Shown here: piece by piece, positions 1-28,657 of the stretch | Layout of the letters: every line of letters begins with the position of its first letter | Numbering within the stretch: position 1 is the first letter of the stretch | Source of the DNA: a virus | Direction: 5' to 3' (one strand) | Length of the DNA: 28,657 bases | Virus genome (UHGV): UHGV-0074437 | Translations under genes and position numbers: made by a program | The notes under the pieces: generated by a model | Seen by the model: the letters and a program-made list of their open reading frames with translations, nothing else | Databases searched by the model: none | Told to the model about the DNA's origin: nothing

Positions 1-363
1 ATGAACGAATATCAGTTTGTGCTTCCGTACCCGCCATCGGTGAATACCTACTGGCGAAGACGAGGAAGCCAATATTACATTAGCGATAAAGGCCAGAAAT
101 ACAGAAAAGACGTTCAGCAAATCATCCGCCAACTTAAGTTAGACATTTTCACCAAATCACGACTCCGCATAAAAGTCATCGCAGACGTTCCAGACTCCCG
201 CCGCCGCGACCTCGATAACATCCTGAAAGGTTTACTCGACTCCCTTATCCACGCCGGATTTGCGGAAGACGACGAGCAATTCGATGACATTCGCGTAATT
301 CGTGGTGTGAAAGTAGCAGGCGGACGGCTTGGAATAAAAATCACCGAACTGGAGAACGCATGA
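1..363 (+). CDS. rusA: RusA-family Holliday junction resolvase (lambdoid nin-region gene)
   Basis: 120-aa ORF starting at window position 1; N-terminus MNEYQFVLPYPPSVNTYWRRRGS and acidic D-x-D-N / DD residues match the RusA endonuclease family as recalled; sits directly upstream of ninH and Q as in lambdoid phages. The true start could lie upstream of the window. Confidence 0.8.
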   Translation: MNEYQFVLPYPPSVNTYWRRRGSQYYISDKGQKYRKDVQQIIRQLKLDIFTKSRLRIKVIADVPDSRRRDLDNILKGLLDSLIHAGFAEDDEQFDDIRVIRGVKVAGGRLGIKITELENA

Positions 364-548
364 ACGCCACAATTCAAACGATACCAGAGCTGCTTATACA
401 GGCACGAGGCAATCAGACCGAAGTGGCGAGGATGCTTTCCTGCGCAAGAGGAACAGTGCTCAAGTACAACCGAGACAGCAAAGGTGAGCGTCACGTAATA
501 GTTAACGGCGTCCTGATGGTCAAACAGGGAAAGAGGGGAAGACGATGA
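360..548 (+). CDS. ninH: NinH-like small DNA-binding protein
   Basis: 62-aa ORF overlapping the rusA stop by 4 nt (ATGA); motif GNQTEVARMLSCARGTVLKY...HVIVNGVLMV resembles lambda NinH as recalled; position immediately before Q. Confidence 0.65.
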   Translation: MNATIQTIPELLIQARGNQTEVARMLSCARGTVLKYNRDSKGERHVIVNGVLMVKQGKRGRR

Positions 549-1168
549 GACTCGAAAGCGTAGCTAAATTTCATTCGCCAAAAAGCCCAATGATGAGCGA
601 CTCACCACGGGCTACGGCTTCTGACTCTCTTTCCGGTACTGATGTGATGGCTGCTATGGGGATGGCGCAATCACAAGCCGGATTCGGTATGGCTGCATTC
701 TGCGGTAAGCATGAACTCAGCCAGAACGACAAACAAAAGGCTATCAACTATCTGATGCAATTTGCACACAAGGTATCGGGGAAATACCGTGGTGTGGCAA
801 AGCTCGAAGGAAATACTAAGGCAAAGGTACTGCAAGTGCTCGCAACATTCGCTTATGCGGATTATTGCCGTAGTGCCGCGACGCCGGGTGCAAGATGCAG
901 AGATTGCCACGGTACAGGCCGTGCGGTTGATATAGCCAAAACAGAGCAGTGGGGGAGAGTTGTTGAGAAAGAGTGCGGAAGATGCAAAGGTGTCGGCTAT
1001 TCAAGAATGCCAGCAAGCGCCGCATATCGCGCTGTAACGATGCTAATCCCAAACCTTACTCAACCCACCTGGTCACGCACTGTTAAGCCGCTGTATGACG
1101 CTCTGGTGGTGCAATGCCACAAGGAAGAGTCAATCGCAGACAACATTTTGAATGCGGTCACACGTTAG
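545..1168 (+). CDS. Q: Late-gene antiterminator Q (lambda Q type)
   Basis: 207-aa ORF, 4-nt overlap with upstream gene; zinc-binding CxxC...CxxC pair (CRDCHG...CGRCKG); sequence appears essentially identical to lambda Q from memory; followed by a PR'-like promoter and terminator. Confidence 0.9.
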   Translation: MRLESVAKFHSPKSPMMSDSPRATASDSLSGTDVMAAMGMAQSQAGFGMAAFCGKHELSQNDKQKAINYLMQFAHKVSGKYRGVAKLEGNTKAKVLQVLATFAYADYCRSAATPGARCRDCHGTGRAVDIAKTEQWGRVVEKECGRCKGVGYSRMPASAAYRAVTMLIPNLTQPTWSRTVKPLYDALVVQCHKEESIADNILNAVTR

Positions 1169-1210
1169 CAGCATGATTGCCACGGATGGCAACATATTAA
1201 CGGCATGATA

Positions 1211-1250
1211 TTGACTTTTTGAATAAAGTTGGGTAAATTTGACTCAACGA
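1211..1250 (+). promoter_or_regulatory. Late promoter PR' with presumed qut region (-35 TTGACT 1211-1216, 17-nt spacer, -10 TAAATT 1234-1239)
   Basis: Near-consensus sigma70 hexamers with 17-nt spacing located 43 nt after the Q stop, where lambda PR'/qut lies; the surrounding sequence (TTGGGTAAATTTGACTCAACGATGG) resembles the lambda PR' region as recalled. Confidence 0.6.
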
Positions 1251-1272
1251 TGGATAAATGCACTCGTTAAAT

Positions 1273-1310
1273 AAAGCCCTGAGTTAATAGCTCGGGGCTT
1301 TTTGCGTTTT
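1273..1310 (+). terminator. Intrinsic terminator of the short PR' leader transcript (tR'-like)
   Basis: Hairpin AAAGCCCTGAG / CTCGGGGCTTT (8-bp GC-rich stem with one G-U pair, 7-nt loop) followed by TTTTTGCGTTTT, about 30-35 nt downstream of the predicted PR' start. Confidence 0.6.
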
Positions 1311-1530
1311 AATCACGACCTTTCTGAAAGCACATCAAACCAAATACCAGACAGACAAAAATAATCACCTTATCCGCTGTGGCTACGGTGCGGTGTGCTT
1401 TGCATAAAAGAAAACCAGCGCAATGGCTGGCTTCGTGAAAGCGGGTGGCAAGAGGTTGCGCTAACAACCTCCTGCCGTTTTGCCCTTATTCCTAATTAAA
1501 TAGAGCAAATCCCCTTATTGGGGGTAAGAC

Positions 1531-1854
1531 ATGAAGATGCCAGAAAAACATGACCTGTTAGCCGCCATTCTCGCGGCAAAGGAACAAGGCATCGGGGCAA
1601 TCCTTGCGTTTGCAATGGCGTACCTTCGCGGCAGATATAATGGCGGTGCGTTTACAAAAACACTAATCGACGCAACGATGTGCGCCATTATCGCCTGGTT
1701 CATTCGTGACCTTCTCGACTTCGCCGGACTAAGTAGCAATCTCGCTTATATAACGAGCGTGTTCATCGGCTACATCGGTACTGACTCGATTGGTTCGCTT
1801 ATCAAACGCTTCGCTGCTAAAAAAGCCGGAGTAGAAGATGGTGGAAATCAATAA
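1531..1854 (+). CDS. S: Class I holin (lambda S type) with MKM dual-start motif
   Basis: 107-aa ORF beginning [22 protein letters not shown], matching lambda S from memory; hydrophobic transmembrane segments; CCCC...GGGG stem just upstream of the start, as in the lambda sdi structure; 17-nt overlap with the endolysin gene. Confidence 0.93.
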
Positions 1855-2314
1855 TCAACGTAAGGCGTTCCTCGATATGCTGGCGTGGTCAGAGGGAACT
1901 GATAACGGACGGCAGAAAACCAGAAATCATGGTTATGACGTCATTGTAGGCGGAGAGCTATTCACTGATTACTCCGATCACCCTCGCAAACTTGTCACGC
2001 TAAACCCAAAACTCAAATCAACAGCAGCCGGGCGCTATCAGCTTCTTTCCCGTTGGTGGGATGCCTACCGCAAGCAACTTGGCCTGAAAGACTTCTCTCC
2101 GAAAAGCCAGGACGCTGTTGCATTGCAGCAGATTAAGGAGCGTGGCGCTTTGCCGATGATTGATCGCGGTGATATTCGTCAGGCTATCGACCGTTGCAGC
2201 AATATCTGGGCTTCACTGCCGGGCGCTGGTTATGGCCAGTTCGAGCATAAGGCTGACAGCCTGATTGCAAAATTCAAAGAAGCTGGCGGAACGGTCAGAG
2301 AGATTGAGGTATGA
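1838..2314 (+). CDS. R: Endolysin, lytic transglycosylase (lambda R type)
   Basis: 158-aa ORF, sequence recalled as near-identical to lambda R ([39 protein letters not shown]...); canonical S-R-Rz order. Confidence 0.93.
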
Positions 2315-2748
2315 GCAGAGTCACCGCGATTATCTACGCTCTGATTATCTGTATCATCGTCTGCCTGTCATGGGCTGTTAATCATTACCGTGATAACGCC
2401 ATCGCCTACAAAGAGCAGCGCGATAAGACCGCATCCATCATCGCTGACATGCAGAAGCGTCAACGTGATGTAGCAGAACTCGACGCCAGATACACAAAGG
2501 AGCTTGCTGATGCTAACGCGACTATCGAAAGTCTCCGTGCTGATGTTTCTGCTGGGCGTAAGCGCCTGCAAGTCGCCGCCACCTGTGCAAAGTCAACGAC
2601 CGGAGCCAGCAGCATGGGCGATGGAGAAAGCCCAAGACTTACAGCAGATGCTGAACTCAATTATTACCGTCTCCGAAGTGGAATCGACAGGATAACCGCG
2701 CAGGTTAACTACCTGCAGGAATACATCAGGACGCAATGCCTGAAATAA
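2311..2748 (+). CDS. Rz: Inner-membrane spanin Rz
   Basis: 145-aa ORF overlapping the R stop (ATGA); N-terminal transmembrane helix ([18 protein letters not shown]) followed by a charged, coiled-coil-like periplasmic domain; position after the endolysin. Confidence 0.88.
2504..2695 (+). CDS. Rz1: Outer-membrane lipoprotein spanin Rz1, embedded in the +1 frame of Rz
   Basis: 63-aa ORF wholly inside Rz in another frame; signal peptide ending in lipobox-like VSAC, then a proline-rich mature region ([13 protein letters not shown]), the hallmark of Rz1. The exact start (2504 or a later ATG) is uncertain. Confidence 0.75.
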
Positions 2749-2780
2749 TTTTTTTGCAAATCACAAAGTCCATTTAATGA

Positions 2781-2806
2781 GCCTCGCGATGCGGGGCTTT
2801 TTTATG
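2781..2806 (+). terminator. Candidate intrinsic terminator downstream of the lysis cassette
   Basis: GCCTCGC-GAT-GCGGGGC hairpin (7-bp stem with one G-U pair) followed by TTTTTTAT, 33 nt after the Rz stop. Confidence 0.5.
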
Positions 2807-2931
2807 CGCCTCGCACGCGCAATTCAAACCAAGAACCTTTCAGGATGAACCTTGAGGAACCGGCTGGCTGTCGGAGCCTTCTTGGGGCCGTATTCCTGTG
2901 CGACAAGGTTCATCACTAAAAGGTAACTCCG

Positions 2932-3483
2932 ATGAATGATATTTCTATCGAATATCTGAAAGAAGCACTGGAATACACACCAGATTCAGGTGTTATCCGT
3001 TGGAAGCAGCGCCCCAAAAATCATTTTAAGACCGATAATTCTTGGCGGGCGACCAATGCCAATTTTGCCGGAAAGGTGGCAGGCGCACGTGATAATGATG
3101 GATATTTCCGCATCGGAATAGATGGTCGGTTATATAGATCTCATCGTGTCGCCTGGGCGTTACATTATGGCTATTGGCCTGAGAATGAGATTGATCACAT
3201 TTCAGGCGATAGAGGTGATAACCGCATAGACAACCTCCGAACAGTGACTTCGGCAGCCAACAACAAGAATTTGCGCCTTTACTCCACTAATAAAACAGGT
3301 GTCCCTGGCGTAGGTTGGTATAAAGCACGTGGGAAGTGGAGAGCAAAGATAAACGTCTCTGGAAAGGTGAAGCATATTGGTTACTTCGATGATTTCTGTG
3401 AAGCGGTGAAAGCAAGAAAGGCTGCTGAGATGAAATTGCAATATCACGAAAATCACGGAGCCGGCGACAGGCTCACTTTCTAA
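2932..3483 (+). CDS. HNH homing-type endonuclease with a C-terminal AP2-like DNA-binding domain
   Basis: 183-aa ORF; HNH_3-like motif HRVAWALHYGYWPENEIDHISGDRGDNRIDNLR followed by an AP2-like segment GVPGVGWYKARGKWRAKINVSGKVKHIGYFDDFCEAVKARKAAE; RBS-like AAAGG upstream. Confidence 0.75.
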   Translation: MNDISIEYLKEALEYTPDSGVIRWKQRPKNHFKTDNSWRATNANFAGKVAGARDNDGYFRIGIDGRLYRSHRVAWALHYGYWPENEIDHISGDRGDNRIDNLRTVTSAANNKNLRLYSTNKTGVPGVGWYKARGKWRAKINVSGKVKHIGYFDDFCEAVKARKAAEMKLQYHENHGAGDRLTF

Positions 3484-3497
3484 AAGGTAAAGACGCA

Positions 3498-4016
3498 ATG
3501 AATCATCAATTGGCTAATCTCGATTTCCGGGACATGGTGGTTGTTTCTGGTGATCGCGTGATCACAACCTCCCGCAAGGTAGCAGCTTACTTCGACAAGC
3601 AGCATCACCACATCATTCAGAAAATCGAAAAGCTAGACTGTTCGGATGAATTTCTAACCAGCAACTTTTCGCGGGTTACCTATGAACACAAGGGTAATCA
3701 GTATGTTGAATATGAAATTTCCAAAGACGGCGCGATGTACATCATCATGTCGTTTACCGGCAAAAAAGCTGCCGCCATCAAAGAGGCGTTTATCAAAGCA
3801 TTTAATTGGATGCGTGACAGGCTGATGGAGATGGCTCACTCATACCAAAGAGAGCACAACGAGTTAATGCTGGAGTTCATGAAGGAAAAGGATGTTGCCA
3901 GTATGTCAGGACGCTTGCTGAACCGCTGGGGCAGGATCAAAAAACCGCAACTCATAGCAAGAATCGAAAGGCTTGAGCAGCAGGCGCAAATATCGATCCC
4001 CGGACTGCCAAAGTGA
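3498..4016 (+). CDS. Rha-family phage regulatory protein
   Basis: 172-aa ORF; N-terminal region (VVVSGDRVITTSRKVAAYFDKQHHHIIQKIEKL...YEISKDGAMYIIMSFTGKKAAAIKEAFIKAFNWM) fits the Phage_pRha family pattern as recalled; RBS AAAGG 6 nt upstream. Confidence 0.7.
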   Translation: MNHQLANLDFRDMVVVSGDRVITTSRKVAAYFDKQHHHIIQKIEKLDCSDEFLTSNFSRVTYEHKGNQYVEYEISKDGAMYIIMSFTGKKAAAIKEAFIKAFNWMRDRLMEMAHSYQREHNELMLEFMKEKDVASMSGRLLNRWGRIKKPQLIARIERLEQQAQISIPGLPK

Positions 4017-4249
4017 CCATTCCAAAGCCCAACGGTGATGTTCTCAGAAAAATCGAGCAGGTTAAGGATGATTGCTCGCGTGAGTTTAGCCAACGCAATT
4101 TTGCGTCGGCTTATTATATCGATGAGCAGACCAAAGAGTTCTTAGCCGAGCTGGAGAAAAACCACGAATCTGTGGTTTTTACTGAGCGCGGCGCCCAAGC
4201 CAGTTTTTTTTGCATTACGGCAGTACTTCGAAACAACCCAAGCCAGTAA
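4013..4249 (+). CDS. Hypothetical small protein (GTG start overlapping the Rha stop)
   Basis: 78-aa ORF with no in-frame ATG, so it would need the GTG at 4013 (GTGA overlap with the Rha stop); no recognisable motif. Confidence 0.3.
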   Translation: MTIPKPNGDVLRKIEQVKDDCSREFSQRNFASAYYIDEQTKEFLAELEKNHESVVFTERGAQASFFCITAVLRNNPSQ

Positions 4250-4446
4250 GTGGGGAAATAACACTGGCAGCCACTGAAAGATGAACCTCCAGCCTTATGG
4301 CAAAAAAGATTCTTTGTGGTGGCGGACTGATGGAAAGACATCGGTTATTGCAGAGGCCATTCAATGAGTGGTCTCGACAATGACTTATACCCTACACGGG
4401 ATAACTTAACTGATATCCCTTTTAACGGATAAACGGAGCATAAATA

Positions 4447-4944
4447 ATGGCAAAGCTCACCGACAAACAAGAGCTGTTTGCCCATCCGGATGATGTGTAT
4501 GTCGGAGAGTGTGTGATTTATACCGGCTACATAAATAAGCGAGGGTATGGGCAGAAGCACATTTCACGAAAGCCGCACTACGCACATCGAATCGCATACT
4601 GCGAAGCTAACGGAATTTCGCTAGATAGCATCAAGGACCTGGTTGTTAGGCATAAATGCGATAATCCATCATGCGTGAATCCTGACCATCTGATTATAGG
4701 TACTGTCGCTGACAATAATCGTGACAGGTCAAGGCGAGGCAGAAACTCATACCCTGACCGTTCAGGTGAAAAGAACGGAATGGCGAAATTAAAAGAGTGC
4801 GATGTCATCTGCATTCGACGTGAATATGTCCGCGGGAGCATTGGTAGGGGGCTTAGATCCTTATCAGAGAAATATGGCGTATCGACGACCATGATTGCTG
4901 ACATCGTTAATTATAGAAATTGGAGCAACGTTTCGGGGGTGTGA
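4447..4944 (+). CDS. HNH endonuclease (terminase-associated type)
   Basis: 165-aa ORF; motif HRIAYCEANG...RHKCDNPSCVNPDHLIIGTVADNNRD, typical of zinc-binding HNH endonucleases; located immediately upstream of the terminase small subunit, the usual position for HNH proteins that assist terminase cleavage. Confidence 0.8.
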   Translation: MAKLTDKQELFAHPDDVYVGECVIYTGYINKRGYGQKHISRKPHYAHRIAYCEANGISLDSIKDLVVRHKCDNPSCVNPDHLIIGTVADNNRDRSRRGRNSYPDRSGEKNGMAKLKECDVICIRREYVRGSIGRGLRSLSEKYGVSTTMIADIVNYRNWSNVSGV

Positions 4945-4945
4945 T

Positions 4946-5500
4946 TTGAAACAGCTCACACCTAAGCAGGAACTGTTCTGCCGGGAATATTTAAAAGATT
5001 TAAACGCCACTCAGGCAGCTATCAGGGCGGGTTACAGCGAGAAAACTGCTCGCGCCACTGGTAGCGAGAACCTGTCAAAACCTGACATAGCAGATCGCAT
5101 TGCTGAGCTAAAGGCTGAACGCAATGAAGAGGTAGGTATAGACGCTGCCTATGTATTGCGACGGCTGACTGAAATCGATCAGATGGACGTGCTTGACATT
5201 CTGCTTGCCAATGGCGAACTGAAGCCCATTAAAGACTGGCCTAAGGTATGGCGCACAACGCTATCAGGAATGGATGTCGTCGAGATGGCATCAGCAGATA
5301 GCGCCGCACTTCTGAAGAAAATCAAATGGCCTGACAAGGTTAAAAACCTCGAACTTCTTGGTAAGCATGTTTCTGTTCAGGCGTTTAAAGAGCAAACATC
5401 TACAGAAATAACTGGCGCTGATGGAGGACCAGTCAGAACAGAAATTACCAACTTAACGCCGGAGCAGGCTGCAGAAGCGTATAAAAAAATGATGGGCTAA
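4946..5500 (+). CDS. Terminase small subunit
   Basis: Open frame 4895-5500; likely TTG start at 4946 (GGGGG 7 nt upstream) giving an N-terminus [31 protein letters not shown], typical of the Terminase_2 / P27-family small subunit; directly followed by the large subunit. Start codon is inferred. Confidence 0.75.
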
Positions 5501-5502
5501 GT

Positions 5503-7125
5503 ATGCCGTTACCATTTCCCTTCGATTTTAAACATCCTGATTACCAGATGGTTTTTGAATGGCGGATGGAACGCCTACAGCGCATTCGCCAGAATCCTGA
5601 AATATTGCCTGCACTAAAACAGTTTTACCGAACCAACCCGGCTCAGTTCATCATCGACTGGGGCATGACAACGGACCCGCGTAATATTGATTATGGCCTG
5701 CCGGTGACCATTCCGTTTTTACTCTTCCCTAAGCAGGAGGAGTGGATCCACTGGATTATGGAGCGCTGGGGCAATCGGGAGAATGGTATTACCGAAAAAT
5801 CCCGTGAAATGGGACTCAGTTGGACCGCGATCGGACTGGCCTGCTCGCTTTGTCTCTTCAACAAAGAAATGGTTATCGGTTTCGGCTCCCGTAAAGAGGA
5901 ATACGTCGACAGCACCGGGGACCCGAAAGCATTGTTCTGGAAGGCGCGCAAGTTCGTGGAAACACTACCTGTAGAGTTTCGCGGTTCGTGGAGCGAGAAG
6001 AAGCACGCGCCATATATGCGTGTTGAGTTTCCCGATACTGGTGCCGTTATCAAAGGCGAGGCTGGCGACAATATCGGTCGTGGTGACCGTACCACGCTCT
6101 ACCTGGTGGATGAGGCTGCATTCCTCCAGCGTCCTCTGCTGATTGACGCGGCGCTGTCGCAAACCACCCGCTGCCGTATCGACCTGAGTTCGGTTAACGG
6201 CATGGCGAACCCGTTCGCGCAGAAGCGTCACGGCGGGAAGATACCGGTATTCACATTCCACTGGCGGGATGATCCTCGCAAGGATGAAGAGTGGTATCGC
6301 AGGGAATGCGAGAAAATCGATAATCCGGTGGTGGTGGCACAGGAACTTGATCTGAACTACAGCGCATCAGCGGAAGGCGTCCTGATTCCATCCGAATGGG
6401 TACAGGCTGCCGTTGATGCGCATATCAAACTTGGTATCCAGCCAACAGGCAAACGACTTGGCGCGATGGATGTCGCTGATGAAGGCAGGGACAAAAATGC
6501 ATTTTCCACCCGTCATGGCTTCCTCCTGGAAAATGTGCGGGAATGGTCCGGTGTGGGCAGCGACATTTATCAGTCCGTCGAGAAGGTCTTCGGTTTTTGC
6601 GAACAGGACAACCTCGAAGAGTTTCGCTTTGACGAGGACGGGCTGGGCGCTGGCGTTCGCGGCGATGCACGCGCTATCAACGAACTGCGTAACGCTGCGC
6701 GCCGACCGTCAATACTCGCCACACCGTTTCGAGGTAGTGGCGCGGTATTTGATCCGGATGATGAAGCTGTTCGCGGGGACAACGGGCAAGCCGCCCGCCT
6801 GAACAAGGACTTCTTCGCTAACGCCAAGGCCCAGAGCTGGTGGCGGTTACGTAAACTTTTTCAGAATACCTGGCGCGCCGTGGTTGAAGGTATGGCTTAC
6901 AACCCGGACGAAATCATCTCAATCAGCAGTGGCATGGCACTCAAAGATAAACTCATCATCGAGCTTTCGCAGCCGACCTATTCCATTAATGGTGTGGGAA
7001 AAATCGTTATTGATAAACAGCCTGACGGCACCAAGTCGCCGAACCTCGCCGACTCGGTGATGATCAGCTACGCGCCAATGAATTCAGCCCTGAACATCTG
7101 GGAGCTGCTAGGGAGACAGGCCTGA
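5503..7125 (+). CDS. Terminase large subunit
   Basis: 540-aa ORF starting 2 nt after the TerS stop; size, position, a candidate ATPase Walker-B-like segment ([11 protein letters not shown]) and C-terminal nuclease-like acidic residues consistent with TerL. Confidence 0.88.
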
Positions 7126-8591
7126 TGGCACGAAACAAGCAAGCCTCTCAGCGAACGGCGCAGGCCACCGCTGATGGCTACGAGAACTTTGTCGCCCGCG
7201 TGGGGATGCAGACGCCTAACCAGCATTCAGCATCGACCTACCGGGCGAACTTCACCAGCCGCAACCGCATGCTGGTGGAATGGTCCTATCGTTCGTCCTG
7301 GATCATCGGCGAAGCGGTCGACGCTATCCCGGATGATATGACCCGCAAAGGCATTCGCATTACTTCGGAAATTGATGCAAAAGATCGCGGCATTCTCGAA
7401 TCACAACTTGATGAGTTGCAGATCTGGGATGCGCTGAACGACGTGCTGAAATGGTCTCGCCTCTACGGCGGCGCGGTCGGCTTCATCATGATCGAGGGGC
7501 AGGCACCAATGACCCCGCTGCGGCTCGAAACCATTGGAGAAGGCAAGTTTAAGGGCATTCTCCCGCTCGACCGCTGGATGATTAACCCGGTGCTGACACG
7601 CCGCATTAAAGAGATGGGGCCGGACCTCGGCAAGCCTGAGTTTTACGACGTGGTGACCACCGCAACGGGCATTCCGGCCTGGCGCATCCATCACAGCCGC
7701 CTGATCCGCTTCGACGGGGTGACGCTGCCATTCCAGCAGAAGATGACCGAAAACGAATGGGGAATGTCGGTTGTAGAGCGAATCTGGGATCGGCTTACTG
7801 CGTTCGACAGCGCCACTGTCGGCGCGGCGCAGCTGGTCTACAAAGCGCATTTGCGTACCTACAGCGTGGAGAAGCTACGCGAGCTTATCGCACTTGGTGG
7901 TCCTGCGTATGAAGCGCTGCTGAAGAACATCGACCTGATCCGCCAGTTCCAGAGCAATGAAGGCATGACGCTCATGGACTCGCGGGATAAGTTCGAAACC
8001 CACCAGTACAGCTTCAGCGGTCTGGATGACATTCTTTCGCAGTTCGCTGAGCAGATCAGCGGTGCCGTTGGTATCCCGCTGGTGCGACTGTTCGGTCAAT
8101 CCCCGAAAGGCTTCTCTACTGGTGACGCAGACCTCGCCAACTATTACGACCGGGTGAGCTCATTGCAGGAACGCCGCTTACGGATGCCGATGCGCCGGAT
8201 ACTGGACATTATGCACCGCTCGGAACTCGGTAAGCCGCTGCCGGACGATTTCACGTTTGAGTTTAACCCGCTCTGGCAAATGTCTGATGTCGATCGCTCA
8301 ACGGTGGCGTTAAACACTACCAACGCAATCAGTACGGCGCTGGGTGATGGTCTGATGACACTGAAAGCCGCTATGACCGATTTGCGCGAAAATTCTGACG
8401 TAACCGGCATCGGGGCGTCCATTACCGACGAGGACATAGAGAATGCCGAAGACGAAGCGCCGCCAGGCATCGGCGAACTTGGCGACAAACCGCCAGAGTC
8501 GCCAGGCGGAGATCCGATATCGAACGAGCCTACGGCAGATAGCGCGGGCGGTCGGGGATATCGTAAATGGTCGCTACGATGGTTCAAATGA
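7125..8591 (+). CDS. Portal protein
   Basis: 488-aa ORF overlapping the TerL stop by 1 nt (TGATG); size and position after TerL; acidic C-terminal tail; sequence resembles the DUF1073-type portal family as recalled. Confidence 0.82.
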   Translation: MARNKQASQRTAQATADGYENFVARVGMQTPNQHSASTYRANFTSRNRMLVEWSYRSSWIIGEAVDAIPDDMTRKGIRITSEIDAKDRGILESQLDELQIWDALNDVLKWSRLYGGAVGFIMIEGQAPMTPLRLETIGEGKFKGILPLDRWMINPVLTRRIKEMGPDLGKPEFYDVVTTATGIPAWRIHHSRLIRFDGVTLPFQQKMTENEWGMSVVERIWDRLTAFDSATVGAAQLVYKAHLRTYSVEKLRELIALGGPAYEALLKNIDLIRQFQSNEGMTLMDSRDKFETHQYSFSGLDDILSQFAEQISGAVGIPLVRLFGQSPKGFSTGDADLANYYDRVSSLQERRLRMPMRRILDIMHRSELGKPLPDDFTFEFNPLWQMSDVDRSTVALNTTNAISTALGDGLMTLKAAMTDLRENSDVTGIGASITDEDIENAEDEAPPGIGELGDKPPESPGGDPISNEPTADSAGGRGYRKWSLRWFK

Positions 8592-9210
8592 CAGTGTCAC
8601 CGAAATAATGGATGCGCTGGAGCGCTACAGCGAAATCATCACCCCCTGGGCGACGAAGGTTGCTGAGAACTTTACCGCCGACATTGCGCGCCAGAATGAA
8701 AAGCAGTGGCGTCAGCACAGCAGGAACATCAGCGCAGAGCTGCGCAACATGGTCGACCGCGCCCCGGTAGGCCAGGTGATGAAATCCATCGTCGCCGAGC
8801 AAATTAAGTACATCAAGTCACTGCCTCTTGAGGCCGCCGATCGGGTGTATGACATTCAGAACAAGGCCATCGAGGCCGTTGTGTCTGGTGGCCGCGCTGA
8901 GCCATTCGCGAAAGAGATAGCTGCGTCCGGTGACGTGTCACGCTCACGAGCGAACCTTATCGCCCGTACCGAGCTTGGACGCGCAACCGGCGCGCTCGAT
9001 CAGGCGCGTGCGCTGTCAATCGGCTCGAATGGTTATATCTGGCGTACAGCCGAAGATGGCGACGTCCGGCATTCTCATCGGGAGATGGAAGGTAAGTTTG
9101 TCGAATGGGGCAAACCTCCAACGCTTGATGGCATGACCGGTCACGCTGGCGAGCTCCCGAACTGCCGCTGTTACAAAGAAATCGTTTTTAATGAAGGTGT
9201 ATTCAAATGA
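8443..9210 (+). CDS. Head morphogenesis protein (Mu F / SPP1 gp7-like)
   Basis: 255-aa ORF; C-terminal region [47 protein letters not shown] fits the Phage_Mu_F family pattern; GAGGA RBS 7 nt before the ATG at 8443. That start implies a 149-nt overlap with the portal gene; an alternative in-frame ATG at 8608 lies just past the portal stop, so the start is uncertain. Confidence 0.7.
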
Positions 9211-11273
9211 TTCGCATCAGGGTTTTTAACGCTGACTCAGACCGCTGGATCACCGTCAGGCCAAACGGGCCATACCATGAGGGACGCCCGGTAAAAATTG
9301 ATGAGAATGGAGAAATCAGGGCTGGCATGGGGGGGAAGTTCAACGGTAAGAAGATTGGGGAGATCGGGAAGGATTTTTCCGGCCCACAAAGTCCACCACA
9401 GCAGGTAATTCAGGAACGACTGAAAGAAAAAACGGTGAGGCAGGATCCTGCTGTTGCTGAAAGGCGAAAAGGTGACGAGGAACGTGCAGCAGCGGAAAAA
9501 AGGCTTCGCACCGCACTAAAAAAAGCCATCGAAGGGCAGCGTGGAAAAGAAGTACAGAATCCGCCGGAAGCACACCAGCGCTCCACGCAGCCTGAGCCCG
9601 GAAAACTTGACAGTAACGCTATGAAATCCTGGGCTTTATTGTGGAAGCGCGGAAATCCGGTGAAAACGAAAAATACTTCACTGAAACGTGCGAATGAAAC
9701 ACTTACTGCCAATGGATTTCATCCTTTACCTGATAATGTCGCCAGAATAGCAACAAACCGAATTGGTCATTCATTTGCCGCAGGCAATGGTATTGGCCTT
9801 AACGAACTGCTGTCCACCAAGGAACGGCTTTATGACATCGGTGGACGAAATTACTTAAGAGGCTTATTCACCGCTAATGAAGTGGAACAATTAACAAACG
9901 CCGGATTACTGACCCCTGTTTCCGGTGGCGGACTGTTTGATCACATCCCGACAGACAAAGGCGTTACTTTCTTTTCGTCAGTCATACATTCTCAACAGGA
10001 ACAAATGTTGAGTACCGCAAAAGGAACCCGCGACGCGGCGTATACAAAAGGCATCAGGTATTTTTTCAATACCCGGCTGGGGGAAACCCGCTATCAGCTG
10101 GCTGACGGCTCGCTGCTGTGCAAAGACGTGCCGATAGGACGAACAGGTAAGCAGCTCTATGGTGCTGATGACCTGCCAAACCTCAAACCCGACAAGCTCG
10201 GTGAGATAGTCGTCACGCGTTCTCCTGAGCAGGTATTCCATCCCGCCACGCTTGCCTCATTCGAAGGAATGAGTATCACGGTGTTGCATCCCGAGGATGA
10301 AAACGGGGATGTGCGGCTGGTGAATCCAGAGAACTGGAAAGAGCTTGCTGTCGGGCATCTTCAGAATGTCCGGCGCGGGACGGGTGTGCAGTCTGATTTG
10401 ATGCTGGCTGACCTTATCGTCAAAGACGAAAGCGCCATTCAGCTTATCGAAGATGGCCTGCGCGAAGTGTCGTGTGGCTATGACGCGGAGTACGAGCAGA
10501 CCGAGCCAGGTAAAGCCGAGCAGGTCGATATTACCGGAAACCATGTGGCTCTTGTCCCTAAAGGCAGAGCCGGAAATCGTTGTGCAATTGGAGACAGAGA
10601 CACAATGGCAAATCAAAAGAAAAGCTGGTGGACCCGCATGCGCACGGCCATCAAAACGGGTGACGCTGACACCATGAACGAACTGCTGGACTCTGCGCCA
10701 GCGGCGGTAACGGGTGATGAAGGGGATCTGCCCAGCGGCGTTAACCTCAACATTAACCTTTCACCGCAGCAACCATTGCCGGACAAAAAGCCGGAAATGG
10801 GCGGAGAGCCAACCGGCGACGGCGAGGACGATATCAAAACCTTGCTTAAAGCCCTGCTGGCTAAGCTGGAAGGAAATGCGACGGGCGATAACGACAATAA
10901 GCCTGACGATAATCCGACCGGTGACGGCGAGGACGATGAAGAGGAAACCACGATTACTGGTGACTCAGCCTGGCGTGCCGAAGTTATCGTTCCGGGTATC
11001 GATCTGAGCCGTAAGATGAAACCGACCGCGTTCAAACGCGAGGTTCTGGCTTCCGCTGACAAAACGCTGGTTCGCCAGATAGTCGGCGATGCGGATATCC
11101 GCAAATTGCCGAAACAATCGGTCAACATGGCGTTTAATGCCGTGTCAGAGATTGCCAAAGGGCGAAACACCCGCAGCACCACGGGCGATGCACAACGTCC
11201 AAATATGGGCATGACCAGCATCGCTTCCCTGAACAAACAAAACGCCGACTTCTGGTCTAACCGCAAAGGATAA
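9207..11273 (+). CDS. Large multi-domain head protein: unassigned N-terminal domain, central prohead-maturation-like domain (DUF2213-like as recalled), acidic Gly/Asp-rich scaffold-like C-terminus
   Basis: 688-aa ORF overlapping the Mu-F-like gene stop (ATGA); occupies the scaffold/protease slot between head morphogenesis and capsid genes; C-terminal repeats TGDGEDD...[10 protein letters not shown] are typical of scaffolding regions; the N-terminal ~270 aa have no motif I recognise. Confidence 0.65.
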
Positions 11274-11277
11274 TCCA

Positions 11278-11781
11278 ATGACTGCATATCTGTACCGGAT
11301 GCCTGTTGGCATTGCCGGGGCTATCTCTCGCCCGCAGGACTTAACCGTCGAACCGGTGGTCCTTAAATCCGATAACGCCTTTGCTGCCTACGGGCTGGCT
11401 GGTAAATACGATGATGACGGTTTTTTCGTGCCGCTGGAGGACGGTGACACCGCCGACAAGGTGAAGGGGATCTACGTTCGTCCGTATCCGACCACATCGC
11501 AGCCAGACATGGTTCGCCAGGTGGGGACGGATAAGAATTTCCCGGGCGACGCCATGAAACGTGGCTACATGACCGTTAACCTTGGATCTGGCTTCGATGC
11601 CAGCACCATCAAAAAAGGTGATCCTGTCTACGTGGTCGTTTCGCTCGATTCAACCATTGACGTGCCGCTGGGCGGCTTCATGTCCACGTCCGTCAGTGGC
11701 AAAAACGTGGCGCTGACCAACGCCGAATTCACAGGGGCCGGTGACGCTAACGGCAATGCAGAAATCTCCTGGAAGATTTAA
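11278..11781 (+). CDS. Putative head structural or decoration protein
   Basis: 167-aa ORF with AAAGGA RBS, located between the scaffold-like gene and the major capsid gene; function assigned from position only. Confidence 0.45.
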   Translation: MTAYLYRMPVGIAGAISRPQDLTVEPVVLKSDNAFAAYGLAGKYDDDGFFVPLEDGDTADKVKGIYVRPYPTTSQPDMVRQVGTDKNFPGDAMKRGYMTVNLGSGFDASTIKKGDPVYVVVSLDSTIDVPLGGFMSTSVSGKNVALTNAEFTGAGDANGNAEISWKI

Positions 11782-11792
11782 GGAACAGACGA

Positions 11793-12734
11793 ATGATTAC
11801 TTTTGATCAGGCAACCGTTGATAGCTCTGGTGCCTTTCTCATCGGGGAGCTGGAGCGACTCGACCAGACGCTGAACCTGCCGCTGGTGGGTTACACCTGG
11901 ACCCGCGATATTCAGCTGCGTGAAGACGTTTCTATCGCAGATGACATTTCCAGCTGGACTAACACCAGCTTTGGCGCTGCGGGTACTGGCGCAAATCCGA
12001 ACGGTAAAAACTGGGTAGGCAAAGACTCAACCGCTATTGCTGGCGTGAACGTGGATATCGGCAAATCCGGTAACCCGCTGAACCTGTGGGGGATGGAACT
12101 TGGCTGGACCGTTGTAGAGCTGGCAGCAGCTCAGCAGGTAGGTCGCCCGATTGACACCCAGAAGTACGACGGGATGCAGCTCAAATGGCAGATGGACAAC
12201 GACGAGCAGGTGTATGTTGGCGATTCCGCATTAAACCTGAAAGGCCTTGTTACCCTGAACGGTGTTCCTGTCAACAACGCTGCCAAAACGTGGGCAACCT
12301 CAACACCGGACGAAATCCGCGCAAGCATTAACCAGGTGCTGTCTGATGCGTGGGCCGCTTCTGGTTACTCTGTGGTTCCGCGTGATTTGCTGATCCCGCC
12401 AGAGCAGTTTGCTCTGTTGTCCAGCATCATCGTTTCATCTGCGGGTAACCAGTCCCTGTTGACGTACCTTCAGACCAACACCATCAGCTATCACCAGAAC
12501 GGTGTTCCGCTGAATATCCGCGCGGTTAAATGGCTGAAAGGCCGTGGTGTGGGGAATAAGGATCGCATGGTTGCGTACACCAACGATAAAAAATACGTCC
12601 GCTATCCGCTGGTGCCGTTGCAGAGCGTTCCTATCCAGTATCGCGGTCTGTATCAGATTGCGACCTACTACGGCAAGCTGGGTGCGGTTGAGCCAGTGTA
12701 CAAAGAAACCATTTCGTACGTTGATGGCATTTAA
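11793..12734 (+). CDS. Putative major capsid protein
   Basis: 313-aa ORF with strong AAGGA RBS, in the canonical position after scaffold and decoration genes; size and composition fit a major capsid protein; family identity not verified. Confidence 0.7.
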   Translation: MITFDQATVDSSGAFLIGELERLDQTLNLPLVGYTWTRDIQLREDVSIADDISSWTNTSFGAAGTGANPNGKNWVGKDSTAIAGVNVDIGKSGNPLNLWGMELGWTVVELAAAQQVGRPIDTQKYDGMQLKWQMDNDEQVYVGDSALNLKGLVTLNGVPVNNAAKTWATSTPDEIRASINQVLSDAWAASGYSVVPRDLLIPPEQFALLSSIIVSSAGNQSLLTYLQTNTISYHQNGVPLNIRAVKWLKGRGVGNKDRMVAYTNDKKYVRYPLVPLQSVPIQYRGLYQIATYYGKLGAVEPVYKETISYVDGI

Positions 12735-12775
12735 CAGCCACATGGCCCCCTGGCGGGGCCATTAAGGATGACCCG

Positions 12776-12997
12776 ATGGCAAAAAATAATGCAGTAATAC
12801 ACGTACATACCCCGTTTGTGCTCACGCTTCCCGACGGTTCGCGGCGCGAGTTTGTTAAAGGCCGTCATGCAGTGGAGGAAGACGTTGCCACGCACTGGTT
12901 CACTCGTGCGCACGCGGAAGTATCCGTTGGCAAAGCCACAGACGCGCGTAACGAGGTAAAAAATGCCAAAGAATCAAAGTCTGCCAGCGGTAAGTGA
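12776..12997 (+). CDS. Hypothetical small virion-associated protein
   Basis: 73-aa ORF with AAGGA RBS 7 nt upstream, immediately after the capsid gene; overlaps the next ORF by 35 nt in a different frame. Confidence 0.4.
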
Positions 12998-13370
12998 TTT
13001 TCGCCGCGACTTCCCGCAGTTTGCTGACCCTGCCAAATATCCCGAAGCGCAAATCCAGTTTCGTCTGAATCTGGCCGATGAACTGCTGAGCGAAAACGTC
13101 ACCGGCAAAGATTTGTTTCCGTACTTTGCCGGGTTGTTCGTGGCTCACTACATGACGCTATGGGCGGCAGATAGTCGGGCAATGCTGGTTGGCGGCCCGG
13201 GCGGTTCAACCAATGGTGTTCAATCCTCCAAGTCCGTTGACAAGGTAAGCGTCAGCTATGACACCAGCGCGACGCTAAACCCTGACGCAGGCTTCTGGAA
13301 TAACACCCGATATGGCGCTGAATTTTATCAGCTGATCACGATGTTCGGTGCGGGCGGTCGCCAGCTATGA
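12963..13370 (+). CDS. Putative head completion / head-tail adaptor protein
   Basis: 135-aa ORF in the head-to-tail joining block of the operon; stop overlaps the next gene start (ATGA); function assigned from position only. Confidence 0.45.
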
Positions 13371-13954
13371 GTTTCAAAAGCGGTGTAACAACGAGGGTGG
13401 ATAACGCTCAGGCCATTCTGGATGCGCTCAGGTCGCTAACCAAAAAGGATGTGCTGGTCGGCATCCCTTCGGAAGACAGCGAGCGTGAAGATGTTCCGTT
13501 TGGTAATGCCGGGATCGGCTATGTCAACGAATACGGCTCACCAGCGCAAAACATCCCCCCACGCCCGCACCTGATCCCAGGCGTTAAATCGGTAGAAGAA
13601 CAGACAGTGCCGCAGCTCAAAGCAGCGGCGCAGGCTGCGCTTGATGGTAATGCGGCGGGAGCAGAACGCGCACTCAACCGTGCCGGAACGCTGGCCGCTA
13701 ATGGCGTCAGGCGTTACATGACTATTACCGGCTTTACACCGCTTGCTGATAGCACCGTTGAAGCCCGCGCACGTCGAGGGCGCAAAGGGGCGAAAGCTGA
13801 GTTAGCACGCAGATCGGCAGACGGAAAGCTTAATGCTATCAACCCAGATTCTGGTCAATTGATAAGCAATGAGAATGTAAGGCCGTTGATTGATACCGGA
13901 CAGTACCGCAGAGCCATTACCCATGTTGTGAGGGATAAAGATGCCGACTCTTGA
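13367..13954 (+). CDS. Putative head-tail joining structural protein
   Basis: 195-aa ORF translationally coupled to its neighbours; no specific motif recognised. Confidence 0.45.
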
Positions 13955-14327
13955 TGTAACAGACGTGCTTTTCGACCCCGATTTTTGCGACTTCAACCTG
14001 TGGGTAACGCGTCGCGTGCAAACGGTGGACGAGGACGGGATCGGCAGTGACAGCGAAGTTAAAACGCAGTTTGCCGGAGTTGTTACCGTTGACCGCTCCC
14101 TGGAGAACCGCCGTATGCAGTCCGGGCAAGTTATCAGTGGCGCGATTCTTATCGTGACAACTGAGCGGCTGACACAGGGGCAGACTGGCCGTGATGCCGA
14201 TATCGTGACGTATCAGGGCCGTGATTATCGTGTGACATTCGTCGACCCGTATACCGCTTACGGTGCTGGCTTCGTCCAGGCGCATTGCGAACTGTTGCCG
14301 TTTGATGGGGGTACTCCCGTTGAGTAA
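13941..14327 (+). CDS. Putative neck or tail completion protein
   Basis: 128-aa ORF overlapping the upstream gene by 14 nt, in the collinear structural operon. Confidence 0.45.
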   Translation: MPTLDVTDVLFDPDFCDFNLWVTRRVQTVDEDGIGSDSEVKTQFAGVVTVDRSLENRRMQSGQVISGAILIVTTERLTQGQTGRDADIVTYQGRDYRVTFVDPYTAYGAGFVQAHCELLPFDGGTPVE

Positions 14328-14868
14328 TAACACCAGCACAGAGCGCGGCTGGCTGACACCCACCAGCGGCGATCCGGCTTATGACGAAGCGCTCGACAGG
14401 CTGTTAAGCCAGTGGATGCGTAACGTTTCCGGTCTGTCTGCCGGGATGGTTCGTCCGCGCTGGCAGAAAAATCAGCCGCCACTGCCACCCGTTGAAACGA
14501 ACTGGTGCGCGTTTGGCGTTACCGGGTTGCTCATTGATAACAACCCTGCATTCACCGGGCAGACTGAAGAGGGCGCTCAGCTCTGGAGGCATGAAACGTT
14601 CGAGTGCATGGCGTCGTTCTATGGTCCGGCTGGTATGTCTTATGCGTCCCGTTTTCGCGATGGTATATCTGTCCCGCAAAACAATGCTGAGCTGAACGCG
14701 CTTGGTTTATCCCTTGGCGACTATACCGCTCTGACCCCTTTCCCCGAACTTATCAACCAGCAATGGGTTCGCCGTTACGACATGACGGTGCGACTGCGCC
14801 GGAAGGTTGTCCGCGAGTATGGCATCAAATCGCTGGTGGATGCACCAGTATCATTTTTTGGAGATTAA
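14305..14868 (+). CDS. Putative tail completion / structural protein
   Basis: Open frame 14263-14868; first in-frame ATG at 14305 (alternative TTG at 14320); lies just upstream of the sheath-like gene. Start is uncertain. Confidence 0.45.
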   Translation: MGVLPLSNNTSTERGWLTPTSGDPAYDEALDRLLSQWMRNVSGLSAGMVRPRWQKNQPPLPPVETNWCAFGVTGLLIDNNPAFTGQTEEGAQLWRHETFECMASFYGPAGMSYASRFRDGISVPQNNAELNALGLSLGDYTALTPFPELINQQWVRRYDMTVRLRRKVVREYGIKSLVDAPVSFFGD

Positions 14869-14871
14869 CCT

Positions 14872-16032
14872 ATGGCACAGGGCTTACCTGTATCCAACGT
14901 TGTAAACGTTGATGTGATCATCTCGCCGAAAGCGGCTACTGGTCGTAACTTCGGCGCGCTGCTGATCCTCGGCTCTTCCACTGTCATTCCGGTGCAGGAA
15001 CGCATTCGCCTTTATGCGTCCGTTGAGGACATTGGCGAGGACTTCGGAGTCGACAGCCCGGAATATGAAGCGGCGCAGGTTTTCTTCAGCCAGTCACCGA
15101 AGCCGACACAGGTTTATGTTGGTCGCTGGGCGAAGACGCTGAGTTCTTCCGAGAGTGGAGATACTGAAACTATCGTGCAAGCCGTTAATGCCTGCCTGCA
15201 ATATACCAACTGGTATGGGCTGGTTGTCGCTGATGATGTTGTCGCTGGTGGCGATGTGCTTGATGCTGATGACGTGATTGAGGTCGCCAAACTTATTGAA
15301 GCGTCCAGCCTTAGCCGTATCTTTGGTGTGACCTCTGCCGACGCCGAGATTATCAGCACGACTTCGACGACCGATGTTGCGTCGAAATTAAAGGCTGGCA
15401 AGTATTCCCGTACCTTTGTTCAGTATTCCACCAGCAGCCCTTATGCGGCTGTTTCAGCTTTCGGTCGCGCGTTTACTGTCAATTTCAACGGCAGCAATAC
15501 CACCATTACCCTGAAATTCAAACAGGAACCGAGCGTAACCTACGAAACGCTGACGGTAGGACAGGCGGCGGCTGTGGATGCGAAGAATGCGAACGTGTTC
15601 GTGTACTACGCCAACGACACGGCGATCCTGCAACAGGGCGTCATGGCGAACGGTGACTTCTTCGACGAGCGCCACGGGCTCGACTGGTTGCAGAACTACG
15701 TTCAGACCAACCTCTATAACCTGCTTTACACCAGCACCACCAAAATTCCGCAGACTGATGCCGGTGTGACCCGTCTGCTTTCCAACGTTGAACAGTCCAT
15801 GGATCAGTCCGTCACGAACGGTCTGGTAGCGGCTGGCGTGTGGAATGGTGGACCTATCGGACAGCTGAATTCCGGCGATACGCTGACCAAAGGTTATTAC
15901 GTGTATGCGCAACCTCTTTCAGAACAGGCGCAGGCCGACCGAGAAGCTCGCAAAGCACCGTTAATTCAGGTGGCCTGTAAGCTGGCTGGCGCAGTTCATT
16001 ATGCCGATGTGCAGATCAACGTAGTTCGCTAA
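14872..16032 (+). CDS. Putative tail sheath protein (DUF3383-like as recalled)
   Basis: 386-aa ORF with GGAG RBS, first gene of the tail block, followed by a tube-sized gene, chaperone and tape measure: the sheath position in contractile-tail phages. Confidence 0.5.
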
Positions 16033-16042
16033 GGAGCGATAA

Positions 16043-16483
16043 ATGGCAACTTATTCTTTTCTCGATGTAACCGCGTCGCTCACCGGGCCGACCGGCGTTA
16101 TCGATCTTGGTCAGGGTTCTGCCAACTCTGAGGAAGGTATCACCCAGACCATGGGCGGCAACAAGAACACTATGACCATCGGTGCCGATGGCGAAGTGAT
16201 GCACAGCCTGCACGCCGATAAGTCAGGCACCATTACGGTGACGCTGCTGAAAACCTCCCCGGTGAACAAGAAGCTGTCTCTGGCGTATAACGCGCAAAGC
16301 CAGTCCTCTGCCACCTGGGGCAATAACGTGATCGTCATTCGCAACACGGCATCGGGTGATATTTCTACTGCGCGTTCGTGCGCATTCCAGAAACAGCCTG
16401 ATTTCAATAACGCCAAAGAGGGCGGGACTGTTTCCTGGGTGTTCGACTGCGGCAAGATTGACCAGCTGCTCGGGGAGTTTTAA
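16043..16483 (+). CDS. Putative tail tube protein
   Basis: 146-aa ORF with AAGGAG RBS directly after the sheath-like gene and before the chaperone. Confidence 0.5.
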   Translation: MATYSFLDVTASLTGPTGVIDLGQGSANSEEGITQTMGGNKNTMTIGADGEVMHSLHADKSGTITVTLLKTSPVNKKLSLAYNAQSQSSATWGNNVIVIRNTASGDISTARSCAFQKQPDFNNAKEGGTVSWVFDCGKIDQLLGEF

Positions 16484-16486
16484 CGC

Positions 16487-16912
16487 ATGGAATTCGAAAT
16501 TAAAGGCGTGAAATATCGCACCGCAAAGCTCAGCGTTTTCGAACAGCTGAAGGTGTCCCGCAAGCTGTTGCCGGTGCTGGCCGGGATGGTTTCTGACTTT
16601 CGGAGCGTTCAGGAGAAGATCAGCAGCAAAGACACCGAAGGTGCGATGGCTACCATCCTGCCAAAGATTGCCAATGCTGTGTCCGATCTGAGCGATGGCG
16701 ACGTGGACGCTATCCTGTTCCCCTGCCTTTCCGTTGTTTCACGCGAGCACATGAAAGGCTGGGTGCCGGTCTGCCAGCATGGCGAAATGGCGTTTGACGA
16801 TATCGACCTGTTGACCATGCTGCAACTGGTGGCGCGGGTGGTCGCCGACTCGCTGGGAAATTTTTTGCAAGGACTCCCTACCAGCGAGACGCCCACCCCG
16901 CCAGCGGAATAA
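16487..16912 (+). CDS. Tail assembly chaperone (short, unshifted form)
   Basis: 141-aa acidic ORF immediately upstream of the tape measure gene; contains the slippery heptamer T_TTT_TTG at 16861-16867 near its 3' end. Confidence 0.7.
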   Translation: MEFEIKGVKYRTAKLSVFEQLKVSRKLLPVLAGMVSDFRSVQEKISSKDTEGAMATILPKIANAVSDLSDGDVDAILFPCLSVVSREHMKGWVPVCQHGEMAFDDIDLLTMLQLVARVVADSLGNFLQGLPTSETPTPPAE

Positions 16913-17100
16913 CCTTCAACAGCCTGCCGGGCGGTGAAGATTTTATTCTTCGTCCGGCGCTTGCCTTCCAGATTGACCAGAAAGACCTTAACAGCGGTGC
17001 GGTAGACCTCTGCCGCATCGCGCTTCTCAATGACTACCTCGACATGCGCGAGGATAACGACGCCCGGGTAGATAAATGGAGAGCGGCCAATGAGCGGTAA
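16861..17100 (+). other. Predicted -1 programmed ribosomal frameshift extension of the tail assembly chaperone (G/GT-type long form)
   Basis: Slippery heptamer TTTTTTG in X_XXY_YYZ register at 16861-16867; the -1 frame is then open for 79 codons with no stop, from 16861 to a TAA at 17098-17100 that overlaps the tape measure start codon; the extension has no ATG of its own and therefore does not appear in the ORF track. Confidence 0.6.
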
Positions 17101-19105
17101 CGCAGATACGATTAAAGATTTCCTTGTTTCGCTGGGATTCGATATCGATCAGGCTGGCGCTAATAAGTTTGAAGCCGTGCTGAAAGGCGTTACCGCGAAC
17201 GTTCTGAAGGTCGGCGCTGTGGTGAAAGGCTCAGCGCTTAGCATTGTCGGATTTACCACCCAGATCGCGAATGGTCTGGATAAAATTTACTGGGCATCCC
17301 AGCGGACGGGGGCCAGCGTCCAGGGCATCAAAGCGCTGGGCTATGCCGCATCGCAAACCGGTGCCAGCGCCGAGTCGGCCATGTCCTCTCTTGAAGGGTT
17401 GGCTGGTTTCATGCGTAGCAATCCGGGGGCGGAAGGGTTCCTGAACCGTCTGGGCGTACAGACCCGCGATGCCAGCGGAAAGATGCGTGATACTGCGGCC
17501 ATCTTTACTGGTGTTGGGCAAAAGCTCAACAACATGCCGTATTACCGCGCGAAGCAATACGCGCAGATGCTCGGCATCGATGAAAACACGCTGATGGCGA
17601 TGCGCAGAGGGATGGGGCAGCTCAGTTCTGAGTACGCGTTGACGGCAAAGCGTATTGGTTTTAATGCTGAGTCAGCGGCTAAACAGTCCAATATTTTCAT
17701 GACCTCCATGCGTAATCTGACGATGACGCTTGGACAGGCGAAAGACAAGATTGGCTCTAACTTGGCTGGTGGACTTGCTGGCAGTATTGATAACTTCCGC
17801 AGGCAGATACTCGACAACTGGCCGAAGATTGAAGCAGTCATCACGAAGATCATCAAAGGAATTCTCTGGGCAGGTGACGCGATTACCCGCGTGTTATGGC
17901 GAACTGGGCAAGCTGTTGAGGGTGTGATCGCCTGGTTCAAAAAGCTGAACCCAGCCACGCAGCAGCTTATCGCATTGTTCAGTGGGCTGTTGGTTGCATG
18001 GCGGCTGCTAAATACCGCTTTCATGTCATCACCCTTGGGCATGATAACCACGCTTATTATTGCGCTTGGTCTGCTCTGGGATGATTACCAGACGTGGAAA
18101 GAAGGCGGCAAAAGCCTGATTGACTGGGGGAAATGGAAAACTGAAATTGATCAGGCCGTCAAAATGATTGGCGACCTGAAAAAGACTGTTACGGATCTGA
18201 CAAAAGCGCTGGCTAAGTTGCTCGGTATCGACCCCAAGTCATGGTCCCTAAAGTGGGATTTTAGCAACTTCATTTCGCAAATGGGTGAGTTCGGCAAGAT
18301 GCTGAACATGATCGCTGATTTGCTGAATGCCATAAAAGATGGCAACTGGGCGCAGGCCGCTAGTATAGGCAAACAGCTGCTAAATCAGGGCAGCGAAAAT
18401 CCGTCAGCGATGCCGATGGTAACAGACAGCGCCAACGGTACCGCCGACTGGATTAAAGAGCACTGGGGATTCGATCCTCGCAGCGTGGGCCGAACGGTGC
18501 GCGGCTGGTTCGGTGATGATGAGCCTGAACAGCTCGGCCAGTCAGTTAAGCGGCCACAGCCAACCAAAGCAGGCTCTGAACTGCTGGGATGGATGCAGCC
18601 GATGTTTACCAACCTGGAACAGCTCTACCGGCTTCCGGAGGGGTTATTGCGCAGCGTGGCCATAACGGAATCGGGCGGTAATCAGTTCGCCGTTTCAGGC
18701 GCTGGCGCGAAAGGTCTGTTTCAGTTTATGGATGGCACGGCGCGCGACATGGGCCTGCGTGGCAATGATGTATTCGACCCGGAAAAGTCAGCTCAGGCAG
18801 CCGCTAAGTACCTCAGCCAGCTGTTGCGGCAGAACGGCGGAGACCTTAGCAAAGCACTGGCATCATATAACTGGGGGATCGGGAATGTTAAGCGTTATGG
18901 AATGGGGCTAATGCCGCAGGAAACGCGCAACTACATTCCGAAAGTAATGAGCAATATGCCCACCAGCGCCCCGGTGATTCAGCAGGAAACGAATATTAAC
19001 ATCCACGGTGTTTCCGATCCGCGTGAAGCTGCCCGTTTGACTGTTGACCGTCAAAAGGGCGTGAATTCACAGTTAACCCAGCAACTCCCCGCAGGACCGA
19101 GATAA
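17090..19105 (+). CDS. Tail tape measure protein with a C-terminal lytic transglycosylase (SLT) domain
   Basis: 671-aa ORF after the chaperone/frameshift; hydrophobic central segments; C-terminal motif LLRSVAITESGGNQFAVSGAGAKGLFQFMDGTARDMG...ALASYNWGIGNV with the catalytic-type ES pattern of family-1 lytic transglycosylases. Confidence 0.85.
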   Translation: MSGNADTIKDFLVSLGFDIDQAGANKFEAVLKGVTANVLKVGAVVKGSALSIVGFTTQIANGLDKIYWASQRTGASVQGIKALGYAASQTGASAESAMSSLEGLAGFMRSNPGAEGFLNRLGVQTRDASGKMRDTAAIFTGVGQKLNNMPYYRAKQYAQMLGIDENTLMAMRRGMGQLSSEYALTAKRIGFNAESAAKQSNIFMTSMRNLTMTLGQAKDKIGSNLAGGLAGSIDNFRRQILDNWPKIEAVITKIIKGILWAGDAITRVLWRTGQAVEGVIAWFKKLNPATQQLIALFSGLLVAWRLLNTAFMSSPLGMITTLIIALGLLWDDYQTWKEGGKSLIDWGKWKTEIDQAVKMIGDLKKTVTDLTKALAKLLGIDPKSWSLKWDFSNFISQMGEFGKMLNMIADLLNAIKDGNWAQAASIGKQLLNQGSENPSAMPMVTDSANGTADWIKEHWGFDPRSVGRTVRGWFGDDEPEQLGQSVKRPQPTKAGSELLGWMQPMFTNLEQLYRLPEGLLRSVAITESGGNQFAVSGAGAKGLFQFMDGTARDMGLRGNDVFDPEKSAQAAAKYLSQLLRQNGGDLSKALASYNWGIGNVKRYGMGLMPQETRNYIPKVMSNMPTSAPVIQQETNINIHGVSDPREAARLTVDRQKGVNSQLTQQLPAGPR

Positions 19106-19731
19106 TGGATATTTTATCAGCGATTTTTCGCCAGCAATCCCGGCGAATTGGCCTGCTGATCCCCAGCGTGGTCGTCTCCGAAAAGCATTCTGATGCGCTC
19201 GAAATTACTGAGCATCCGGTGGAGAAGCCAACAACGAATAGCGCGTCGGGTTTCATCGCCGATCATGCGTATAAGCGTCCCAGCGAAGTCACAATGGAAT
19301 GCGGCTTCGCTGGTGGCGGTTCGTTGCTGGACTTCATTGATACATCTTCAATCGGTCTTAGCGCTGGGCTTAGCCCAAAGGAGACATACCAAAAGCTGCT
19401 GGATATGCAGCTTGAGCGCGTACCGTTCGATGTGGTTACCGGGAAGAGGGTGTACAGCAATATGCTGGTGCGAGCCATTGAGGTGACGACCGATAAAACC
19501 AGCGAAAACGTGCTGAACTGCACGCTTACCCTGCGTGAAGTCATCATAACGCAGACAAAAAATGTCACCGTTGCTGATAAATCCGATATGCAGGACGGGG
19601 TTAGTACATCTGCGGTGCAGAATTCCGGGACTAAATCCACCACCCCGGTAAATGAATCGGTAATTAAGTCAACAGGGTGGTTTGATGGACTAAAAGGAAC
19701 CAGTCTTGGTAACTCTATAGGTATCCAATGA
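19105..19731 (+). CDS. Putative tail or baseplate protein
   Basis: 208-aa ORF whose ATG overlaps the tape measure stop, between the tape measure and baseplate genes; no specific motif recognised. Confidence 0.45.
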   Translation: MDILSAIFRQQSRRIGLLIPSVVVSEKHSDALEITEHPVEKPTTNSASGFIADHAYKRPSEVTMECGFAGGGSLLDFIDTSSIGLSAGLSPKETYQKLLDMQLERVPFDVVTGKRVYSNMLVRAIEVTTDKTSENVLNCTLTLREVIITQTKNVTVADKSDMQDGVSTSAVQNSGTKSTTPVNESVIKSTGWFDGLKGTSLGNSIGIQ

Positions 19732-20033
19732 ATGTAACTGAAATCCCTTTATCGCCGGATAACCAGCTATTTCGCATTCAGTTAGCAGAGACAACATACA
19801 CGCTGAGAGTCATTTGGCGTGATTCTGCTGGCTGGATTCTGGATGTACAAGATAGCAGTGGCGCACCGCTTCTTTCTGGTGTGCCGCTGGTAACCGGTGT
19901 AAATCTTCTTGAGCAATATCCTCAACTAGGTATTAACGGGGCGCTGCTCGTTGGCTGCGATGTAGGCGCACCGGACGAGCCCACCAAAACCAACCTCGGC
20001 ACATACAGCCACCTCATTTTCGTACAGGAGTAG
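19728..20033 (+). CDS. Putative small baseplate-associated protein
   Basis: 101-aa ORF translationally coupled (ATGA overlap) within the baseplate gene string. Confidence 0.4.
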   Translation: MNVTEIPLSPDNQLFRIQLAETTYTLRVIWRDSAGWILDVQDSSGAPLLSGVPLVTGVNLLEQYPQLGINGALLVGCDVGAPDEPTKTNLGTYSHLIFVQE

Positions 20034-20035
20034 AA

Positions 20036-21106
20036 ATGTCTCTTAACTGGATGCGCCATTTTGAGTTGCAGCTGTTGGACCAGAACGGGCAGGGCGTTTC
20101 CCTGTCTGACTTTAAGGTCACATTCCAGATCGAGTGGGCAGACACACGCTGGCCGCGCGTGGCTAACGTAAAGGTCTATAACCTTTCTACCACCACCACT
20201 AATAAGATCCTTGGGCAGGAGTTTGCCAAAATTCGCATCATTGCCGGGTATGACGGTATAGCGCCGGATGTTGATGCGAGCCAGGTTGGTGTGTCCCGGG
20301 AGATTTCACCAGACCAGATAGGGCAGGTGAACGGTCAGAACTACGGCCTGATTTTTGACGGTGATATTCGCTTCACCGTCACCGGGAAGGACAACATTAC
20401 GGATTCCTGGGTGTTGATTCAGGCCATTGGTGATCACGAAGCGTTCCTCTATGCGACCACCATCACCACGCTTGCCGCTGGCTATACCGTTGCGGACCTG
20501 CACCGGGCGACGATGCAGGATTTCAACGCGTTCGGCGTGACACAGGGCATTACCGGCGATTTTCCTGATACCGTGTTTCCTCGTGGCCGCGCGATTTACT
20601 CATCCAGCCGCAACGTGATGGATAATATTGCTGCGCAGTGCAAAGCGACATGGCAACTGGTGGATGGTCAGGTCCAGATGGTGCCGGAGGATAAATATAT
20701 TCACGAAGCCATTGTGTTGAATGCCGATACTGGCCTGATCGGTATGCCGCAACAAACGATGGGCGGCGGCGTAAACGTGCGGTGTCTGATAAACCCGAAC
20801 ATCCGCATTAATGGTCTTATCCAGCTCGATCAGGCTTCGGTGTACCGCGCGACAGTTGGCAACTCCGATATTGCGCAGTCGCTTGGGCGGATCGGGACGT
20901 CTGTATATAATGGGAACATCGAAAGTGACACGTTACCCAGCAAACAACAGGCTGCCAGCATTGCGACAGATGGCGTTTATATCGTCAAAGCTATCGACTA
21001 TACTGGTGACACCAGAGGTCAGGCGTGGTACATGGATTTGATGTGTTTTGCGCGTGGGGCTCGTGATCTTTATAGCCCGAAAGCAATGCAAGGGACGACG
21101 AATTAG
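20036..21106 (+). CDS. Putative baseplate hub protein (Mu gp44 / P2 gpD-like by position)
   Basis: 356-aa ORF with AGGAG RBS, upstream of the spike V, W-like and J genes, matching the Mu-type baseplate gene order as recalled. Confidence 0.5.
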   Translation: MSLNWMRHFELQLLDQNGQGVSLSDFKVTFQIEWADTRWPRVANVKVYNLSTTTTNKILGQEFAKIRIIAGYDGIAPDVDASQVGVSREISPDQIGQVNGQNYGLIFDGDIRFTVTGKDNITDSWVLIQAIGDHEAFLYATTITTLAAGYTVADLHRATMQDFNAFGVTQGITGDFPDTVFPRGRAIYSSSRNVMDNIAAQCKATWQLVDGQVQMVPEDKYIHEAIVLNADTGLIGMPQQTMGGGVNVRCLINPNIRINGLIQLDQASVYRATVGNSDIAQSLGRIGTSVYNGNIESDTLPSKQQAASIATDGVYIVKAIDYTGDTRGQAWYMDLMCFARGARDLYSPKAMQGTTN

Positions 21107-21118
21107 TGAGGTGGGGCC

Positions 21119-21463
21119 GTGAGACATTTACTTTGCACTGTTACCGTGTTCGCGGTGCTTATATCAGCACCAGCTTTTGCGGATCAGCAATGTGGTGATT
21201 TTAAAATCCATTGGGCAGATGATGGCTTAGCCAGAATCAATGGCGCAAAGCCAGAAATGCAAAAAATCACCTTCCTGAAAAACAAAGGCGATTATAACAA
21301 TATCAAGATGGATTGGCGTATGGCTACCGATCAGCCTGGAAGATGGGTTGGTCTTGAGTACATCAATCGAAACGGCAAGATAATTCTCAATGCCCAGTGG
21401 CTGCAAGCCAGCATGAATGCGCCGCGTCAGTATGCAACATACGACTGCCGAAAAGTAAAATAG
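21119..21463 (+). CDS. Small secreted (periplasmic) protein of unknown function; moron candidate
   Basis: 114-aa ORF with GTG start at 21119 and GAGGTGGGG RBS; clear Sec signal peptide (hydrophobic core, AFA-DQQ cleavage site); two cysteines in the mature part; region is markedly AT-rich relative to the flanking structural genes. Confidence 0.55.
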   Translation: MRHLLCTVTVFAVLISAPAFADQQCGDFKIHWADDGLARINGAKPEMQKITFLKNKGDYNNIKMDWRMATDQPGRWVGLEYINRNGKIILNAQWLQASMNAPRQYATYDCRKVK

Positions 21464-21481
21464 CCCGCCAGATAGGCGGGC
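21463..21481 (-). terminator. Intrinsic terminator for the minus-strand moron gene
   Basis: Perfect 7-bp GC stem GCCCGCC-agata-GGCGGGC; a U-rich tract follows on the minus strand (plus-strand AAAAGTAAAATA at 21450-21462), whereas no T-tract follows on the plus strand. Confidence 0.55.
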
Positions 21482-21486
21482 ATGCG

Positions 21487-21777
21487 TCAAAAATATTGAG
21501 CTTTAATTATAATAAACACAATAATTACGAACAGGATGTTTCTAATTATTTTTTGCTTATGAGTAAGTTGTTTTTTTTCTGTCGATTTCCCGGGAGAGTA
21601 AAGGTTAGTGGTATGCGACAGCCCCGTGCCGGGAAGGCCATTTGTCATCTTTACGCCTTTTTTCCCGATGTTAATGGTGGAACCTTTACCACCAATTGAA
21701 GTGCTTACTCCGCTTTTGCTAATGTTGATCGCGAGTCCGGGCGCAATCCGGATTCTTTTGCGAAATCTAAAGCCCAT
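21487..21777 (-). CDS. Small membrane-anchored protein, DUF4236-like N-terminus (as recalled) with C-terminal transmembrane helix; moron candidate
   Basis: 96-aa ORF on the strand opposite to the whole structural operon; strong RBS AGGAG 6 nt before the ATG; Gly/Lys/Ser-rich N-terminal segment GFRFRKRIRIAPGLAINISKSGVSTSIGGKGSTINIGKKGV; C-terminal hydrophobic helix NILFVIIVFIIII; AT-rich codon usage. Confidence 0.55.
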   Translation of the reverse strand: MGFRFRKRIRIAPGLAINISKSGVSTSIGGKGSTINIGKKGVKMTNGLPGTGLSHTTNLYSPGKSTEKKQLTHKQKIIRNILFVIIVFIIIKAQYF

Positions 21778-21964
21778 TTGTTACTCCTGTAGTCAAGAAT
21801 GCGATGGTGCAGGTCCACTCTATGGCGGCTTCATGGCTGAAATTGATTTTTAATGCTTACTTGTTGCAAATATATCCTAATACACCTTGTGAATATGTGC
21901 CATTGCAGCGGAAAAGCCTTACTTCACACTGATGTAGCTTAGTTACTAAGAGATAATTGATACC

Positions 21965-21990
21965 AAACCAGCTTCGGCTGGTTTTTTTAT
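21965..21990 (+). terminator. Intrinsic terminator (UUCG-loop hairpin plus T7 tract) immediately upstream of the baseplate spike gene
   Basis: AAACCAGC-ttcg-GCTGGTTT followed by TTTTTTT, then GGGG and the ATG at 22000; no annotated plus-strand gene ends here. Confidence 0.55.
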
Positions 21991-21999
21991 GGGGTTTTT

Positions 22000-22740
22000 A
22001 TGCCAATTCCTACTCAATCACAGATCGGCGGCGAGCAGCAGACCGCGCAGGCCATTGCCGATTCGGTGTCTACTCAGATGCGCGTAGCGATGCCTGGCAT
22101 CATTCAGTCGTTCGATCCTGACGCTGTAACCTGCACAGTAGAGGTGGCGCTTCGCGGTATTGTTGGCGACGACTCCACCGAATTAAAACCGCTGGTGGAT
22201 GTGCCTGCCATCTTCCCGCGCGGAGGCGGTTGCACGCTGACCTTTCCGGTAAAAGAAGGAGATGAGTGCCTGCTGATCTTTGCCGACCGTTGCATCGATT
22301 TCTGGTGGCAGAGCGGCGGCGTTCAGGAGACCGTCGACCCGCGCCAGCATGACTTATCTGATGCGTTCGCCATCGTTGGCCCGCAGTCGCAAGCGCAAAA
22401 AATCAGCGGTATCAGTACCAGCGCCGCGCAGCTGCGAACCGATGATGGTGCGGCGTTCGTAGAGGTTTCCGCAGGACATAACATCACCGTTCAAACACCG
22501 GGCCAGCTCACGGCTACGGCTGAAGGTGGAACGACAATCACATCCCCGACTATCACGCTGAACGGCAACGTAACGATTAATGGCAATCTGTCTCAGGGAA
22601 TGGGAGAAAGTGGTGGTACTGCGACGATGCTTGGGCCGGTTACGGTAACGAATGATGTGACAGCTTCAGGTATAAGTGTCGCCACGCATAAACATGGCGG
22701 AGTTCAGACAGGCGGGGGAACTACTGGAGGGCCGCAATAA
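22000..22740 (+). CDS. Baseplate spike / assembly protein V-like (Mu gp45 type)
   Basis: 246-aa ORF; N-terminal OB-fold-like region then a Gly/Thr-rich repetitive C-terminus (TITSPTITLNGNVTINGNLSQG...), typical of gpV/gp5-type spikes; followed by W-like and J genes. Confidence 0.7.
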   Translation: MPIPTQSQIGGEQQTAQAIADSVSTQMRVAMPGIIQSFDPDAVTCTVEVALRGIVGDDSTELKPLVDVPAIFPRGGGCTLTFPVKEGDECLLIFADRCIDFWWQSGGVQETVDPRQHDLSDAFAIVGPQSQAQKISGISTSAAQLRTDDGAAFVEVSAGHNITVQTPGQLTATAEGGTTITSPTITLNGNVTINGNLSQGMGESGGTATMLGPVTVTNDVTASGISVATHKHGGVQTGGGTTGGPQ

Positions 22741-23093
22741 TGCGATACCGACGAGAAGATGCTGACGGCGATTACACTTTCGGGCAAGGTGACGACACCT
22801 TCCTTATCGACAGTCCGGAATGTGTCGCCCAGGCCGTAAAAACCCGTTTCGAGCTCTGGCGCGGTCAGTGGTTTCTCGATCTGACGGAAGGCACGCCGTA
22901 TGTTCAGTCAGTGCTTGGGAAACAGCGATCAGACGTCTACATCCTGGCTATACGCGAACGCATACAGGACACGCCGGGCGTTCTGTCGATTCTTTCCTTC
23001 GATACCAATTATGACGGCACCAGCCGCCGCGTCACTTTCACTTCCTCCATTGACACAATCTACGGCCAGACGACTGTAACAAGCGAGGCATAA
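22740..23093 (+). CDS. Baseplate wedge protein (GPW / gp25-like)
   Basis: 117-aa ORF overlapping the V-like stop (ATAATG), of the size and position of P2 gpW / Mu gp46. Confidence 0.6.
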   Translation: MRYRREDADGDYTFGQGDDTFLIDSPECVAQAVKTRFELWRGQWFLDLTEGTPYVQSVLGKQRSDVYILAIRERIQDTPGVLSILSFDTNYDGTSRRVTFTSSIDTIYGQTTVTSEA

Positions 23094-24293
23094 ATGGCTT
23101 TGAACCTCGACACGCTGGGGCTATCGGCAACGGTAACCGCCCAGGGGATTAGTGCGCCTGATTACCAGACAATCCTCGATACACTGACCAGCTATTTCAG
23201 GCAGATTTACGGTAGTGATGCCTACCTAGAACCAGACAGCAAAGATGGGCAAATGGTCGCGCTGGTGGCTCTGGCTGTGCATGATGCTAACAATACCGCT
23301 ATCGAGATCTACAACTCGTTTTCACCGACGACAGCGCAGTCCGCAGCGCTTAGCAGCAATGTGAAAATTAACGGGATCACGCGAAAAGTAGCGACAAACT
23401 CTACTGCTGACCTTCTGTTAACCGGTACGGCGGGCACGACTATCACGAATGGCTCCGCACGGGATAAAAACGGCATTATCTGGAATTTTCCCGCGAGTGT
23501 AGCAATCGGGGTTGATGGTACTGTGCTGGTGACGGCCACATGTGCGAATAGCGGTTCGGTTGCGGCGCTGGCCGGGTCGATTACCACTATCAACACGCCG
23601 ACCCGTGGCTGGGCATCGGTAACCAACCCGGCGGCGGCCACCGTAGGCGCACCGGCTGAAACCGACGCAGAGCTGCGCATCAGGCAGGGACAAAGCGTAG
23701 CGCTACCATCCCTCACACCGTTTGAAGGTGTCGATGGTGCGATCGCCAACGTTGCAGGCGTGACACGTCACAAGCTCTACGAGAATGATACTGGTGTCAC
23801 CGACAGCAACGGGCTACCGCCTCATTCCATTTCCGCCATCGTTGATGGAGGTGATGTTGCCGAGATAGCCCAGACAATAAGGGGAAACAAAGGGCAGGGA
23901 ACAGCCACCTACGGGACAACATCTGTCACGGTGCCGGACACCTACGGTAACCCACACGTGATCAGTTTTTCGCGGTCTACTGATGTCCCGATTTACGGGC
24001 ATATCACCCTGAAAGCATTCACCGGCTACACGTCGCAAATTGGTGTACAGATTCAGCAGGCCGTCGCGGATTACATCAACGGGCTGACGATCGGCGACGA
24101 TGTGCTGCTGAGCAGGATCTACTCTCCGGCTAACCTCGGCGTAGTGAGTGGTGGCAACGCGCGCTACTACGACATACAGGAGCTGTTGATTGGCAAATCA
24201 GCTGGTAGCGTCGCGGCGGCAAACATCATCATCGCCTATAACGAATCCGCGTCGTGTAAGCCCGAAAATATTGTTCTAACGGTGACGTCATGA
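23094..24293 (+). CDS. Baseplate J-like protein
   Basis: 399-aa ORF of the size and position of Baseplate_J family proteins (P2 gpJ / Mu gp47), between the W-like and I-like genes. Confidence 0.7.
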   Translation: MALNLDTLGLSATVTAQGISAPDYQTILDTLTSYFRQIYGSDAYLEPDSKDGQMVALVALAVHDANNTAIEIYNSFSPTTAQSAALSSNVKINGITRKVATNSTADLLLTGTAGTTITNGSARDKNGIIWNFPASVAIGVDGTVLVTATCANSGSVAALAGSITTINTPTRGWASVTNPAAATVGAPAETDAELRIRQGQSVALPSLTPFEGVDGAIANVAGVTRHKLYENDTGVTDSNGLPPHSISAIVDGGDVAEIAQTIRGNKGQGTATYGTTSVTVPDTYGNPHVISFSRSTDVPIYGHITLKAFTGYTSQIGVQIQQAVADYINGLTIGDDVLLSRIYSPANLGVVSGGNARYYDIQELLIGKSAGSVAAANIIIAYNESASCKPENIVLTVTS

Positions 24294-24970
24294 GCAAGTA
24301 CACGGACTTAATCACCAACTATCACGCCACGAAGCCGAAATTTTTTGATCACGTCGACCTGAGCACCCGGCCACTGATTGATATCACTGCCGCCACCAGA
24401 GGGCTGCTAAGCGCTTTCGATATTGATACCGCCGTCGGCGTCCAGCTCGATACGCTCGGCCTCTGGATTGGCCGTAGTCGAATAGTCAGCCAGCCGATAA
24501 GTGGCGTTTATTTCAGTCTGGACACTGACGGGCTTGGGTTTGATCAGGGAGTATGGCAAGGCCCATATGACCCCGATTCGGGTTACACCACGCTGAGCGA
24601 CGAAACTTATCGCATCGTTCTTAAGGCGAAAATCGCTATCAACAACTGGGACGGCCGGAATGATTCGCTGCCTCCCATCCTTGACGCTGCAACTGCAGGC
24701 TCTGGCCTGAAGATGCAAATCGTCGACAACCAGGACATGACGATCTCGGTCTGGCTTTTTCCCGAGACTGACATTTCAGATGTGTCTCTCGAACTGATCG
24801 CCGCTATTAAACAGGGCTATCTCACTGTTAAAGCTGCTGGGGTGTGGGCCGGAGACGTTGAAACGCCATCGGTAGAAACACCATCCGAGGGCACGAAATT
24901 TTTTGGTTTTGATATGGATAACGAATACATCGCCGGATTTGACGATGGCGCATGGGGGAAATTACTGTAA
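24290..24970 (+). CDS. Baseplate/tail protein I-like (Mu gp48 position)
   Basis: 226-aa ORF overlapping the J stop (ATGA), directly upstream of the tail fibre gene. Confidence 0.55.
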   Translation: MSKYTDLITNYHATKPKFFDHVDLSTRPLIDITAATRGLLSAFDIDTAVGVQLDTLGLWIGRSRIVSQPISGVYFSLDTDGLGFDQGVWQGPYDPDSGYTTLSDETYRIVLKAKIAINNWDGRNDSLPPILDAATAGSGLKMQIVDNQDMTISVWLFPETDISDVSLELIAAIKQGYLTVKAAGVWAGDVETPSVETPSEGTKFFGFDMDNEYIAGFDDGAWGKLL

Positions 24971-25866
24971 TGGCTAAGAACGATTTTAAACCGTTTGCTA
25001 CCGGCTCTGGCGCAAACGTAATGTCCCAGACTGACTGGGAAGCACTGCCTGCGCTTTTGGCTGGATTTCAGTCTGGCAAGGCATCCAGTGCACAAATTAA
25101 CAAGGCATTTCGACAGTCCAGCTTTATCGCGGCCGCACTCGCTCAGTTTATTGCTGATACCAACGGTACTGATGTCCTGGATAATGGGAATTTTTCTGAC
25201 ATTGTTCTTAAATTGAAGTCTGCAATATCTACTGCTTCTACAGGACGTTTGTTGAATGTCAGAACGTTCACATCATCAGGAACGTATACGCCAACAGCAG
25301 GTACTAAGTTTGTTGTTGTGGAAGTTCAGGGCGGCGGTGGCGGCAGTGGCGGTGTGCCAGCTACTGGGTCCAGTAGCGTTGCTGCATCTGGCGCTGGCGG
25401 TGCAGGTGCTTATGCTAAAGCTTATATCACATCCGGATTTTCTGGCGTGTCTGTTACTGTAGGTGCTGGTGGTGCTGCTGGATCATCAGGCGGCGGTGAT
25501 GGTGGCGCGGGAGGCACCTCAAGCTTTGGGTCATTAGTCTCTTGCCCAGGTGGAACTGGTGGCGGCTCTACGGGAAGTGTCGCTGTGTCGTTCCCAACTT
25601 CTCGCGGAGGCAGTACAGAAACGGCAGCCCCTACAGGCGGTAACATTATTTCATCAAAAGGAAAGGCGGGTGCTGGTTCTACCGTAGTAAATGGAACTGT
25701 CGGTAACTTTGGCACAGGTGCGGCATCGCCATTCTCAGCAGGTGGAACTGGTGGCGATGGGGAGAACGGTTCTGGTGGCGGTGGATGGATTAACTTTGTC
25801 AGCCAATCCGCTCGCGCTGGCTACGCAGGTGGCAAAGGTCTGGTTGTTGTATGGGAATATGCTTGA
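24970..25866 (+). CDS. Tail fibre protein with a glycine-rich C-terminal domain
   Basis: Open frame 24952-25866; preferred start ATG 24970 (overlaps the upstream stop as TAATG, GGGGGA RBS), giving N-terminus MAKNDFKPFATGSGANVMSQTDWEALP; C-terminal half is a Gly-rich low-complexity region (GGGGGSGG, GAGGAAGSSGGGDGGAGG, GGTGGDGENGSGGGG). Confidence 0.75.
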   Translation: MAKNDFKPFATGSGANVMSQTDWEALPALLAGFQSGKASSAQINKAFRQSSFIAAALAQFIADTNGTDVLDNGNFSDIVLKLKSAISTASTGRLLNVRTFTSSGTYTPTAGTKFVVVEVQGGGGGSGGVPATGSSSVAASGAGGAGAYAKAYITSGFSGVSVTVGAGGAAGSSGGGDGGAGGTSSFGSLVSCPGGTGGGSTGSVAVSFPTSRGGSTETAAPTGGNIISSKGKAGAGSTVVNGTVGNFGTGAASPFSAGGTGGDGENGSGGGGWINFVSQSARAGYAGGKGLVVVWEYA

Positions 25867-25914
25867 TGAGCACAGTTGATTGTTGGTTTTGATATGAACC
25901 AGTAATTAACCATT

Positions 25915-25950
25915 AAAGCAGGGACTTTGTAACATAGCTCCCTGCTTTAT
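25915..25950. terminator. Candidate bidirectional terminator between the convergent tail fibre and acyltransferase genes
   Basis: 10-bp inverted repeat AAAGCAGGGA / TCCCTGCTTT (25915-25924 and 25939-25948) around a 14-nt loop, flanked by A-rich and T-rich sequence, between the two stop codons (25866 and 25978). Confidence 0.4.
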
Positions 25951-25977
25951 ACTCTAAATATTATGCAACCCTCACTT

Positions 25978-27141
25978 CTATCTGGCTTGAGATATTGAAA
26001 TAGATTTTGTTTTCCGCCCATACATCAAACGGCTAAGCGATATAGATGGGTTATCTATAAGCTTTGTAAATAAATGTGCTATTATTATGCTTGTGGGAAT
26101 CGTAAACACCCATACATAAATTGGGCTGTATTTATATAGTAAAAGTAACCCTATAGAAAGAATTGTATAATGTATAAGGTATAGCGAGAAAGATATTCTC
26201 CCAAGATAAAGACCAACAGACAGGAACTTACCCTCTTTTAATTTAAGTGAGCACACGATTAATCCAACGGCACCGATAGATGTCACAATATCACCAAGAC
26301 CTCTGTGTGATAAAGTCCATCCATTATTAAATGGGTAGCAATACAGCATTAAAGAAATTATCACCAGCAGGAATATGATTTTCTTGTCTATATTATTCAT
26401 TATTTCATTAGTTCTTTTCACATTTAAAGCAAGGTATGCACCAATTGTAAAAAATAACGAGTAATGAACTGTTAACAGGCTTGAGCTTAGGGGGTCTATA
26501 CCGTATAGATGCGGTTTAGAGTTCATGATAAATATACTAAGCATCGATGCCAACAAGGATAGCAGCACAAAGCGAAAGCCAAGTTTTTTCGTAAAGTACA
26601 GAATTAAAGGAAACGCTATCGAAATTCTAGCCTCGTAAACTAAGGACCATGCTGGAGGGTTTATTTCGAAGTAATTGTAAAACCCCAGCATGCCAATGTG
26701 ATTAACTATTGTTGCTAGATTGAAGTCTGGTTTTGCTACGCCCATCCATCCTTTTTCCCAGGAAAAACCACTTGATTTCATGACTGCAAAGACAATAGCC
26801 ACAAATAATAATGATGCAATGAATGGAATGTATAGGCGAGCTACCCTGGCTAACAGATATCTAAACATATTAAATGGATTTGCTGAGTTGATCATCATTG
26901 TTAAAGCAAACCCACTCAACACAAAGAAAACAATAACAGCTTGATGTCCAGCCCACAGAAAGCGAAATGGTGACCATTCAAGATACGGCCAGATAGTGGG
27001 GTTGTTATATAATCCAGCAACGGTTGTGTGAGCAAGCAAAACCGTTAGAGCAGCATAACCCCTAACTGCATCAAGAGATGGGATTCGTTTTGTATCTTTC
27101 ATTACTATTCTCATTTTAGTTTGTTGAGTCAATACTAACAT
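25978..27141 (-). CDS. Acyltransferase family 3 integral membrane protein (putative O-antigen / LPS O-acetyltransferase, lysogenic-conversion type)
   Basis: Minus-strand ORF with about 10 predicted transmembrane segments; N-terminal region KRIPSLDAVRGYAALTVLLAHT...FFVLSGFALT matches the acyltransferase_3 (OafA/Oac-type) signature; strongly AT-rich. Three candidate in-frame ATG starts (27141, 27114, 27102); the third gives MKDTKRIP, the usual N-terminus for this family. Confidence 0.8.
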   Translation of the reverse strand: MLVLTQQTKMRIVMKDTKRIPSLDAVRGYAALTVLLAHTTVAGLYNNPTIWPYLEWSPFRFLWAGHQAVIVFFVLSGFALTMMINSANPFNMFRYLLARVARLYIPFIASLLFVAIVFAVMKSSGFSWEKGWMGVAKPDFNLATIVNHIGMLGFYNYFEINPPAWSLVYEARISIAFPLILYFTKKLGFRFVLLSLLASMLSIFIMNSKPHLYGIDPLSSSLLTVHYSLFFTIGAYLALNVKRTNEIMNNIDKKIIFLLVIISLMLYCYPFNNGWTLSHRGLGDIVTSIGAVGLIVCSLKLKEGKFLSVGLYLGRISFSLYLIHYTILSIGLLLLYKYSPIYVWVFTIPTSIIIAHLFTKLIDNPSISLSRLMYGRKTKSISISQAR

Positions 27142-27457
27142 CCATCTGGAGGTTTAAGAAACATCCTCAGCATCCATAACACTTAAGGCTGGCGCCAGCA
27201 CAGAGAAAGCGAAATGGTGACCATTCAAGATACGGCCAGATAGTGGGGTTGTTATATAATCCAGCAACGGTTGTGTGAGCAAGCAAAACCGTTAGAGCAG
27301 CATAACCCCTAACTGCATCAAGAGATGGGATTCGTTTTGTATCTTTCATTACTATTCTCATTTTAGTTTGTTGAGTCAATACTAACATCCATCTGGAGGT
27401 TTAAGAAACATCCTCAGCATCCATAACACTTAAGGCTGGCGCCAGCACAGAGAAAGC
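26957..27457. repeat. Tandem direct duplication (2 x 247 bp plus 7 bp) covering the 5' end and upstream region of the acyltransferase gene
   Basis: 26957-27203 is repeated identically at 27204-27450 (checked at several anchor points); identity continues 7 nt (AGAAAGC, 27451-27457) into a third unit; the junctions coincide with the short direct repeat AGAAAGC. Confidence 0.85.
27167..27388 (-). pseudogene. Truncated duplicate of the acyltransferase 5' end (62 identical N-terminal codons plus an 11-codon out-of-context tail)
   Basis: Minus-strand ORF whose first 62 residues are identical to the acyltransferase N-terminus, then diverge at the duplication junction into CAGASLKCYGC-stop. Confidence 0.7.
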
Positions 27458-27550
27458 ACTTGCCGCACTTCATTAAAATTTCGCAAATTTTTCTAATTGG
27501 CAAGAATGAATATCATCCGGACCAAGTAGTTATGACTAACCATGAACAGC

Positions 27551-27575
27551 AAACCCCGCTTCGGCGGGTTTTTTA
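27551..27575 (+). terminator. Intrinsic terminator (UUCG-loop hairpin plus T-tract) immediately upstream of the RBS of the next plus-strand gene
   Basis: AAACCCCGC-ttcg-GCGGG followed by TTTTTTATT, then AAGGAG RBS and the ATG at 27595; same architecture as the 21965-21990 element. Confidence 0.5.
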
Positions 27576-27594
27576 TTGCACTAAGGAGTGCTCA

Positions 27595-27978
27595 ATGCAA
27601 TACGCATTAGTCAAAGACGGTGTCGTTGAAAACATAGTTGAATGGGATGGGACCGGAAATCCCTTTCCTGATTATGAAGTGATTGCAGTAAGCGCAGGCG
27701 GCGTGGGTGTGGGATGGTTATGGCAGGATGGGGTATTCGTTAACCCTAACGCACCATCGGAACCGACTGATGCCGAGTTGTATGACGCTGATCTTGCGGC
27801 GATCAACGCAGAGTACGAAAAGGACAAAAAGGACCTGGTATACGAATACGCAACTATCGGCCTTTTCGACGGTGCAAATGAGGACGCAAAGAAAGCGGCT
27901 GTGTACAGCAAGCTGCAGGCGCGGATTCAAAAGTACGCTTCTGATGTAGAAGCTCTGGATGAGAAATATGGGGGTTAA
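27595..27978 (+). CDS. Hypothetical protein, possibly tail-fibre-associated (assembly/chaperone candidate by position)
   Basis: 127-aa product from the ATG at 27595 with a strong AAGGAG RBS; the open frame extends upstream to 27460 but that part overlaps the terminator-like hairpin; acidic C-terminal half; no motif recognised with certainty. Confidence 0.5.
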   Translation: MQYALVKDGVVENIVEWDGTGNPFPDYEVIAVSAGGVGVGWLWQDGVFVNPNAPSEPTDAELYDADLAAINAEYEKDKKDLVYEYATIGLFDGANEDAKKAAVYSKLQARIQKYASDVEALDEKYGG

Positions 27979-27979
27979 C

Positions 27980-28147
27980 ATGGCAGAACAAGCAGAAAGC
28001 AGCGCAGCAACTACCGTACCCGATACATGTCCGAACTGTCTGGAAGTTGGGACGGTGAGCATCATTACAAAGACGATCGGAGGGGTAGTTAAATACTACT
28101 ACCAGTGTTCGTCTTGCGGCTATCGCTGGCCGGTACCAGCTGCATAA
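27980..28147 (+). CDS. Small zinc-ribbon protein (CxxC-x22-CxxC)
   Basis: 55-aa product from the ATG at 27980 (GGGGG 5 nt upstream, 1-nt gap after the preceding stop); cysteine pairs CPNC and CSSC separated by 22 residues. Confidence 0.5.
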   Translation: MAEQAESSAATTVPDTCPNCLEVGTVSIITKTIGGVVKYYYQCSSCGYRWPVPAA

Positions 28148-28208
28148 ATTTATTCCCCATCAAAACAAACCGATACCGCGCTTCGGTAGTAAAGAGGCGC
28201 ATCTTCAG

Positions 28209-28252
28209 TTGATCTGCTGGAACCTGAAATTATACTGTATGCGTATACAGTA
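28209..28252 (+). promoter_or_regulatory. SOS-regulated promoter: -35 TTGATC (28209-28214), -10 TATACT (28231-28236), overlapping a LexA box TACTGTATGCGTATACAGTA (28233-28252)
   Basis: The 20-bp palindrome matches the E. coli LexA-box consensus CTGT-N8-ACAG with TA-rich flanks; the sigma70-like hexamers are spaced 16 nt apart and overlap the box; located 15 nt upstream of the umuD-like start codon. Confidence 0.75.
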
Positions 28253-28267
28253 TTTTGGAGGTGCATC

Positions 28268-28657
28268 ATGGGATTTCCATCGCCAGCAGCAGACTACGTT
28301 GAAGAACGCATATCACTCGATAAGCGTCTTATCGCTCATCCTTCAGCCACCTACATGATGGTAGCGGGCTCTACATACCTGCGCGCTGGGATCATGAAGG
28401 GCGCAATGCTTATCGTCGACTCGTCGCTGACGCCGAAGGATGGTTCTCTGCTTGTCTGTGCTGTTGATGGTGAGTTCAGGATCATGCGTTACAGGACGCT
28501 GCCGCATCCTTGCCTGGAGAACCCTGAGAATGGAAGGAGGGAGCCACTACCATCAAAGGATGAGGTATCTGATACATCGCGGCCAGTATTCGGGGTGATT
28601 ACGTACAGCATCAACGATGCTCGCTCTGGCGAGTTCGACGACTGCCCGGTGATGTGA
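28268..28657 (+). CDS. UmuD'-like S24-peptidase-fold protein (natively N-truncated UmuD homolog, humD-like)
   Basis: 129-aa ORF with GGAGG RBS; N-terminus MGFPSPAADYVEERI aligns with E. coli UmuD beginning at the Cys24-Gly25 autocleavage site (as recalled); S24 core motifs present (HPSATYMM, GAMLIVDSS, VCAVDGEF). There is no in-frame upstream ATG. The stop is at the last base of the window. Confidence 0.8.
   Translation: MGFPSPAADYVEERISLDKRLIAHPSATYMMVAGSTYLRAGIMKGAMLIVDSSLTPKDGSLLVCAVDGEFRIMRYRTLPHPCLENPENGRREPLPSKDEVSDTSRPVFGVITYSINDARSGEFDDCPVM

Follow-up and report, generated by a model that had tools for sequence, protein, structure and literature searches.

Two overlapping open reading frames lie at positions 2311-2748 of the window, the whole stretch of 28,657 nucleotides of viral DNA that was analysed here. 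The outer frame corresponds to the i-spanin gene Rz, and the inner one, read in the +1 frame of Rz, to the o-spanin gene Rz1. They stand at the end of a lysis cassette of lambda type, and the features of this part of the window, from the nin genes to the terminator that follows the cassette, are as follows.

1-363, RusA.
360-548, NinH.
545-1168, antiterminator Q of the lambda type (Pfam PF03589).
1211-1239 (+), pR'-like late promoter (TTGACT, 17 nt, TAAATT), located by consensus scan just downstream of Q.
1273-1301 (+), tR'-like intrinsic terminator with a 13-bp stem and a T run.
1531-1854 (+), holin S, 107 aa, with the dual start Met1-Lys2-Met3 as in lambda (Pfam PF05106, 9.6e-31).
1838-2314 (+), endolysin R, 158 aa, a lambda-type lytic transglycosylase (phrog_90 endolysin, 1.6e-63).
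2311-2748 (+), Rz, i-spanin, 145 aa, an ATG-to-TAA open reading frame of 145 codons read from the sequence.
2496-2501 (+), Shine-Dalgarno sequence AAGGAG for Rz1, inside Rz codons 62-64, read directly.
2510-2695 (+), Rz1, o-spanin, 61 codons plus the stop codon, in the +1 frame of Rz.
2510-2566 (+), predicted signal peptide of Rz1, with a basic n-region and a hydrophobic core.
2558-2569 (+), lipobox VSAC of Rz1, with the predicted lipidated Cys20 at 2567-2569.
2779-2799 (+), intrinsic terminator after the cassette, with a 9-bp GC-rich stem and TTTTTT; HK75 annotates the equivalent.

The two genes that precede the pair are close to those of lambda. Holin S was recovered by TIGR01594 holin_lambda (2.2e-37) and shares 105 of its 107 residues with lambda S, and endolysin R is identical to lambda R at 156 of 158 residues and matches the lambda lysozyme of PDB 1AM7 at 2.6e-105. 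No Pfam-A or NCBIfam match was obtained for R at E <= 0.01/0.001, and the NCBIfam search returned no model matching Rz, Rz1 or R. Given the 99% identity of R to its lambda counterpart and its match to PDB 1AM7, the NCBIfam blank for these three proteins and the Pfam blank for R were taken as gaps in the libraries and not as counter-evidence. The stop codon of R overlaps the start codon of Rz (ATGA at 2311-2314), and the spanin pair is found within a lysis cassette, beside a holin and an endolysin.

Immediately downstream of Q, positions 1169-1228 are identical to lambda at 58 of 60 nucleotides, and HK75 annotates pR' at the equivalent place. Judging from this resemblance, the pR'-like promoter is the presumed source of the late transcript for S, R, Rz and Rz1. 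The consensus scan found four promoter-like sites against 2.6 expected, which is not above chance. In HK75, the terminator Tr' is annotated just after pR', and by analogy the tR'-like terminator of the window would be read through by Q-modified RNA polymerase. The intergenic region between Q and S (1169-1530) measures 362 bp, compared with about 676 bp in lambda; its two ends (1169-1228 and the stretch immediately upstream of S) are lambda-like, and its middle has been replaced or deleted. A minus-strand open reading frame at 1309-1467, within this region, corresponds to a RefSeq "hypothetical protein" in a related prophage.

Identity to lambda amounted to 97-100% from position 1514 to about 2413, which covers S, R and the first ~34 codons of Rz, and the sequence that follows is of the HK97/HK022 type. 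This switch from lambda to HK97-type sequence places a mosaic junction inside Rz near 2414, just after the membrane anchor. From the position of the junction, the embedded Rz1 appears to have been swapped together with the periplasmic part of Rz, as a single unit.

Beyond the lysis cassette, these further features were located in the window.

2932-3483 and 4447-4944, two HNH endonuclease genes (Pfam HNH_3, 1.7e-18 and 1.6e-09).
3498-4016, Rha-family regulator, between the lysis cassette and the small terminase gene.
4895-5500, small terminase gene, a mechanical open reading frame from TTG with a 50-nt overlap with the second HNH gene.
5503-7125, open reading frame of 540 aa at the large-terminase position; related records read "TerL protein" or "terminase large subunit".
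25978-27141 (-), Acyl_transf_3 gene (1.2e-31), after the tail-fibre genes.
28268-28657 (+), Peptidase_S24 (LexA/UmuD-like) open reading frame, cut by the end of the window.

Because the frame opened at TTG overlaps the second HNH gene by 50 nt, the real start of the small terminase gene probably lies further downstream. The 540-aa frame at 5503-7125 had no Pfam match at E <= 0.001, and portal and contractile-tail genes also lie downstream of the cassette. For the Acyl_transf_3 gene, a role in lysogenic conversion through O-antigen modification is possible. Scanning the whole window for Rfam families and for tRNAs gave no match. The nin, Q and lysis region is lambda/HK97-like, with about 97% identity to HK97, mEp235 and Dewey, and the contractile-tail morphogenesis module shows 91% identity to Citrobacter phage Omnitron and 87% to induced E. 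coli myoviruses. By these identities, the phage is a hybrid in which a lambda/HK97-like nin-Q-lysis region is joined to a contractile-tail module. The first 6 kb of the window were found at 99% or more over their full length in no E. coli complete genome.

The window resembles the integrated prophage of an enterobacterium, and one might suppose that the spanin genes have stayed intact in a decaying cryptic prophage where the pair is never used. However, RusA, NinH, Q, S, R, Rz, Rz1 and the terminase, portal and tail genes are all full length, and the lysis cassette showed neither an IS insertion nor a frameshift. In addition, the exact Rz protein is present on 14 public contigs and the exact Rz1 on 184, most often under the name "lysis protein" of E. 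coli or Salmonella. Decay of this kind, which bears on the use of the pair and not on its identity, is thus very unlikely.

Two family searches identified Rz. It scored 124 bits (E 4.3e-36) with Pfam PF03245 "Bacteriophage Rz lysis protein", for which the cut-off is 25.4, and was also recovered by phrog_13 Rz-like spanin (1.4e-71). The N-terminal transmembrane anchor corresponds to residues 4-22 (nt 2320-2376), with a mean Kyte-Doolittle hydropathy of 2.6. In the single-sequence AlphaFold2 model of Rz, which had a mean pLDDT of 84.5, one helix (residues 3-96) is followed by a low-confidence flexible linker (97-111) and a second helix (112-144). As modelled, Rz has the organisation of an i-spanin, with an N-terminal anchor, a largely helical periplasmic domain and a central linker. 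The domain map of lambda Rz (TMD, coiled-coil 1, linker and coiled-coil 2) has the same layout as the model obtained for the window (PMC5295617). Two periplasmic cysteines, Cys92 (2584-2586) and Cys143 (2737-2739), were aligned with C99 and C152 of lambda, and Cys143 would provide the cysteine near the Rz-Rz1 interface that a homotypic disulfide requires. Sequence search of the PDB found no solved spanin structure for Rz or Rz1. For Rz, only weak matches (E about 1e-3) were obtained, with ATP synthase subunit b, which likewise has a single TMD and a long helix; they were taken as compositional or architectural resemblance.

The preliminary description had placed a complete lipoprotein gene entirely within Rz in the +1 frame, and this gene was seen there, ending at TAA 2693-2695; the frame offset is (2504-2311) mod 3 = 1. 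Rz1 spans Rz codons 67-129, i.e. 0.46-0.89 of the length of Rz, and lies wholly within the i-spanin gene in another frame. Embedded o-spanins typically run from 0.4-0.5 to 0.9-1.0 of the i-spanin gene, and the position of Rz1 falls in the range reported for about 70% of them (PMC6139136).

One question concerns the start codon of the inner gene, to which 63 codons had been attributed. This count holds from TTG 2504, where the mechanical list of open reading frames opens the gene; no earlier start codon follows the preceding stop in this frame, and TTG is a permitted start in bacteria. However, only 2 nt separate the end of the AAGGAG motif (2496-2501) from this TTG, too short a distance, and 8 nt separate it from ATG 2510. 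Lambda has TTA at the position of the TTG and keeps the ATG together with GAAGGAG, the GenBank record of HK75 annotates Rz1 from the equivalent ATG, and the PHROG profile (phrog_3198, which matches Rz1 at 7.3e-29) aligns from residue 1 of the 61-aa form. Hence, a 63-codon precursor initiated at TTG 2504 is highly improbable, and on these sequence comparisons ATG 2510 is the most likely start, giving 61 codons. The mature Rz1 would be the same in both cases, since the signal peptide is removed.

With Pfam PF06085 "Lipoprotein Rz1 precursor", the product of the inner gene scored 72.5 bits (E 2.2e-20), the cut-off being 27.9. The lipoprotein signal was judged by a rule-based check only, which recognized the basic n-region, the hydrophobic core, the VSAC lipobox and Cys20. 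When Rz1 was aligned with the Rz1 proteins of lambda, as the preliminary description had proposed, and of HK75, the lipobox cysteine was in place, Cys20 being an invariant column. By these features, Rz1 is predicted to be a small lipoprotein with a signal peptidase II signal and a lipobox cysteine, as is characteristic of an o-spanin. The mature protein would have 42 residues (Cys20 and 41 further residues) and begin with CKSPPP. According to the +2 rule of the Lol pathway, lipoproteins with no Asp at position +2 after the lipidated cysteine go to the outer membrane. Since Lys and Ser, and not Asp, follow the cysteine of Rz1 (C-K-S), the protein carries a predicted outer-membrane sorting signal.

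The mature region had also been called proline-rich, a term that is only partly apt. It does contain one PPP run, and 5 of its 42 residues (12%) are proline, whereas lambda Rz1 has twice that content (10 of 41 residues, 24%) and a PPPPP run. Rz1 has no counterpart of lambda Cys29 and no second cysteine. In the AF2 model of Rz1, a C-terminal helix (residues 33-59) was predicted with moderate confidence, whereas lambda Rz1 is considered unstructured (PMC6139136). The model accords with the published prediction that some 47% of the HK97 o-spanin is helical, in contrast to lambda Rz1 (PMC6139136).

In order to evaluate the inner frame against a null model, 5000 synonymous-codon shuffles of Rz were generated. 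A +1 open reading frame of at least 63 codons was present in 47% of them, and the mean longest +1 frame was 63 codons. Since nearly half of the shuffles equal or exceed the observed length, the length of the embedded frame carries no evidential weight; the argument from length was dropped, and the signal-peptide test, homology and conservation were used in its place. A lipoprotein-type signal followed by at least 20 residues in the alternative frame occurred in only 7 of the 5000 shuffles (0.14%). Four minus-strand open reading frames of 37-67 codons also overlap the region (2368-2571, 2460-2660, 2522-2635 and 2593-2736), and minus-strand promoter-like matches occur at 2329-2381; all were taken as mechanical matches.

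To analyse conservation, the gene was taken from 80 IMG/VR contigs and from HK75 (81 related loci in all); with the window added, there were 80 distinct alleles at the nucleotide level. Rz was intact, and Cys20 of Rz1 present, in 80 of the 80 alleles. The full 61-codon Rz1 was found in 77 of them; in two others an early stop removes only the last three residues, and in the remaining one ATG 2510 is changed to ACG, a Met codon lying two codons further on. In 11 of the 66 parsed IMG/VR loci, an upstream in-frame ATG lengthens the Rz1 frame to 70 codons (MPD[T/I]QR[S/N]LL-MLTRL...). The 70-codon, early-stop and ACG variants all leave the mature lipoprotein core unchanged.

The third codon positions of Rz are the second positions of Rz1. 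Polymorphic sites at Rz third positions numbered 56 of 83 outside the overlap versus 21 of 62 inside it (Fisher p 1e-4), and nucleotide diversity at these positions was 0.127 outside and 0.031 inside, a fall of approximately fourfold. The amino acid variation of the two proteins was distributed in opposite ways. Residues 67-86 of Rz, in the distal part of helix 1, vary at 3 of 20 positions, and the overlapping signal peptide of Rz1 at 9 of 19; residues 34-53 of Rz1 vary at 2 of 20 positions, and the overlapping residues 101-129 of Rz, comprising the greater part of the linker and the beginning of helix 2, at 8 of 29. The variable and constrained segments of Rz and Rz1 are complementary and interleaved, and these data show that purifying selection acts in both frames. 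Mutagenesis of the lambda genes revealed that silent domains of one spanin overlie sensitive domains of the other, and the natural variation of the Rz/Rz1 alleles is the counterpart of that mutational map (PMC5295617).

That the +1 frame is a chance open frame encoding nothing, with Rz as the sole gene, could be argued from the 47% of shuffles reaching 63 codons and from the RefSeq/PGAP record of a near-identical E. coli prophage (L083, NZ_CP027355.1 427809-432789), which gives Rz at 2382-2819 as "lysis protein" and has no Rz1 CDS, but this has next to no probability and is excluded by the Pfam and PHROG matches of the product, the alignment of its lipobox cysteine with that of lambda, the rarity of such a signal among the shuffles and the conservation of Cys20 together with the depressed third-position variation of Rz inside the overlap, lambda Rz1 being, moreover, experimentally required for lysis (PMC5295617). 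Family searches, gene context, alignment with lambda and HK75, and variation among the related alleles all bore out the embedded Rz/Rz1 spanin pair of the preliminary description.

The 438 bp of Rz showed 96-97.5% DNA identity to HK75, mEp506, mEp234, HK97, HK446, HK022 and other lambdoid phages of Escherichia and Salmonella. In total, 305 phage records matched this region, where Rz is annotated and, in HK75, also Rz1; many of the matching records list Rz only. At the protein level, identity to HK75 was 95% for Rz and 97% for Rz1, and identity to lambda was 57-60% and 37-40%, respectively, the range depending on the way in which alignment columns are counted. Rz1 of the window is identical to that of IMG/VR locus L049 and differs from that of locus L006 at 3 of 61 residues. 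No nucleotide-identical locus was present in the sampled set, where the best one matched at 427 of 438 positions. HK97, HK022 and HK75 have the same protein lengths (145 and 61 aa), embedded position, lipobox, cysteine pattern and downstream terminator as the window. These phages show few point differences (e.g. Rz Y9, I12, A32, T40/A41 and S101, and Rz1 G16 versus V16), whereas the genes upstream set the window apart from HK97, HK022 and HK75, its Q, S and R being of the lambda type.

In the published classification, the "HK97" family of embedded o-spanins comprises those of HK97, HK022, HK75, P22, Sf6 and others and is kept apart from the "Lambda" family (Kongari et al. 2018, PMC6139136). 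By its full-length similarity at the BLASTCLUST level, Rz1 of the window is placed in the HK97 family. The strict Lambda family is marked by the penta-proline and Cys29, and Rz1 of the window, with 37-40% identity, falls outside it. As judged by these comparisons, Rz1 is homologous to lambda Rz1 at the Pfam level (PF06085) and belongs to a different published sub-family, and the pair is an HK97/HK022/HK75 allele, not lambda's own.

Much is nevertheless shared with lambda: the cassette order S, R and Rz with Rz1 embedded in the +1 frame, the first 39 residues of Rz, which are nearly identical, and both periplasmic Rz cysteines, as well as the 19-residue signal, Cys20, the arrangement of Shine-Dalgarno sequence and ATG, and the AW-M and LN-II-SE motifs of Rz1. 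In contrast, Rz of the window is 8 residues shorter than that of lambda, with a 7-residue deletion after residue 39, and Rz1, with half the proline content, is devoid of Cys29 and PPPPP. The two-component spanins of T4 (PseT.3/PseT.2) and P2 (LysB/LysC) are encoded by genes that are separated or partly overlapped and not embedded, and the cysteine pattern of T4 also differs (none in the i-spanin, two in the o-spanin). No sequence similarity was detected between the pair of the window and either T4 PseT.3/PseT.2 or P2 LysB/LysC.

With the open reading frames, motifs, homology, gene context and dual-frame constraint observed here, we consider it almost certain that 2311-2748 encodes an embedded two-component Rz/Rz1 spanin, formed by the last genes of a lambda-type cassette. 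For expression, lipidation, complex formation and membrane fusion, lambda was taken as the model (PMC5295617, PMC6139136). The cassette would be transcribed late from pR' under the control of Q. Rz is predicted to be a type II inner-membrane protein, held by its N-terminal anchor and extending two long periplasmic helices joined by a flexible linker. Rz1 would be translated independently from its own Shine-Dalgarno sequence and ATG 2510, exported, lipidated on Cys20 and cut by signal peptidase II. The C-terminal ends of Rz and Rz1 would then bind across the periplasm, and the subunits would form covalent homodimers through homotypic disulfides. Once the holin and the endolysin have removed the peptidoglycan, the complexes would collapse and the inner and outer membranes would fuse, which would disrupt the outer membrane and complete lysis.

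In lambda Rz1, the penta-proline stretch and Cys29 both matter for function, and since the HK97-type Rz1 is without them, the mechanistic details established in lambda may not all carry over. In lambda, either Rz C152 or Rz1 C29 is sufficient (PMC5295617, PMC6139136). Because Rz1 of the window lacks a periplasmic cysteine, the homodimer link through Rz Cys143 would be the only disulfide near the interface. From this sole link and the redundancy of C152 and C29 in lambda, it is predicted that the Rz C143S change alone would render an HK97-type pair lysis-defective. The HK97-type pair might be a mechanistic variant, in which the helix at residues 33-59 of Rz1 may pack on the second helix of Rz and the Cys143 disulfide would be essential, a proposal that we put forward tentatively and would not favour on balance. 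If it were true, only its experimental consequence would be new, as the feature differences have been outlined previously (Kongari et al. 2018).

The Rz/Rz1 finding was confirmed as real, ordinary and known in every respect, both exact proteins being already present in public databases. Rz/Rz1 is the textbook example of a gene contained within another gene, and the comparison of alleles provides a clean, small illustration of dual-frame constraint. Automated pipelines still overlook the embedded o-spanin, and once it is flagged the lysis cassette is complete, with a holin, an endolysin, an i-spanin and an o-spanin.

Follow-up and report, generated by a model that had tools for sequence, protein, structure and literature searches.

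We analysed a 28,657-nucleotide stretch of the virus genome UHGV-0074437 (hereafter the window), with attention to the interval between its lysis and terminase genes. The four open reading frames (ORFs) that a sequence-only reading had placed in this interval were all recovered exactly as stated when the ORFs were checked: HNH1 (2932-3483), rha (3498-4016), a 78-codon ORF (4013-4249), and HNH2 (4447-4944), all of them on the + strand, as are all other features described here. The cluster is preceded by Q, holin, endolysin, and Rz, and it is followed by the genes for TerS (Terminase_2), TerL, and the portal protein (Phage_portal_3). On the distal side of Rz, a terminator scan identified an intrinsic terminator-like hairpin with a T-run (2779-2805), which is kept in all relatives, forms the left edge of the variable region, and served as the anchor for the retrieval of 120 loci. 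A promoter scan of positions 2600-5200 found no sigma-70-like promoter on the + strand, and expression of the cluster genes from a promoter of their own was dropped because a promoter-like site on that strand is absent. No Rfam covariance model matched the same interval at E <= 1, the leader and linker described below included.

The terminator-like hairpin is followed by a structured leader (2806-2931), which folds into an extended hairpin and serves HNH1 in this window. In the predicted fold (MFE -48.8 kcal/mol, z = -3.4), the anti-Shine-Dalgarno (anti-SD) sequence CCUUU (2836-2840) pairs with the SD sequence AAAGG (2919-2923). We found this leader in more than 300 phage records, ahead of different genes, with at least 32 variants standing ahead of at least 10 gene types. 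Compensatory changes occur in 16 of the 31 consensus pairs; moreover, 92.8% of cells are paired in the consensus, compared with 35-47% in slid controls, and none of 500 shuffles scored as high. The variant upstream of HNH1 is a natural one that is also seen ahead of other genes. Boundary sequences at lambdoid module junctions reportedly figure in the modular theory and in the comparative papers on HK97/HK022 and HK620. Like such linkers, the post-Rz leader is a short conserved stretch joining otherwise unrelated modules, but it differs from them in having an RNA fold, supported by covariation, in which the SD is sequestered, and it is therefore likely to be a functional element and not a recombination substrate alone.

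HNH1 encodes a 183-aa protein consisting of an I-HmuI-like HNH nuclease domain (Pfam HNH_3, E = 1.7e-18) and a C-terminal AP2 domain, and we consider it a putative free-standing homing endonuclease. The nuclease domain matches PDB 1u3e both in sequence (E = 4e-4) and in fold (Foldseek probability 1.00), possesses the beta-beta-alpha-metal core with catalytic His and Asn that marks I-HmuI-like HNH_3 enzymes, and has catalytic residues (D88-H89, N97/N101, and N110) that are invariant among 53 homologues. An AP2 domain, of the kind known from free-standing homing endonucleases, had been proposed from the sequence; although its Pfam score of 16.2 bits is below the cutoff of 33.3 (PF00847), the proposal is confirmed by a confident predicted model (pLDDT 93.7), by structure matches, and by PF00847 matches in relatives. 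In the model, three strands (127-130, 135-142, and 145-152) and a helix (155-168) make up the AP2 fold, which matches 1gcc with an rmsd of 1.4 Å over 50 residues (probability 0.99), as well as the AP2 domains of AtERF1, TEM1, and WRI1 (Foldseek probability 0.99). I-HmuI (PDB 1U3E), the intron-encoded nicking HNH endonuclease of Bacillus phage SPO1, shares with HNH1 a modular organization of nuclease plus C-terminal DNA-binding domain; HNH1, however, is free-standing rather than intron-encoded and carries an AP2 module where I-HmuI has helical and HTH modules. Bacterial and phage HNH-AP2 homing endonucleases, reportedly proposed by Magnani et al. in 2004 as the ancestors of plant AP2/ERF factors, have in common with HNH1 an HNH_3 nuclease followed by the AP2 fold of three strands and a helix. 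There is no notable difference from these enzymes at the protein level, and what is new is the insertion site, a structured lambdoid leader.

HNH1 is carried by 2 of 5426 E. coli genomes and is missing from I3, TUM2820, EC-07, and CUPF09, in which the leader is followed by rha. The rha gene of the window is 99.6-99.8% identical to that of HNH1-less prophages, where it stands directly after an intact leader. Judged by these comparisons, rha is the resident gene that HNH1 displaced from the leader. Alignment with the HNH1-less alleles also revealed a partial second copy of the 3' strand of the leader (3464-3497, repeat D3), which forms a direct repeat with 2900-2926 and in which the anti-SD strand is absent. 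HNH1 takes its final 6-7 codons and its stop from this stretch, and the SD for rha comes from it as well. In 13 of 13 loci, HNH1 occupies a fixed position relative to the leader and is flanked by copies of the leader 3' end, regardless of the downstream gene, of which there are at least seven different ones. The leader-like tail of HNH1 evolves as coding sequence (D-R-[LA]-[TA]-F); it thus belongs to the gene proper and need not be a recent duplication of the target.

The assignment of the 172-aa product of rha to the Rha family was borne out by its Phage_pRha N-domain, which scores above curated cutoffs (PF09669, 84 bits against 29.9; TIGR02681, 76 bits against 46) and is followed by an ORF11CD3 C-domain. 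A literature search for recent work on Rha function returned nothing specific. The 78-codon ORF starts with a GTG overlapping the rha stop codon (GTGA) and had been taken for an unassigned gene. We found instead that it is a chimeric remnant of a rha allele and kilA-N: positions 4032-4129 come from the interior of a different rha allele (97% identical to L146 3179-3276, in frame), and positions 4125-4191 from the interior of kilA-N (100% identical to Dewey 5438-5504, in frame). Its PHROG and Pfam matches are to a fragment of the Rha N-domain only, with 16 bits over one third of the domain, so that it does not count as a family member, and the equivalent stretch in EC-07 is annotated by PGAP as a Rha pseudogene. 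Read from these fragments, the ORF is a non-functional scar of past exchanges among rha and kilA-N alleles. Kinship with an 85-aa ORF found after kilA-N in Dewey and ET650 was rejected, as DNA similarity was absent.

A second conserved non-coding linker occupies positions 4215-4446 (fold z = -3.8), contains no ORF of note, and ends in GGAG-N7-ATG. It is present in 200 phage records, P22-like phages among them, and its terminal ATG starts terS in HNH-less relatives, an 80-codon ORF in HK97 and Dewey, and HNH2 in the window. On the evidence of Pfam and its structural model, HNH2 (165 aa) is a His-Me-finger/HNH_3 nuclease with a C-terminal helix-turn-helix, and the cluster does contain two different HNH endonucleases, as first proposed. 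The only Pfam matches of HNH2 are HNH_3 (PF13392; 37.6 bits against a cutoff of 24.8) and zf-His_Me_endon (PF05551), and residues H69, C71, D72, C76, H81, and N90 are invariant in its homologues. A PDB sequence search with HNH2 gave no match, its model matched the folds of I-PpoI and Smad MH1 weakly (probability 0.66-0.85), and no NCBIfam model matched HNH1, HNH2, TerS, or TerL. We consider HNH2 a putative homing endonuclease inserted in the 5' end of terS.

The host gene of this insertion, terS (4946-5500, identified by Pfam and homologues), most likely starts at TTG 4946 rather than at TTG 4895 of the longest ORF, because the former agrees with the PGAP call in the identical I3 locus and with the starts of TerS homologues. 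TTG 4946 lies 1 nt past the HNH2 stop codon and is preceded by a G-rich SD (4933-4939). The N-terminus of HNH2 (4447-4483, the ATG plus 12 codons) is a captured native terS start. Its 37 nt are identical at 36-37 positions (97-100%) to the HNH-less terS start in 8 loci from at least five genera, whereas the remainder of terS in those loci is only 66-80% identical. Distant HNH2 homologues align from residue ~20 onward only, and the pLDDT of the model is 53 at residues 1-10. Positions 4946-4993 hold a duplicate of terS codons 1-16 that has been recoded: relative to the HNH-less allele, 18 of its 48 nt are changed, compared with 36 of 507 (7.1%) elsewhere (P = 1.9e-9), and the changes comprise 8 synonymous codons, the replacement of ATG by TTG, and 4 amino-acid changes. 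TUM2820, which carries the same module and is HNH-less, aligns to 4217-4483 and then to 4953-8098, with a stretch of ~30 nt that matches both places. Deletion between the repeat copies as the origin of HNH-less terS was rejected, given that codons 13-16 there read CGT GAG TAC CTG, compared with CGG GAA TAT TTA in the recoded copy (copy B).

The same HNH2 cassette is found on three divergent terS lineages. The cassette-linked terS 5' end is 98-100% identical across terS genes that are otherwise 40-76% identical, and the homology of L069-L071 begins precisely at the HNH2 ATG and stops 100-250 bp into terS. Among the 368 E. coli genomes having this terS family, 14 carry HNH2, one copy of which is frameshifted. 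By all these alignments, HNH2 is a discrete cassette within the terS 5' end. The native 5' end of terS is ATGGCAAAGCTCACAGACAAACAAGAGCTGTTTGCCCGTGAGTACCTGAAAGA, and nt 1-45 are 96-100% identical among HNH-less alleles that are otherwise 38-86% identical; such strong conservation across divergent terS may reflect another function, e.g., in translation or packaging.

Other HNH2 relatives precede unrelated genes and do not carry the LT.KQ add-on, and the typical N-terminus of the family is ...ERFWSKV.K..CWEW. The idea that LT.KQ is native to the family was rejected, since the motif is confined to terS-linked members and L085, which starts MRLTDKQ. In L121, a different terS stands downstream of a 39%-identical HNH2 relative, and the N-terminus of this relative echoes the TerS encoded next to it, with nucleotide differences that are synonymous. 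When ~110 HNH2-family loci were scored for similarity between the 5' end of the HNH gene and that of the downstream gene, duplication was convincing only in terS-associated members (the E. coli clade and L121), and the other high scores were short and unconvincing. Duplication of the downstream-gene 5' end was therefore not upheld as a general habit of the family.

The flank preceding HNH1 had been described as identical to lambda, and HNH1 itself as a possible maker of the mosaic junction. The actual identity to lambda is 92-96%, and lambda homology ends at 2559, inside Rz; homology to HK97-type phages (96.7%) extends to 2812. The breakpoint at 2805-2812 is unchanged in HNH1-less relatives carrying rha or gp73, which argues against HNH1 as its maker, and on the aligned genomes it is a general module boundary, common also to phages without HNH1. 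Three segments of the window meet in this region: a Dewey-like one (1-3502, unbroken over 1484-3502), inside which HNH1 lies, an EC-07-like one (3466-4455), and an I3-like one (4215-9000). Their joints coincide with the two conserved linkers, namely the leader 3' end (3466-3502) and the block at 4215-4455. The Rz-terS interval had rightly been read as mosaic, and it is a hotspot of module exchange. It is an ordinary moron region, in which the design of the HNH insertion is apparently undescribed and the RNA leader unannotated.

The whole is best explained, with a probability that we put at roughly 0.7, by two unrelated free-standing homing endonuclease genes inserted at two linker-borne translation starts, those of rha and terS. 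Each linker would provide an RBS and an ATG to whatever gene comes next. HNH1 would have settled behind the intact leader, and the second copy of the last ~30 nt of the leader at its 3' end would supply an SD for the displaced rha. HNH2 would have been inserted after terS codon 12 and would be translated from the native terS RBS and ATG, hence the 12 TerS residues at its beginning, while the TTG 1 nt past its stop and the recoded codons 1-16 would restore an intact terS. From this anatomy we infer the cleavage specificity, homing, immunity, and expression route of the two genes. The enzymes would nick or cut a conserved target in genomes without the gene, the leader for HNH1 and the ~45-nt terS 5' end for HNH2, and repair templated by the endonuclease-carrying genome would then copy the cassette in. 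Immunity of the carrier would follow from the interruption of target copy A and the recoding of copy B. Expression of all the genes probably relies on the late transcript under Q antitermination.

Consistent with homing, HNH1 and HNH2 are each sporadically present or absent at one site among otherwise collinear relatives, and the candidate targets (terS nt 1-45 and the leader) are conserved in genomes without the gene. The terS target in the carrier is altered at the sequence level, being interrupted after nt 37 and, in its second copy, bearing the 18 mostly synonymous substitutions in 48 nt. The same cassette also occurs in divergent backgrounds with short co-converted flanks, as seen for HNH2 and for HNH1 before its various downstream genes, although the flanks of HNH1 could also come from linker recombination.

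Ordinary homologous recombination at conserved linkers would indeed yield many of the same junction patterns, especially those of HNH1. The HNH genes could be passive cargo (morons), moved by ordinary homologous or illegitimate recombination at the linkers, with the recoded terS 5' end representing another natural terS lineage. The exact joining of the three window segments at conserved linkers fits this explanation, as do the many non-nuclease genes that are also exchanged behind the leader, the occurrence of the HNH1 leader variant ahead of other genes, and the resemblance of the terS 5' end of L121 to the recoded copy. However, passive cargo leaves unexplained why native terS codons stand at the start of HNH2 and a second, recoded copy after it, why a near-invariant cassette and recoded 51 nt recur in three terS lineages whose remaining sequence is 40-76% identical, and why synonymous-site divergence is concentrated in exactly the duplicated stretch. 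Moreover, all invariant catalytic residues are retained in both proteins, and we regard passive cargo as unlikely.

HNH2 had also been placed in the known position of a terminase helper. The position, directly upstream of terS, was confirmed; the helper role was not, given the Pfam family, the terminase type, the rarity of the gene, and the frameshifted copy. A terminase accessory nuclease of the type of HK97 gp74, the phi12/phiSLT HNH, or Skunavirus HrdP, which cuts concatemers together with TerL, would account for a location immediately 5' of terS and for the apparent translational coupling across a 1-nt spacer. The distant relative in L121 likewise abuts a terS, which makes some link with packaging possible, and helper HNHs beside terminase genes are well documented (PMC9410871, PMC12967558, PMC3592412). 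Yet HNH2 resembles these proteins in position only: its Pfam family, its domain architecture, the type of packaging, and the pattern of conservation are all different. HNH2 is of the HNH_3/His-Me subfamily, whereas HK97 gp74 and the helper-type HNH of EC-07 are PF01844 proteins, and the C-terminal HTH predicted by its model would be typical of site-specific homing enzymes. The gp74/HrdP class is marked by the PF01844 type, near-universal presence, and a cos-type HK97-like terminase and head, none of which is found here. TerL (5503-7125), an Sf6-gp2-like large terminase, is closest to Sf6 gp2 (4idh, 1e-28), and TerS is closest to SF6 G1P (3zqp, 2e-15), not to cos/HK97 types. The Sf6 gp2 and SF6/SPP1 G1P terminases are headful systems. 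The same TerS/TerL/portal module occurs without any HNH in TUM2820 (95% identity), phage 606R2, and many prophages, and most members of the HNH2 family adjoin unrelated genes. Within their phage group, helper HNHs are retained without exception (PMC12967558), in contrast to the 14 of 368 genomes with HNH2. Together, these results indicate that HNH2 is probably not a DNA-packaging helper, and the accessory-nuclease explanation is improbable.

Least probable of all is a chief role as phage weapons, in which the nucleases would attack related phages, either co-infecting or resident, at the leader or the terS start and would spread as a by-product. The targets are common to hundreds of lambdoid and P22-like phages, and phage HNH homing enzymes are documented to cause marker exclusion (PMC2988022, PMC12724721), but the rarity of both genes and the decay of one copy are better matched by the life cycle of a selfish element. 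Use as a weapon overlaps with homing, and the two are compatible.

[quoted passage not shown] Like HNH1 and HNH2 as we read them, these genes reside in no intron or intein, are sporadic in related phages, are closely packed against or translationally coupled to their neighbours, target conserved genes, and spread together with flanking DNA (PMC2988022). They differ in being intergenic or in splitting a gene into two polypeptides, and they often cut hundreds of bp away. HNH2, on the other hand, lies inside a coding 5' end, uses the RBS and ATG of its host gene with a 12-residue fusion, and keeps that gene whole through the recoded duplicate of the displaced codons in its cassette. The mobE insertion that splits nrdA in Aeromonas phage Aeh1 (PMC2988022) and the 'hidden' out-of-frame HNH (ShiLan) in a phage methylase (PMC11855218) are likewise homing-type HNH genes that entered coding sequence independently of any intron or intein. 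In those cases the host protein is split or an extra loop is read through in frame, whereas a duplicated and recoded 5' end makes the terS ORF complete again. A literature search, with incomplete coverage, found no description of the insertion design of HNH2.

These features lead us to a joint reading that we offer tentatively, as a possibility somewhat short of even odds. HNH2-type cassettes would represent a distinct route for a homing endonuclease into an essential coding region that needs neither intron nor intein: inserted a few codons into the gene, the cassette would use its RBS and ATG as a short N-terminal fusion and would supply synonymously recoded, cleavage-immune 5' codons at which translation restarts by coupling. 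The post-Rz leader would act as an SD-sequestering riboregulator, not recognised before, in hundreds of lambdoid phages, and HNH1 would target and take over this leader, so that the SD of rha would be left unsequestered.

Many annotation pipelines and readers label any terS-adjacent HNH as a packaging component, and here the sequence evidence points to a selfish element. Pfam subfamily, polymorphism, and a duplicated target separate a homing HNH from a packaging HNH. The terS cassette suggests how a homing gene can occupy an essential coding sequence without cost to its host, and it predicts a concrete ~45-bp target together with an immune variant. In the mosaic, segments are joined at two conserved non-coding linkers, and the RNA structure of the leader probably controls the translation of accessory genes behind Rz, a control that probably extends to many lambdoid, Stx, and P22-like phages.

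All four open reading frames (ORFs) proposed by the sequence-only reading were recovered in the ORF list at exactly its coordinates. Pfam and PHROG scans identified HNH_3 in HNH1 (2932-3483, 183 aa), Phage_pRha and ORF11CD3 in rha (3498-4016, 172 aa), and HNH_3 with zf-His_Me_endon in HNH2 (4447-4944, 165 aa); the fourth, a small ORF (4013-4249, 78 aa), has a GTG start overlapping the stop of the preceding ORF. The same scans placed Q, holin, endolysin, and Rz on one flank and TerS (Terminase_2), TerL, and portal (Phage_portal_3) on the other. The terS start is most likely the TTG at 4946, as judged from the PGAP call in the identical prophage of E. coli I3 and from homologues beginning there. 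Local BLAST of the left 9 kb against annotated relatives resolved three segments: 1-3502, containing HNH1, is phage Dewey-like (97.5%), 3466-4455, the rha and small-ORF region, resembles an E. coli EC-07 prophage (99%), and 4215-9000, with HNH2, terS, terL, and portal, resembles the I3 prophage (98.6%). The mosaic joints are the segment overlaps (3466-3502 and 4215-4455), each conserved and non-coding. The neighbouring DNA, previously called lambda-identical, is 92-96% identical to lambda, with lambda homology stopping at 2559, within Rz, and HK97-type homology extending to 2812. The suggestion that HNH1 marks or made the breakpoint at 2805-2812, immediately 3' of the Rz terminator hairpin, fails because this breakpoint is identical in HNH1-less relatives bearing rha (I3, TUM2820, EC-07, and CUPF09) or gp73 (HK97), and is therefore a general module boundary with no HNH1 imprint. 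Outside the HNH insertion design, we rate the region as an ordinary moron region.

The HNH-less allele of TUM2820 has two separate alignments with the window, 4217-4483 and 4953-8098. Base by base, the native terS start occupies nucleotides 1-37 of HNH2 (ATGGCAAAGCTCACCGACAAACAAGAGCTGTTTGCCC), its ribosome-binding site and upstream linker are also in place, and the HNH body comes next. Codons 1-16 of terS are repeated from the TTG, which lies 1 nt past the HNH2 TGA behind a G-rich Shine-Dalgarno (SD) sequence, in a recoded form differing at 18 of 48 nt, compared with 7.1% elsewhere in the gene (P = 1.9e-9). The recoding comprises eight synonymous codon changes, ATG to TTG, and four amino-acid changes. 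Across HNH-less alleles from Escherichia, Shimwellia, Pantoea, Erwinia, Symbiopectobacterium, and Pluralibacter (L005, L009, L054-L062, and L142, equivalent to window 4447-4483), the native 5' 45 nt are 96-100% identical, synonymous sites included, and the remainder of the gene 38-86%; a signal for translation or for packaging, or a linker used in recombination, could be the cause. The recoded 51 nt are 98-100% identical among HNH-plus alleles, with 40-76% for the remainder. In three divergent backgrounds (L069, L070, and L071), homology to the window runs from the exact HNH2 ATG to 100-250 bp inside terS. Homologues of HNH2 beyond this clade align only from about residue 20, their usual start being ...ERFWSKV..., and the HNH2 model has low confidence for its N-terminal 10 residues. 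Taken as a whole, the features agree with a homing-endonuclease cassette in which the target is conserved, the native copy A is interrupted, and the recoded copy B is presumably immune. Some HNH2-plus alleles (L065-L068, L070, and L073; MFRRCDLKQ...) carry an additional ATG in the terS frame, located within the 3' end of HNH2 and 17 nt ahead of the TTG; at this position (4929-4931) the window reads ACG, so the terS restart codon may vary between alleles.

A 39% identical HNH (L121, 2661-3727) lies in a GC-rich phage with a different terS. The N-terminus of this HNH, MSLTPKQQRFVE, mirrors that of the TerS beside it, MTGLTPKQTRFVQE, with synonymous changes between the two copies, and the HNH stop codon overlaps the ATG of terS. 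Third positions in the terS 5' codons are AT-rich, which those of the HNH-side copy are not. We read this locus as an independent example of the HNH2-type design. Another HNH2 relative (L085, 2998-3453) starts with a TerS-like MRLTDKQM ahead of the native DRFWSKV motif, adjoins an integrase, and lacks a downstream terS; this may be a copy that moved and retained a captured N-terminus. Free-standing homing endonucleases are known for intronless homing, marker exclusion, and translational coupling, and in known invasions of coding regions the host gene is split or the insert is read through (PMC2988022, PMC11855218, PMC12724721). In contrast, the HNH2 cassette borrows the start of its host gene and restores that gene with a recoded duplicate. 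No description of such a cassette was found in the literature searched, whose coverage was incomplete, so the missing precedent is absence of evidence only.

HNH2 had been noted to occupy the position of a terminase helper. PF01844 is the family of HK97 gp74 and of the EC-07 helper-type HNH, which sits beside a P27-family TerS, whereas HNH2 is an HNH_3/His-Me protein with a C-terminal helix-turn-helix. The nearest relatives of the window TerL and TerS are Sf6 gp2 and SF6 G1P, respectively, both terminases of headful systems. Helper HNHs, in contrast, go with cos/HK97-type machinery and are universal within their phage group (PMC9410871, PMC12967558). TUM2820 (95% identity) and phage vB_EcoM-606R2 have the same TerS/TerL/portal module but no HNH, and HNH2 is found in 14 of the 368 E. 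coli genomes bearing this terS family. In E. coli CUPF09 (L008, 4119-4617), HNH2 has a +1 frameshift from a single extra A at the equivalent of window ~4554 and looks like a decaying homing-endonuclease copy; terS, terL, and portal are intact. Downstream of distant HNH2 relatives are many unrelated genes. The class of the protein, the type of terminase, the module complete without an HNH, the low frequency, and the frameshifted copy all argue against a gp74-type helper role.

HNH1 lies behind a conserved leader that follows Rz (2806-2931). This leader is 84-88% conserved across a set of over 300 phage records that takes in lambdoid, Stx, and Klebsiella phages, and it stands ahead of at least 10 different genes, including ant, rha, kilA-N, and HNH. 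Its predicted fold is a long hairpin (about 2835-2925; -48.8 kcal/mol, z = -3.4), for which RNAalifold on 14 diverse variants gave 31 pairs, including 16 that show compensatory changes. Consensus pairs were paired in 92.8% of cells, compared with 35-47% with slid partners, and none of 500 shuffles reached the observed covariation. In the basal helix, CCUUU (2836-2840) pairs with the SD AAAGG (2919-2923). An Rfam scan matched no family, and the leader is a candidate translational riboregulator. In the window, the intact leader stands before HNH1, and rha retains only its 3' strand (3464-3490), leaving the rha SD without a pairing partner.

HNH1 matched I-HmuI (1U3E) by sequence (E = 4e-4), and an AlphaFold model from 53 homologues (pLDDT 93.7) returned I-HmuI as its top Foldseek match (probability 1.00), with plant AP2 domains next (AtERF1 AP2, rmsd 1.4 Å over 50 residues, probability 0.99). 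The AP2 domain suggested earlier is under the Pfam cutoff in the HNH1 sequence itself, but is backed by the model, Foldseek, and relatives with a Pfam AP2. Catalytic residues do not vary across homologues. HNH1 is rare (2 of 5426 complete E. coli genomes). In all 13 loci, the ~125-nt leader is directly 5' of HNH1, whose 3' end always lies within a second copy of the last ~30 nt of the leader (GACAGGCTCACTTTCTAAAAGGTAA...ATG). This copy supplies the SD of the following gene, which differs between loci and is one of three Rha types, KilA-N, or one of at least three unrelated genes; in relatives without HNH1, rha is immediately behind an intact leader. Insertion at a specific site in the leader would account for these flanks. 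Linker-mediated recombination at the leader, with no homing, is a serious alternative that could yield them as well, so homing by HNH1 is an inference.

The small ORF, earlier left unassigned, is a relic built of fragments from two other genes. Window positions 4032-4129 are 97% identical, in frame, to an internal stretch of a different rha allele (L146), and 4125-4191 are 100% identical, in frame, to an internal stretch of Dewey kilA-N. Profile matches extend over no more than about a third of the Rha domain, and PGAP annotates the equivalent EC-07 stretch as a Rha pseudogene. EC-07 bears the same scar without either HNH, so the scar is older than, or independent of, both. The Rha and KilA-N alleles at this position (window 3498-4016 and L001 5311-5808) have a common C-terminal ORF11CD3 domain, onto which different N-terminal DNA-binding domains are swapped, and this may promote the recombination behind the scar (4017-4214). 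A 224-aa protein (P0182) combines KilA-N and ORF11CD3 domains with a stretch at 89% identity to one third of HNH2, and is apparently a chimeric ORF of the same hotspot.

A second linker, the non-coding 230-nt block at 4215-4446, was found in 200 phage records (HK97-like, P22-like, and Stx phages) and is 92-99% conserved regardless of the packaging module that follows. Its predicted fold has z = -3.8, with too little variation for covariation. The block terminates in GGAG-N7-ATGGCA, and the gene that this ATG opens differs among phages: terS, HNH2, or an 80-codon ORF. Both HNH genes thus sit at the translation start that, in HNH-less relatives, a conserved linker supplies to the resident gene. 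Phage Dewey (L001, 727-1504) carries two more annotated HNH endonuclease genes directly upstream of rusA, and such genes thus pile up at several module junctions of these phages.

Follow-up and report, generated by a model that had tools for sequence, protein, structure and literature searches.

Protease–scaffold polyproteins with nested or fused products are exemplified by P2 gpO, Mu I/Z, lambda C/Nu3 and herpesvirus UL26/UL26.5. In engineered P22 scaffold–cargo fusions, a cargo placed N-terminal to the coat-binding scaffold segment enters procapsids. Known or proposed routes for smuggling proteins via head proteins comprise MuF/portal fusions, T4 internal proteins and P1 Dar. In P1 DarB, the N-terminal 30 residues are a capsid-targeting sequence (PMC9024508). 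The Pa193 gp24/DUF2213 proteins are putative scaffolds of PB1-, E217- and SEN34-type myophages. Pa193 gp24 was found by MS in virions, i.e., inside mature capsids, with its residues 286–326 located under the capsid five-fold vertices, and its C-terminal helix-turn-helix binds the five-fold vertex (PMC11456595). Ordinary members of this family have about 390 to 480 aa and begin at the DUF2213 core.

The window, as we call the whole 28,657-nucleotide stretch of viral DNA that was analyzed (UHGV virus genome UHGV-0074437), shares the gene order of the Pa193 gp24/DUF2213 phages: portal_3, MuF, DUF2213, cement and DUF2184 major capsid protein. Its gene starts lie at 7125 (Portal_3), 8443 (MuF), 9207 (fusion ORF), 11278 (cement) and 11793 (major capsid protein). 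The scaffold slot is filled by a single ORF on the plus strand that encodes a 688-aa protein, as the first-pass annotation had proposed. Its C-terminal 406 aa (aa 283–688) correspond to a full-length, complete scaffold of the Pa193 gp24/DUF2213 type. Compared to ordinary members, the window protein carries 282 foreign N-terminal residues, and it has lost the ancestral start codon that those members keep. PHROG 1961 (417 aa) is spanned end to end by aa 284–687, and the first 282 aa are therefore extra. The 120 best relatives (390–449 aa, or 576 aa if fused to the cement protein) align solely to the C-terminal 59% of the protein, so that orthologues without the extension, which had been anticipated, do exist. 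A full-length alignment of the extension with ordinary scaffolds, the result that had been named as speaking against a separate domain, was not seen. The extension lies within the head module of a portal-terminase phage, joined to a virion-type protein. The features of the locus are collected in Table 1.

Table 1. Features of the fusion locus (positions in the window)
Feature	Position	Strand	Remarks
MuF-type minor head protein gene	8443..9210	+	Pfam Phage_Mu_F, E=3.5e-18
Foreign inserted segment	9190..10051	+	about 860 bp in place of about 50 bp in sister phages
SD-like AAGGTG	9194..9199	+	7 nt 5' of fusion ORF start; came with the insert
Fusion ORF	9207..11273	+	688 aa, 75 kDa; basic extension (31 kDa, pI 9.7) and acidic scaffold part (44 kDa, pI about 4.9)
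Handle domain, aa 1-57 (conserved core aa 9-50)	9207..9377	+	PHROG 25904 and 62, AF2; core pattern WITVxPNG...G.PV.I
Charged, Pro/Gln-flanked helical linker, aa 58-135	9378..9611	+	predicted helices 65-78 and 81-113 (AF2)
Orphan block, aa 136-265	9612..10001	+	weakly predicted helical; no homologue
In-frame internal ATG (Met267)	10005..10007	+	AGGA 4 nt upstream; candidate start of a 422-aa scaffold-only product
ATC (Ile283) at ancestral scaffold-gene ATG site	10053..10055	+	alignment; no SD upstream
DUF2213 core, aa 283-465	10053..10601	+	homologous to Pa193 gp24 residues 2-179
Acidic repeat-containing scaffold-like C-terminal region, aa 466-688	10602..11273	+	PHROG 1961, pI 4.8

The borders of the additional DNA were defined by alignment with SEN34, Omnitron and one E. 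coli prophage. Homology to these relatives ends after 9189 and resumes at about 10052, and at the base level the junction between insert and scaffold is 10052/10053. The extension is thus a genuine in-frame addition, but the domain of about 270 aa first drawn to position 10016 was too short. The insert has a GC content of 49.1% and a GC3 of 0.45, against 54–57% and 0.58–0.68 in the flanking genes. It replaced the final MuF codons (9190–9207); the MuF proteins of the sister phages end in EIVFPNPHSYLA followed by the stop, and the end of the window's MuF differs. The extension DNA is a foreign insertion.

The insert is carried by 2 of 5426 complete E. coli genomes and is missing from SEN34, Omnitron and 337 of the 339 E. 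coli prophages with the same head module. At least four assemblies of differing source contain the fusion, including two pig isolates, one of them from Thailand, which indicates that the carrier phage is transmissible. E. coli PD7 (NZ_CP074047) and CUPF09 (NZ_CP182142) are lysogens carrying the fusion. Four substitutions were found within the insert among the copies, three of them non-synonymous (3:1), which are too few for a selection test. When a donor was sought at the DNA level and by tblastn in E. coli genomes, phages, plasmids, GTDB, IMG/VR and JGI metagenomes, only identical copies were recovered, and phmmer detected no relative of aa 58–282 in all ORFs of 80 handle-bearing loci.

The frame from 9207 to 11273 is stop-free in four independent assemblies, two of them closed chromosomes; the ORF is intact in the window (an IMG-VR contig), E. 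coli CUPF09 and E. coli SCPM-O-B-8794, and the PD7 insert is 100% identical. Shuffling codons 58–282 gave a stop-free frame in none of 20,000 trials (p<5e-5), and the other five frames of the extension region contain 7 to 19 stops each. The extension frame is not open by chance. The AAGGTG in front of the ORF has a duplex energy of -3.9 kcal/mol, which falls within the values of real gene starts in the window, and the MuF stop and the fusion ORF start overlap as ATGA (9207–9210), an overlap found at many other loci. With no stop codon in the acquired DNA and ATC in place of the scaffold ATG, handle, coil, 130-aa orphan block and scaffold are read as a single polypeptide that has an SD and ATG of its own. 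Like the polyproteins of the P2 gpO type, the window ORF merges several head-assembly functions in one frame; unlike them, its nested start has been destroyed.

The scaffold part agrees with its early description. The central domain described as DUF2213-like is matched by PF09979 at aa 298–463 (143.2 bits vs a Pfam cutoff of 22), and the acidic, repeat-like C-terminal region, which is 94% identical to SEN34 gp5, contains two PTGDGEDD copies in its translation. A profile of 30 cores including that of the window matches PDB 9B40_G residues 2–179 (E=6e-40); the window sequence alone gave zero matches against the PDB. His361, Ser422 and His446 are conserved in 46 to 47 of 47 diverse DUF2213 cores sharing 22–28% identity. 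The PHROG label attached to the scaffold part is "head maturation protease," and no solved protease matched the core by sequence. From the pattern of conserved residues, the His/Ser/His set may be compatible with a Ser/His(/His) protease, and the DUF2213 core is a putative protease.

The extension had been regarded as one unassigned domain, which did not hold: it consists of a conserved handle, a charged helix/coil and an orphan block. The statement that it matches no family was correct for Pfam, NCBIfam, PADLOC and PDB sequences, in which aa 1–282 and sub-segments gave zero matches, and incorrect for PHROGs, since aa 9–109 match PHROG 25904 (E=2e-18) and the N-terminus of PHROG 62. The handle carries the motif WITVxPNG...GMGGKFNG and has relatives in the form of 57 homologues and 138 viral stretches. 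Thirteen positions (W14, T16, V17, P19, N20, G21, G26, G35, G40, G42, G43, F45 and G47) are invariant across 70 distinct sequences, and all are kept in the window protein. Structure prediction, which had been suggested as a check, yielded a three-stranded beta-meander for the handle (AF2 with MSA, pLDDT 79, strands 13–17, 27–31 and 36–40); the predicted fold had no structural match in the PDB, and no Pfam or NCBIfam model covers the handle. A word-indexed search of 5.8 billion proteins with the extension gave one match, to the handle only. Using the motif consensus, tblastn against 50,697 phage records matched only DH1, Vibrio 1.112.O, Mecenats66 and PHB04, and no P1 or T4 record.

Across 80 viral contigs, the handle stands first in the ORF after MuF, behind a portal or MuF domain, or inside giant proteins. 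In most of these loci it opens the ORF behind MuF, the stop and start codons overlapping; it follows a portal domain at eight loci and a long MuF at three (L022, L025 and L057). Handle, variable region and DUF2213 form a single ORF at 29 of the 80 loci, with extensions of 158–620 aa. Several of these fusions have no start codon at the boundary, and two (L076 and L089) keep the ancestral scaffold Met in frame, which permits long and short products. Beyond the handle, the sequence is hypervariable, both in its length and in what it contains. DUF5710 lies downstream in 26 of 70 segments, and further domains found there are LPD3, M90/ATLF-type metallopeptidases, InPase, NUDIX and ADPrib_exo_Tox; most variable regions contain DUF5710 only or no recognized domain. 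Genes near free-standing handle proteins include those for ddrB-ParB, DUF3560, a portal-PBECR1 fusion, a DUF2213-MuF_C fusion and PBECR3.

SNF2 helicases of 1371–1518 aa, Mecenats66 ORF61 and PHB04 gp025, likewise begin with the handle; their genes sit between MuF and the prohead protease. The PHB04 gene adjoins genes for a 2097-aa methyltransferase and a Ulx-like protein, a context that resembles the P1 Dar system. In these helicases and in other putative internal proteins, the handle sits at the N-terminus, as do the targeting sequences of T4 internal proteins and P1 DarB (PMC9024508). However, those of P1 and T4 are short N-terminal peptides, whereas the handle is a predicted folded domain of about 45 aa that also occurs internally, after portal and MuF domains.

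The motif together with a charged helix was also seen in P0001, the Mecenats66 and PHB04 helicases, DH1 and Vibrio 1.112.O. The orphan block, by comparison with the handle, had an AF2 pLDDT of about 30–40 and no confident fold. In the databases searched, it occurs only in E. coli and one UViG; no homologue was found in phages, plasmids or JGI metagenomes, and it is missing from the L076 and L089 fusions. An exhaustive phmmer search of 1.84 billion representative proteins with aa 131–282 returned a 99%-identical 76-aa fragment and otherwise a plant TRM5-methyltransferase repeat protein. The latter was rejected as a homologue, as its score sums three copies of a 60-aa match at 30% identity and no methyltransferase motifs are in common. 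The orphan block may be a new effector or a mere spacer; it could be filler, since searches with aa 136–265 turned up neither an effector-type domain nor a fold or homologue.

That the 688-aa protein is a natural passenger–scaffold fusion which places its passenger inside the capsid is our preferred reading, at about even odds. On this reading, the insert stems from a widespread, unnamed family of head-interior protein genes, normally translationally coupled just 3' of MuF and built from an N-terminal beta handle, a charged helix and a variable C-terminal module. One such gene copy entered a SEN34-like (Brunovirus-type) E. coli prophage through recombination, one crossover falling in the terminal part of the MuF gene and the other at the initiation codon of the DUF2213 scaffold gene. 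Since the scaffold part belongs, over its full length, to the Pa193 gp24 family, which binds to the inside of the capsid and occurs in mature virions, every fusion molecule entering the procapsid should carry the basic extension inside. The DUF2213 core, as a putative maturation protease, might conceivably trim the polypeptide. The extension would then stay with the DNA, exit with it at infection and act as a delivered factor, by analogy with the modules behind the handle elsewhere (ART, NUDIX, InPase, peptidase and helicase), for which such delivery has been proposed. In other phages, the fusion arrangement carries enzyme-type domains, and it probably loads passenger proteins into the capsid. 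The window ORF has the topology of the engineered P22 scaffold–cargo fusions; it is natural, its scaffold family is unrelated, and its loading is putative.

The first-pass annotation had suggested that the N-terminal domain could be an ejected effector. This idea gained from the finding that the handle precedes enzyme-type domains in the head modules of other phages, where fusion to DUF2213, portal or MuF is frequent, and from the presence of the DUF2213 homologue Pa193 gp24 inside mature capsids (PMC11456595); it lost from the result that no enzymatic or effector domain was detected in aa 1–282 of the window protein. Also counted against cargo are the rarity and recency of the fusion (2 of 339 E. 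coli prophages of the SEN34-like type) and the large load for the procapsid if every scaffold copy bears the extra 31 kDa. A broader proposal, that the handle (about 45 residues) is a portable, hitherto undescribed capsid-loading and ejection device used by many unrelated tailed phages and welded here, with a lineage-specific orphan effector, onto the scaffold, is tentative and rather improbable. The handle is also joined to resident head proteins (portal, MuF and scaffold), so that its purpose may be other than targeting or delivery. The literature searched gave no report of handle-bearing proteins in virions or ejected, and no papers on DUF2213 fusions, DUF5710 function or the virion proteomics of Mecenats66 and PHB04.

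The same attachment to portal, MuF and scaffold, all of them assembly proteins, favors a different role, in which handle and coil would be a structural piece of the portal–MuF–scaffold nucleation complex, acting in docking or oligomerization, with the orphan block as spacer; the fusion would then supply an N-terminal extension that is standard in many other DUF2213 scaffolds. We regard this as a doubtful but serious alternative. In many lineages, scaffolds apparently exist in the fused version only, lacking a start codon around the boundary, and the prevalence of variable regions with DUF5710 alone or no recognized domain, like the orphan block without a confident fold, fits a structural part. 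However, SEN34-like phages assemble without the extension, as seen in SEN34, Omnitron, yong1 and the 337 E. coli prophages, the handle heads SNF2 helicases and precedes NUDIX, InPase, ART and peptidase modules with no obvious assembly role, and hypervariability after the handle, in length and content, fits payloads.

The rarity and near-identity of all copies, the 3:1 ratio of non-synonymous to synonymous changes, and the orphan sequence with its lower GC would also suit a tolerated scar of recent illegitimate or homeologous recombination, the long form being neutral or mildly deleterious and due to be lost. A working scaffold would then come from proteolytic trimming or from an internal start at Met267, which is preceded by AGGA with an SD energy of -4.3 kcal/mol; yet 20% of internal in-frame ATGs score equally well. 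However, the 282-codon frame is open (p<5e-5 by shuffling) and is read from an SD and ATG of its own, coupled to MuF through the conserved ATGA; none of the 13 invariant handle residues has been lost, the spread over at least four assemblies of differing source points to a transmissible phage, and this architecture has arisen or been kept in many further lineages. A scar is therefore unlikely in our view, even though PGAP-type models already leave the upstream part non-coding. These models also bear on the suggestion that two genes were wrongly joined or that the contig is chimeric, which is barely credible. The RefSeq annotation has a separate 406-aa DUF2213 CDS and an 843-bp "empty" gap, but this CDS begins, in CUPF09, at the non-canonical ATC (Ile283), which PGAP takes as the start and upstream of which the SD energy is -1.7 kcal/mol. 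The two-gene reading was rejected, as no stop interrupts 9207–11273 in the four independent assemblies; the PGAP gene model conceals the fusion.

Returning to the passenger–scaffold fusion, relatives of the extension travel with LPD1, LPD3, PBECR1/3, MuF_C, ddrB-ParB, InPase, NUDIX, ART and MPTase-like domains, and polyvalent-protein or MuF/portal-fused domains of such kinds were classed as packaged effectors by Iyer et al. (2017, PMC5512222). As in the fusions of that study, a head-module protein is joined in the window to a variable extra module. In contrast to the proteins of that study, the passenger is N-terminal to the carrier, and aa 1–282 have no recognized effector, anti-defense or enzymatic domain. 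The carrier is a DUF2213 scaffold, and DUF2213 has zero occurrences in that paper.

Both in the window and in no fewer than 28 further viral contigs, the DUF2213/Pa193 gp24 scaffold would be a natural carrier, and carriage by a scaffold would be the natural counterpart to engineered scaffold–cargo encapsulation. Similar cases are probably undercounted, because PGAP forces a homologue-length model with an ATC start and thereby erases fusions. The role of the orphan block is directly testable, since lysogens exist (E. coli PD7 and CUPF09). An unnamed, structurally unmatched handle marks the starts of passengers across many head modules; it could guide searches for virion-delivered effectors and offer phage engineering a candidate loading tag. 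If the handle were indeed portable, the phage would deliver with each genome a new anti-host or anti-defense protein in copy numbers of the order of one hundred, and the passengers would be ART toxins, NUDIX, InPase, peptidases and DarB-like SNF2 helicases.

The fusion is real and coding. The first-pass annotation had noticed an N-terminal fusion at the scaffold gene, and this was confirmed by a 688-codon frame that is open in four assemblies (8 variable amino-acid positions overall, 3 of them in the extension) and has its own SD-like sequence and an ATG overlapping the MuF stop (ATGA). Shuffling of codons 58–282 gave 0 open frames in 20,000, and the other five frames contain 7 to 19 stops each. 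In E. coli strain CUPF09, the PGAP/RefSeq model is a 406-aa DUF2213 CDS trimmed to homologue length and starting at an ATC, which is non-canonical and without an SD; 843 bp of open, conserved frame (3311–4154 of the CUPF09 locus L004, window 9210–10053) are left unannotated. This choice of start renders the fusion invisible in protein databases.

Features of the fusion gene and its product
Feature	Position	Strand	Length	Description
Fusion ORF	9207–11273	+	688 aa	
SD-like AAGGTG	upstream of fusion ORF	+		own translation signal
Handle	aa ~9–57			WITVxPNG...G.PV.I... motif
Coil	aa 58–135			Pro/Gln-flanked, highly charged helical stretch (AF2)
Orphan block	aa 136–265			weakly predicted helical
Linker	aa 266–282			contains Met267
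DUF2213 (PF09979)	aa 298–463			Pfam; central DUF2213-like domain of the first-pass annotation, borne out

The window represents the late region of a temperate myovirus prophage, with the order Q antiterminator, HNH, Rha, HNH, TerS, TerL, portal (Phage_portal_3), MuF, fusion ORF, cement protein, DUF2184 major capsid protein, and neck, sheath, and tail genes. Two HNH endonuclease genes (HNH_3; 2932–3483 and 4447–4944) flank the Rha/ORF11CD3 regulator gene (3498–4016), and this cluster sits just upstream of the small terminase gene (4895–5500). The ORF in the large-terminase position (5503–7125, 540 aa) had no Pfam match at E ≤ 0.1; a homologue is named "TerL protein" in RefSeq. The longest MuF ORF, from 8443, overlaps the portal ORF by 149 nt (8443–8591), and its true start probably lies downstream of 8443 because relatives are annotated with later starts (CUPF09 at the equivalent of window 8479; a 202-aa product in phage SEN34).

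Sequence comparisons identify the extension as a foreign insertion into a conserved gene. Residues 284–687 match PHROG 1961 (417 aa) end to end, so a complete family member starts at about residue 283 and the residues before it are extra. A megablast search of phage genomes with 8400–11400 retrieved SEN34 (genus Brunovirus), Citrobacter phage Omnitron, four E. coli phages, and Hafnia phage yong1 at 87–95% identity, all of them 810 bp shorter and aligned in two blocks that together span just 71% of the query. In base-level alignments, homology to these sister phages ends after MuF "...CYKEIVF" (9189) and returns at the scaffold start; about 860 bp (9190–10051) stand in place of about 50 bp, which comprised the final eight codons of MuF, the intergenic SD, and the sequence leading up to the scaffold start. 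Both the window and CUPF09 have ATC at the ancestral scaffold ATG. The boundary of the extra region, first placed at 10016 (9207–10016, ~270 aa), was nearly right and belongs at 10052/10053, giving 282 aa. The insert has a GC content of 49% and a GC3 of 0.45, compared to 54–57% and 0.58–0.68 in the flanking genes.

The comparison with orthologs that the first-pass annotation had proposed agreed with this reading: the 120 best protein relatives, some of which stand for thousands of sequences, lack the extension and align only to the C-terminal 59% of the fusion protein. All are 390–449 aa except two of 576 aa (P0063 and P0073), in which the scaffold relative is joined to the downstream cement protein, with PF09979 and PF22758/PF23982 in one product; these could reflect read-through, frameshift, or sequencing error. 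The head module is present in 339 of 5426 complete E. coli genomes and the extra segment in two of the 339, PD7 and CUPF09, both pig isolates. Further carriers are one GTDB representative E. coli draft and one IMG/VR contig, the latter identical to the window over the fusion gene. Compared to the copies in CUPF09 and SCPM-O-B-8794 (L013), the scaffold part has, over 10387–11270, more than 20 mostly synonymous differences clustered in its 3′ half, whereas the insert hardly varies. The pattern suggests that sister prophages recombined with this one on the downstream side of an insert acquired recently.

The carrier resembles a known scaffold. A profile of 30 diverse DUF2213 cores, the window's included, matched residues 2–179 of the Pa193 gp24 "scaffolding protein" (PDB 9B40 chain G, E = 6e-40). 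Residues 286–326 of gp24 form a pentameric helix-turn-helix beneath each capsid five-fold vertex, and gp24 was detected by mass spectrometry in mature virions (PMC11456595). His361, Ser422, His446, Glu420, Asn445, Arg338, and Arg454 are kept across 47 cores at 22–28% identity, and several related PHROGs are labelled "head maturation protease." We take the His-Ser-His order and spacing to be reminiscent of assemblin or HK97-type proteases. The core matched no solved protease by sequence in the PDB search and is regarded here as a putative protease.

The scaffold part is acidic (pI ~4.9, 44 kDa) and the extension basic (pI 9.7, 31 kDa). The extension begins with the handle, a conserved β-domain predicted by AF2 as a three-stranded β-meander (47-sequence alignment, pLDDT 79). 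The earlier statement that the N-terminal residues match no recognized family held for Pfam and NCBIfam, which have no model covering the handle, but not for PHROG: the handle aligns with PHROG 25904 and with positions 1–95 of PHROG 62, which profiles giant "DNA helicases." The orphan block had no homologue in an index of 5.8 billion proteins or among 1.84 billion representatives scanned exhaustively with HMMER, and only identical copies across phage, plasmid, GTDB, IMG/VR, and JGI collections. Met267 is a candidate internal start for a scaffold-only product, with an SD of –4.3 kcal/mol that is equalled by 20% of internal ATGs.

A profile search found 57 short handle proteins, and an IMG/VR scan found 138 handle stretches, from which 80 loci were kept and surveyed by probing with head proteins from the window. 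The placements of the handle are few. It heads the ORF directly 3′ of MuF (i), often with an ATGA overlap like the window's; it follows the portal domain in 8 loci and in Aeromonas phage DH1 (ii), and a long MuF or LPD3 in L022, L025, and L057 (iii); in Vibrio phage 1.112.O and several loci it belongs to a protein encoded upstream of portal (iv); it lies within giant proteins of 1700–2260 aa, just after LPD1 (v); and it forms the N-terminal 55 residues of two SNF2 helicases, 1371 and 1518 aa long, whose genes lie between those for MuF and the prohead protease in Morganella phage Mecenats66 and Bordetella phage PHB04 (vi). The PHB04 helicase gene adjoins genes for a 2097-aa methyltransferase and an "Ulx-like anti-restriction" protein.

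In 29 loci the handle ORF runs without a stop into the DUF2213 core, with extensions of 158–620 aa. Several loci have no start codon near the boundary and must therefore use the fused polypeptide as their working scaffold. Elsewhere handle and DUF2213 are encoded by separate, abutting genes, the handle protein being 300–630 aa long. Two loci with a SEN34-like head module (L076, L089) encode a shorter handle-linker-DUF2213 fusion in which the ancestral Met is retained ("...GRHTMKYFF...") and the orphan block is missing; their N-termini ("MVRINF.DEDRWITV") are homologous to the window's. In P0015, an 87-aa fragment from a 1768-bp ENA contig, the handle directly follows the core end ("...GNHVALVEEGRAG...DRWITVKPNG..."), which places it C-terminal and not N-terminal to the DUF2213 core, a third arrangement of the two modules. 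Handle ORFs of only 65–146 aa (L009 at 7001–7246, with 7200–8678; also L064, L092, L094) directly precede or overlap a long ORF that is read in a different frame, which suggests frameshifts, by sequencing error or programmed, splitting handle from passenger. MuF proteins of 560–607 aa instead of the usual ~260 (L025, L046, L053, L057, L071, L082, L084) therefore carry large added regions beside the handle gene.

Among 70 distinct handle-bearing segments, the commonest Pfam partner by far was DUF5710 (26 segments), a 44-aa domain with a K..GA......K.W signature (L019, L021, L035, L043, L046, L047, L059, L066), for which a literature search turned up no functional study. LPD3 and Peptidase_M90 occurred in three segments each, and InPase (portal-handle-InPase, L093), NUDIX (handle-NUDIX-DUF2213, L065), ADP-ribosyltransferase exotoxin, ATLF-like peptidase (L077), and DUF1391 in one each. 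Free-standing handle proteins lie near genes for ddrB-ParB, DUF3560, a portal-PBECR1 fusion, a DUF2213-MuF_C fusion, LPD3, and PBECR3. Iyer et al. 2017 (PMC5512222) placed such domains in "polyvalent" proteins and in MuF/portal fusions, for which capsid packaging and injection were predicted. The handle partners and neighbours share this domain vocabulary; DUF2213, the carrier here, is not mentioned in that study.

Recombination of a handle-family gene segment into the MuF/scaffold junction of a SEN34-like prophage has produced a single ORF that has translation signals of its own and in which the original scaffold start is lost. The scaffold part would take the extension into the procapsid, where it may be trimmed by the DUF2213 core, kept inside with the DNA, and released at infection, with the variable block as payload. 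In P1 DarB, the N-terminal 30 residues suffice for capsid targeting (PMC9024508), a position analogous to that of the handle; a search with the handle motif found the two unrelated in sequence. The proposal of an ejected effector fused to a scaffold was partly upheld: the fusion stands, as one ORF in four assemblies, and the single unassigned domain gives way to handle, coil, and orphan block.

The handle might instead dock portal, MuF, or scaffold as an assembly accessory, the orphan block being a spacer. Such a role fits the joining of the handle to resident head proteins and the lineages in which every scaffold copy carries it; we consider it somewhat unlikely given that the handle is dispensable in SEN34-like phages and has enzyme and helicase passengers elsewhere. 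That the extension is a tolerated scar is also improbable: the fusion is recent and rare and the copies of the insert differ by three non-synonymous changes and one synonymous, but the frame and start signals are intact, no invariant handle residue has been lost, and several strains carry the phage. An assembly artefact has next to no probability, being excluded by four concordant assemblies.

This locus belongs with the already-known fusions of head proteins to passengers; the scaffold as carrier, the conserved unnamed handle domain, and the lineage-specific orphan passenger are unreported so far. Similar N-terminal fusions are probably hidden systematically in public annotation, and if the handle is a general capsid-loading tag, the case would gain wider interest.

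Follow-up and report, generated by a model that had tools for sequence, protein, structure and literature searches.

A probable -1 programmed ribosomal frameshift joining a tail assembly chaperone to a DUF6889 extension in a contractile-tailed phage of Enterobacterales

Judged from its sequence, the tail assembly chaperone locus of the window (the whole 28,657-nt stretch of viral DNA analysed here) is best explained as a G/GT-type -1 programmed frameshift, an arrangement that is ordinary and expected in long-tailed phages. A fusion of the chaperone to the downstream reading frame would very probably be made by -1 ribosomal frameshifting within positions 16855-16867. The geometry of the locus, the coding status of its -1 frame, the switch in the frame under selection and the conservation of the arrangement were obtained directly; slippage itself, its efficiency and the role of the frameshift-only ("T") part we infer.

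In the mechanism we propose, most ribosomes would translate 16487-16912 and terminate, yielding the 141-aa chaperone (Phage_TAC_15). A minority would move back by one base within G_GGA_AAU_UUU_UUG (16855-16867), with the Phe codon at 16862-16864 as the pivot, and would then read the -1 frame to the TAA at 17098-17100, giving a 204-aa fusion whose C-terminal 77-78 residues are probably a flexible linker and a small DUF6889 module. The slip register may be either A_AAU_UUU, which is homologous to the family-wide heptamer and would produce ...GNFFAR..., or U_UUU_UUG, which is clade-specific and P2-identical and would produce ...GNFLAR.... By analogy with lambda gpG/gpGT and P2 E/E+E', the shared N-terminal part would coat the tape measure protein and the frameshift-only C-terminal part would recruit the tube protein, in which case the frequency of slippage would set the G:GT ratio needed for tail assembly.

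The chaperone locus and its open -1 frame

The surrounding genes are the structural module of a contractile-tailed phage (Table 1). Their order is sheath, tube, chaperone, gap and tape measure, with both overlapping ORFs lying between the tube and tape measure genes. Dit-like, Pam3_gp18 plug and E217_gp41 hub proteins (Pfam) are encoded 3′ of the tape measure gene and, farther away, a portal, a major capsid protein, a neck terminator, Baseplate_J and a spike N-terminal domain. Over 16043-17400, identity is 98.5% with Citrobacter phage Omnitron and reaches 99.2% with E. coli prophages, which are present in 37 of 5426 complete genomes of that species; the source is a contractile-tailed temperate phage or prophage of Enterobacterales. 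We found no promoter or terminator in the gap between the chaperone and tape measure genes, and a search of the gap and the slip region against Rfam gave no match.

Table 1. Features of the chaperone locus and its neighbours (positions in the window).
Feature	Position	Strand	Remarks
Sheath-like gene	14872-16032		DUF3383 (Pfam)
Tube gene	16043-16483		KPP10_Orf10 (Pfam); DUF3277 in RefSeq
Tail assembly chaperone ORF ("G" product)	16487-16912	+	Frame 0, 141 aa
Slippery run GGGAAATTTTTTG	16855-16867	+	Three overlapping in-phase heptamers
Pivot Phe codon TTT, with the T before it	16862-16864	+	U_UUU is the only family-wide invariant element
-1 frame extension ("T" part)	16864-17100	+	Linker, then DUF6889 domain; stop TAA 17098-17100
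Apparent intergenic gap, 177 nt	16913-17089	+	Coding in the -1 frame (codon-phase selection signal)
Tape measure ribosome-binding site and start	17078-17092	+	GGAGAG 17078-17083 and ATG 17090-17092, from the sequence
Tape measure ORF	17090-19105	+	PhageMin_Tail (weak) and C-terminal SLT domain (Pfam)

Starting at 16861, the -1 frame runs through 79 sense codons (FFARTPYQRDAHPASGITFNSLPGGEDF...KWRAANER) before it meets a stop, exactly the length given in a preliminary description of this DNA. The -1 frame is open from 16798 to the TAA at 17098-17100, and both frames are open together over 16798-16909; the +1 frame stops eight codons beyond the frame-0 stop. The terminal TAA had been placed overlapping the tape measure ATG, which is incorrect: it lies six bases past that ATG, and the -1 and tape measure ORFs overlap by 11 nt. 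The tape measure ribosome-binding site and ATG thus lie inside the final codons of that -1 ORF (KWRAANER), and the same overlap is found in relatives. No + strand ORF of at least 30 aa is listed for the gap 16913-17089 in the window's ORF list, in agreement with the earlier remark that the signal is invisible there. The -1 frame also lacks a usable start, no ATG, GTG or TTG occurring until 17 codons before its end.

Both parts of the putative fusion belong to known families. The chaperone matches Pfam Phage_TAC_15 (PF21822; E=4.4e-33, 114.9 bits against a cut-off of 22) over residues 6-128, corresponding to profile positions 1-121 of 127, and phrog_1688, 'tail assembly chaperone' (E=3e-57). 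The -1 peptide matches Pfam DUF6889 (PF21829; E=1.3e-11, 44.5 bits against a gathering threshold of 23.9) over residues 40-75, corresponding to profile positions 3-38 of 40, and phrog_4364 (PHROG 4364, to which no function is assigned there; E=3e-17). NCBIfam holds no model for either the chaperone or the -1 part, and a comparison with solved structures gave no significant sequence match. A structure model of the 79-aa -1 peptide, built with 13 homologues, was poor (mean pLDDT 55), with residues 1-29 disordered and one long helix at 47-77.

To set a chance baseline, we counted off-frame stretches of at least 62 open codons, which account for 1.8% of -1 positions inside the window's genes, and in-phase X_XXY_YYZ heptamers, which account for 0.33% of codons (23 of 7038 in the window's genes, the three described below included). 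These baselines, and the DUF6889 match above its gathering threshold, support a non-chance reading.

The slippery run and the frame under selection

In frame 0, positions 16853-16870 read CTG GGA AAT TTT TTG CAA, a sequence that contains three successive in-phase heptamers: G_GGA_AAT (16855-16861), A_AAT_TTT (16858-16864) and T_TTT_TTG (16861-16867). The last of these had been put forward as the slip site, 15 codons before the chaperone stop; it does lie there, in the X_XXY_YYZ register, with TTG as codon 127. Its presence and phase therefore stand, but it is one of three overlapping candidates, and the feature that is invariant throughout the family is NNT_TTT. The Phe codon is TTT in all 127 distinct related contexts and TTC in none, and the codon before it is NNT in 127/127 (AAT in 63/63 cases, and CCT in 48/48 of the Pro codons). 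Synonymous constraint extends to GGA (61/63) and to TTG, which is used at all 50 Leu codons in the +1 position. The heptamer ending on the Phe codon is A_AAT_TTT or C_CCT_TTT in most loci and of a relaxed form (G_CCT_TTT, T_TCT_TTT and others) in about 30. T_TTT_TTG, on the other hand, is found in 56 of the 127 contexts, and about half of the chaperone family has the two-frame arrangement with T4 only (CCT TTT ATH). The family-wide conserved element is thus X_XXT_TTT, one codon upstream of T_TTT_TTG, and the heptamer named in the preliminary description is not family-wide. T_TTT_TTG is nevertheless a good candidate for the operative register in the window, since T_TTT_TTN is always present in the hairpin-less enteric clade and T_TTT_TTG equals the P2 E/E+E' site. 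The run GGGAAATTTTTTG is identical across the enteric relatives compared, with variable codons on either side, and in 80 close viral contigs it is unchanged except for one change at 16855 (CTT for CTG).

The two registers would give products differing by a single residue. Modelled as join(16487..16864,16864..17100), the fusion reads ...LGNFFART...; modelled as join(16487..16867,16867..17100), it reads ...LGNFLART...; both are 204 aa long, with a predicted mass of about 22 kDa. The predicted tryptic junction peptide is VVADSLGNFFAR for a slip at A_AAU_UUU or G_GGA_AAU, or for the transcriptional insertion of a U, and VVADSLGNFLAR for a slip at U_UUU_UUG; the predicted frame-0 C-terminal peptide of the chaperone is VVADSLGNFLQGLPTSETPTPPAE.

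Published values from an E. coli reporter exist for each of these heptamers (Sharma et al. 2014, Table S3, PMC4066793). Frameshifting to the -1 frame without a stimulator and with the IS3 pseudoknot was, respectively, 0.070% and 11.4% for A_AAU_UUU, 0.21% and 11.7% for C_CCU_UUU, 0.118% and 0.77% for U_UUU_UUG, and 0.069% and 1.05% for G_GGA_AAU, over backgrounds of about 0.055% and 0.069%. The best motifs in that study were those permitting cognate re-pairing in the A site (PMC4066793). By these values U_UUU_UUG is the best of the window's three heptamers in the absence of a stimulator. Since the bare heptamers reach only 0.07-0.12% against a background of about 0.055% in this reporter, the efficiency of frameshifting in the window may be low, or may depend on further context.

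We compared 62 distinct close relatives (92-100% identical) and sorted variable sites by codon position (first/second/third). In the body of the chaperone gene the counts were 13/14/67 in frame 0, and over 16913-17097 they were 8/5/33 in frame -1. The 177-nt gap is thus non-coding in appearance only, as had been suggested: its -1 frame encodes DUF6889 and carries the codon-phase signature of a protein. The stretch between the run and the chaperone stop, 16868-16909, where both frames are open, gave 1/1/7 in frame -1, equivalent to 1/7/1 in frame 0; seven of its nine variable sites fall at the third position of frame -1 (binomial p ~0.008). The last variable site phased to frame 0 is 16855 and the first phased to frame -1 is 16875, ahead of the frame-0 stop. 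The frame under purifying selection therefore changes, from 0 to -1, exactly where the slippery run lies and before the chaperone stop is reached.

The family as a whole tells the same story. The -1 codon three codons past the Phe codon (16870-16872) specifies Arg in 123 of 126 distinct contexts, using AGG, CGC, CGT, AGA, CGG and CGA, with frame 0 varying among G, A, V and E at the same place. In addition, some relatives have stops in the -1 frame just upstream of the Phe codon. The switch in selection at the run, the conservation of the Arg and the upstream stops together indicate that the -1 frame is decoded from the slippery run onward, and an independent ORF with its start at 16909 or later is thereby excluded.

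The arrangement is widely conserved. A tblastn search with the modelled 204-aa fusion recovered the two halves separately, each in its own frame, from 37 phage records, including phages of Klebsiella, Hafnia, Salmonella, Yersinia, Bordetella, Ralstonia, Burkholderia and Acinetobacter. Manual inspection of 21 loci showed a -1 frame that in every case ran 55-75 codons beyond the frame-0 stop and ended at the tape measure start. An alignment of 15 chaperone sequences was too divergent for locus searches and two sub-alignments were used instead. A further 135 loci were collected, 55 by scanning a single genome for each species and 80 as viral contigs. The T-part HMM matched in the -1 frame, and in no other, at 133 of them; the two exceptions have a disrupted chaperone gene. 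The median -1 extension past the frame-0 stop was 62 codons, with its end at the start of the tape measure gene. The -1 frame is thus kept open in relatives, stop codons having been named beforehand as evidence that would count against the frameshift; three loci (L118, L136 and L143) do have secondary indels or stops in the T region, and these look like decaying prophages. Gene order, the -1 matches in relatives, the selection switch and the lack of a start in the -1 ORF all bear out the G/GT-type arrangement proposed at the outset.

The -1 ORF might alternatively be an independent small gene for a DUF6889 family protein, whose translation would begin, through re-initiation or coupling, from a non-canonical codon such as the ATA at 16909, without frameshifting; we consider this very unlikely. 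For E. coli I3, RefSeq (PGAP) makes exactly this call: a CDS of its own, named "DUF6889 family protein", that corresponds to window positions 16909-17100, with an ATA start overlapping the chaperone stop. Phage records leave the gap empty or fill it with short standalone ORFs having varied starts, one of them named "NTP pyrophosphohydrolase", and each of the 24 homologues that the -1 peptide has in databases is a standalone call, with lengths from 46 to 119 aa (46-75 aa for 21 of them). The N-termini of these homologues are, however, inconsistent from record to record (46, 49, 51, 58, 61, 63, 68 and 75 aa), their names include "lytic transglycosylase", and the window's -1 frame offers no standard start over most of its length. 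A start at or after 16909 also fails to explain why purifying selection in the -1 frame begins right after the slippery run, before the chaperone stop, and it leaves the invariant T_TTT and the synonymous constraint without a role.

Slip signals with and without a hairpin

The preliminary description had called for a stem-loop or pseudoknot to be sought downstream of the heptamer. None was found in the window. The 42 nt after the Phe codon and after TTG fold with -4.5 and -5.9 kcal/mol, respectively, with z above 0, and the fold of 16868-16950 has a z of -0.01. An alignment fold of nine enteric relatives gave no common structure downstream of the slip site, and a hairpin covariance model run with filters off (E<=10) had no match at the window's slip site. 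A hairpin around the slip site, pairing 16849-16856 with 16881-16888 and placing the slip site in its loop, appeared in the fold of 16830-17000; it was rejected as a stimulator because the pairing is not kept in relatives and because the ribosome, when it slips, would have the 5′ arm within it. By eye, a weak Shine-Dalgarno-like GGGTGG can be seen about 15 nt upstream, on which we base no claim.

Non-enteric relatives, in contrast to the window, carry a hairpin of the form GGGCUGCU-N13-AGCAGCCC, or variants of it, beginning exactly 6 nt after X_XXU_UUU. We modelled this module (R1) as the heptamer, a 6-nt spacer and a GC-rich hairpin of 8-10 bp, GGGCUGCU-loop-AGCAGCCC. Five non-enteric examples fold with -13 to -21 kcal/mol over 42-52 nt (z from -1.5 to -2.6), and in an ungapped alignment of non-enteric sequences 87% of cells pair, compared to 19-48% when the partner is slid. 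RNAalifold returned no structure from the same ungapped alignment, in which the 3′ arms stand in shifted registers. The covariance model recognises the slip site of 86 out of 91 non-enteric sources and that of the three loci from Pseudomonadota MAGs, and gave no match among 62 Enterobacterales loci. Covariation in the hairpin comes essentially from one pair (G:C 28, C:G 5, A:U 2, G:U 1), its limited extent being attributable to a stem that is doubly coding.

The hairpin is associated with ATN as the codon that follows Phe, and its absence with TTN, which creates U_UUU_UUN; the association separates clades and represents few independent events. Where the hairpin is present, X_XXU_UUU must be the operative heptamer; the window's hairpin-less clade offers both A_AAU_UUU (the ancestral position) and U_UUU_UUG as candidate registers. 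We tentatively suggest, as a reading slightly less likely than not, that one family (Phage_TAC_15 with DUF6889) uses two signal architectures in which slipperiness is traded against a stimulator, and that DUF6889/phrog_4364 is never a free-standing gene. The first architecture, that of phages of Burkholderia, Acinetobacter and other non-enteric hosts, would pair a single X_XXU_UUU with a GC-rich hairpin placed exactly 6 nt past it; the second, that of Enterobacterales and with them the window, would have no hairpin but a run of two or three in-phase heptamers that overlap and finish with U_UUU_UUN. If this is true, the window would exemplify a natural trade-off of slipperiness against a stimulator that holds the G:GT ratio.

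The hairpin-bearing relatives also bear on whether the shift could arise during transcription. RNA polymerase might add one U within the T6 homopolymer at 16861-16866 (U6 to U7) in some mRNAs, giving the same ...GNFFAR... fusion as a slip at A_AAU_UUU; as the source of the fusion this seems to us very improbable, and slightly more so than a separate gene, though it may make a minor contribution in the window. Six T residues are short for efficient slippage by E. coli RNA polymerase. The half of the family that keeps the arrangement with only T4 bears the hairpin 6 nt downstream, a classical geometry for a ribosomal stimulator, and the in-phase NNT_TTT constraint is a ribosomal rather than a polymerase feature. 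A point in favour of polymerase slippage is the avoidance of U7 and A7 runs in genes, of which it is a possible cause (Sharma et al. 2014, PMC4066793).

It is equally improbable that the open -1 frame and its heptamers are fortuitous or vestigial in this prophage, with the 141-aa chaperone alone functional: the lack of a stimulator in the window, the low reporter efficiencies of bare heptamers and the degraded T regions of some relatives would fit such a relic, but the 8/5/33 pattern among the 62 close relatives speaks for ongoing purifying selection in the -1 frame, the 13-nt run is conserved in the 80 close viral contigs bar the one change at 16855, and the arrangement is intact in the 37 E. 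coli genomes and in the isolated phage Omnitron.

Annotation and comparison with known systems

The type of -1 frameshift proposed here is textbook, and homologues of the window's locus are already annotated as such; our picture of tail building is unchanged by the finding. What is added is that DUF6889 / PHROG 4364 ("unknown function") can be read as a frameshift-only C-terminal domain of Phage_TAC_15 chaperones. Automatic annotation still splits such chaperones into two genes. The RefSeq "DUF6889 family protein" CDS with its ATA start should become a joined CDS, and the labels "lytic transglycosylase" and "NTP pyrophosphohydrolase" on the small ORF should likewise give way to one. For recoding biology, the family provides a comparative series in which the same proteins are served by different slip signals, a hairpin with one heptamer or tandem heptamers without a hairpin, and which could be used to ask how the efficiency of frameshifting stays constant.

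The closest known systems include two true homologues with the same gene order, whose records, both from one annotation group, carry a joined "tape measure chaperone frameshift product". The protein of Klebsiella phage Mulock (MN098327, QFG06717.1) is 56% identical to the modelled fusion and its gene has an identical 13-nt run, GGGAAATTTTTTG; eight candidate fusions for the Mulock junction were looked up by exact match and no deposited sequence was found. That of Burkholderia phage Magia (MT701587, QPB08698.1) is 37% identical, and its slip site differs from the window's in having a single heptamer and a hairpin 6 nt downstream. A Magia fusion modelled with a slip at C_CCT_TTT, the homologue of A_AAT_TTT, matches the deposited QPB08698.1 exactly. 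The frameshift annotations of both phages are themselves predictions, and a literature search found no paper naming DUF6889 or phage Mulock. The window lacks the hairpin module R1 that non-enteric members of this chaperone family carry.

Conservation of the G-T frameshift is wide (PMC5009743). In the G/GT class (Xu, Hendrix & Duda 2004), the fusion is produced at a low, fixed ratio, is needed for tails to assemble and does not occur in virions. In lambda (Levin, Hendrix & Casjens 1993; Xu, Hendrix & Duda 2004, 2013, 2014, cited through PMC5009743), the part common to both products lies on the tape measure protein, whereas recruitment of the tube protein falls to the T part. The window resembles lambda gpG/gpGT in several ways: the locus lies between the major tail (tube) and tape measure genes, the second ORF has no start of its own and ends at the tape measure start, downstream structure is not required, and the window's G_GGA_AAU is one base off lambda's G_GGA_AAG. 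Unlike lambda, the window's phage has a contractile tail and its conserved pivot is a Phe codon. There is no detectable sequence homology between the two systems, the window's families being Phage_TAC_15 and DUF6889, and the A-site codon AAU of the window is far weaker than AAG (1.05% vs. 43% with the IS3 pseudoknot; PMC4066793, Table S3).

P2 E/E+E' resembles the window in belonging to a contractile-tailed temperate enterobacterial phage. E/E+E' slips at TTTTTTG without a hairpin (Christie et al. 2002, as described in PMC3091744), so that the T_TTT_TTG is identical and a downstream hairpin is lacking, as in the window, and the extension reaches into the beginning of gene T, which encodes the tape measure. 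The window's chaperone differs in not being a gpE homologue by Pfam scan (at E<=0.01, Phage_TAC_15 was the only match for the chaperone and DUF6889 the only match for the extension). The window's T_TTT_TTG is also preceded by two more in-phase heptamers, and this register is absent from the window's distant homologues.

Outside phage tails, dnaX, IS911 and IS3 share with the window the X_XXZ_ZZN logic of tandem slippage (PMC4066793). They differ in their stimulators, the window having no identified upstream Shine-Dalgarno-like element or downstream hairpin or pseudoknot. The predicted -1 product of the window is longer than its frame-0 product, like those of the IS elements and unlike that of dnaX.

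Gene calls over and beyond the chaperone gap

The -1 frame extension of the tail assembly chaperone (window 16909-17100) is called by RefSeq/PGAP as a standalone 'DUF6889 family protein' in E. coli I3 (NZ_CP195969; 1367-1558 of locus L101). This call needs an ATA start that overlaps the chaperone stop. In other records, the small ORF is named 'NTP pyrophosphohydrolase' or 'lytic transglycosylase'. These standalone calls and names are probably annotation artefacts resulting from failure to recognise the frameshift.

A 50-aa ORF with a TTG start (window 16878-17030, minus strand) also overlaps the gap between the chaperone and tape measure genes. The codon-phase pattern of substitutions matches the -1 frame of the plus strand, and this ORF is therefore most likely spurious. 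Further along the window, directly past the tail fibre genes and on the opposite (minus) strand, lies a gene for an Acyl_transf_3 acyltransferase of 387 aa (25978-27141); such a gene is typical of a lysogenic-conversion moron involved in surface polysaccharide modification.

Relatives with a damaged reading frame

In a few relatives (L118, L136, L143, L140 and L153), from Enterobacter sp. R1, Izhakiella, Arsenophonus and Apirhabdus, either the T region (the -1 extension) or the chaperone itself carries indels, deletions or stops. These loci resemble prophages in decay, not exceptions that still function.

Slippery heptamers and hairpins in the window and its relatives

The slippery run of the window would lie in the 24-nt loop of a hairpin predicted from an inverted repeat. 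Conservation of this repeat fails in, for example, the relatives L085 and L086. The ribosome would be covering its 5′ arm when slippage occurs, so the repeat is probably incidental. Other in-phase slippery heptamers (G_GGG_GGG, A_AAA_AAA and two copies of T_TTT_TTC) occur within structural genes.

Features of the window and related loci
Feature	Location	Remarks
Inverted repeat CTCGCTGG / CCAGCGAG	window 16849-16856, 16881-16888	predicted pairing
Outer extension GGCGCGGGTGG / CCCACCCCGCC	window about 16830-16847, 16890-16903	predicted pairing
In-phase heptamers	window 9329, 9518, 10061	ORF 9207-11273 (DUF2213)
In-phase heptamer	window 11421	ORF 11278-11781
GC-rich hairpin + heptamer	L003 1722-1766	Burkholderia phage Magia
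GC-rich hairpin + heptamer	L094 1878-1922	
GC-rich hairpin + heptamer	L192 1638-1682	
GC-rich hairpin + heptamer	L095 1908-1959	
Damaged relative	L118 about 1560-1800	
Damaged relative	L136 about 1540-1870	
Damaged relative	L143 about 1540-1800	

Non-enteric homologues have a GC-rich hairpin of 8-10 bp (GGGCUGCU-loop-AGCAGCCC) that starts exactly 6 nt 3′ of the X_XXU_UUU heptamer, both in the four loci tabulated and in about 85 others. This hairpin is absent from the window and from 62/62 Enterobacterales loci, all of which have, in its place, U_UUU_UUN after the Phe codon. It thus looks as though one protein family uses two interchangeable frameshift-signal architectures.

Follow-up and report, generated by a model that had tools for sequence, protein, structure and literature searches.

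The window analyzed here, the whole 28,657 nucleotide stretch of the virus genome UHGV-0074437, comprises the late region of a temperate myovirus with lambdoid regulation and contains a Q antiterminator, a lysis cassette, a terminase, and genes for the head and the tail. The lambda-Q-type late antiterminator is encoded on the plus strand at 545-1168 (PF03589 Antiterm, E value 1.3e-57). Farther along the same strand lie the baseplate hub gene (20036-21106; phrog_196 baseplate hub, E value 3e-81, with a weak match to PF22759) and the baseplate spike gene (22000-22740; PF18352, E value 8e-41), whose product was found by Pfam search to have a spike N-terminal domain and an Apex motif (PF18946). 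These two genes form the left and right backbone flanks of the region 21107-21999. Their boundaries had been placed correctly in the original prediction, as had the two open reading frames between them, one of 114 amino acids with a GTG start on the plus strand (21119-21463) and one of 96 amino acids on the minus strand (21487-21777). A sharp turn to AT-rich sequence had also been described, and a lowered GC content is indeed present, but the dip is moderate: the GC fraction is 0.432 for 21107-21999 as a whole, 0.449 for the 114 amino acid gene, 0.402 for the minus-strand gene and 0.396 for the intergenic stretch, compared with 0.530 for the hub gene, 0.568 for the spike gene and 0.537 for the late region.

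The 114 amino acid protein matches phrog_3443 over its full length (E value 3e-45) and is 63% identical to a RefSeq protein of the "STY1065/STY2022 family" whose gene is likewise placed after a hub gene. Its first 21 residues (21119-21181) form a Sec signal peptide, MRHLLCTVTVFAVLISAPAFA followed by DQ, with cleavage after AFA. This assignment, which agrees with the original one, is based on a hydrophobic core with a Kyte-Doolittle 19-residue mean of 1.94 and an A-x-A motif conserved across an alignment of 46 homologues; residues 1-20 also have low pLDDT in the structural model. The same alignment showed that C25 and C110 of the mature protein are invariant, while the N-terminal third of the mature protein varies among family members. 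The protein is Sec-exported and disulfide-bonded, and is predicted to fold as an eight-stranded beta-barrel.

The barrel gene starts 12 nt past the stop codon of the hub gene with no terminator in the gap, and it is therefore read within the late operon. We found no separate promoter above chance for it, which suggests that the barrel may be produced late in infection only. It lies directly behind the hub gene in nearly all relatives, which come from E. coli, Klebsiella, Citrobacter and Hafnia. Barrel homologues are 32-72% identical where the hub is 59-91% identical, and 63-72% identical in comparisons that give 90% for the hub and 98-99% for the sheath initiator. The barrel has thus diverged along with the backbone, only faster. 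The family is tiny, with 56 representatives among 1.84 billion proteins, and is narrow and specific to this phage lineage; some of the relatives carry a fused lipoprotein N-domain. A literature search for STY1065/STY2022 returned nothing relevant, and the family is uncharacterised.

We considered whether the barrel belongs to the avidins, and rejected this membership because the Pfam search gave no PF01382 match and the resemblance consists of fold-level similarity and one local motif. The conserved Tyr/Ser/Asn set that contacts biotin was not evident among the invariant columns of the homologue alignment. The likeness to avidin and streptavidin and to other calycin-like eight-stranded barrels, including the PliC-type lysozyme inhibitors, is local, and the barrel is about 35 residues shorter. 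A search of a viral structure library gave no match at an E value of 0.001 or better.

The 96 amino acid protein had been called DUF4236-like, and the domain is present; the match to PF14020 (73.6 bits against a gathering cut-off of 27, with residues 3-55 covering profile positions 1-54 of 55) makes it a true member rather than a merely similar protein. The domain (21613-21771, minus strand), supported by the Pfam match and the structural model, is very basic: residues 1-56 contain 10 K/R and no D/E, for a net charge of +10. The C-terminal hydrophobic stretch described previously was recovered as an anchor at residues 77-96 (21490-21549), with a Kyte-Doolittle 19-residue mean of 2.05 over residues 77-95, and the model (pLDDT 80) predicts a six-strand beta-meander and a helix at residues 73-95. 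Among 192 DUF4236 homologues, many are 90-115 amino acids long with the same succession of domain, linker and hydrophobic tail, and domain, linker and membrane helix is the commonest layout among the homologues found. In some homologues the membrane helix is followed by an SH3 domain, and one that lacks the helix has an FtsK-gamma domain at its C-terminus. Together with the positive-inside rule, these two arrangements suggest that the DUF4236 domain would be cytoplasmic. The literature searched mentions DUF4236 only incidentally, and it is a Pfam family with no described function. As the original prediction had stated, neither protein matches a known function: no component model of PADLOC-DB 2.0 was matched by either one, and searches of PADLOC, NCBIfam and Pfam assigned no function to them or to most of the neighbouring cargo, the exceptions being a TM2 domain, a zinc-ribbon plus tRNA_anti-like protein, and matches below threshold to Mu F-like and related families.

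Comparison with relatives divides the region between the hub and spike genes into two parts. Identity to four relatives stops at the stop codon of the barrel gene (21463) and restarts at 21980, and in relatives with other cargo all bases of 21464-21979, a slot to which no strand is assigned, are replaced. Nine related loci have such replacements. In E. coli genomes that share the present cargo, 21464-21964 is 98-100% identical, while a 1.5-kb region including the flanks is only 88-90% identical. The alternative cargo in related E. coli prophages consists of a 53 amino acid ORF, membrane proteins of 185 plus 70 or of 145 amino acids, a 371 amino acid lipoprotein, and Phd/Doc, so that the cargo across relatives includes a toxin-antitoxin pair. 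Regardless of the type of cargo, an exported protein holds the first position after the hub. The barrel is found without DUF4236 in at least nine loci, and DUF4236 without the barrel in 14 loci from at least five other phage lineages; the two genes are thus not an obligate pair.

The slot can be set against the Juhala/Hendrix definition of a moron as summarised in PMC3594210. The segment 21464-21979 is extra DNA at a fixed site that is replaced by other cargo in some relatives; its base composition deviates, with a GC fraction of 0.40 against 0.53 for the hub and 0.57 for the spike gene; and, by pattern match, the cassette has its own terminator at 21463-21481. We are confident that this is an exchangeable moron slot, holding at present a DUF4236 cassette in antisense orientation with its own RBS and terminator. 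The familiar accessory-gene hotspots of P2 and P4 prophages (PMC9122126) are similar in that unrelated cargo is swapped at a fixed site between conserved genes. They differ in phage lineage and in position, which here is the hub/spike junction, and the cargo here is mostly small membrane proteins and not recognised defence systems.

The DUF4236 gene has the sequence AGGAG 7 nt 5' of its ATG, consistent with the strong RBS noted earlier, and the minus-strand intrinsic terminator at 21463-21481, identified by pattern scan, has the form GCCCGCC-loop-GGCGGGC; its stem consists of 7 G-C pairs, and the T-rich tail is confined to the minus strand. The gene is, as had been claimed, antisense to the late operon. 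Its 5' region (21778-21964) is the presumed location of the promoter that the original prediction counted among the parts of the moron layout; on the minus strand of 21778-21999 no convincing sigma-70 match, of at least 9/12, was found, the best being 8/12. Within this region, a 49-nt leader (21783-21831) is 80% identical to the leader of the DUF4236 gene in a lambda-like Leclercia prophage (E value 2e-6) and travels with the gene. A structured 5' leader was not supported, since the consensus fold reached only -3.7 kcal/mol with little covariation. A candidate IsrK sRNA (RF01394) at 21905-21987 was also rejected: it scored 23.4 bits against a threshold of 50, the match was mostly terminator, the fold z-score was 0.03, and its middle hairpin is deleted in one relative.

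Two features that had gone unremarked complete the layout, the Q antiterminator and a second intrinsic terminator, on the plus strand at 21965-21988, that closes the slot and touches the RBS of the spike gene. The pattern scan resolved it as AAACCAGC-TTCG-GCTGGTTT, with the final three T of GCTGGTTT beginning a seven-T run (21982-21988), and only ATGGGGTTTTT (21989-21999), which includes the spike RBS, separates it from the spike ATG. Most relatives have a stem-loop and T-run at the corresponding place, with differing stem sequences. Q would explain how late transcription gets past the terminators at the slot. Judging from the biology of lambda and HK97, transcription would halt at 21965-21988 in the lysogen, and Q-modified polymerase would read through it during lytic growth. 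A moron slot in the tail operon of a Q-regulated prophage is a familiar kind of feature, and the current understanding of such loci stands.

DUF4236 genes are found in the tail modules of several other phages. A lambda-like prophage of P. syringae has one between K and I/J, and the lambda-like Leclercia prophage has one in antisense between the tape measure gene and M. In a metagenomic siphovirus and in C. difficile phiCD146 the gene lies between the chaperone and tape measure genes, with several C. difficile phages having it at about the same map position, and in Pasteurella Pmp2 it is near the hub gene. The chaperone/tape-measure junction is also the site of HK97 gp15, a superinfection exclusion moron (Cumby et al., PMC3594210). 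Like the 96 amino acid protein, gp15 is a small protein that crosses the inner membrane once and whose gene forms an add-on unit in the tail operon of a Q-regulated temperate phage. In both cases the T-run of the unit's terminator directly adjoins the RBS of the tail gene that follows (here at 21965-21999). The two differ in that gp15 has 62 amino acids, an N-terminal membrane helix and sense orientation, whereas the DUF4236 protein has 96 amino acids, a C-terminal anchor and antisense orientation, and its basic beta-meander domain has no counterpart in gp15. No sequence relationship between the two proteins was found, and HK97 was absent among the 40 of 49 matching phage records that were listed.

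By analogy with gp15, we tentatively propose that the DUF4236 protein functions in exclusion. The cassette would encode a tail-anchored inner-membrane protein whose basic beta-meander faces the cytoplasm; the protein would be made from the prophage, assuming expression in the lysogen, and may obstruct, at the inner membrane, the entry of genomes from incoming phages. It is also conceivable, though we consider it doubtful, that the protein is a moron unrelated to entry exclusion and acts through its basic cytoplasmic domain, whether as an abortive-infection or toxin-like membrane effector, a modulator of lysis or of the holin, or a host-fitness factor. The net charge of +10 would suit such a role, Phd/Doc occupies the same slot in relatives, and a Photobacterium DUF4236-SH3 gene travels with that of a 179 amino acid cytoplasmic protein with an R-x4-H motif, the two forming one 1.35-kb unit in two contexts. 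DUF4236 genes are found outside phages as well, at ordinary chromosomal sites, and lytic jumbo phages also have them, so that the domain is not specific to exclusion. However, no known defence family was matched, the cassette has no partner gene, and a function connected with entry through the tail better explains why DUF4236 genes are repeatedly linked to tape-measure and tail-tip genes.

The original prediction treated the two genes as one inserted island, and proposed that they form a paired periplasmic and membrane system. A variable insert at the hub/spike junction does exist, in that the DUF4236 cassette is exchanged in relatives, but the 114 amino acid gene lies outside it. A single horizontally acquired system of this kind, for defence, anti-defence or exclusion, would account for the adjacency of the two genes, their convergence on a shared hairpin and a GC content in both that is under that of the backbone. 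The same pair arrangement is also seen in the distant relatives Klebsiella phage GZ7, Hafnia, E. coli AZ147 and LHM10-1, and in other phages the DUF4236 gene often adjoins a small exported protein or lipoprotein, non-homologous to the barrel. Against this, the cargo breakpoint separates the two genes, each occurs in many loci without the other, the barrel gene diverges with the backbone, and the first position is taken by an exported protein whatever the cargo. We therefore consider it unlikely that the two genes form a dedicated system with a periplasmic and a membrane component, and its acquisition as a single unit is, in our estimation, improbable. We conclude with high confidence that 21107-21999 consists of two independent accessory loci side by side; this confidence applies to the architecture, that is, a 114 amino acid gene of the backbone lineage and a separate exchangeable slot. 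This is how add-on genes of prophages are ordinarily arranged, and it does not amount to a new two-gene system. It is highly improbable that the region is ordinary structural sequence in which either or both proteins serve as conserved components of the virion or of tail assembly, since the synteny of the barrel gene inside the late operon of nearly all relatives and the similar map positions of tail-module DUF4236 genes in C. difficile phages are outweighed by the barrel's cleavable Sec signal, conserved cysteine pair and lipoprotein relatives, which are incompatible with cytoplasmic virion assembly, and by the replacement of the antisense DUF4236 gene with unrelated genes in otherwise intact relatives.

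The barrel itself may also have a role at the cell envelope. Signal peptidase would cleave the 114 amino acid protein and release a 93-residue disulfide-bonded eight-stranded beta-barrel into the periplasm, where, during infection, its target may be the envelope of the cell or the tail tips of incoming phages. T5 Llp, Cor, P1 Sim and T4 Spackle are small phage proteins that are exported, either to the periplasm or to the outer membrane, and whose genes adjoin tail or receptor-binding genes. The barrel resembles them in being small, phage-encoded and exported, and lipoprotein-anchored relatives of it exist; it differs in having no sequence or fold match with any of the four, of which Cor is covered as an exclusion protein in PMC3594210. 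From this comparison we infer, and only infer, a possible role in exclusion or in blocking of a receptor or of entry. Production late in infection only may fit exclusion less well than constitutive expression would.

Overall, we lean towards the explanation that the region combines a barrel gene of the phage lineage with a moron slot that at present holds a DUF4236 excluder. A much broader proposal, which we regard as quite unlikely in its full form, is that DUF4236 tail-anchored proteins are widespread, undescribed blockers of phage entry, linked to tape-measure and tail-tip genes in temperate phages of both Gram-negative and Gram-positive hosts. Such proteins, possibly with a neighbouring exported protein (here the barrel), might constitute an exclusion device that spans the envelope and co-evolves in its specificity with the tail tip.

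In this lineage of enterobacterial myoviruses, the hub/spike junction is a defined hotspot for cargo, its breakpoints are exact, and it could be mined for more cargo. The exported barrel offers a concrete lead as an envelope protein that is conserved throughout the phage lineage and diverges rapidly. DUF4236, a large family with no function, gains a repeatable genomic signature, its occurrence in tail-module gaps by tape-measure and tail-tip genes of several unrelated phages, and this recurrent position makes a test for superinfection exclusion both cheap and well motivated.

The ORF list confirmed the two open reading frames placed by the original prediction between a hub-like and a spike gene, a 114-aa ORF at 21119-21463(+) and a 96-aa ORF at 21487-21777(-), flanked by a gene ending at 21106 and a gene starting at 22000. 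The flanks are a contractile-tail baseplate block, with genes for a Dit-like protein (19105-19731), a plug (19728-20033), the hub (20036-21106; phrog_196, E 3e-81) and the spike (22000-22740; N-terminal spike domain and Apex motif), as well as a sheath initiator and baseplate J. The stretch 21107-21999, previously described as sharply AT-rich, shows a real but only moderate dip in G+C (0.43, compared with 0.53 in the hub, 0.57 in the spike and 0.54 across the late region); the 114-aa gene stands at 0.45 and the 96-aa gene and the intergenic stretch at 0.40 each. A second antisense gene of low G+C (0.37) lies 3' of the tail-fibre genes at 25978-27141(-) and encodes a 387-aa Acyl_transf_3 membrane acyltransferase (E 1e-31), a type usually tied to O-antigen modification and lysogenic conversion; an acyltransferase also occupies the matching position in the related prophage L031. 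The interval from the lysis cassette to the terminase genes contains genes for two HNH endonucleases and a regulator of the Rha family (2932-3483, 3498-4016 and 4447-4944, all plus strand).

This junction is found in 42 complete E. coli genomes, whose annotations identify the hub-to-spike space as a cargo position. PEC422 has the same content as the window, while the 114-aa gene is followed by a 53-aa ORF in ET791, a 114-aa homologue by a Phd/Doc toxin-antitoxin in ABWA45, a 119-aa homologue (annotated STY1065/STY2022 family in the AF20 record) by 185-aa and 70-aa proteins in UPEC 26-1 and AF20, and a 122-aa homologue by a 145-aa protein in 2021CK-01361. The first-position proteins in these strains are homologues of the 114-aa protein; AR_0118 has one 371-aa lipoprotein alone. 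This differing cargo in E. coli relatives bears out the proposal of a variable insert at the hub/spike junction. Base-by-base comparison of the cargo variants placed the left limit of similarity precisely on the stop codon that ends the 114-aa gene (21463), and similarity is back at 21980, within GGTTTTTTTATGGGGTTTTT 5' of the spike ATG; therefore, the unit that is exchanged spans 21464-21979, which excludes the 114-aa gene. Nearly the whole cassette (21464-21964) shows 98-100% identity in genomes whose 1.5-kb region including the flanks shows only 88-90%, the picture expected of an exchanged module from sequence comparison. In Klebsiella and E. coli phages the slot holds an antisense protein with a zinc ribbon, a membrane helix and a tRNA_anti-like (OB-fold) domain (L011 2869-3537(-)), a 188-aa protein without a family match (L012 3108-3674) or a 170-aa protein with an R-N-N-L-F-H motif (L013 2824-3336). 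A decayed prophage copy in E. coli E89 (L002 925-3009) has truncated hub and barrel pseudogenes with head genes abutting, and an intact 96-aa gene whose protein accession is identical to that of PEC422.

The two genes had been read as one two-gene moron island. A moron slot is indeed present at the junction, but a two-gene system is not supported: the breakpoint at 21463 falls between the genes, and profile searches across all fetched loci found each without the other, the 114-aa gene alone in nine loci (L003-L006, L008, L009 and L011-L013) and the DUF4236 gene, as the 96-aa gene proved to be, alone in fourteen (L014-L021 and L023-L028). The two are also found together in distant members of the same myovirus lineage (GZ7, Hafnia, AZ147 and LHM10-1), as would follow from DUF4236 being a long-standing occupant of a slot that adjoins a conserved gene.

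The 114-aa protein matches phrog_3443, of unknown function (E 3e-45), and had no match in Pfam, NCBIfam or PADLOC. Homologues lie 3' of the hub gene in Citrobacter phage Omnitron, Klebsiella phages ST405-OXA48phi1.2, ST340-VIM1phi10.1 and GZ7, Escherichia phage vB_EcoM-683R1, more distant E. coli prophages and one Hafnia prophage; tblastn gave further matches, at the sequence level only, in Yersinia phage YP3, Klebsiella phage Mulock and Salmonella phage SEN34. Its identity follows that of the backbone at a lower level: relatives whose hub is ~90% and whose sheath initiator is 98-99% identical give 63-72% for this protein, and those whose hub is ~60% identical give 40-52%. The family is narrow (56 representatives at 50% identity in 1.84 billion proteins), and each member carries an N-terminal signal peptide with A-x-A at its end, together with invariant C25 and C110; mean column identity is 0.86 in the C-terminal half and 0.72 in the more variable N-terminal part of the mature protein. 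The modelled barrel resembles a lipocalin, the Cap15 barrel and a type VI immunity protein. A local motif, x-W-...-G-x-x-Y-I-x-R-N-G-K-x-x-L-x-x-x-W-L, aligns with avidin strands (hhalign probability 51%) and includes two tryptophans that in avidin contact biotin; residues 62-98 resemble avidin strands 6-7, and the remainder does not align. Since a Pfam search gave no avidin match, membership of that family was rejected.

In two relatives (P0201 and P0225) the barrel is C-terminal, fused behind a lipoprotein N-domain of ~190 residues, and the AR_0118 lipoprotein that replaces the barrel gene (L007 1804-2919) has this same N-domain (E 4e-7). One Hafnia prophage has a different 158-aa protein in first position, which also starts with a signal peptide. 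Thus, the post-hub position always encodes an exported protein. Because 12 nt lacking a terminator separate the 114-aa gene from the hub stop codon, the gene is read as part of the late operon; the one promoter-like site 5' of it, within the hub gene at 20976-21004, does not exceed chance expectation. Its export, disulfide and rapid divergence, together with the lipoprotein variants, lead us to infer an envelope-level role for the barrel during infection.

The minus-strand product, predicted to be DUF4236-like, belongs to the DUF4236 family proper (PF14020, 73.6 bits; cut-off 27). The domain, at residues 3-55, is followed by a low-complexity linker and a C-terminus that is hydrophobic over residues 77-95 (Kyte-Doolittle 2.05). 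Of its 192 homologues, many are 90-115 aa long with the matching three-part layout; some carry an additional SH3 domain C-terminal to the membrane helix, and one has a C-terminal FtsK-gamma domain and lacks the helix. These variants, together with the positive-inside rule, suggest that the DUF4236 domain is cytoplasmic. The predicted ribosome binding site and terminator were both found, the former as AGGAG 7 nt 5' of the ATG and the latter as a G+C-rich hairpin (21463-21481) with a T-rich tail on the minus strand only. No sigma-70 promoter of at least 9/12 was found upstream of the gene. A 49-nt leader directly 5' of the ribosome binding site (21783-21831(-)) shares 80% identity with the DUF4236-gene leader of an unrelated, lambda-like Leclercia prophage (L018 4947-4995), indicating that gene and leader move together; it is shared in part with L031, and neither a promoter nor a structure could be convincingly attributed to it.

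Terminator-like hairpins bound the slot on both sides. The right-hand one (21965-21988), a stem-loop with a T-run on the plus strand, abuts the spike ribosome binding site, 11 nt 5' of the ATG of that gene, and recurs at the matching place in most relatives with differing stem sequences. As nothing separates the two elements, the spike must be expressed by read-through. Q renders late transcription terminator-resistant in lambda, and the window encodes a lambda-Q-type antiterminator (545-1168; PF03589, E 1e-57). An IsrK sRNA candidate at 21905-21987(+) was rejected (Rfam 23 bits; gathering score 50); the match stems mainly from the terminator hairpin, and the region folds no better than shuffled sequence. 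HK97, the phage in which morons were defined (PMC3594210), has the same layout, with the gp15 moron followed by ACCCGC...GCGGGTTTTTTTT directly 5' of the tape-measure ribosome binding site.

DUF4236 genes are repeatedly linked to tape-measure and tail-tip genes. They lie between tail genes K and I/J in a P. syringae lambda-like prophage, between the tape measure and M (antisense) in a Leclercia lambda-like prophage, between chaperone and tape measure in a metagenomic siphovirus and in C. difficile phage phiCD146, two genes from the hub in Pasteurella phage Pmp2, and shortly 5' of a very large gene, probably the tape measure, in Acinetobacter phage Ab11510-phi. Within tail gaps, the genes beside them often encode small exported proteins or lipoproteins with no relation to the barrel, which is a lead, not a finding. 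In two Photobacterium loci (L036 and L037, both 4950-6250) a DUF4236-membrane-helix-SH3 gene is followed by a gene for a 179-aa cytoplasmic protein containing R-N-S-L-V-H, an R-x4-H motif; this ~1.35-kb unit is 96-100% identical across two otherwise unrelated contexts and may be a mobile two-gene module.

A tentative reading, argued chiefly from the repeated linkage to tape-measure and tail-tip genes, is that the cassette would be expressed from the prophage and that the DUF4236 protein would insert in the inner membrane, its basic domain in the cytoplasm, and, like HK97 gp15, possibly interfere with the entry of infecting phage genomes. With gp15, exclusion is dependent on the tail region that the infecting phage carries (PMC3594210). 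Further DUF4236 copies occur in ordinary chromosomal settings and jumbo phages. The chief alternative, another membrane-level role as an abortive-infection effector, lysis modulator or host factor, seems rather unlikely. Interference at genome entry is the favored possibility. The region is a tail-operon moron or cargo hotspot of a familiar type, carrying two uncharacterised protein families.

Follow-up and report, generated by a model that had tools for sequence, protein, structure and literature searches.

Introduction

RNA polymerase modified by a lambda-type Q protein is highly resistant to intrinsic terminators. The lambda terminator tR' is promoter-proximal and defines a short 6S-type RNA. 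IsrK (RF01394) is an Hfq-binding small RNA of the Salmonella Gifsy-1 prophage.

In phage P22, the "ant moron" is located 5' of the tailspike gene (PMC2629481). According to the P22 annotation, the ant terminator (16012-16035) follows the immI island and precedes tailspike gene 9. The island has genes on both strands (sieA, orf59a and mnt leftward, arc and ant rightward) and is closed by a plus-strand intrinsic terminator that antiterminated late transcription must cross. A moron has been defined as an extra gene with a factor-independent terminator (PMC2629481, PMC3851460). The classical lambdoid morons, such as those of HK97 and HK022 and lambda bor and lom, are extra genes of atypical nucleotide composition between late genes that are adjacent in relatives, and they are tolerated because Q-modified polymerase reads through their terminators (Juhala et al. 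2000, Hendrix et al. 2000). Terminators inside late operons have also been proposed to stop transcription that did not begin at the late promoter (phage L, PMC8022706).

Here, we analyzed a window of 28,657 nucleotides (UHGV virus genome UHGV-0074437), in which a hairpin at 21965-21990 directly precedes the spike gene. A first-pass annotation had described this hairpin as an orphan terminator that might end a small RNA or act as an insulator. We found that the hairpin is a real, strong and non-random terminator signal, and nothing points to a new small RNA here. It is probably the right edge of an accessory (moron or cargo) slot in the late tail operon, where, judging from sequence comparison and from known phages, it would act as an insulator crossed by Q-modified polymerase. 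This architecture is ordinary and already known from phage P22.

Results

The window is a lambdoid prophage with a Q-type late operon

The window represents a lambdoid myovirus prophage of the SEN34/Brunovirus-like type, and its late transcription signals are the following.

545-1168, plus strand: Q-type late antiterminator gene (PF03589 Antiterm, 192.3 bits; phrog_127, anti-termination protein Q-like, E = 6.6e-83)
1211-1239, plus strand: PR'-like late promoter TTGACT-17-TAAATT, within an element at 1211-1311
1273-1301, plus strand: tR'-like terminator with a 13-bp stem, followed by a U-tract, 3' of the PR'-like promoter
2779-2799, plus strand: further terminator in the late region, after the Rz gene

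The lambdoid late arrangement, in which a Q gene is followed by a late promoter and then by a promoter-proximal terminator, is found in the window, and the prototype phage SEN34 likewise encodes a Q-like protein. As with lambda tR' and in phage L, canonical intrinsic terminators lie in an operon with a single Q/gp23-dependent late promoter, and the window has at least three of them (at 1273, 2779 and 21965). Unlike tR', the last of these belongs to a cargo slot, and about 20.7 kb separate it from PR' upstream.

A strong terminator hairpin ends 15 nt upstream of the spike gene

The element and the gene that follows it are composed as follows.

21965-21990, plus strand: intrinsic (Rho-independent) terminator, made of a hairpin (21965-21984) and a U-tract
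21965-21972, plus strand: first stem arm, AAACCAGC
21973-21976, plus strand: UUCG loop
21977-21984, plus strand: second stem arm, GCUGGUUU
21985-21990, plus strand: tail, UUUUAU
21991-22740, plus strand: spike gene of 246 aa with its Shine-Dalgarno sequence GGGG (21991-21994), the right backbone anchor (Pfam spike N-terminal domain, 138.5 bits, and a GpV Apex motif)

On the plus strand, 21965-21990 reads AAACCAGC-TTCG-GCTGGTTT followed by TTTTAT, and a pattern scan recognized an 8-bp stem, four of its pairs GC, that encloses a 4-nt loop and is followed by a T-rich tail. Seven consecutive U residues (21982-21988) are formed by the UUU closing the stem together with the tail. When 21960-21992 was folded as RNA, its energy was -11.3 kcal/mol compared to -3.8 ± 1.8 kcal/mol for 200 dinucleotide shuffles (z = -4.08), none of which was as low. 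The textbook terminator claimed in the first-pass annotation is thus confirmed by sequence, pattern scan and fold. By analogy with lambda and P22, it would be expected to terminate transcription in vivo. It acts in the plus direction only, because the tail on the minus strand (GGUAUC) is not U-rich; a bidirectional terminator was rejected for the same reason.

The hairpin end is 15 nt from the spike ATG (22000). Since no promoter fits into this space, a hidden late promoter between the hairpin and the spike gene was rejected, and expression of the spike gene would require transcription across the terminator.

The terminator closes a variable slot between the hub and spike genes

Between the late genes on either side, the region upstream of the terminator is organized as follows.

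20036-21106, plus strand: baseplate hub gene of 356 aa, which anchors the backbone on the left (25.8 bits for E217_GP41 in Pfam, below the cutoff of 27; annotation of the SEN34 homologue, baseplate hub)
21119-21463, plus strand: gene for a 114-aa protein (P114) with a Sec-type signal peptide (phrog_3443)
21463-21481, minus strand: hairpin GCCCGCC-N5-GGCGGGC, which terminates the DUF4236 gene (minus-strand dG -17.8, z -4.9) and has a U-rich tail on the minus strand only
21487-21777, minus strand: DUF4236 cargo gene of 96 aa with a C-terminal hydrophobic helix (Pfam PF14020, 73.6 bits; RefSeq, DUF4236 domain-containing protein)
21778-21928, minus strand: upstream region of the DUF4236 gene, with a Shine-Dalgarno sequence AGGAG at 21785-21789 (plus-strand coordinates)
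21929-21964, plus strand: putative 36-nt relic of a displaced cargo gene, with its last codons (...DVA), stop codon TAG (21943-21945) and 3'UTR

The plus-strand tail of the hairpin at 21463-21481 is AUGCGUCAAAAAU, which does not make it a canonical terminator for plus-strand transcripts. Downstream of the 114-aa gene, the plus strand thus has no canonical terminator before the one at 21965. The plus-strand ORFs overlapping the minus-strand gene had been judged spurious, rightly so, because the latter is a genuine DUF4236 gene. The absence of a convincing ORF from the following gap also held up: in these 222 nt, ORFs of at least 20 aa reach 42 aa at most and have neither a Shine-Dalgarno sequence nor conservation. 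The GC content is 0.385-0.47 across 21400-21999 and 0.51-0.60 in the flanking tail genes. Low GC is typical of morons. Like the classical lambdoid morons, the island lies between genes that are adjacent in relatives, has a deviant composition and is followed by a factor-independent terminator.

The pre-spike terminator is conserved in structure across related loci

We surveyed 167 related loci from numerous genera of Enterobacterales, with spikes 50-100% identical, including 80 viral contigs out of at least 547 matching in the search for spike homologues. Their shared gene order is the hub gene, the conserved gene for the secreted 114-aa protein, 0-2.4 kb of variable cargo, an intrinsic terminator and the spike ATG. 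In tblastn searches, the 114-aa gene was found in about 120 loci (27-100% identity), always directly 3' of the hub gene; because it is conserved there in most of the family, it appears to belong to the backbone or to be an old moron, and not to the variable cargo. In 28 loci, the spike gene abuts the last backbone gene (hub or 114-aa), and elsewhere the gap between hub and spike genes measures up to 2.8 kb (0-2.8 kb).

A terminator was located at most 70 nt from the spike ATG in all 115 loci with at least 120 nt of cargo, and also in 15 of the 17 loci with a gap of 25-119 nt, so that an equivalent element is present in 130 of the 132 related loci having a spacer of at least 25 nt. The abutting loci (n = 28) had none, save for one chance hairpin within the coding region. 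As a control, random 73-nt windows from the same loci contained any terminator-like pattern in 3.6% and a strong one in 0.7% of cases. The presence of a terminator at the pre-spike site is thus far beyond chance.

It is the structure rather than the sequence that is conserved at this orthologous site. Indeed, we counted 69 distinct stem-loops, with the hairpin end 15-23 nt from the ATG in 131/134 loci, and RNAalifold derived from 65 distinct sequences a consensus 7-bp stem with compensatory changes in 5/7 pairs and an invariant T-run. This covariance check across relatives, which the first-pass annotation had proposed, supports the terminator stem. The window's own hairpin type occurs in 16 survey loci; in the 12 distinct sequences aligned, stem-loop and T-run were invariant, and the spacer beside them had SNPs, an indel and a replacement. 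Furthermore, the terminator was retained irrespective of the type or orientation of the cargo, being still present in about 27 loci where the last cargo gene, from at least five unrelated families, is on the minus strand. Overall, the conservation pattern indicates selection for a terminator and not drift.

In three loci (L064, L083 and L151), the pre-spike terminator directly follows the stop codon of the 114-aa gene, and in 12 others it stands directly 3' of the hub gene, without cargo and without the 114-aa gene. Since these 12 cargo-free loci also have it, the element is not simply the moron's terminator; there, it could be a scar of lost cargo or have another backbone role. Neither is it essential to the phage, because 27 loci with abutting genes lack it.

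The gap appears to combine a DUF4236 cassette with the 3' end of another gene

Window positions 21929-21999 are 95.8% identical to positions -71 to -1 of one related locus (L091) and 80% identical to the sequence of another (L131). In both, the matching stretch is the end of a plus-strand ORF of 234-260 aa (terminating in ...HGANVA or ...HGADVA), which closes an immI-like island of two Arc-like genes and a Bro-N+P22_AR_C gene (PF03869 Arc, 61.9 bits; Bro-N and P22_AR_C antirepressor). From this homology, it appears that an earlier plus-strand cargo of the immI-like type was mostly displaced by the minus-strand DUF4236 cassette, and that only its last codons, 3'UTR and terminator remained. The description of the terminator as an orphan is therefore correct only in part. 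No plus-strand gene ends there in the window, but the relatives reveal the retained 3' end of a plus-strand cargo gene, and the terminator would look orphan because the DUF4236 cassette displaced most of that gene. A 29-aa ORF (21853-21942) merely reads into the relic stop codon.

The remainder of the gap, 21778-21928, presumably holds the promoter and 5'UTR of the DUF4236 gene. Compared to the window, locus L003/LR-71-1 has kept 21861-21928 while 21796-21860 is replaced, and an 11-nt deletion within the relic region was found in four distinct relatives. The DUF4236 gene, the gap and the terminator travel as one module, found complete in 20 of the 21 viral contigs that have exactly this terminator; the identity of the neighbouring alleles ranges over 52-100% for the spike and 62-100% for P114. 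The literature on DUF4236 yielded one irrelevant mention.

Nothing in the gap points to a new small RNA

Transcription of the gap into a plus-strand small RNA of about 100-150 nt, starting from a promoter around 21840-21900, ending at the terminator and possibly binding Hfq, is highly improbable. The reading draws on an AU-rich stretch 5' of a strong terminator, as in many Hfq-dependent small RNAs, and on a match to isrK, weak at 23.4 bits (E = 0.016 when 1.4 kb was searched). At the gathering score, however, no Rfam family was matched anywhere in the window, and a permissive search of 21000-22400 returned only sub-threshold, chance-level matches, all of them driven by the terminator (isrK, 23.4 bits for a gathering score of 50; Trp leader, 23.3 for 41; rsmX, 19.2 for 56). 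Like IsrK, the element is prophage-borne and has a terminal hairpin and U-tract 3' of an AU-rich stretch, to which the weak covariance-model match extends (21905-21987). Unlike in IsrK, the 5' stems are unsupported, a promoter was not found and the sequence is not conserved as a unit; the alignment is carried mostly by the terminator, and membership in the family was rejected on the score.

A similar picture was obtained for promoters. The best plus-strand candidate, a weak extended -10-like site with a TG (TTGATT-19-AAATAT, 21843-21873), reached a score of 8.0, which is within the background of 6.5 ± 2.0 for the best site per 300 nt, and its -35 element falls into the segment replaced in L003. 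The best minus-strand score in the position-weight-matrix scan was 6.7 against the same background. The first-pass annotation had seen no convincing sigma70 promoter by eye, and in good agreement with this, neither a consensus scan nor a position-weight-matrix scan with an extended -10 bonus found any above background on either strand of 21700-22010.

Retention of the whole block 21861-21999 in L003, next to the replaced segment, might be taken as a sign of a functional RNA. Its body is nevertheless chimeric, joining sequence from upstream of DUF4236 (21861-21928) to a relic of the 3' end of a different gene (21929-21964), and it tolerates both the 11-nt deletion and, in close relatives, segment replacement. 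Folding of the 132-nt and 88-nt stretches ending at the terminator gave no excess of structure over shuffles (21861-21992, z = -0.33; 21905-21992, z = -0.24). Additionally, in L018, the one DUF4236 locus that has diverged (68% protein identity), the spacer is unrelated and the terminator is not the same, and RefSeq annotation is empty in this gap in 19 E. coli genomes. With no Rfam match, no promoter above background, no extra structure and an indel-tolerant chimeric body, the small RNA proposed in the first-pass annotation finds no support.

Discussion

The locus resembles that of the P22 ant terminator in that an accessory island with genes on both strands lies inside a lambdoid late operon, directly 5' of a host-contact tail gene, and is closed by a plus-strand intrinsic terminator that antiterminated late transcription must cross. 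The link to P22 is reinforced by the relatives L091 and L131, which have Arc-like, Arc-like and Bro-N/P22_AR_C genes in the slot, the window terminator being 96% identical to that of L091. Unlike P22, a podovirus with a tailspike, the window encodes a contractile-tail myovirus with a baseplate spike, and the backbone genes are unrelated. Furthermore, P22-type immI genes (Arc/Mnt ribbon-helix-helix repressors and antirepressor) are absent from the window, which has no arc, mnt, ant or sar but only DUF4236 and the relic, and the distance from hairpin to ATG is 15 nt compared to about 170 nt in P22. The candidate island also differs from classical morons in having no demonstrable promoter of its own, in the unusual diversity of its slot and in the presence of the terminator in cargo-free loci.

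We consider it probable that the terminator insulates the genes downstream of the slot. In the lysogen, ordinary RNA polymerase that started within or upstream of the island would be halted, and the spike, baseplate and fibre genes would be kept untranscribed. Such transcription might come from the 114-aa gene, running antisense across DUF4236, from spurious or divergent starts within the AT-rich promoter region of DUF4236, or from cryptic promoters in the tail genes. After induction, Q-modified polymerase from PR' would ignore the terminator at 21965 as well as tR' (1273-1301) and the one at 2779-2799, and would transcribe the spike gene; read-through of 21965-21990 is predicted here by analogy with lambda and P22. 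The insulator function suggested by the first-pass annotation fits the Q, PR' and tR' parts, the family-wide terminator rule and the P22 precedent, but the promoter supplying the transcription to be stopped was not found, and promoter activity within the island is assumed.

An observation that counts against the insulator view is that neither the consensus nor the position-weight-matrix scan identified a promoter above background in or upstream of the island, on either strand. A candidate for a promoter feeding the 114-aa gene is located at 20976-21004.

Among the other explanations, a dosage valve would be compatible with insulation. Q-modified polymerase would partly stop at the hairpin, and the spike, baseplate-wedge and fibre genes would yield less mRNA than those for head, sheath and tube. 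The terminators in the 12 loci without cargo between hub and spike suggest such a backbone function, partial termination is among the possible roles of intra-operon terminators (PMC8022706), and a passage in PMC2629481, citing Adams, Brown and Casjens 1985, reports that the P22 ant moron affects the frequency with which late transcription reaches the tailspike. This reading is unlikely, however. The 27 related loci with abutting genes and no terminator imply that a fixed attenuation can be dispensed with, the hub, plug and Dit-like genes, all low-copy, precede the terminator, so that the position does not split high-copy from low-copy virion proteins, and polymerase modified by a lambda-type Q is highly terminator-resistant.

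It is improbable that the hairpin has no function and simply remains from the displaced plus-strand cargo gene, with the DUF4236 cassette carrying it along neutrally. The relic homology implies that it was brought in as the 3' end of a different gene, and the adjoining 3'UTR tolerates the 11-nt deletion. The stem-loop and T-run are nevertheless invariant in the 16 survey loci (12 distinct sequences) while the neighbouring spacer varies, the stems differ between loci by compensatory changes, and the terminator is present in 115/115 cargo-bearing loci, including the roughly 27 with minus-strand last genes. Doubtful, too, is the joint proposal that the terminator and the T-run/Shine-Dalgarno joint serve as a recombination landing pad, with cargo and terminator forming one cassette, and that a long plus-strand RNA from at or upstream of the 114-aa gene, antisense to DUF4236, would end here, acting as a cis-antisense regulator or giving rise to a 3'-end-derived small RNA. 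For the insulator reading, the apparently ownerless signal is explained by ordinary phage genome architecture, with no need to chase a new RNA.

As a by-product, the survey charts a cargo hotspot of high variability, not described before, in the SEN34/Brunovirus-like prophages of Enterobacterales, which extends from the hub or 114-aa gene to the spike gene and in which the cargo is always terminator-sealed. We found 61 ORF clusters in the slot, among them toxin-antitoxin pairs and genes (Phd/Doc, YafO), a known defence gene (PD-Lambda-1), a superinfection-immunity protein, lipoproteins, Arc/antirepressor sets and many unknowns such as DUF4236. The sole PADLOC match was a T5orf172 protein assigned to PD-Lambda-1; PADLOC returned none for DUF4236, the 114-aa protein and several other cargo proteins. 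The fixed anchor, that is, a terminator, 15-23 nt and the spike ATG, offers a practical handle for mining prophage cargo, and the slot is a clean natural system for testing Q antitermination and the insulation of accessory genes in late operons. A CCTGAYATTTGATCAGTAA motif beside some terminators was considered as the 3' end of a plus-strand gene and rejected, as ORF calling places it upstream of minus-strand cargo genes. Hairpin type and cargo type vary together, and the hairpin moves along with its cassette.

A selected intrinsic terminator directly before the spike gene

The sequence at 21965-21984 reads AAACCAGC-TTCG-GCTGGTTT and continues with TTTTAT, then with GGGG (a Shine-Dalgarno sequence) and, at 22000 and 15 nt from the hairpin, the ATG that opens a 246-aa gene. 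This gene encodes the baseplate spike, with a Pfam spike N-terminal domain (138.5 bits) and the GpV Apex motif. A pattern scan returned an 8-bp stem with 4 GC pairs, a 4-nt loop and a T-rich tail, and the folded RNA reached a dG of -11.3 kcal/mol, compared to -3.8 ± 1.8 kcal/mol in 200 dinucleotide shuffles, none of which was as stable (z = -4.08). The textbook terminator that the first-pass annotation had placed at 21965-21990 is thus confirmed by sequence, pattern scan and folding. As it had also proposed, the 222-nt gap holds no convincing ORF: we found just short ORFs, none with a Shine-Dalgarno sequence and none conserved, and no annotation in any of the 19 E. coli genomes carrying the gap. 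The plus-strand ORFs which it had suspected to be spurious are indeed so, since the minus-strand gene that they overlap is a real DUF4236 gene.

Genes and terminator between the hub gene and the gap
21119-21463, plus strand: 114-aa protein gene (phrog_3443), Sec-type signal peptide, cleavage AFA/DQ
21463-81, minus strand: terminator hairpin of the DUF4236 cassette itself, U-rich tail on the minus strand only
21487-21777, minus strand: DUF4236 gene, 96 aa (PF14020, 73.6 bits; RefSeq annotation agrees)

We then compared 80 genome loci and 80 viral-contig loci (of at least 547 matching contigs) with spike homologues of 50-100% identity, from Escherichia, Citrobacter, Salmonella, Enterobacter, Klebsiella, Serratia, Pantoea, Erwinia, Photorhabdus, Xenorhabdus and others. 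To these we added phage Omnitron and three E. coli genomes as close relatives, plus another two phages. The hub (20036-21106), 114-aa and spike genes were placed in each locus by tblastn. The spacer that separates the spike gene from the last backbone gene ranged from zero to ~2.4 kb, and a terminator was scored as present when it was canonical and no more than 70 nt from the spike ATG.

Pre-spike terminators by spacer length
Spacer of 120 nt or more (cargo): canonical terminator in 115/115 loci
Spacer of 25-119 nt: canonical terminator in 15/17 loci
Genes abutting: terminator pattern in 1/28 loci, a chance hairpin within the coding region

As a control, when 73-nt windows were drawn at random from these loci (3294 in all), 3.6% held a terminator-like pattern and 0.7% an equally strong one. 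The hairpin ended 15-23 nt before the spike ATG in 131 of 134 cases, and the terminators comprised 69 different stem-loop sequences. Covariance across related prophages, a check suggested earlier, was borne out: RNAalifold on 65 distinct sequences gave a 7-bp stem with double (compensatory) changes in five pairs, followed by an invariant T-run and then the Shine-Dalgarno sequence. The cargo rule, the fixed distance to the ATG and the compensatory changes show, at the sequence level, that it is the terminator itself that is under selection. We thus regard the hairpin, on these comparisons, as a genuine and clearly selected intrinsic terminator.

Origin of the terminator in the window

The first-pass annotation had called the terminator an orphan. 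This is correct in that no plus-strand gene ends there in the window; the terminator is, however, the retained 3' end of a displaced cargo gene. Positions 21929-21999 are 95.8% identical to the final 71 nt before the spike gene of the related locus L091, and 80% to those of L131. In both loci, this stretch comprises the last codons of a plus-strand ORF of 234-260 aa (...HGANVA or ...HGADVA before the stop), its 3'UTR and the terminator. The window retains ...GATGTAGCTTAG and the stop (21943-45), then the 3'UTR and hairpin. Since this homology gives way at 21929 to the upstream region of DUF4236, the alignment indicates that a minus-strand DUF4236 cassette displaced most of an earlier plus-strand cargo, leaving a relic and the terminator.

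DUF4236, relic and terminator are now passed on as one module. Indeed, 20 of the 21 viral contigs with the exact relic and terminator encode DUF4236 (95.8-100% identical), with spike alleles of 52-100% and 114-aa alleles of 62-100% identity. Within the module, stem-loop and T-run are invariant and the spacer carries SNPs; four distinct sequences have an 11-nt deletion inside the relic 3'UTR, and in L003 segment 21796-21860 is replaced. In the Serratia locus L018, where DUF4236 has diverged to 68% protein identity, the spacer is unrelated and another terminator occupies this position.

The DUF4236 protein, conserved (95.8-100%) across backbones with spike identity from 52% to 100%, has its domain at residues 3-55 and a hydrophobic helix (IIRNILFVIIVFIIIKAQYF) at the C-terminus. 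It had no defence-database match, and there is essentially no literature on it. Inside the 3' end of its gene lies a 9/12 sigma-70-like match (TTGAGC-18-AATAAT, 21496-21525, plus strand). If active, it would give an ~460-nt RNA antisense to the whole gene and ending at the studied terminator; in AT-rich coding sequence, it may be a chance match.

Cargo before the spike gene

Crude ORF calling in the 115 cargo-bearing loci gave 192 ORFs in 61 clusters: the region before the spike gene (21107-21999 in the window) is a rich cargo hotspot in SEN34/Brunovirus-like prophages. This delimited hotspot is a more useful result than the terminator. In the window, the island has a GC content of 0.39-0.47, compared to 0.51-0.60 in the flanks.

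Cargo found in the slot
Phd/YefM with Doc/Fic, a toxin-antitoxin pair
YafO-family toxin with partner, a further toxin-antitoxin pair
T5orf172 protein, match to PD-Lambda-1 (278 bits)
Superinfection-immunity protein (PF14373)
EACC1-like protein
DUF2335
Several lipoproteins or secreted proteins
L091 and L131: divergent Arc-like repressor pair, then a Bro-N/P22_AR_C antirepressor, then one more gene

Two-gene sets recurred (ORF clusters c5, c9 or c28 with c1; c10 with c8; c6 with c14). In ~27 loci, the cargo ends with a minus-strand gene, and these genes represent at least five unrelated families (DUF4236, EACC1-like c2, c6/c24, c46 and c51). Because all of these loci keep the plus-strand terminator, a terminator without a preceding plus-strand gene is evidently a recurrent, selected arrangement and not a peculiarity of the window.

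In a set of loci with an inverted last cargo gene, a conserved motif, CCTGAYATTTGATCAGTAA (an imperfect inverted repeat), adjoins the terminator. It was found in the last ~50 nt before the terminators of L117, L019, L072, L121, L018, L153, L040, L101, L107 and L111, next to minus-strand genes of different families (c2, c51 and, in L018, c0). About 45 nt from it lies a conserved GTGnTAnnnT, in minus-strand reading, possibly an extended -10. The two elements together may form a promoter/operator module that is portable and shared among inverted cargo genes.

Twelve loci have the terminator directly 3' of the hub gene, with neither cargo nor the 114-aa gene. The terminator may therefore also be a "safe harbour" predating cargo, a scar of lost cargo or a modest lytic attenuator. 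It is dispensable for the phage, since twenty-seven loci lack it completely.

Some relatives have a second variable spot directly 3' of the spike gene, before the sheath-initiator/wedge genes. It is a gap of ~229-240 nt or a small ORF (L002, 3696-3923; L003, 3491-3718; L165, which is SEN34, 4257-4496, with the 45-aa SEN34_23). In the window, the two flanking genes share one base at 22740.

The terminator within the late operon

The left end of the window carries RusA and Q genes and then a holin, endolysin and spanin cassette.

Late-control features
545-1168, plus strand: Q-type antiterminator gene (PF03589, 192 bits; phrog_127)
1211-1239, plus strand: PR'-like promoter TTGACT-17-TAAATT, directly after the Q gene
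1273-1301, plus strand: tR'-like terminator, 13-bp stem, ~35 nt beyond the promoter
2779-2799 (within 2779-2805), plus strand: second strong terminator, after the lysis/spanin genes and before an HNH/Rha/HNH block and the terminase genes

By its sequence, the 1211-1301 arrangement has the classical PR'/tR' layout, and 1211-1311 is predicted to give a short 6S-type RNA of ~60 nt. Plus-strand terminase, head, sheath, tape-measure and baseplate genes follow, as far as an O-antigen acyltransferase gene on the minus strand. Among named phages, those most closely related are Citrobacter phage Omnitron (88% DNA identity) and Salmonella phage SEN34 (genus Brunovirus), which has the same gene order and encodes a Q-like protein. 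These parts and this order place the studied terminator ~20.7 kb inside a lambdoid late operon with other intrinsic terminators.

Once lambda Q, phage 82 Q or P22 gp23 has modified it at the late promoter, RNA polymerase runs through intrinsic terminators over tens of kilobases, and the window has the components that this requires. The first-pass annotation had offered two readings, an insulator passed by Q-modified polymerase and a small non-coding RNA. Since the hairpin is so close to the spike ATG, the spike gene and everything downstream would have to be transcribed through it. We infer that Q-modified polymerase from PR' passes it, and that polymerase without this modification would end transcription at 21990 in the lysogen. 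The stopped transcription might come from the unit of the 114-aa gene, whose transcripts meet no earlier canonical plus-strand terminator, as the hairpin at 21463-81 has no U-tract in that direction; from initiation, divergent or spurious, in the AT-rich control region of DUF4236; or from cryptic promoters in the tail genes. The insulator reading is in agreement with the Q parts, the family-wide terminator rule and the P22 precedent, although two promoter scans found no site above background on either strand of the island (best plus-strand 8.0 and minus-strand 6.7, the best background score per 300 nt being 6.5 ± 2.0).

These scans also bear out the earlier failure to find a convincing sigma70 promoter, and they speak against an RNA gene ending at the terminator; the best plus-strand candidate, moreover, has its -35 within the segment replaced in L003. 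No Rfam family reached threshold, and the best permissive match (isrK, 23.4 bits against a gathering score of 50) was carried by the terminator. Candidate RNAs of 88 and 132 nt folded no better than shuffles, and their body joins two unrelated pieces and tolerates an indel. On these results, the interval is very unlikely to be a new RNA gene, and a processed or read-through-derived RNA ending there, although conceivable, is not suggested by any of them. By analogy and sequence, the best explanation is that the terminator seals a moron/cargo slot in a Q-controlled late operon.

This design is already known, its closest counterpart being the P22 ant terminator before gene 9. The P22 immI island similarly sits immediately upstream of tailspike gene 9 within the late operon, with sieA, orf59a and mnt leftward, arc and ant rightward and the sar antisense RNA, and is closed by the annotated ant terminator (16012-16035). 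Casjens and colleagues refer to this region as the "ant moron" and cite work in which it affected how frequently late transcription reaches gene 9 (PMC2629481). For phage L, the same group describes intra-operon terminators as common and suggests that they attenuate transcription, or stop transcription lacking gp23/gp24 modification (PMC8022706). The window terminator is homologous to the one closing the Arc/Arc/antirepressor island of L091, and the parallel with P22 therefore exceeds a mere analogy of layout.

Other genes of the window

The 114-aa gene follows the hub gene in ~120 loci (27-100% identity by tblastn) and, from this distribution, behaves as backbone or a very old resident rather than as variable cargo. 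Its product, unmatched in Pfam and PADLOC, clearly carries a Sec signal peptide, yet the gene lies within the baseplate block. Since a role in the virion is unlikely for a periplasmic protein, the gene may be a moron of ancient origin, with exclusion as one conceivable function.

Just upstream of the terminase genes, a Rha-like regulator gene lies between two HNH endonuclease genes (2932-3483 and 4447-4944, plus strand). HNH genes adjoining terminase are common in cos-type phages; two copies are unusual. Downstream of the tail-fibre genes, the acyltransferase gene (25978-27141, minus strand; Acyl_transf_3, 110 bits) is likely a serotype-conversion gene, and SEN34 has an O-acetyltransferase at the same position.

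Follow-up and report, generated by a model that had tools for sequence, protein, structure and literature searches.

The distal part of a tail fibre and the acyltransferase gene that lies behind it are replaced together, as one unit, among sibling prophages of Escherichia coli, and this co-replacement is the strongest new evidence on what the acyltransferase does. The window analysed here is the whole 28,657-nucleotide stretch of the virus genome UHGV-0074437, a SEN34-like temperate myovirus whose prophage adjoins dacD in E. coli. From the analysis as a whole, the phage probably alters the cell-surface sugar that its fibre binds. We think it fairly probable that the acyltransferase-3 (AT3) gene is a moron encoding an AT3-only inner-membrane O-acyltransferase, which in the lysogen would alter the glycan that the phage itself uses as receptor.

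The exchangeable cassette spans 25312..27554 and takes in the distal domain of the fibre (from about codon 121), the AT3 gene and the region upstream of it. The prophage of E. coli SY3626 is 97% identical to the window over 21220-25311 and again over 27555-28657, with no DNA similarity between; in that interval it has a different glycine-rich tip and an AT3 at 26% identity to that of the window. At the right boundary, homology with SY3626 resumes exactly at a GC-rich hairpin followed by a T-run, a terminator-like feature found by the terminator scan at 27555..27568 (plus strand). The siblings at the dacD site, SY3626, LR-71-1 and BEN2908, each have an AT3 with its own glycine-rich tip, and these AT3s are at most 28% identical to one another. 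With the window type, four tip/AT3 pairs are seen at this site. At least four unrelated AT3s were acquired independently beside four different fibre tips, in one prophage lineage and at one site, which makes position alone a poor explanation of the pairing. In Salmonella phage SEN34 (Brunovirus), as in SY3626, LR-71-1 and BEN2908, the AT3 shares with that of the window the backbone, the slot behind the fibre and a low GC content (0.33-0.37), and has its own tip. Neither with the window AT3 nor among themselves do these proteins exceed 28% identity, and they differ in orientation and in place relative to the 127/131-aa gene. The block of fibre and AT3 is ~100% identical within a backbone only 65-80% identical elsewhere. 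The baseplate module of this prophage type is present in 575 complete genomes. A tentative account, which we hold to be possible rather than probable, is that, in this widespread family of contractile-tail prophages from E. coli and other enterobacteria, the glycine-rich tip and AT3 form a matched mobile module in which AT3 masks the glycan receptor of the tip. Such a module would move by recombination, with breakpoints in the fibre gene and just past AT3, and unrelated AT3s would have been recruited to it repeatedly.

The fibre gene (24952..25866, plus strand) encodes 304 aa, or 298 aa from an alternative start at 24970. Its N-terminal anchor is conserved, and its distal domain is rich in glycine. 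Residues 108-300 match Pfam Gly_rich_2, fibre PHROGs also match, and there is a weak match to the Pam3 fibre 7yfw. The tip is a glycine-rich domain of the Pam3-gp24 type, which has been likened structurally to the S16 gp38 adhesin (PMC9608196). The GC3 of the fibre gene is 0.37, similar to that of AT3, versus 0.61 in the baseplate and tape-measure genes. Adhesins of the S16 gp38 type bind outer-membrane proteins rather than LPS, and for this reason an LPS receptor for the fibre is an assumption. Past the cassette, a 127-aa gene (27595..27978, plus strand) has an N-terminus that matches phrog_14370. This family also takes in the 63-66-aa ORFs right after the glycine-rich fibres in two homologous loci (L009 and L010), and a 57% homolog of the 127-aa gene lies directly behind the fibre in LR-71-1. 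Its product is possibly a fibre-associated factor, split from the fibre by AT3.

The AT3 gene lies on the minus strand, antisense, between the fibre gene and the plus-strand gene at 27595-27978, as an earlier note on this DNA had described. The left coordinate given there, 25870, marks merely the beginning of the sequence past the fibre stop; the AT3 ORF ends at 25978, its stop codon being 25978-25980. In the ORF list the longest form runs over 25978..27141 and comprises 387 aa. The likely start is the ATG at 27102, Met14 of that form, because the database protein P0001 ('acyltransferase [E. coli]') is 100% identical to the window AT3 at 374 aa and homologs begin there, as do most database copies (MKDTKR). 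The CDS then spans 25978..27102 and encodes 374 aa, and the in-frame 13-codon extension upstream (MLVLTQQTKMRIV, 27103..27141, minus strand) is probably not translated. Neither 27141 nor 27114 has a Shine-Dalgarno sequence in front of it, and 27102 has no more than a weak GAGAA. The assemblies that encode P0001 include GCA_013424585.1, GCA_012745905.1 and GCA_037892085.1.

The AT3 and fibre genes are convergent, tail to tail, and AT3 has hairpins on both sides. The intergenic sequence between the two stops, 25867-25977, contains an inverted repeat (AAAGCAGGGA...TCCCTGCTTT, 25915..25948) for which RNAfold gives stems on both strands. It is a candidate bidirectional terminator and was not called by the consensus terminator scan. 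No convincing AT3 promoter was found, the sole good -35/-10 match overlapping the start-codon region: this match, TTGACT-17-AATAGT (27132-27104), was rejected as promoter of the annotated CDS because it ends 2 nt before the start codon. Phase variation through Dam/OxyR, as in gtr and oafB, was likewise rejected; there is no upstream GATC cluster, and a single GATC lies inside the AT3 gene. By its layout, AT3 would be a separate transcription unit next to the receptor-binding gene of a temperate phage integrated beside dacD.

Membership of the acyltransferase-3 family (TmAT superfamily), as first proposed, is borne out by Pfam PF01757 (Acyl_transf_3; E=1.2e-31, 110.4 bits with a cut-off of 31 bits). 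The alignment takes in residues 21-358 when numbered on the 387-aa form, and 2-324 of the 326 profile positions. PHROG 3333 'O-acetyltransferase' matches at 1.4e-40, and there were no matches in NCBIfam (no equivalog), the PDB sequence search, PADLOC or Rfam. The AlphaFold2 model (mean pLDDT 90.3, pTM 0.90) has ten long helices (8-26, 52-73, 79-110, 151-174, 176-195, 204-226, 240-255, 264-285, 292-322 and 327-361), in agreement with the estimate of about ten transmembrane (TM) segments in the earlier note. Neither sequence search nor Foldseek found a solved AT3 structure in the PDB; HGSNAT was the only fold match to the model (Foldseek probability 0.96, TM 0.40-0.45), the rest being noise. The R/K-X10-H motif is present in TMH1 as R14-GYAALTVLLA-H25, the V-X-X-F-F-X-(I/V/L)-S-G-(F/W/Y) motif as V56-IVFFVLSG-F65, and RXXR, at the cytoplasmic face of TMH3, as R86-VA-R89. 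Across 48 homologs R14, H25, R86, R89, F59, F60, S63, G64, W152 and E157 are invariant. The R-X10-H, RXXR and VxxFFxLSGF motifs have been described for OafA/OafB, Oac and Lag-1 (PMC9833829, PMC9558356), and Arg14 and His25 are essential in OafA/OafB (PMC9833829). The window AT3 shares with the OafA/OafB model (Pearson 2020; Newman 2023) ten TM helices, identical R14/H25 numbering and an RXXR on TMH3, and W138 and E143 of OafA/OafB correspond to its invariant W152 and E157.

The architecture is AT3-only, as in Oac, WbaK, Lag-1 and WecH, and not AT3-SGNH as in OafA, OafB and OatA: PF01757 is the only Pfam match, and the 374-aa protein ends ~13 residues past the last TM helix. Lacking an SGNH domain, it would leave the final transfer to AT3 itself or to another partner, a step that, according to reviews, is unsettled for AT3-only enzymes in general (PMC9558356). 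On the AT3 model, acyl-CoA, most likely acetyl-CoA, would enter a cytoplasmic cavity with R14, R86 and R89 in its lining, and the acyl group would be presented at the periplasmic face near H25. Its recipient would be a sugar in one of the envelope polysaccharides, of which the O-antigen is the most probable. With expression from the prophage, the glycan recognised by the phage's own glycine-rich tip would be changed in the lysogen. The outcome would be reduced adsorption of the same or similar phages, an altered serotype, or both.

Is this the lysogenic conversion that had been suggested before? Part of that suggestion is supported, namely the family, the topology, the foreign composition and a linkage to the fibre that is not accidental; specific orthology to known O-antigen enzymes is not supported, at 23-27% identity. 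Superinfection-blocking conversion through a change in the LPS receptor is plausible on this comparison. The linkage is given meaning by the gene order of Sf6, Sf101 and BTP1, by homologs that stand beside fibres on unrelated backbones, and by the joint replacement of tip and AT3. Like the window AT3, oac of Sf6, oacB of Sf101 and gtrC of BTP1 are convergent with the tailspike gene near the prophage end, with a hairpin between, and in Sf6 an annotated terminator between tailspike and oac matches the window inverted repeat in position. Oac, OacB and GtrC also have PF01757 and the R-X10-H, RXXR and FFxxSG motifs. Oac and OacB are AT3-only as is the window AT3, whereas GtrC/OafB of BTP1 has a fused SGNH domain. 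Sf6, Sf101 and BTP1 are P22-like podoviruses with tailspikes that cleave O-antigen; the window, in contrast, belongs to a contractile-tail phage with a short glycine-rich fibre. The window AT3 is 23% identical to D3 Orf28, 24% to GtrC-BTP1, 27% to OacB and 36%, over only 83 aa, to Oac. No characterised enzyme is closer than ~27% over long alignments, and at this distance Oac, OacB and GtrC are not its orthologs.

Eight reference proteins were scored against a profile of the AT3 clade, with 83.6 bits for OacB, 71.7 for GtrC-BTP1, 59.8 for D3, 45.6 for Oac, 44.2 for WecH and 19.4 for OpgC. The characterised O-antigen acetylases therefore score at or above WecH (ECA) and well above OpgC (OPG). 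A 45% homolog, P0011, lies beside a WbpM-like gene in a Pseudomonas glycosyltransferase cluster of O-antigen type. Best homologs among acyltransferases unrelated to O-antigen, which the earlier note had named as evidence against its reading, are not what this ranking and P0011 indicate.

Homologs at 42-59% identity adjoin fibre genes in unrelated prophages, which are lambdoid, P2-like, Mu-like and SEN34-like. They include those of a Citrobacter lambdoid prophage (56%), of L015 (59%), L010 (43%) and the P2-like L009 (42%), and of the IMG/VR loci L019, L024 and L027. For the 80 IMG/VR loci a crude ORF-based pass over the neighbours gave mixed results and was replaced by targeted Pfam/PHROG checks and a local HMM of the glycine-rich domain. 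Downstream of an AT3 variant at 88% identity (L184) lies a fibre C-terminus that is nearly identical. Behind the 84% variant L185 there is no fibre, and adjacency to a fibre is therefore not obligatory; ARAGORN detected no tRNA where L185 ends. Over 11 loci AT3 and tip co-diverge weakly (Mantel rho 0.24, p=0.047), and this result, which two close pairs drive and L038, L040 and L046 contradict, is not relied on here.

The AT-richness that had been noted is marked. The GC content of the AT3 CDS is 0.371, versus a mean of 0.525 in 1125-bp segments elsewhere in the window (sd 0.033, minimum 0.440; z=-4.7), and this composition indicates a moron of foreign origin, acquired horizontally. The gene is also rare. 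Megablast of 25700-27600 found no close DNA relatives in 50,697 phage records, and in 5,426 complete E. coli genomes, none of which carries the AT3 gene, it found only a 46-bp flank match. It was this match that led to the SY3626 sibling prophage. Against phages, tblastn returned only remote AT3s at no more than 30% identity, and species-representative genomes hold no homolog above 40% identity, the best being from Caballeronia and Paraburkholderia.

The first ~180 nt of the AT3 gene and 69 bp of upstream sequence are tandemly duplicated over 26948-27441, a feature absent from the earlier note. The gene-proximal copy (26948..27194, 247 bp, repeat family D1) is part of the intact gene, and the distal copy (27195..27441) is 99% identical to it, with two mismatches, both at the junction. 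The ends of the duplicated unit are the 16-nt imperfect repeats CCAGCCCACAGAAAGC and CCAGCACAGAGAAAGC. Because of the duplication, a truncated ORF (27167..27349, minus strand) of 60 aa, or 73 aa from 27388, lies upstream of the intact gene; it encodes TM1 only and then runs out of frame. The same 60-aa product is annotated as P0097 in an ENA assembly of independent origin, and the partial protein P0093 starts exactly at the duplication junction. L002 shares the duplication with the window and L003-L007 lack it, although two of these, L004 and L007, match the window in all else, with 0-1 mismatch over 9.2 kb. The duplication thus arose very recently, in a prophage that is identical in other respects.

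AT3 could instead be a moron for host fitness, with another acceptor (ECA, K capsule or colanic acid, OPG, peptidoglycan) or, in the manner of NeaT, an effect on surface behaviour. The lysogen would then gain immune evasion or aggregation and not receptor masking, and the place of the gene beside the fibre would be due to a hot-spot for morons where the late operon ends, together with hitch-hiking with the recombination-prone tip. We judge this unlikely, if well short of negligible. Its best case is NeaT (c0970) itself, a PF01757 gene of the P2-like prophage phi-b0847 in E. coli CFT073 that affects virulence, aggregation and macrophage association (PMC3573123). NeaT is the closest organisational precedent in E. 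coli. Like the window AT3 it is AT-rich (29.8% GC versus 37%), runs against the flanking tail genes directly behind fibre/assembly genes, is seldom found in E. coli and occurs in prophages of unrelated types; unlike the window AT3 it has the fibre genes on one side and the sheath gene on the other, in a P2-like phage. On these features the window AT3 has the traits of the NeaT-like 'nomadically evolved' acyltransferases, being an unameliorated AT-rich PF01757 gene, rare, in a prophage and antisense to tail genes. AT3-only proteins moreover have many acceptors, which also include ECA, OPG, capsules, peptidoglycan and secreted glycolipids (PMC9558356), and the same alternative is favoured by the L185 variant, by the weak co-divergence of AT3 and tip, and by the corresponding slot in related phages, which holds invertase cassettes or nothing. 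The relation to NeaT is, however, at family level only. Homology to NeaT has been defined as E<1e-6 over >50% of the length (Wiles et al. 2013, PMC3573123); BLASTP gave no match at E<=0.01. In a 12-sequence search with the clade profile NeaT reaches 10 bits (E=1.8e-4), and it is closer to WecH than to the window AT3 clade. The higher ranking of O-antigen enzymes in the clade profile and the O-antigen-type cluster around P0011 also speak against another acceptor, and the independent arrival of at least four unrelated AT3s beside four tips is hard to explain by position alone.

A further possibility is that AT3 is inactive, silenced by H-NS or decaying cargo, with the 5' duplication as a sign of degeneration. 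Very AT-rich DNA in E. coli is typically bound by H-NS, and the lack of a clear promoter, the truncated upstream ORF and the absence of the gene from the complete E. coli genomes would all fit. Yet the full-length ORF is intact in all contigs examined, the catalytic motifs are all invariant, and dN/dS is 0.14-0.18 against the 84-88% variants, which points to purifying selection on a gene that is likely functional. The duplication, besides being very recent, spares the complete gene and its 69-bp upstream region. We regard inactivity as highly improbable. Even less credence goes to receptor masking in the lytic cycle, by which AT3 would keep progeny from being trapped by changing the receptors of the dying cell and of its debris. 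It would then be a functional analogue of receptor-destroying enzymes and have no role in lysogenic conversion. The tight linkage of AT3 to the fibre tip is compatible with it, and in SY3626 and LR-71-1 the AT3s point the same way as the late operon, so that read-through late in infection would lead to their expression. The window AT3, on the other hand, is antisense to the late operon with hairpins on either side, and the precedents Sf6, BTP1 and phiV10 act in lysogens (PMC9558356; PMC11854483).

An AT3 moron behind a phage receptor-binding gene is in itself ordinary, being textbook knowledge for Sf6 oac and known in E. coli from NeaT. The four unrelated AT3s, each with its own glycine-rich tip at one site, provide a natural swap set for the matching of fibre specificity and receptor modification, and the tip/AT3 pairs are a route to assigning receptors to Pam3-type fibre tips. 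If the matched-module reading is true, the glycan for which such a tip is specific could be predicted from its AT3 allele, and there would be one self-exclusion group for each tip/AT3 pair. If AT3 acetylates O-antigen, lysogens would differ from their cured parents in serotype and phage susceptibility, which would be relevant to E. coli serotyping, vaccine epitopes and the choice of therapeutic phages. The O-antigen cluster is expected to lie ~20-25 kb past the distal prophage end.

The window is a prophage beside dacD-sbmC-yeeA in Escherichia coli. The longest open reading frame of its acyltransferase-3 (AT3) gene is 25978..27141 on the minus strand (387 aa). The identical protein in public databases has 374 aa, its first residues MKDTKR placing the start at 27102, and variants at 84-88% identity are also 374 aa long, so the gene is taken here as 25978-27102 (-). 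The protein matches Pfam Acyl_transf_3 along the full length (E=1.2e-31; 110 bits, cut-off 31) and also PHROG 3333, 'O-acetyltransferase', at 1.4e-40. The family motifs R14-X10-H25, V56xxFFxLSGF65 and R86xxR89 are all found and, with W152 and E157, are invariant in 48 homologs. With 48 homologs as input, AlphaFold2 gave a confident model (pLDDT 90.3, pTM 0.90) that has ten long helices. There is no solved AT3 structure in the PDB, where the sole fold relative of the model is human HGSNAT (probability 0.96); this agrees with the TmAT superfamily proposed in PMC12423673. By every testable criterion this is an AT3 family protein of AT3-only architecture.

A 111-bp spacer containing a strong inverted repeat (25915-25948) separates AT3 from the convergent tail fibre gene (24952-25866, +), and the following plus-strand gene begins at 27595. 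The GC content of the coding sequence is 37.1%, against a mean of 52.5% (sd 3.3, minimum 44.0; z=-4.7) in 1125-bp windows taken from the rest of the stretch. The earlier note's description of an AT-rich minus-strand acyltransferase-3 gene for a protein of about 10 transmembrane segments, antisense between the fibre gene and the next plus-strand gene, is thus borne out throughout.

Sibling prophages differ in exactly this region. In E. coli SY3626 the same prophage lies at the same site, with 97% DNA identity to window positions 21220-25311 and 27555-28657 and no DNA similarity to 25312-27554. The left breakpoint is at about fibre codon 120, at the onset of the glycine-rich distal domain, and the right is a terminator-like hairpin at 27555-27568. 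The SY3626 fibre has another glycine-rich tip (residues 1-120 identical to the window's, the entire protein 61%), and its AT3 is unrelated (26% identity, GC 0.37) and co-directional. Also at the dacD site, LR-71-1 has a 365-aa Gly-rich fibre, a 131-aa gene and then a 381-aa AT3, and BEN2908 a 381-aa Gly-rich fibre followed by a convergent 345-aa AT3 (GC 0.33). Identity among the four AT3s is at most 28%, and unrelated AT3s have been recruited repeatedly beside different tips. The other direction is seen in three loci (L003, L005, L006) whose baseplate genes are just 65-80% identical to the window's and which are ~100% identical to it from about 24750, through fibre, AT3 and right arm. Together, the SY3626-type swaps and this shared block argue that recombination keeps tip and AT3 together in both directions. 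From these alignments, fibre tip and AT3 are exchanged as a joint block, which is the strongest new evidence. Third-position GC is 0.37 in the fibre gene, 0.35 in AT3 and 0.61 in the baseplate and tape-measure genes, consistent with joint import, and suggests that the tip is as foreign as AT3; the total GC of the fibre gene is ordinary (0.52) owing to its Gly codons.

The tail/baseplate module is that of Salmonella phage SEN34 (Brunovirus) and comprises an SLT-domain tape-measure protein, Dit-like, Pam3_gp18, E217_gp41 and spike proteins, a sheath initiator, baseplate J and wedge-1/DUF2612. Its DNA is 87% identical to that of Citrobacter phage Omnitron as far as the fibre gene start. Related baseplate modules are present in 575 of 5,426 complete E. 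coli genomes, where the homology always ends within about the first 15-80 fibre codons. AT3 DNA was found in none of these 5,426 genomes and, at the DNA level, in none of 50,697 phage records; it is known from draft assemblies and metagenomes only. The baseplate module is common and AT3 rare. In CX12 and 730V1 the slot behind the fibre has no more than a fibre-assembly gene and an integrase. SEN34 has another AT3 there (24.5% identity), and Omnitron, UPEC 26-1, AR_0119 and M172-1 have an invertase of the Pin/Gin type together with an alternative fibre tip in inverted orientation. The invertase-type slots (loci L001, L191, L192 and L193) belong to related phages and to prophages at other attachment sites. 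From these gene contents, one slot would serve two alternative strategies, host-range switching or receptor modification.

On unrelated backbones, too, relatives of the window's AT3 adjoin fibre genes. A 56% identical AT3 in a Citrobacter lambdoid prophage adjoins a fibre with a Peptidase_S74 domain, and for a 59% relative (L015) wedge-1 is followed in turn by a Gly-rich fibre, Caudo_TAP and the AT3. An 88% relative (L184) has a near-identical fibre C-terminus downstream, and relatives at 37-42% lie by fibres in the IMG/VR loci L019, L024 and L027, one with a Mu-Gp48 backbone. The fibre-linked relatives of the P2-like locus L009 (42%) and of L010 (43%, adjoining an integrase) have unlike backbones, yet their AT3s are 60% and their fibre tips 65% identical. 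Fibre adjacency is frequent, not universal: L185 has an AT3 with no fibre downstream. In L024 (3300048862_000012, 5986-10490) the 37% AT3 is followed by a 490-aa protein and a convergent Gly-rich fibre. The 490-aa protein has weak methyltransferase and nucleotide-diphospho-sugar-transferase matches, all under Pfam gathering cut-offs, and the block could be a larger glycan-modification cassette next to the fibre. One chromosomal relative (P0011, 45%, Pseudomonas sp. BF-B-26, GCA_019956495.1, locus L013, 7001-11387) lies amid glycosyltransferases in an O-antigen-type cluster, where it is one of three to four AT3s that adjoin a WbpM-like gene and an IS66 fragment. The LysR and MFS neighbours of another (P0010, 40%) are uninformative.

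Does AT3 modify the O-antigen? The earlier note's receptor-modification reading is favoured by gene order and the recurrent fibre linkage, and not by orthology to any characterised enzyme. As in the window, tail-to-tail arrangements are seen for the tailspike and oac in Sf6 (with an annotated terminator between), the tail protein and oacB in Sf101, and the tailspike and gtrC in BTP1. AT3 gene order thus matches that of experimentally proven O-antigen acetylase morons. Superinfection immunity is credited to such O-antigen modifications in PMC9558356 and, for phiV10, in PMC11854483. In a ranking of eight reference proteins that covered O-antigen, ECA and OPG enzymes, the clade profile scored the O-antigen enzymes OacB (83.6 bits), GtrC-BTP1 (71.7), D3 Orf28 (59.8) and Oac (45.6) above E. 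coli WecH (ECA, 44.2) and OpgC (OPG succinylation, 19.4), an order that is only suggestive. Pairwise identity to the reference enzymes is just 23-27% across long alignments. AT3 is organised like phage O-antigen acetylases, a group defined by O-antigen acetylation and exclusion, and is predicted to work like them; it is not orthologous to any characterised member. The tip of the window's fibre is a Pam3-gp24-type glycine-rich domain. Since adhesins of the gp38 type attach to outer-membrane proteins, it cannot be taken for granted that this fibre uses LPS as its receptor. For this type of domain, receptor binding has been proposed via hypervariable distal loops, and the Pam3 domain was compared to the S16 gp38 adhesin (PMC9608196).

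On balance the reading we favour as probable is that the gene is a prophage moron. Its product, an O-acyltransferase of AT3-only type, would act on a surface glycan, most likely O-antigen, and be matched to the phage's own fibre tip. The pattern seen in the earlier note has already been published for E. coli, as NeaT of CFT073, an AT-rich (29.8% GC) antisense PF01757 gene in a P2-like prophage; NeaT is rare in E. coli, present in unrelated prophages and linked to virulence-related phenotypes, and its substrate is not known (PMC3573123). Like AT3 it is AT-rich and antisense, and it lies directly behind fibre and assembly genes; the two share no relation past family level. A NeaT-like role in host fitness on another acceptor, with AT3 hitch-hiking by position, is a less likely reading that still carries some weight. 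The tip-AT3 linkage could partly be hitch-hiking with the genome's most recombinogenic part, and divergence of AT3 was weakly correlated with that of the tip in a Mantel test (rho 0.24, p about 0.05).

That AT3 is silent or decaying seems improbable: dN/dS against the 84-88% variants is 0.14-0.18, and the protein is under purifying selection. The promoter search upstream of the gene gave no credible candidate, the best consensus match overlapping the start codon, and no Dam/OxyR-type GATC cluster was found at AT3. Receptor masking by AT3 during the lytic cycle, with the gene beside the fibre gene and antisense to it, we consider the least probable. What the analysis adds is a series of natural exchanges of fibre tip and AT3 at a single locus, through which the hypothesis of receptor masking can be tested directly.

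The start of AT3 lies in a 247-bp tandem duplication (26948-27194 and 27195-27441) whose copies differ at 2 positions. Each unit combines 69 bp from upstream of AT3 with the initial ~180 nt of the gene, so that the intact gene keeps its own copy of the 69-bp segment, and upstream of it a truncated 60-aa frame (27167-27349, -) runs from the M14-equivalent start with TM1 only. The unit ends are imperfect 16-nt repeats, CCAGCCCACAGAAAGC and CCAGCACAGAGAAAGC, which points to slipped or illegitimate recombination as the origin. Both the window and L002 (GCA_013424585.1), whose sequence is 100% identical to the window's across 10.7 kb, carry the duplication; five other contexts lack it. It is very recent, since L004 and L007 are without it yet have 0-1 mismatch against the window in 9.2 kb. 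A single-assembly artefact was considered and rejected, because an ENA assembly of independent origin has the exact 60-aa product annotated (P0097), and several of the partial proteins at NCBI, such as P0093, start precisely at the duplication junction.

Beyond AT3, the plus-strand gene at 27595-27978 encodes a 127-aa protein for which a Pfam search returned no family. Its N-terminus matches phrog_14370, which also includes 63-66-aa ORFs immediately 3' of the Gly-rich fibres of L009 and L010, and a 57% homolog is immediately 3' of the fibre gene in LR-71-1. The window fibre has no Caudo_TAP gene, and the 127-aa protein may serve the fibre as a chaperone or accessory protein, its gene split from the fibre gene by AT3 insertion. 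Within the tail operon, another antisense ORF (21487-21777, -), flanked by the baseplate-hub region and the spike gene, encodes a 96-aa DUF4236 protein in an AT-rich pocket (21501-22000, GC 0.40). It is kept at the same position in SY3626 and LR-71-1, its many PHROG matches are all of unknown function, no PADLOC model matched it, and it may be another moron. The final prophage gene ahead of dacD (28268-28657, +, running past the window end) encodes a UmuD-like S24 peptidase (PF00717, PHROG 811), and its LR-71-1 copy is a frameshifted pseudogene.

Follow-up and report, generated by a model that had tools for sequence, protein, structure and literature searches.

A 247-nt tandem duplication at the 5' end of a prophage acyltransferase gene is probably a recent, near-neutral structural polymorphism

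In a prophage of Escherichia coli, the 5' end of an acyltransferase gene and the leader preceding it are present twice in direct succession, which raises the question of whether the second copy alters the expression of a putative surface-modifying enzyme, is a passive product of replication, or exists in the assembly only. The whole stretch of DNA that was analyzed (28,657 nt; referred to here as the window) is an E. coli prophage in which positions 1 to 4439 form an HK97/mEp235-like Q-lysis segment (~97% identity); the contractile-tail structural module to which this segment is joined most closely resembles Citrobacter phage Omnitron and Salmonella phage SEN34, and dacD lies next to the prophage in related contigs. 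The repeat is made up of the following elements:

26957 to 27203, minus strand: copy 1 of the 247-nt unit, gene-proximal, which supplies the intact acyltransferase gene with its true 5' end (codons 1 to 49) and its 101-nt leader
27204 to 27450, minus strand: copy 2 of the unit, distal, comprising a second leader and codons 1 to 49; missing from the single-copy relatives L002, L003 and L005
27451 to 27457, no strand: third AGAAAGC arm; single-copy alleles have two arms, 247 nt apart
26948 to 26963, no strand: extended imperfect direct repeat CCAGCCCACAGAAAGC, in which the arm is embedded, agreeing at 14 of 16 positions with CCAGCACAGAGAAAGC at 27195 to 27210 and 27442 to 27457 (joint form, CCAGC[C/A]CA[C/G]AGAAAGC)
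27188 to 27199, no strand: perfect 12-nt palindrome GCTGGCGCCAGC, 4 nt from the (upstream) junction arm; second copy at 27435 to 27446

Direct comparison of the two copies gave 0 mismatches over all 247 nt, the identity at period 247 extends for another 7 nt past the second copy, to 27457 (2.03 copies), and Tandem Repeats Finder returned a single array (26948 to 27457; period, 247; score, 1006; copy count, 2.1), with no second tandem repeat anywhere in the 28.6-kb window. This agrees in full with the initial annotation of the sequence, which had described an exact 247-bp tandem unit followed by 7 nt of a third. Since the copies are both exact and tandem, an origin by chance is impossible. The arm AGAAAGC occurs three times (26957 to 26963, 27204 to 27210 and 27451 to 27457), one arm opening each copy and one standing after the last.

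What the duplication could do depends on what lies within it and around it, and the relevant features of the locus are these:

25978 to 27102, minus strand: intact AT3-family acyltransferase gene, 374 aa from the ATG at 27102; the longest open reading frame (ORF) reaches 27141 (387 aa)
24952 to 25866, plus strand: tail-fiber gene with a glycine-rich domain, left neighbor of the acyltransferase slot and convergent with the acyltransferase gene
27595 to 27978, plus strand: 127-aa gene, function unknown, divergent; constant right neighbor of the slot
27555 to 27568, no strand: G+C-rich hairpin with a terminator-like score on both strands, between the acyltransferase leader and the 127-aa gene; conserved in the homologous cassettes L010 and L011

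The start of the acyltransferase gene was reevaluated. As judged from homologous sequences, the longest-ORF start at 27141 is probably wrong and the conserved start is 27102, or possibly 27114, since the 13-codon extension between 27141 and 27102 contains an in-frame stop in the homologs L010 (88% identical) and L011 (84%); the database representative (P0001), a 374-aa E. coli protein with 100% identity, starts at the ATG at 27102 as well. With this start, the unit consists of 146 nt of coding and 101 nt of upstream sequence (158 and 89 nt if the ATG at 27114 is used), instead of the 185 and 62 nt originally assigned.

By profile and motifs, the product is classified as a member of the AT3 family. 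Pfam PF01757 (Acyl_transf_3) matched residues 21 to 358 of the 387-aa ORF at 110.4 bits, against a cutoff of 31, and both AT3 motifs, R14-x10-H25 and R86-V-A-R89 (numbered from the ATG at 27102), are present; the corresponding R/K-x10-H, located in the first membrane helix, and RxxR motifs are treated as essential in AT3 proteins (PMC9558356). A comparable enzyme is Oac of Shigella phage Sf6, one of the AT3-only O-antigen acetyltransferases (PMC9558356), with which the enzyme shares the PF01757 domain, an AT3-only architecture of ~370 aa, both motifs and a prophage location. It differs in that no match was found in NCBIfam and no close sequence relative among 50,697 phage records, of which the best matches, from Tunturiibacter phages, reached ~30% identity. 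No match was found in the PDB either, and in PHROGs the generic phrog_3333 ("O-acetyltransferase") was matched, with only a weak match to phrog_6705 ("O-antigen acetylase"). A role in O-antigen acetylation is plausible on the basis of the family (Acyl_transf_3) and the prophage setting beside a tail-fiber gene, both of which are suggestive only.

Between the tail-fiber gene and the 127-aa gene, the acyltransferase gene is the sole gene on the minus strand. Other E. coli prophages carry different AT3 genes in the same slot (plus-strand genes of 361 and 370 aa), and homologs of the acyltransferase adjoin tail-fiber genes of unrelated prophages; from this arrangement, the acyltransferase gene is judged to be a mobile cargo cassette. 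A near-identity DNA search with 25800 to 27700 gave no match in the phage collection, and in 5,426 complete E. coli genomes the cassette was absent, with a 146-nt flank match only. A protein search for related loci among genome contigs yielded no confirmed relative, and an Rfam scan of the whole window identified no RNA family, so that neither a riboswitch nor a leader RNA is known from the locus.

Exact-protein look-ups did retrieve the same E. coli prophage locus from seven distinct public records in which the unit is present as a single copy (GCA_012454425.1, JGI 3300076509, ERZ27262418, GCA_012745905.1, GCA_037892085.1, GCA_025392175.1 and GCA_045011495.1). Aligned to the window, L002, L003 and L005 each showed a clean 247-nt gap and were otherwise identical, with L005 having 0 differences over 22978 to 28657 outside that gap. 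Since the single-copy records are otherwise identical, the single copy must be the ancestral state and the duplication the derived one, and the duplication must be very recent, since neither differences between the copies nor SNPs in the flanks were found.

The two-copy allele is not confined to the window. The junction 30-mer was found in GCA_013424585.1 (L006/L018), which is 100% identical to the window and from which the window probably derives, and in a 500-nt MEGAHIT contig of an ENA sample (L009; ERZ27241579 k119_45756) that is 100% identical to window positions 27159 to 27658. Exact scans of viral contigs, JGI metagenome contigs and GTDB species representatives gave zero hits to this 30-mer, and exact scans of viral and metagenome contigs gave zero hits to a 26-mer internal to the unit; yet the 26-mer is present in JGI contig L003, which the metagenome scan missed, so the collection is incomplete and negative results from these scans are weak. 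The presence of the allele in several datasets could reflect clonal spread of a neutral allele, recurrence or selection. A separate record, P0066, implies another apparent rearrangement of the same leader, namely, an 89-nt deletion.

Additional copies of the junction may be hidden in fragmented assemblies. The E. coli protein P0061 (325 aa, labeled "partial") is encoded on three contigs under four NCBI accessions (EOM4926987.1, EOM9953980.1, EPN0839704.1 and HCO3785656.1), and its N terminus is W50, which directly follows the breakpoint. One contig, ABXXFZ010000036.1 of GCA_047874185.1, opens at position 26955 of the window, one base past the expected fork described next, and matches the window at 100% over the sequence that follows. 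In a duplicated genome, an assembly graph is expected to fork at 26956, with G leading into the gene body and C into the next copy; in a single-copy genome, no such fork exists. Reasoning from this behavior of assemblers, we infer that the junction is present, in unresolved form, in at least three more E. coli assemblies as well. A deletion allele reciprocal to the duplication was weighed as another explanation for the break at W50 and was rejected, since the fork made by a deletion would fall on the opposite side of the 7-nt arm.

These records also bear on the possibility, raised in the initial annotation, that the duplication is an assembly artifact. Such an artifact could be produced, for example, by concatenation of unmerged, overlapping contig ends or by a wrongly resolved graph loop. 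The perfect identity of the copies would be explained in this way, and the records of the cassette are all drafts or metagenomes (0 of the 5,426 complete E. coli genomes), with no long-read confirmation found. However, the ends of an unmerged overlap would be arbitrary, and the probability of finding a 7-nt arm there by chance is ~4^-7. Moreover, junction k-mers need reads to support them, yet the junction is also present in the independent MEGAHIT contig, at least three further assemblies break exactly at the fork that the junction predicts, and assemblies with the same accession style run through the locus with one copy (L008). With the junction recovered from an independent, unrelated-looking metagenome contig and contigs breaking at the fork, we consider an artifact to be largely excluded and its residual probability very small indeed.

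The architecture of the locus is that of a microhomology-mediated tandem duplication (MTD): exact head-to-tail copies of a segment that is otherwise single copy, one short identical arm per copy plus one after the last (so that n copies are accompanied by n + 1 arms), and an ancestral single-copy allele that has both arms. The single-copy relatives have their arms 247 nt apart, which fits the initial proposal that the junctions lie on AGAAAGC and that the duplication arose by microhomology. Such events are generally accepted to arise by replication slippage or template switching. During replication of the prophage, the nascent strand may thus have slipped, or switched template, between the two AGAAAGC arms; the 12-nt palindrome beside the imperfect repeat in which they lie may have favored stalling. 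Such slippage would have doubled the leader together with codons 1 to 49 of the cargo acyltransferase gene, with the proximal copy still giving a complete, unaltered gene and the distal copy adding only a 60-codon fragment ORF. The expected effect on the enzyme would be none or modest, collapse to one copy should be possible by recombination or slippage between the 247-nt repeats, and the product would be a passively arising, probably near-neutral polymorphism.

MTDs, described in Schizosaccharomyces pombe and reported from bacteria at large, are said to arise often, to be reversible and to dominate among tandem duplications (PMC8639346; bioRxiv 10.64898/2026.02.28.708716). For E. coli assemblies, ~13,000 strain-variable tandem-duplication loci have been reported, most of which have microhomology arms, with arms of >3 nt at half of the loci (bioRxiv 10.64898/2026.02.28.708716). 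Like these, the duplication studied here is specific to some strains among otherwise identical genomes and could, in principle, be reverted by loss of one copy; we see no difference in kind, and 247 nt with a 7-nt arm is an unremarkable example. We therefore favor, with a probability of roughly three in four, the reading that a recent, spontaneous MTD gave rise to a near-neutral polymorphism that is present in some isolates, leaves the gene intact and is not an evolved switch.

That the gene is left intact follows from the position of the unit: since the duplicated segment contains the start of the gene, a complete and unchanged gene survives, with its own start codon, ribosome-binding region and 101 nt of native leader. 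The sole coding novelty is the following:

27167 to 27349, minus strand: 60-codon fragment ORF that arises from the duplication; as a mechanical ORF, it runs on to 27388 (73 codons)

The 73-codon fragment ORF (27167 to 27388) of the initial annotation thus exists mechanically, but with the start corrected to 27102 the fragment has 60 codons. Its product would consist of residues 1 to 49 of the enzyme (including the first membrane helix, R14 and H25), followed by 11 new residues (CAGASLKCYGC); lacking RxxR and the remainder of the protein, it cannot be an enzyme. An identical 60-aa product is annotated on metagenome contig L009, and a look-up of the 73-aa version returned no database record.

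RNA folding predicted the same local structure at the true start in both leaders, with a mean unpaired probability of 0.533 in the single-copy (234-nt) leader and 0.525 in the duplicated (481-nt) leader. In the latter, the two GCTGGCGCCAGC palindrome copies are predicted to base-pair with each other. No terminator-like site was found within the unit.

The effect on transcription depends on where the promoter is, and the hairpin at 27555 to 27568 limits the space in which it must lie. No convincing sigma-70 promoter was found outside the unit by a consensus scan, a relaxed scan or an alignment of three homologous leaders. Inside the unit, TTGACT-17-AATAGT (9/12) was found at the threshold of the tool, at which no promoter-like match lies elsewhere, and ATGTTA-17-TAAAAT (8/12) in the relaxed scan; being inside, these promoter-like matches are duplicated, not displaced, and of all the upstream sequence, the leader block in which they lie is conserved best in L010 and L011. 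If the promoter does lie inside the unit, it is duplicated and the gene retains its native promoter. This arrangement could even be expression enhancing, with two tandem promoters giving more acyltransferase and the duplication being selected for that reason, and the recurrence of the allele across datasets is in line with this. However, both matches would start transcription within a few nucleotides of the ATG at 27102 or past it, making them poor candidates, the number of consensus promoter matches in the region is not above expectation (8, versus 5.7 +/- 2.3 in shuffled sequence) and single-copy alleles are in the majority. An enhancing duplication thus seems unlikely.

The alternative position is one in which the promoter lies outside the unit. 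For anything upstream of 27450, the geometry proposed in the initial annotation holds: such an element is displaced by 247 bp, with an ORF in between. If the promoter were wholly contained in 27451 to 27554, the leader would be 247 nt longer and would include a translated 60-codon upstream ORF (uORF), and expression could change. On this basis, the extra 247 nt and the fragment ORF might lower or otherwise change acyltransferase expression and, by gain and loss of a copy, cause reversible variation in surface acetylation. Recovery of the allele from more than one dataset speaks for such a modulator, as do the second apparent leader rearrangement implied by P0066 and the finding that phage-borne O-antigen modification genes are often phase variable, albeit by other means (PMC9558356). 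Duplication-based phase variation is, furthermore, known in pneumococcal capsule genes (Waite 2001 and 2003, as cited in PMC4243769).

Against this stand the uninterrupted gene, with its native leader and start at unchanged predicted accessibility, the lack of a terminator in the unit and the location of the best promoter-like matches within it. Only 64 nt separate the stop codon of the fragment ORF from the true ATG downstream, a short distance for Rho-dependent polarity. In the homologous cassettes L010 and L011, moreover, the AGAAAGC arms are degraded and not conserved, so the capacity to duplicate has not been maintained, which argues against an evolved switch. Dam/OxyR-type switching was considered separately and rejected, since the upstream region (26900 to 27620) contains no GATC site. 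Neither promoter position would predict an OFF state, and the proposal that duplication and collapse act as an ON/OFF switch, with which this locus had first been annotated, finds no support in a locus with an intact gene, a terminator-free unit and unconserved arms. We therefore regard a reversible switch or modulator of expression as quite improbable. Its most far-reaching form, in which copy number in the leader of a prophage gene for surface acetylation would act as a naturally circulating, reversible switch that tunes or silences the enzyme, seems less probable still, even though the junction in several datasets and the 89-nt deletion of the leader that P0066 implies would be in keeping with it. 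If it were true, recognition by phages or antibodies would be varied within E. coli lineages by gain and loss of a copy, and duplication-based phase variation would be extended from intragenic disruption to insertion of a leader and uORF.

Comparison with known phase-variable systems leads in the same direction. The duplications in pneumococcal cap3A, cap8E and tts (Waite 2001, 2003, as cited in PMC4243769) resemble the one described here in being spontaneous tandem duplications that affect the gene of a surface-polysaccharide enzyme and in the possibility of precise excision. However, those duplications are located inside the ORF and destroy it, giving an OFF state, whereas here the 5' end is spanned and the complete gene stays; in contrast to cap3A, the frame is not interrupted in the two-copy state, in which the 374-aa ORF is preserved whole, along with its native start and the 101-nt leader. 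The Dam/OxyR-regulated gtr operons and oafB of Salmonella (PMC3688519, PMC4413052 and PMC5364305; reviewed in PMC9558356) are likewise prophage cargo of the broad O-antigen modification class, for which variation between ON and OFF makes biological sense, and OafB has an AT3 domain. That system needs upstream OxyR sites containing GATC, which are missing here, and in contrast to the gtr/oafB systems, the enzyme studied here is AT3 only, without an SGNH domain.

Taken as the product of an MTD, the duplication is an ordinary, recent and probably near-neutral structural polymorphism affecting a prophage cargo gene. In annotations, a spurious "acyltransferase fragment" gene of 60 to 73 codons is to be expected upstream of the true gene, as are contig breaks at the site of the duplication in short-read assemblies. 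The finding itself would carry little biological weight, being one more strain-specific MTD in a species from whose assemblies thousands have been reported; the alleles with one and two copies do, however, form a ready natural pair for the effect of leader length on expression.

The prophage is a mosaic: its structural module, of the contractile-tail type, adjoins a region encoding the Q antiterminator and lysis functions. The interval between its tail-fibre gene and a constant 127-aa gene (window 25867-27594) is occupied by at least three different AT3-family acyltransferase genes across related E. coli prophages, and the prophages sharing this slot are found at dacD or yedD on the chromosome.

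Window 1-4439: Q-antiterminator/lysis region, ~97% identical to HK97, mEp235 and HK022
Window 1856-24998: structural module of the contractile-tail type, with 87-91% identity to Citrobacter phage Omnitron and to vB_EcoM-6xx phages of E. coli
Within window 25867-27594, minus strand: slot acyltransferase of the window, 374 aa
L004 4895-5980, L015 355-1440, L019 328-1440 and L021 355-1440, plus strand: slot acyltransferases of other prophages, 361 aa and 370 aa
Window 28268-28657 and, in the single-copy record L002, 4732-5121: S24-peptidase (UmuD/LexA-like) gene, the final prophage gene before chromosomal dacD

The slot looks like a cargo hot spot into which cassettes have been inserted in either orientation. 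A G+C-rich hairpin at its edge (27555-27568; terminator-like score on both strands), which on the plus strand lies directly upstream of the ribosome-binding site of the 127-aa gene, appears to move together with the acyltransferase module, since it is kept in both homologous cassettes (L010 and L011). In these homologues, 88% and 84% identical, the 13-codon extension of the longest open reading frame (window 27103-27141) contains in-frame stops, and ATG 27141 is therefore probably not the start in use; the resulting 387-aa form is still annotated in one NCBI and one JGI record.

Two further features concern the leader that carries the 247-nt duplication.

Window 27188-27199 and 27435-27446: perfect 12-nt palindrome, GCTGGCGCCAGC, with 4 nt between it and the arm at the upstream breakpoint
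Window 27347-27435 (27100-27188 in the duplicate): equivalent of an implied deletion in the metagenomic variant P0066, placed from its N-terminal sequence

The palindrome may have favoured stalling or template switching at the breakpoint, and in the duplicated transcript its two copies are predicted to pair, looping out the 60-codon fragment open reading frame. The variant P0066, from a 1725-bp ENA metagenome contig, is a 381-aa acyltransferase that begins with MLSLCWRQ and then follows the enzyme sequence from K2 onward. Since these eight residues are the translation of GTGCTTTCTCTGTGCTGGCGCCAG, located at the upstream boundary of the repeated unit, their junction with K2 implies that this contig has lost 89 nt, which include the ATG and the greater part of the leader. 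Judged from the protein sequence, this deletion would add another rearrangement to the one that the duplication represents in this leader.

The scan of the metagenome-contig collection for a 26-mer missed L003 (JGI 3300076509|Ga0564285_01167), a single-copy record that does hold this 26-mer, so negative scans of this collection are not evidence of absence. Three contigs (four NCBI protein accessions) terminate exactly 1 base past the fork at which the path out of the unit splits into gene body and next copy, with position 1 of L013 corresponding to window 26955, and the "partial" acyltransferase P0061 from such fork-ended contigs begins at W50. A contig end just past the fork, together with a "partial" protein starting at W50, can serve to spot copies of the duplication that a short-read assembly has left unresolved.

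Follow-up and report, generated by a model that had tools for sequence, protein, structure and literature searches.

A terminator hairpin as the probable right-hand joint of a tail fibre/chaperone cargo slot in a Q-regulated myovirus prophage of E. coli

Morons that carry terminators inside antiterminated late operons have been an established concept since about 2000. In lambda, tR' and the internal late-operon terminators are overridden by Q-modified RNA polymerase, and Q read-through past moron terminators is the accepted logic for lambdoid late operons. A moron is defined by its own promoter and terminator and by a deviant GC content (PMC3594210). P22-like phages possess a variable moron 5' of the tailspike gene in their Q-dependent late operon, with ten types among sixteen genomes (PMC2629481), and in T4-like phages the short, conserved stem-loop intergenic motifs termed PeSLs lie at exchange points between unrelated cassettes (PMC2839356, PMC4122927). 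The oac1b O-acetyltransferase gene of Shigella flexneri 1b, which was cloned with putative promoter and terminator regions, lies on a chromosomal prophage segment together with genes for tail-fibre and baseplate proteins (PMC3630932).

We analyzed a 28,657-nt stretch of DNA, UHGV virus genome UHGV-0074437 (hereafter the window), which covers the late half of an E. coli myovirus prophage with lambdoid regulation. Its gene order runs from RusA, NinH and Q through a PR'-like promoter, a terminator and lysis genes to terminase, head and tail genes. All elements that define a Q operon (Q protein, late promoter and promoter-proximal terminator) are present on the plus strand: a lambda-type Q antiterminator gene (545-1168; PF03589, E = 1e-57), and a PR'-like promoter (TTGACT-17-TAAATT, 1211-1239) directly upstream of a strong tR'-like terminator with a 13-bp stem (1273-1301). 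This succession of Q gene, late promoter and immediately following terminator is that of lambda, and Q may act here as well. The late region contains three further canonical plus-strand terminators (2779-2799, 21965-21991 and 27555-27574). The 2779-2799 terminator is positioned directly 3' of the Rz lysis gene and upstream of another accessory block (2779-4944), which encodes an HNH endonuclease, a Rha/ORF11CD3 protein and a second HNH endonuclease ahead of the small terminase gene.

The element at 27551-27597 reads, 5' to 3' on the plus strand, AAAC-CCCGC-TTCG-GCGGG-TTTTTT-ATTGCACT-AAGGAG-TGCTCA-ATG. An A-tract (AAAC, 27551-27554) precedes a stem-loop (27555-27568; stems 27555-27559 and 27564-27568, loop 27560-27563) that is closed by a cUUCGg tetraloop and followed by a six-T terminator U-tract (27569-27574). 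The T-run is spaced 20 nt from the ATG at 27595, and a Shine-Dalgarno sequence (AAGGAG, 27583-27588) lies 6 nt upstream of that start codon; the UUCG hairpin, U6 tract, strong ribosome-binding site and ATG 27595 named in the initial annotation can thus all be read in the sequence. The stem comprises 5 bp in the window and 7-8 bp in relatives, because an extra C at 27554, specific to the window-type (class A) junction, blocks A-U extension and keeps the A-tract out of the stem.

A pattern scan of positions 20000-28657 returned 13 terminator-like plus-strand sites, compared with 7.7 +/- 2.4 in shuffled sequences, and ranked the 27555 site among the top (5/5 G-C pairs, loop of 4). We calculated an energy of -8.7 kcal/mol for the stem-loop alone and -9.7 kcal/mol in context, and a TransTermHP-style tail score of -5.47 that at least equals that of the tR'-like terminator at 1273-1301. 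On the reverse strand the T-tail is poor (GTTTGCTGTT, score -2.97), and the element is therefore predicted to be essentially unidirectional; we rejected a role as a minus-strand terminator protecting the acyltransferase promoter on the same ground. The fold z-score of the 46-nt stretch around the hairpin is unremarkable (-1.4), and the case for a terminator is therefore one of anatomy and conservation across relatives, not of energy. In all related loci recovered, the hairpin, T-run and Shine-Dalgarno sequence agree exactly or to within one base, and the stem does not vary across these loci; the rate of about 2 changes per 40 nt does not differ significantly from the 12.5% variable sites in coding sequence. 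An Rfam search gave no match that reached the gathering threshold (35-50 bits), and we rejected the isrK, isrB and Trp-leader matches as terminator-driven and sub-threshold. Judged by its sequence, the 27555 element is a canonical Rho-independent terminator of textbook anatomy, with a predicted termination activity. The pattern scan showed no promoter-like site overlapping or adjoining the hairpin, and the ribosome-binding site and ATG come after it. With only 20 nt between T-run and ATG and no room for a promoter, the downstream gene must be transcribed through the hairpin, and read-through by Q-modified polymerase is a plausible way of doing so.

Upstream of the hairpin lies a 1.69-kb accessory island (25868-27554) that begins at a fibre stop codon and ends at the hairpin foot. 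Its GC content is 34-42%, compared with 50-58% in the backbone. The initial description of a terminator on the downstream edge of an acyltransferase island, abutting the next late gene, is borne out. The last late gene before the island encodes a 304-aa tail fibre with a glycine-rich C-terminal domain (24952-25866, plus strand). The island itself carries a minus-strand gene for a 387-aa acyltransferase-3 family protein (25978-27141; PF01757, phrog_3333 O-acetyltransferase). A strong hairpin, AAAGCAGGGA...TCCCTGCTTT (25914-25949; -18 kcal/mol, z = -3.7), separates the convergent fibre and acyltransferase genes, and is where the acyltransferase transcript likely ends. For the window's acyltransferase, the analysis gave no convincing promoter. 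All genes of the island upstream of the 27555 hairpin are on the minus strand, and no annotated plus-strand gene ends there. The 5' end of the acyltransferase gene and its upstream region are covered by a tandem duplication (26948-27441; 2 x 247 bp, 99% identical), which has created a 73-aa minus-strand ORF (27167-27388) that copies the enzyme's N-terminus (phrog_3333 positions 3-34). Called-gene spacing is equal in the other class A loci listed, which suggests that these also carry the 247-bp duplication. Searches with the island DNA, down to distant sensitivity, gave no match in the collections of phage genomes and of complete E. coli genomes.

The gene downstream of the hairpin (27595-27978, plus strand) encodes a 127-aa protein for which Pfam gave no match. 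It shares 49% identity over its N-terminal 76 aa with P0004, a Caudo_TAP protein, and 36% identity over its C-terminal half with proteins of Vibrio phages that are annotated as tail fibre assembly proteins. An ORF resembling the 127-aa gene lies directly 3' of a window-type fibre tip on an invertible segment in two relatives. From these similarities, the 127-aa gene probably encodes a tail-fibre assembly chaperone. A 59-aa ORF with a four-cysteine zinc-ribbon pattern (27968-28147), called in several relatives, overlaps the end of the chaperone gene by 11 nt. The last gene, at the right end of the prophage, encodes a HumD/UmuD-like S24 peptidase (28268-28657, plus strand). The humD promoter (TTGATC-16-TATACT, 28209-28236) overlaps a perfect LexA box (CTGT-N8-ACAG, 28235-28250; TACTGTATGCGTATACAGTA spans 28233-28252), making humD an apparent SOS-controlled cargo gene, independent of transcription through the hairpin and of the late operon. 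In related assemblies the host gene dacD comes after humD, which indicates that the late operon ends here.

We collected 16 loci with the 127-aa gene, using exact-protein look-ups and BLAST; a search of species-representative genomes with the 127-aa protein yielded no locus. The 16 loci fall into two classes, with class A corresponding to the window type. Class B loci carry an unlike acyltransferase on the plus strand, only 25-26% identical to the window's protein. The stop codon of this 361-370-aa, co-oriented acyltransferase gene lies 17 nt before the same hairpin. We found this layout in at least seven related prophages (loci L001, L003, L004, L006, L011, L012, L014, L316 and L318), spanning at least two different tail-module backbones and two integration sites. 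In one of them (L001), the acyltransferase gene has a sigma-70 promoter (TTGAAT-16-TATAAT, 10/12 match) 29 nt upstream of its ATG. By its sequence features, the class B unit is a classical moron of promoter, gene and terminator. It fully matches the concept of the lambdoid moron terminator developed for HK97 and HK022, namely a deviant-GC gene in the late operon with its own promoter and a downstream terminator. The window differs from this concept, in that its cargo gene is on the opposite strand and the 27555 hairpin is not that gene's terminator. The initial annotation had proposed a special insulation element; in most relatives, the hairpin is merely the predicted terminator of a co-oriented acyltransferase moron.

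Comparison of the two classes delimits the island. Between the window and every class B locus, homology starts exactly at 27555, the first base of the stem, and this breakpoint identifies the hairpin as the right-hand joint of the slot. The left edge is the fibre stop codon, as one class B locus (L004) joins a window-type fibre end to a class B island. The hairpin is perfectly conserved in class A loci and also in class B, despite 7-12% divergence in the adjacent gene. The earlier guess that such hairpins may be recombination joints is borne out here to the extent that the island edge coincides with the homology breakpoint between alternative islands. We infer recombination at the hairpin from these breakpoints only, and selection for intact genes could also produce such a pattern.

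Other relatives lack the island altogether. In five of them (Citrobacter phage Omnitron, L002, and loci L296, L241, L248 and L317), fibre and Tfa genes are 0-12 nt apart and the hairpin is absent. Many IMG/VR relatives likewise have adjacent fibre and Tfa genes, where the window and class B loci carry a 1.1-1.7 kb insert. Together with the gene-end position in class B, the absence of the hairpin from island-free relatives indicates that the 27555 hairpin is cargo-associated at this site. By the usual moron criteria, the island is present in some close relatives and absent in others, and is deviant in GC content. Scanning metagenomes for the RBS-ATG junction alone recovered one further locus, again of class B, and no island-free arrangement of fibre, hairpin and 127-aa gene.

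Two other arrangements appeared at this position among the relatives. One class B prophage (L011) contains direct repeats of a hairpin unit of about 30 nt (3742-3774 and 5961-5993; 31/33 identical) that flank its fibre and acyltransferase pair, and these repeats might allow the two genes to be deleted or exchanged together. In Omnitron, an invertible fibre segment (14497-16612), also seen in close relatives, replaces the window's acyltransferase slot. The segment contains a Caudo_TAP gene, two minus-strand alternative fibre/chaperone ORFs and a Gin/Cin-type resolvase-family invertase.

A sister element lies before the baseplate hub/spike gene, which encodes a gpV-type protein with an Apex motif (22000-22740, plus strand). 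As the initial annotation described, it consists of a hairpin and T-run (AAACCAGC-TTCG-GCTGGTTT and T-run, 21965-21991, plus strand) ending 8 nt before the ATG at 22000; our pattern scan likewise lists 21965-21984 as a plus-strand terminator-like site. We fetched 80 relatives with the wedge protein, of which 71 loci were scorable. A plus-strand hairpin and T-run stand 15-23 nt upstream of the spike ATG in 70 of the 71, at any distance to the preceding conserved gene (gap 67-1386 nt). Three of these loci are island-free (gap 67-69 nt) and keep the hairpin. The exception (L280, about 5640-5700) has no hairpin and shows that at least one prophage can do without the element. On this comparative evidence, the spike-site terminator is a family-wide intercistronic feature, not solely an insertion-borne one.

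Loci with different upstream cargo differ in the sequence of the spike-site hairpin and agree in the T-run, the ribosome-binding site and the ATG. At least four unrelated hairpins, each paired with its own upstream cargo, precede one and the same downstream flank, TTTTTTTATGGGGTTTTTATGCC. Among the 52 loci of the other flank class, 51 share an unchanged 6-bp stem, compared with 10 variants of the loop and 28 variants of the upstream 12 nt, a pattern that we take as evidence for selection on the spike-site stem. The slot itself, between the phrog_3443 gene and the spike gene (21464-21999 in the window; L236-L315), shows more than 20 architectures in the 71 relatives; orientation counts for this slot are approximate, because our simple ORF caller mislabels some small island genes and disagrees with called or annotated genes in L007 and L001. 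Its cargo includes a YafO-type toxin and partner gene (L241), a TPR-like protein with a 140-153-aa partner (L254), an OB-fold secreted protein (L238), small signal-peptide proteins (L002, L292), DUF4282 (L007) and, in the window, DUF4236. A third slot, before the fibre gene of the second backbone, behaves in the same way as the spike slot.

These data revise part of the picture first drawn from the window sequence. The idea of a recurring design holds insofar as hairpin-closed slots recur (at 27555, at the spike gene and in the third slot), and fails insofar as the spike-site hairpin also stands in relatives without an insertion, an outcome that the initial annotation itself had named as counting against its proposal. 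The same division appears in the comparison of island boundaries, where classes A and B break at the hairpin foot of the 27555 site, and the spike gene keeps its hairpin with or without an island. The initial annotation had further set these hairpins apart from those at ordinary operon ends, a distinction that does not hold for the 27555 sequence. The exact 20-mer CCCGCTTCGGCGGGTTTTTT is abundant in viral contigs, with at least 120 matches in each of two scans. Among the matches listed, a co-oriented ORF ends upstream, at a median distance of 21 nt, in 145 of 168 unique contexts from unrelated phages (86%), and in 60 of those 145 the T-run is followed by the start of a co-oriented gene at a median distance of 16.5 nt. 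The arrangement of the window, with a divergent gene upstream and a co-oriented gene downstream, occurs in 4 of the 168 contexts among the matches listed. As judged from these contexts, the hairpin is an ordinary, widely used phage terminator.

We propose that the 27555 terminator is the fixed right-hand joint of a cargo slot between fibre and chaperone genes in a Q-regulated lambdoid myovirus prophage of E. coli, and assign this reading a probability of about 70%. In the commoner layout, that of class B, the slot would hold a late-strand moron made up of a sigma-70 promoter, an acyltransferase gene and the hairpin. In a class B lysogen, the hairpin would end the cargo transcript and so spare the chaperone gene from run-in transcription. 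In the window, promoter and gene would have been swapped for an unrelated, low-GC acyltransferase cassette on the opposite strand, with the old terminator kept and the incoming inverted cassette bringing its own 3' hairpin (25914-25949). This order of events, class B before class A, is an assumption, and the window configuration looks derived. Since no annotated plus-strand gene ends at the window hairpin, we infer its present use: the retained terminator would now be limited to stopping rightward transcripts from the AT-rich island, or stray read-through. Q-modified RNA polymerase coming from the PR'-like promoter would override the hairpin during lytic growth and express the chaperone gene, an override that is needed because this gene lies downstream of the hairpin without a promoter.

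The closest competitor accepts the terminator and denies it a present role. The cassette swap could have left a real terminator sequence that is now functionless, and harmless since Q-modified polymerase ignores the hairpin. The rarity of the window-type arrangement (4/168 contexts among the matches listed), the weaker 5-bp stem caused by the extra C at 27554, and the loss of the analogous spike-site hairpin in L280 would all fit such an orphan. We nevertheless consider it unlikely, given that the hairpin is perfect in all class A loci, and equally so in class B next to a gene that has diverged by 7-12%, and that the near-invariance of the sister 6-bp stem (51/52) beside a variable loop and flank argues for selection in this phage family. 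That the hairpin is simply a chance, functionless inverted repeat is scarcely credible: the unremarkable z-score of the 46-nt fold (-1.4) is in its favor, but the exact element stands at the same junction in all relatives, ends a gene in class B and is an abundant terminator sequence in phage contigs, comparative data that effectively refute this reading.

Two further readings give the hairpin a different RNA context. It could form the 3' end of a short plus-strand sRNA or leader that starts within 27442-27550, divergent from the acyltransferase promoter. The geometry fits, as the hairpin is preceded by about 110 nt of non-coding sequence specific to the island, and Rfam gives sub-threshold matches to isrB here (20.8 bits, 27509-27574) and to isrK at the sister site (23.4 bits, 21905-21987). 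These scores are far below the 35-50-bit thresholds, however, and the aligned columns are essentially the terminator; moreover, the pattern scan found no plus-strand promoter-like site in 27389-27550, and class B loci hold a coding gene at that place, making an sRNA or leader improbable. Alternatively, the hairpin could be a 5' structural element of the chaperone mRNA (a stabilizer, a processing site or a translational control) rather than a terminator. It lies only 20 nt upstream of the ATG, and similarly spaced hairpin-RBS-ATG junctions are very common in phage contigs. On the other hand, the predicted structure leaves both the Shine-Dalgarno sequence and the ATG untouched, the U6 tract directly behind a G+C stem is the signature of a terminator, and the same hairpin stands at gene ends in 86% of contexts, many of them without a following gene; we regard a 5' element as quite improbable.

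The junction of hairpin and ribosome-binding site has a wider distribution. In phage contigs of 37-69% GC (IMG/VR loci L015-L235 and L319-L402), we observed a widespread grammar of hairpin, T6, (A/T/G)(T/A)TGCC, YGGAG, N5-8 and ATG. The pentamer ATTGC follows the exact hairpin in 19 of 120 sampled matches (16%), compared with about 0.1% expected. We also considered the 17-mer T6-ATTGCC-YGGAG as a single mobile cassette tied to the hairpin, an idea that is weakened by the occurrence of TTTTTTATTGCCCGGAG after at least 67 different hairpins. A more speculative reading, which we hold to be doubtful, is that junctions of the form AACCCGC-loop-GCGGG-T6-(A/T)TTGCC-YGGAG-ATG may serve as portable homology patches for swaps of cargo and receptor-binding cassettes in temperate phages of Proteobacteria. 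Room for it comes from the identical 20-25-mer in more than 116 unrelated contexts, the excess of ATTGC after the hairpin, the breakpoints that coincide with the hairpin at three slots in this phage family, and the two copies that bracket the fibre and acyltransferase pair of L011. If true, such patches would be a temperate-phage counterpart of the T4 PeSL system, with the 27555 hairpin as one of them. The likeness to PeSLs lies in the breakpoints, which in three slots map to the foot of the hairpin (27555) or to the T-run; the difference is that a PeSL is a composite of early promoter and stem-loop, whereas the hairpin here has no promoter motif.

Returning to the proposed cargo slot, the P22-like tailspike moron region is alike in being a variable, non-morphogenetic region beside a receptor-binding or tail gene in a Q-type late operon. 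It differs from the present locus, where the tail module is that of a myovirus, the cargo comprises acyltransferases, a toxin-antitoxin pair and small secreted proteins, and a regulatory circuit such as arc/mnt/ant is absent. The oac1b locus of S. flexneri is comparable in setting; its integration site and gene order are unlike those of the window. Our analysis documents a known design in a new prophage, and adds an example rather than a new principle. For annotation, it defines a terminator-closed cargo slot that extends from the fibre stop codon to base 27554 and swaps different O-antigen-type acyltransferases beside the genes for receptor binding in an E. coli prophage. Before the spike gene lies a second and much busier slot with toxin-antitoxin genes, small secreted proteins and other cargo. 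Terminator-closed slots of this kind are landmarks for finding lysogenic-conversion and defence genes.
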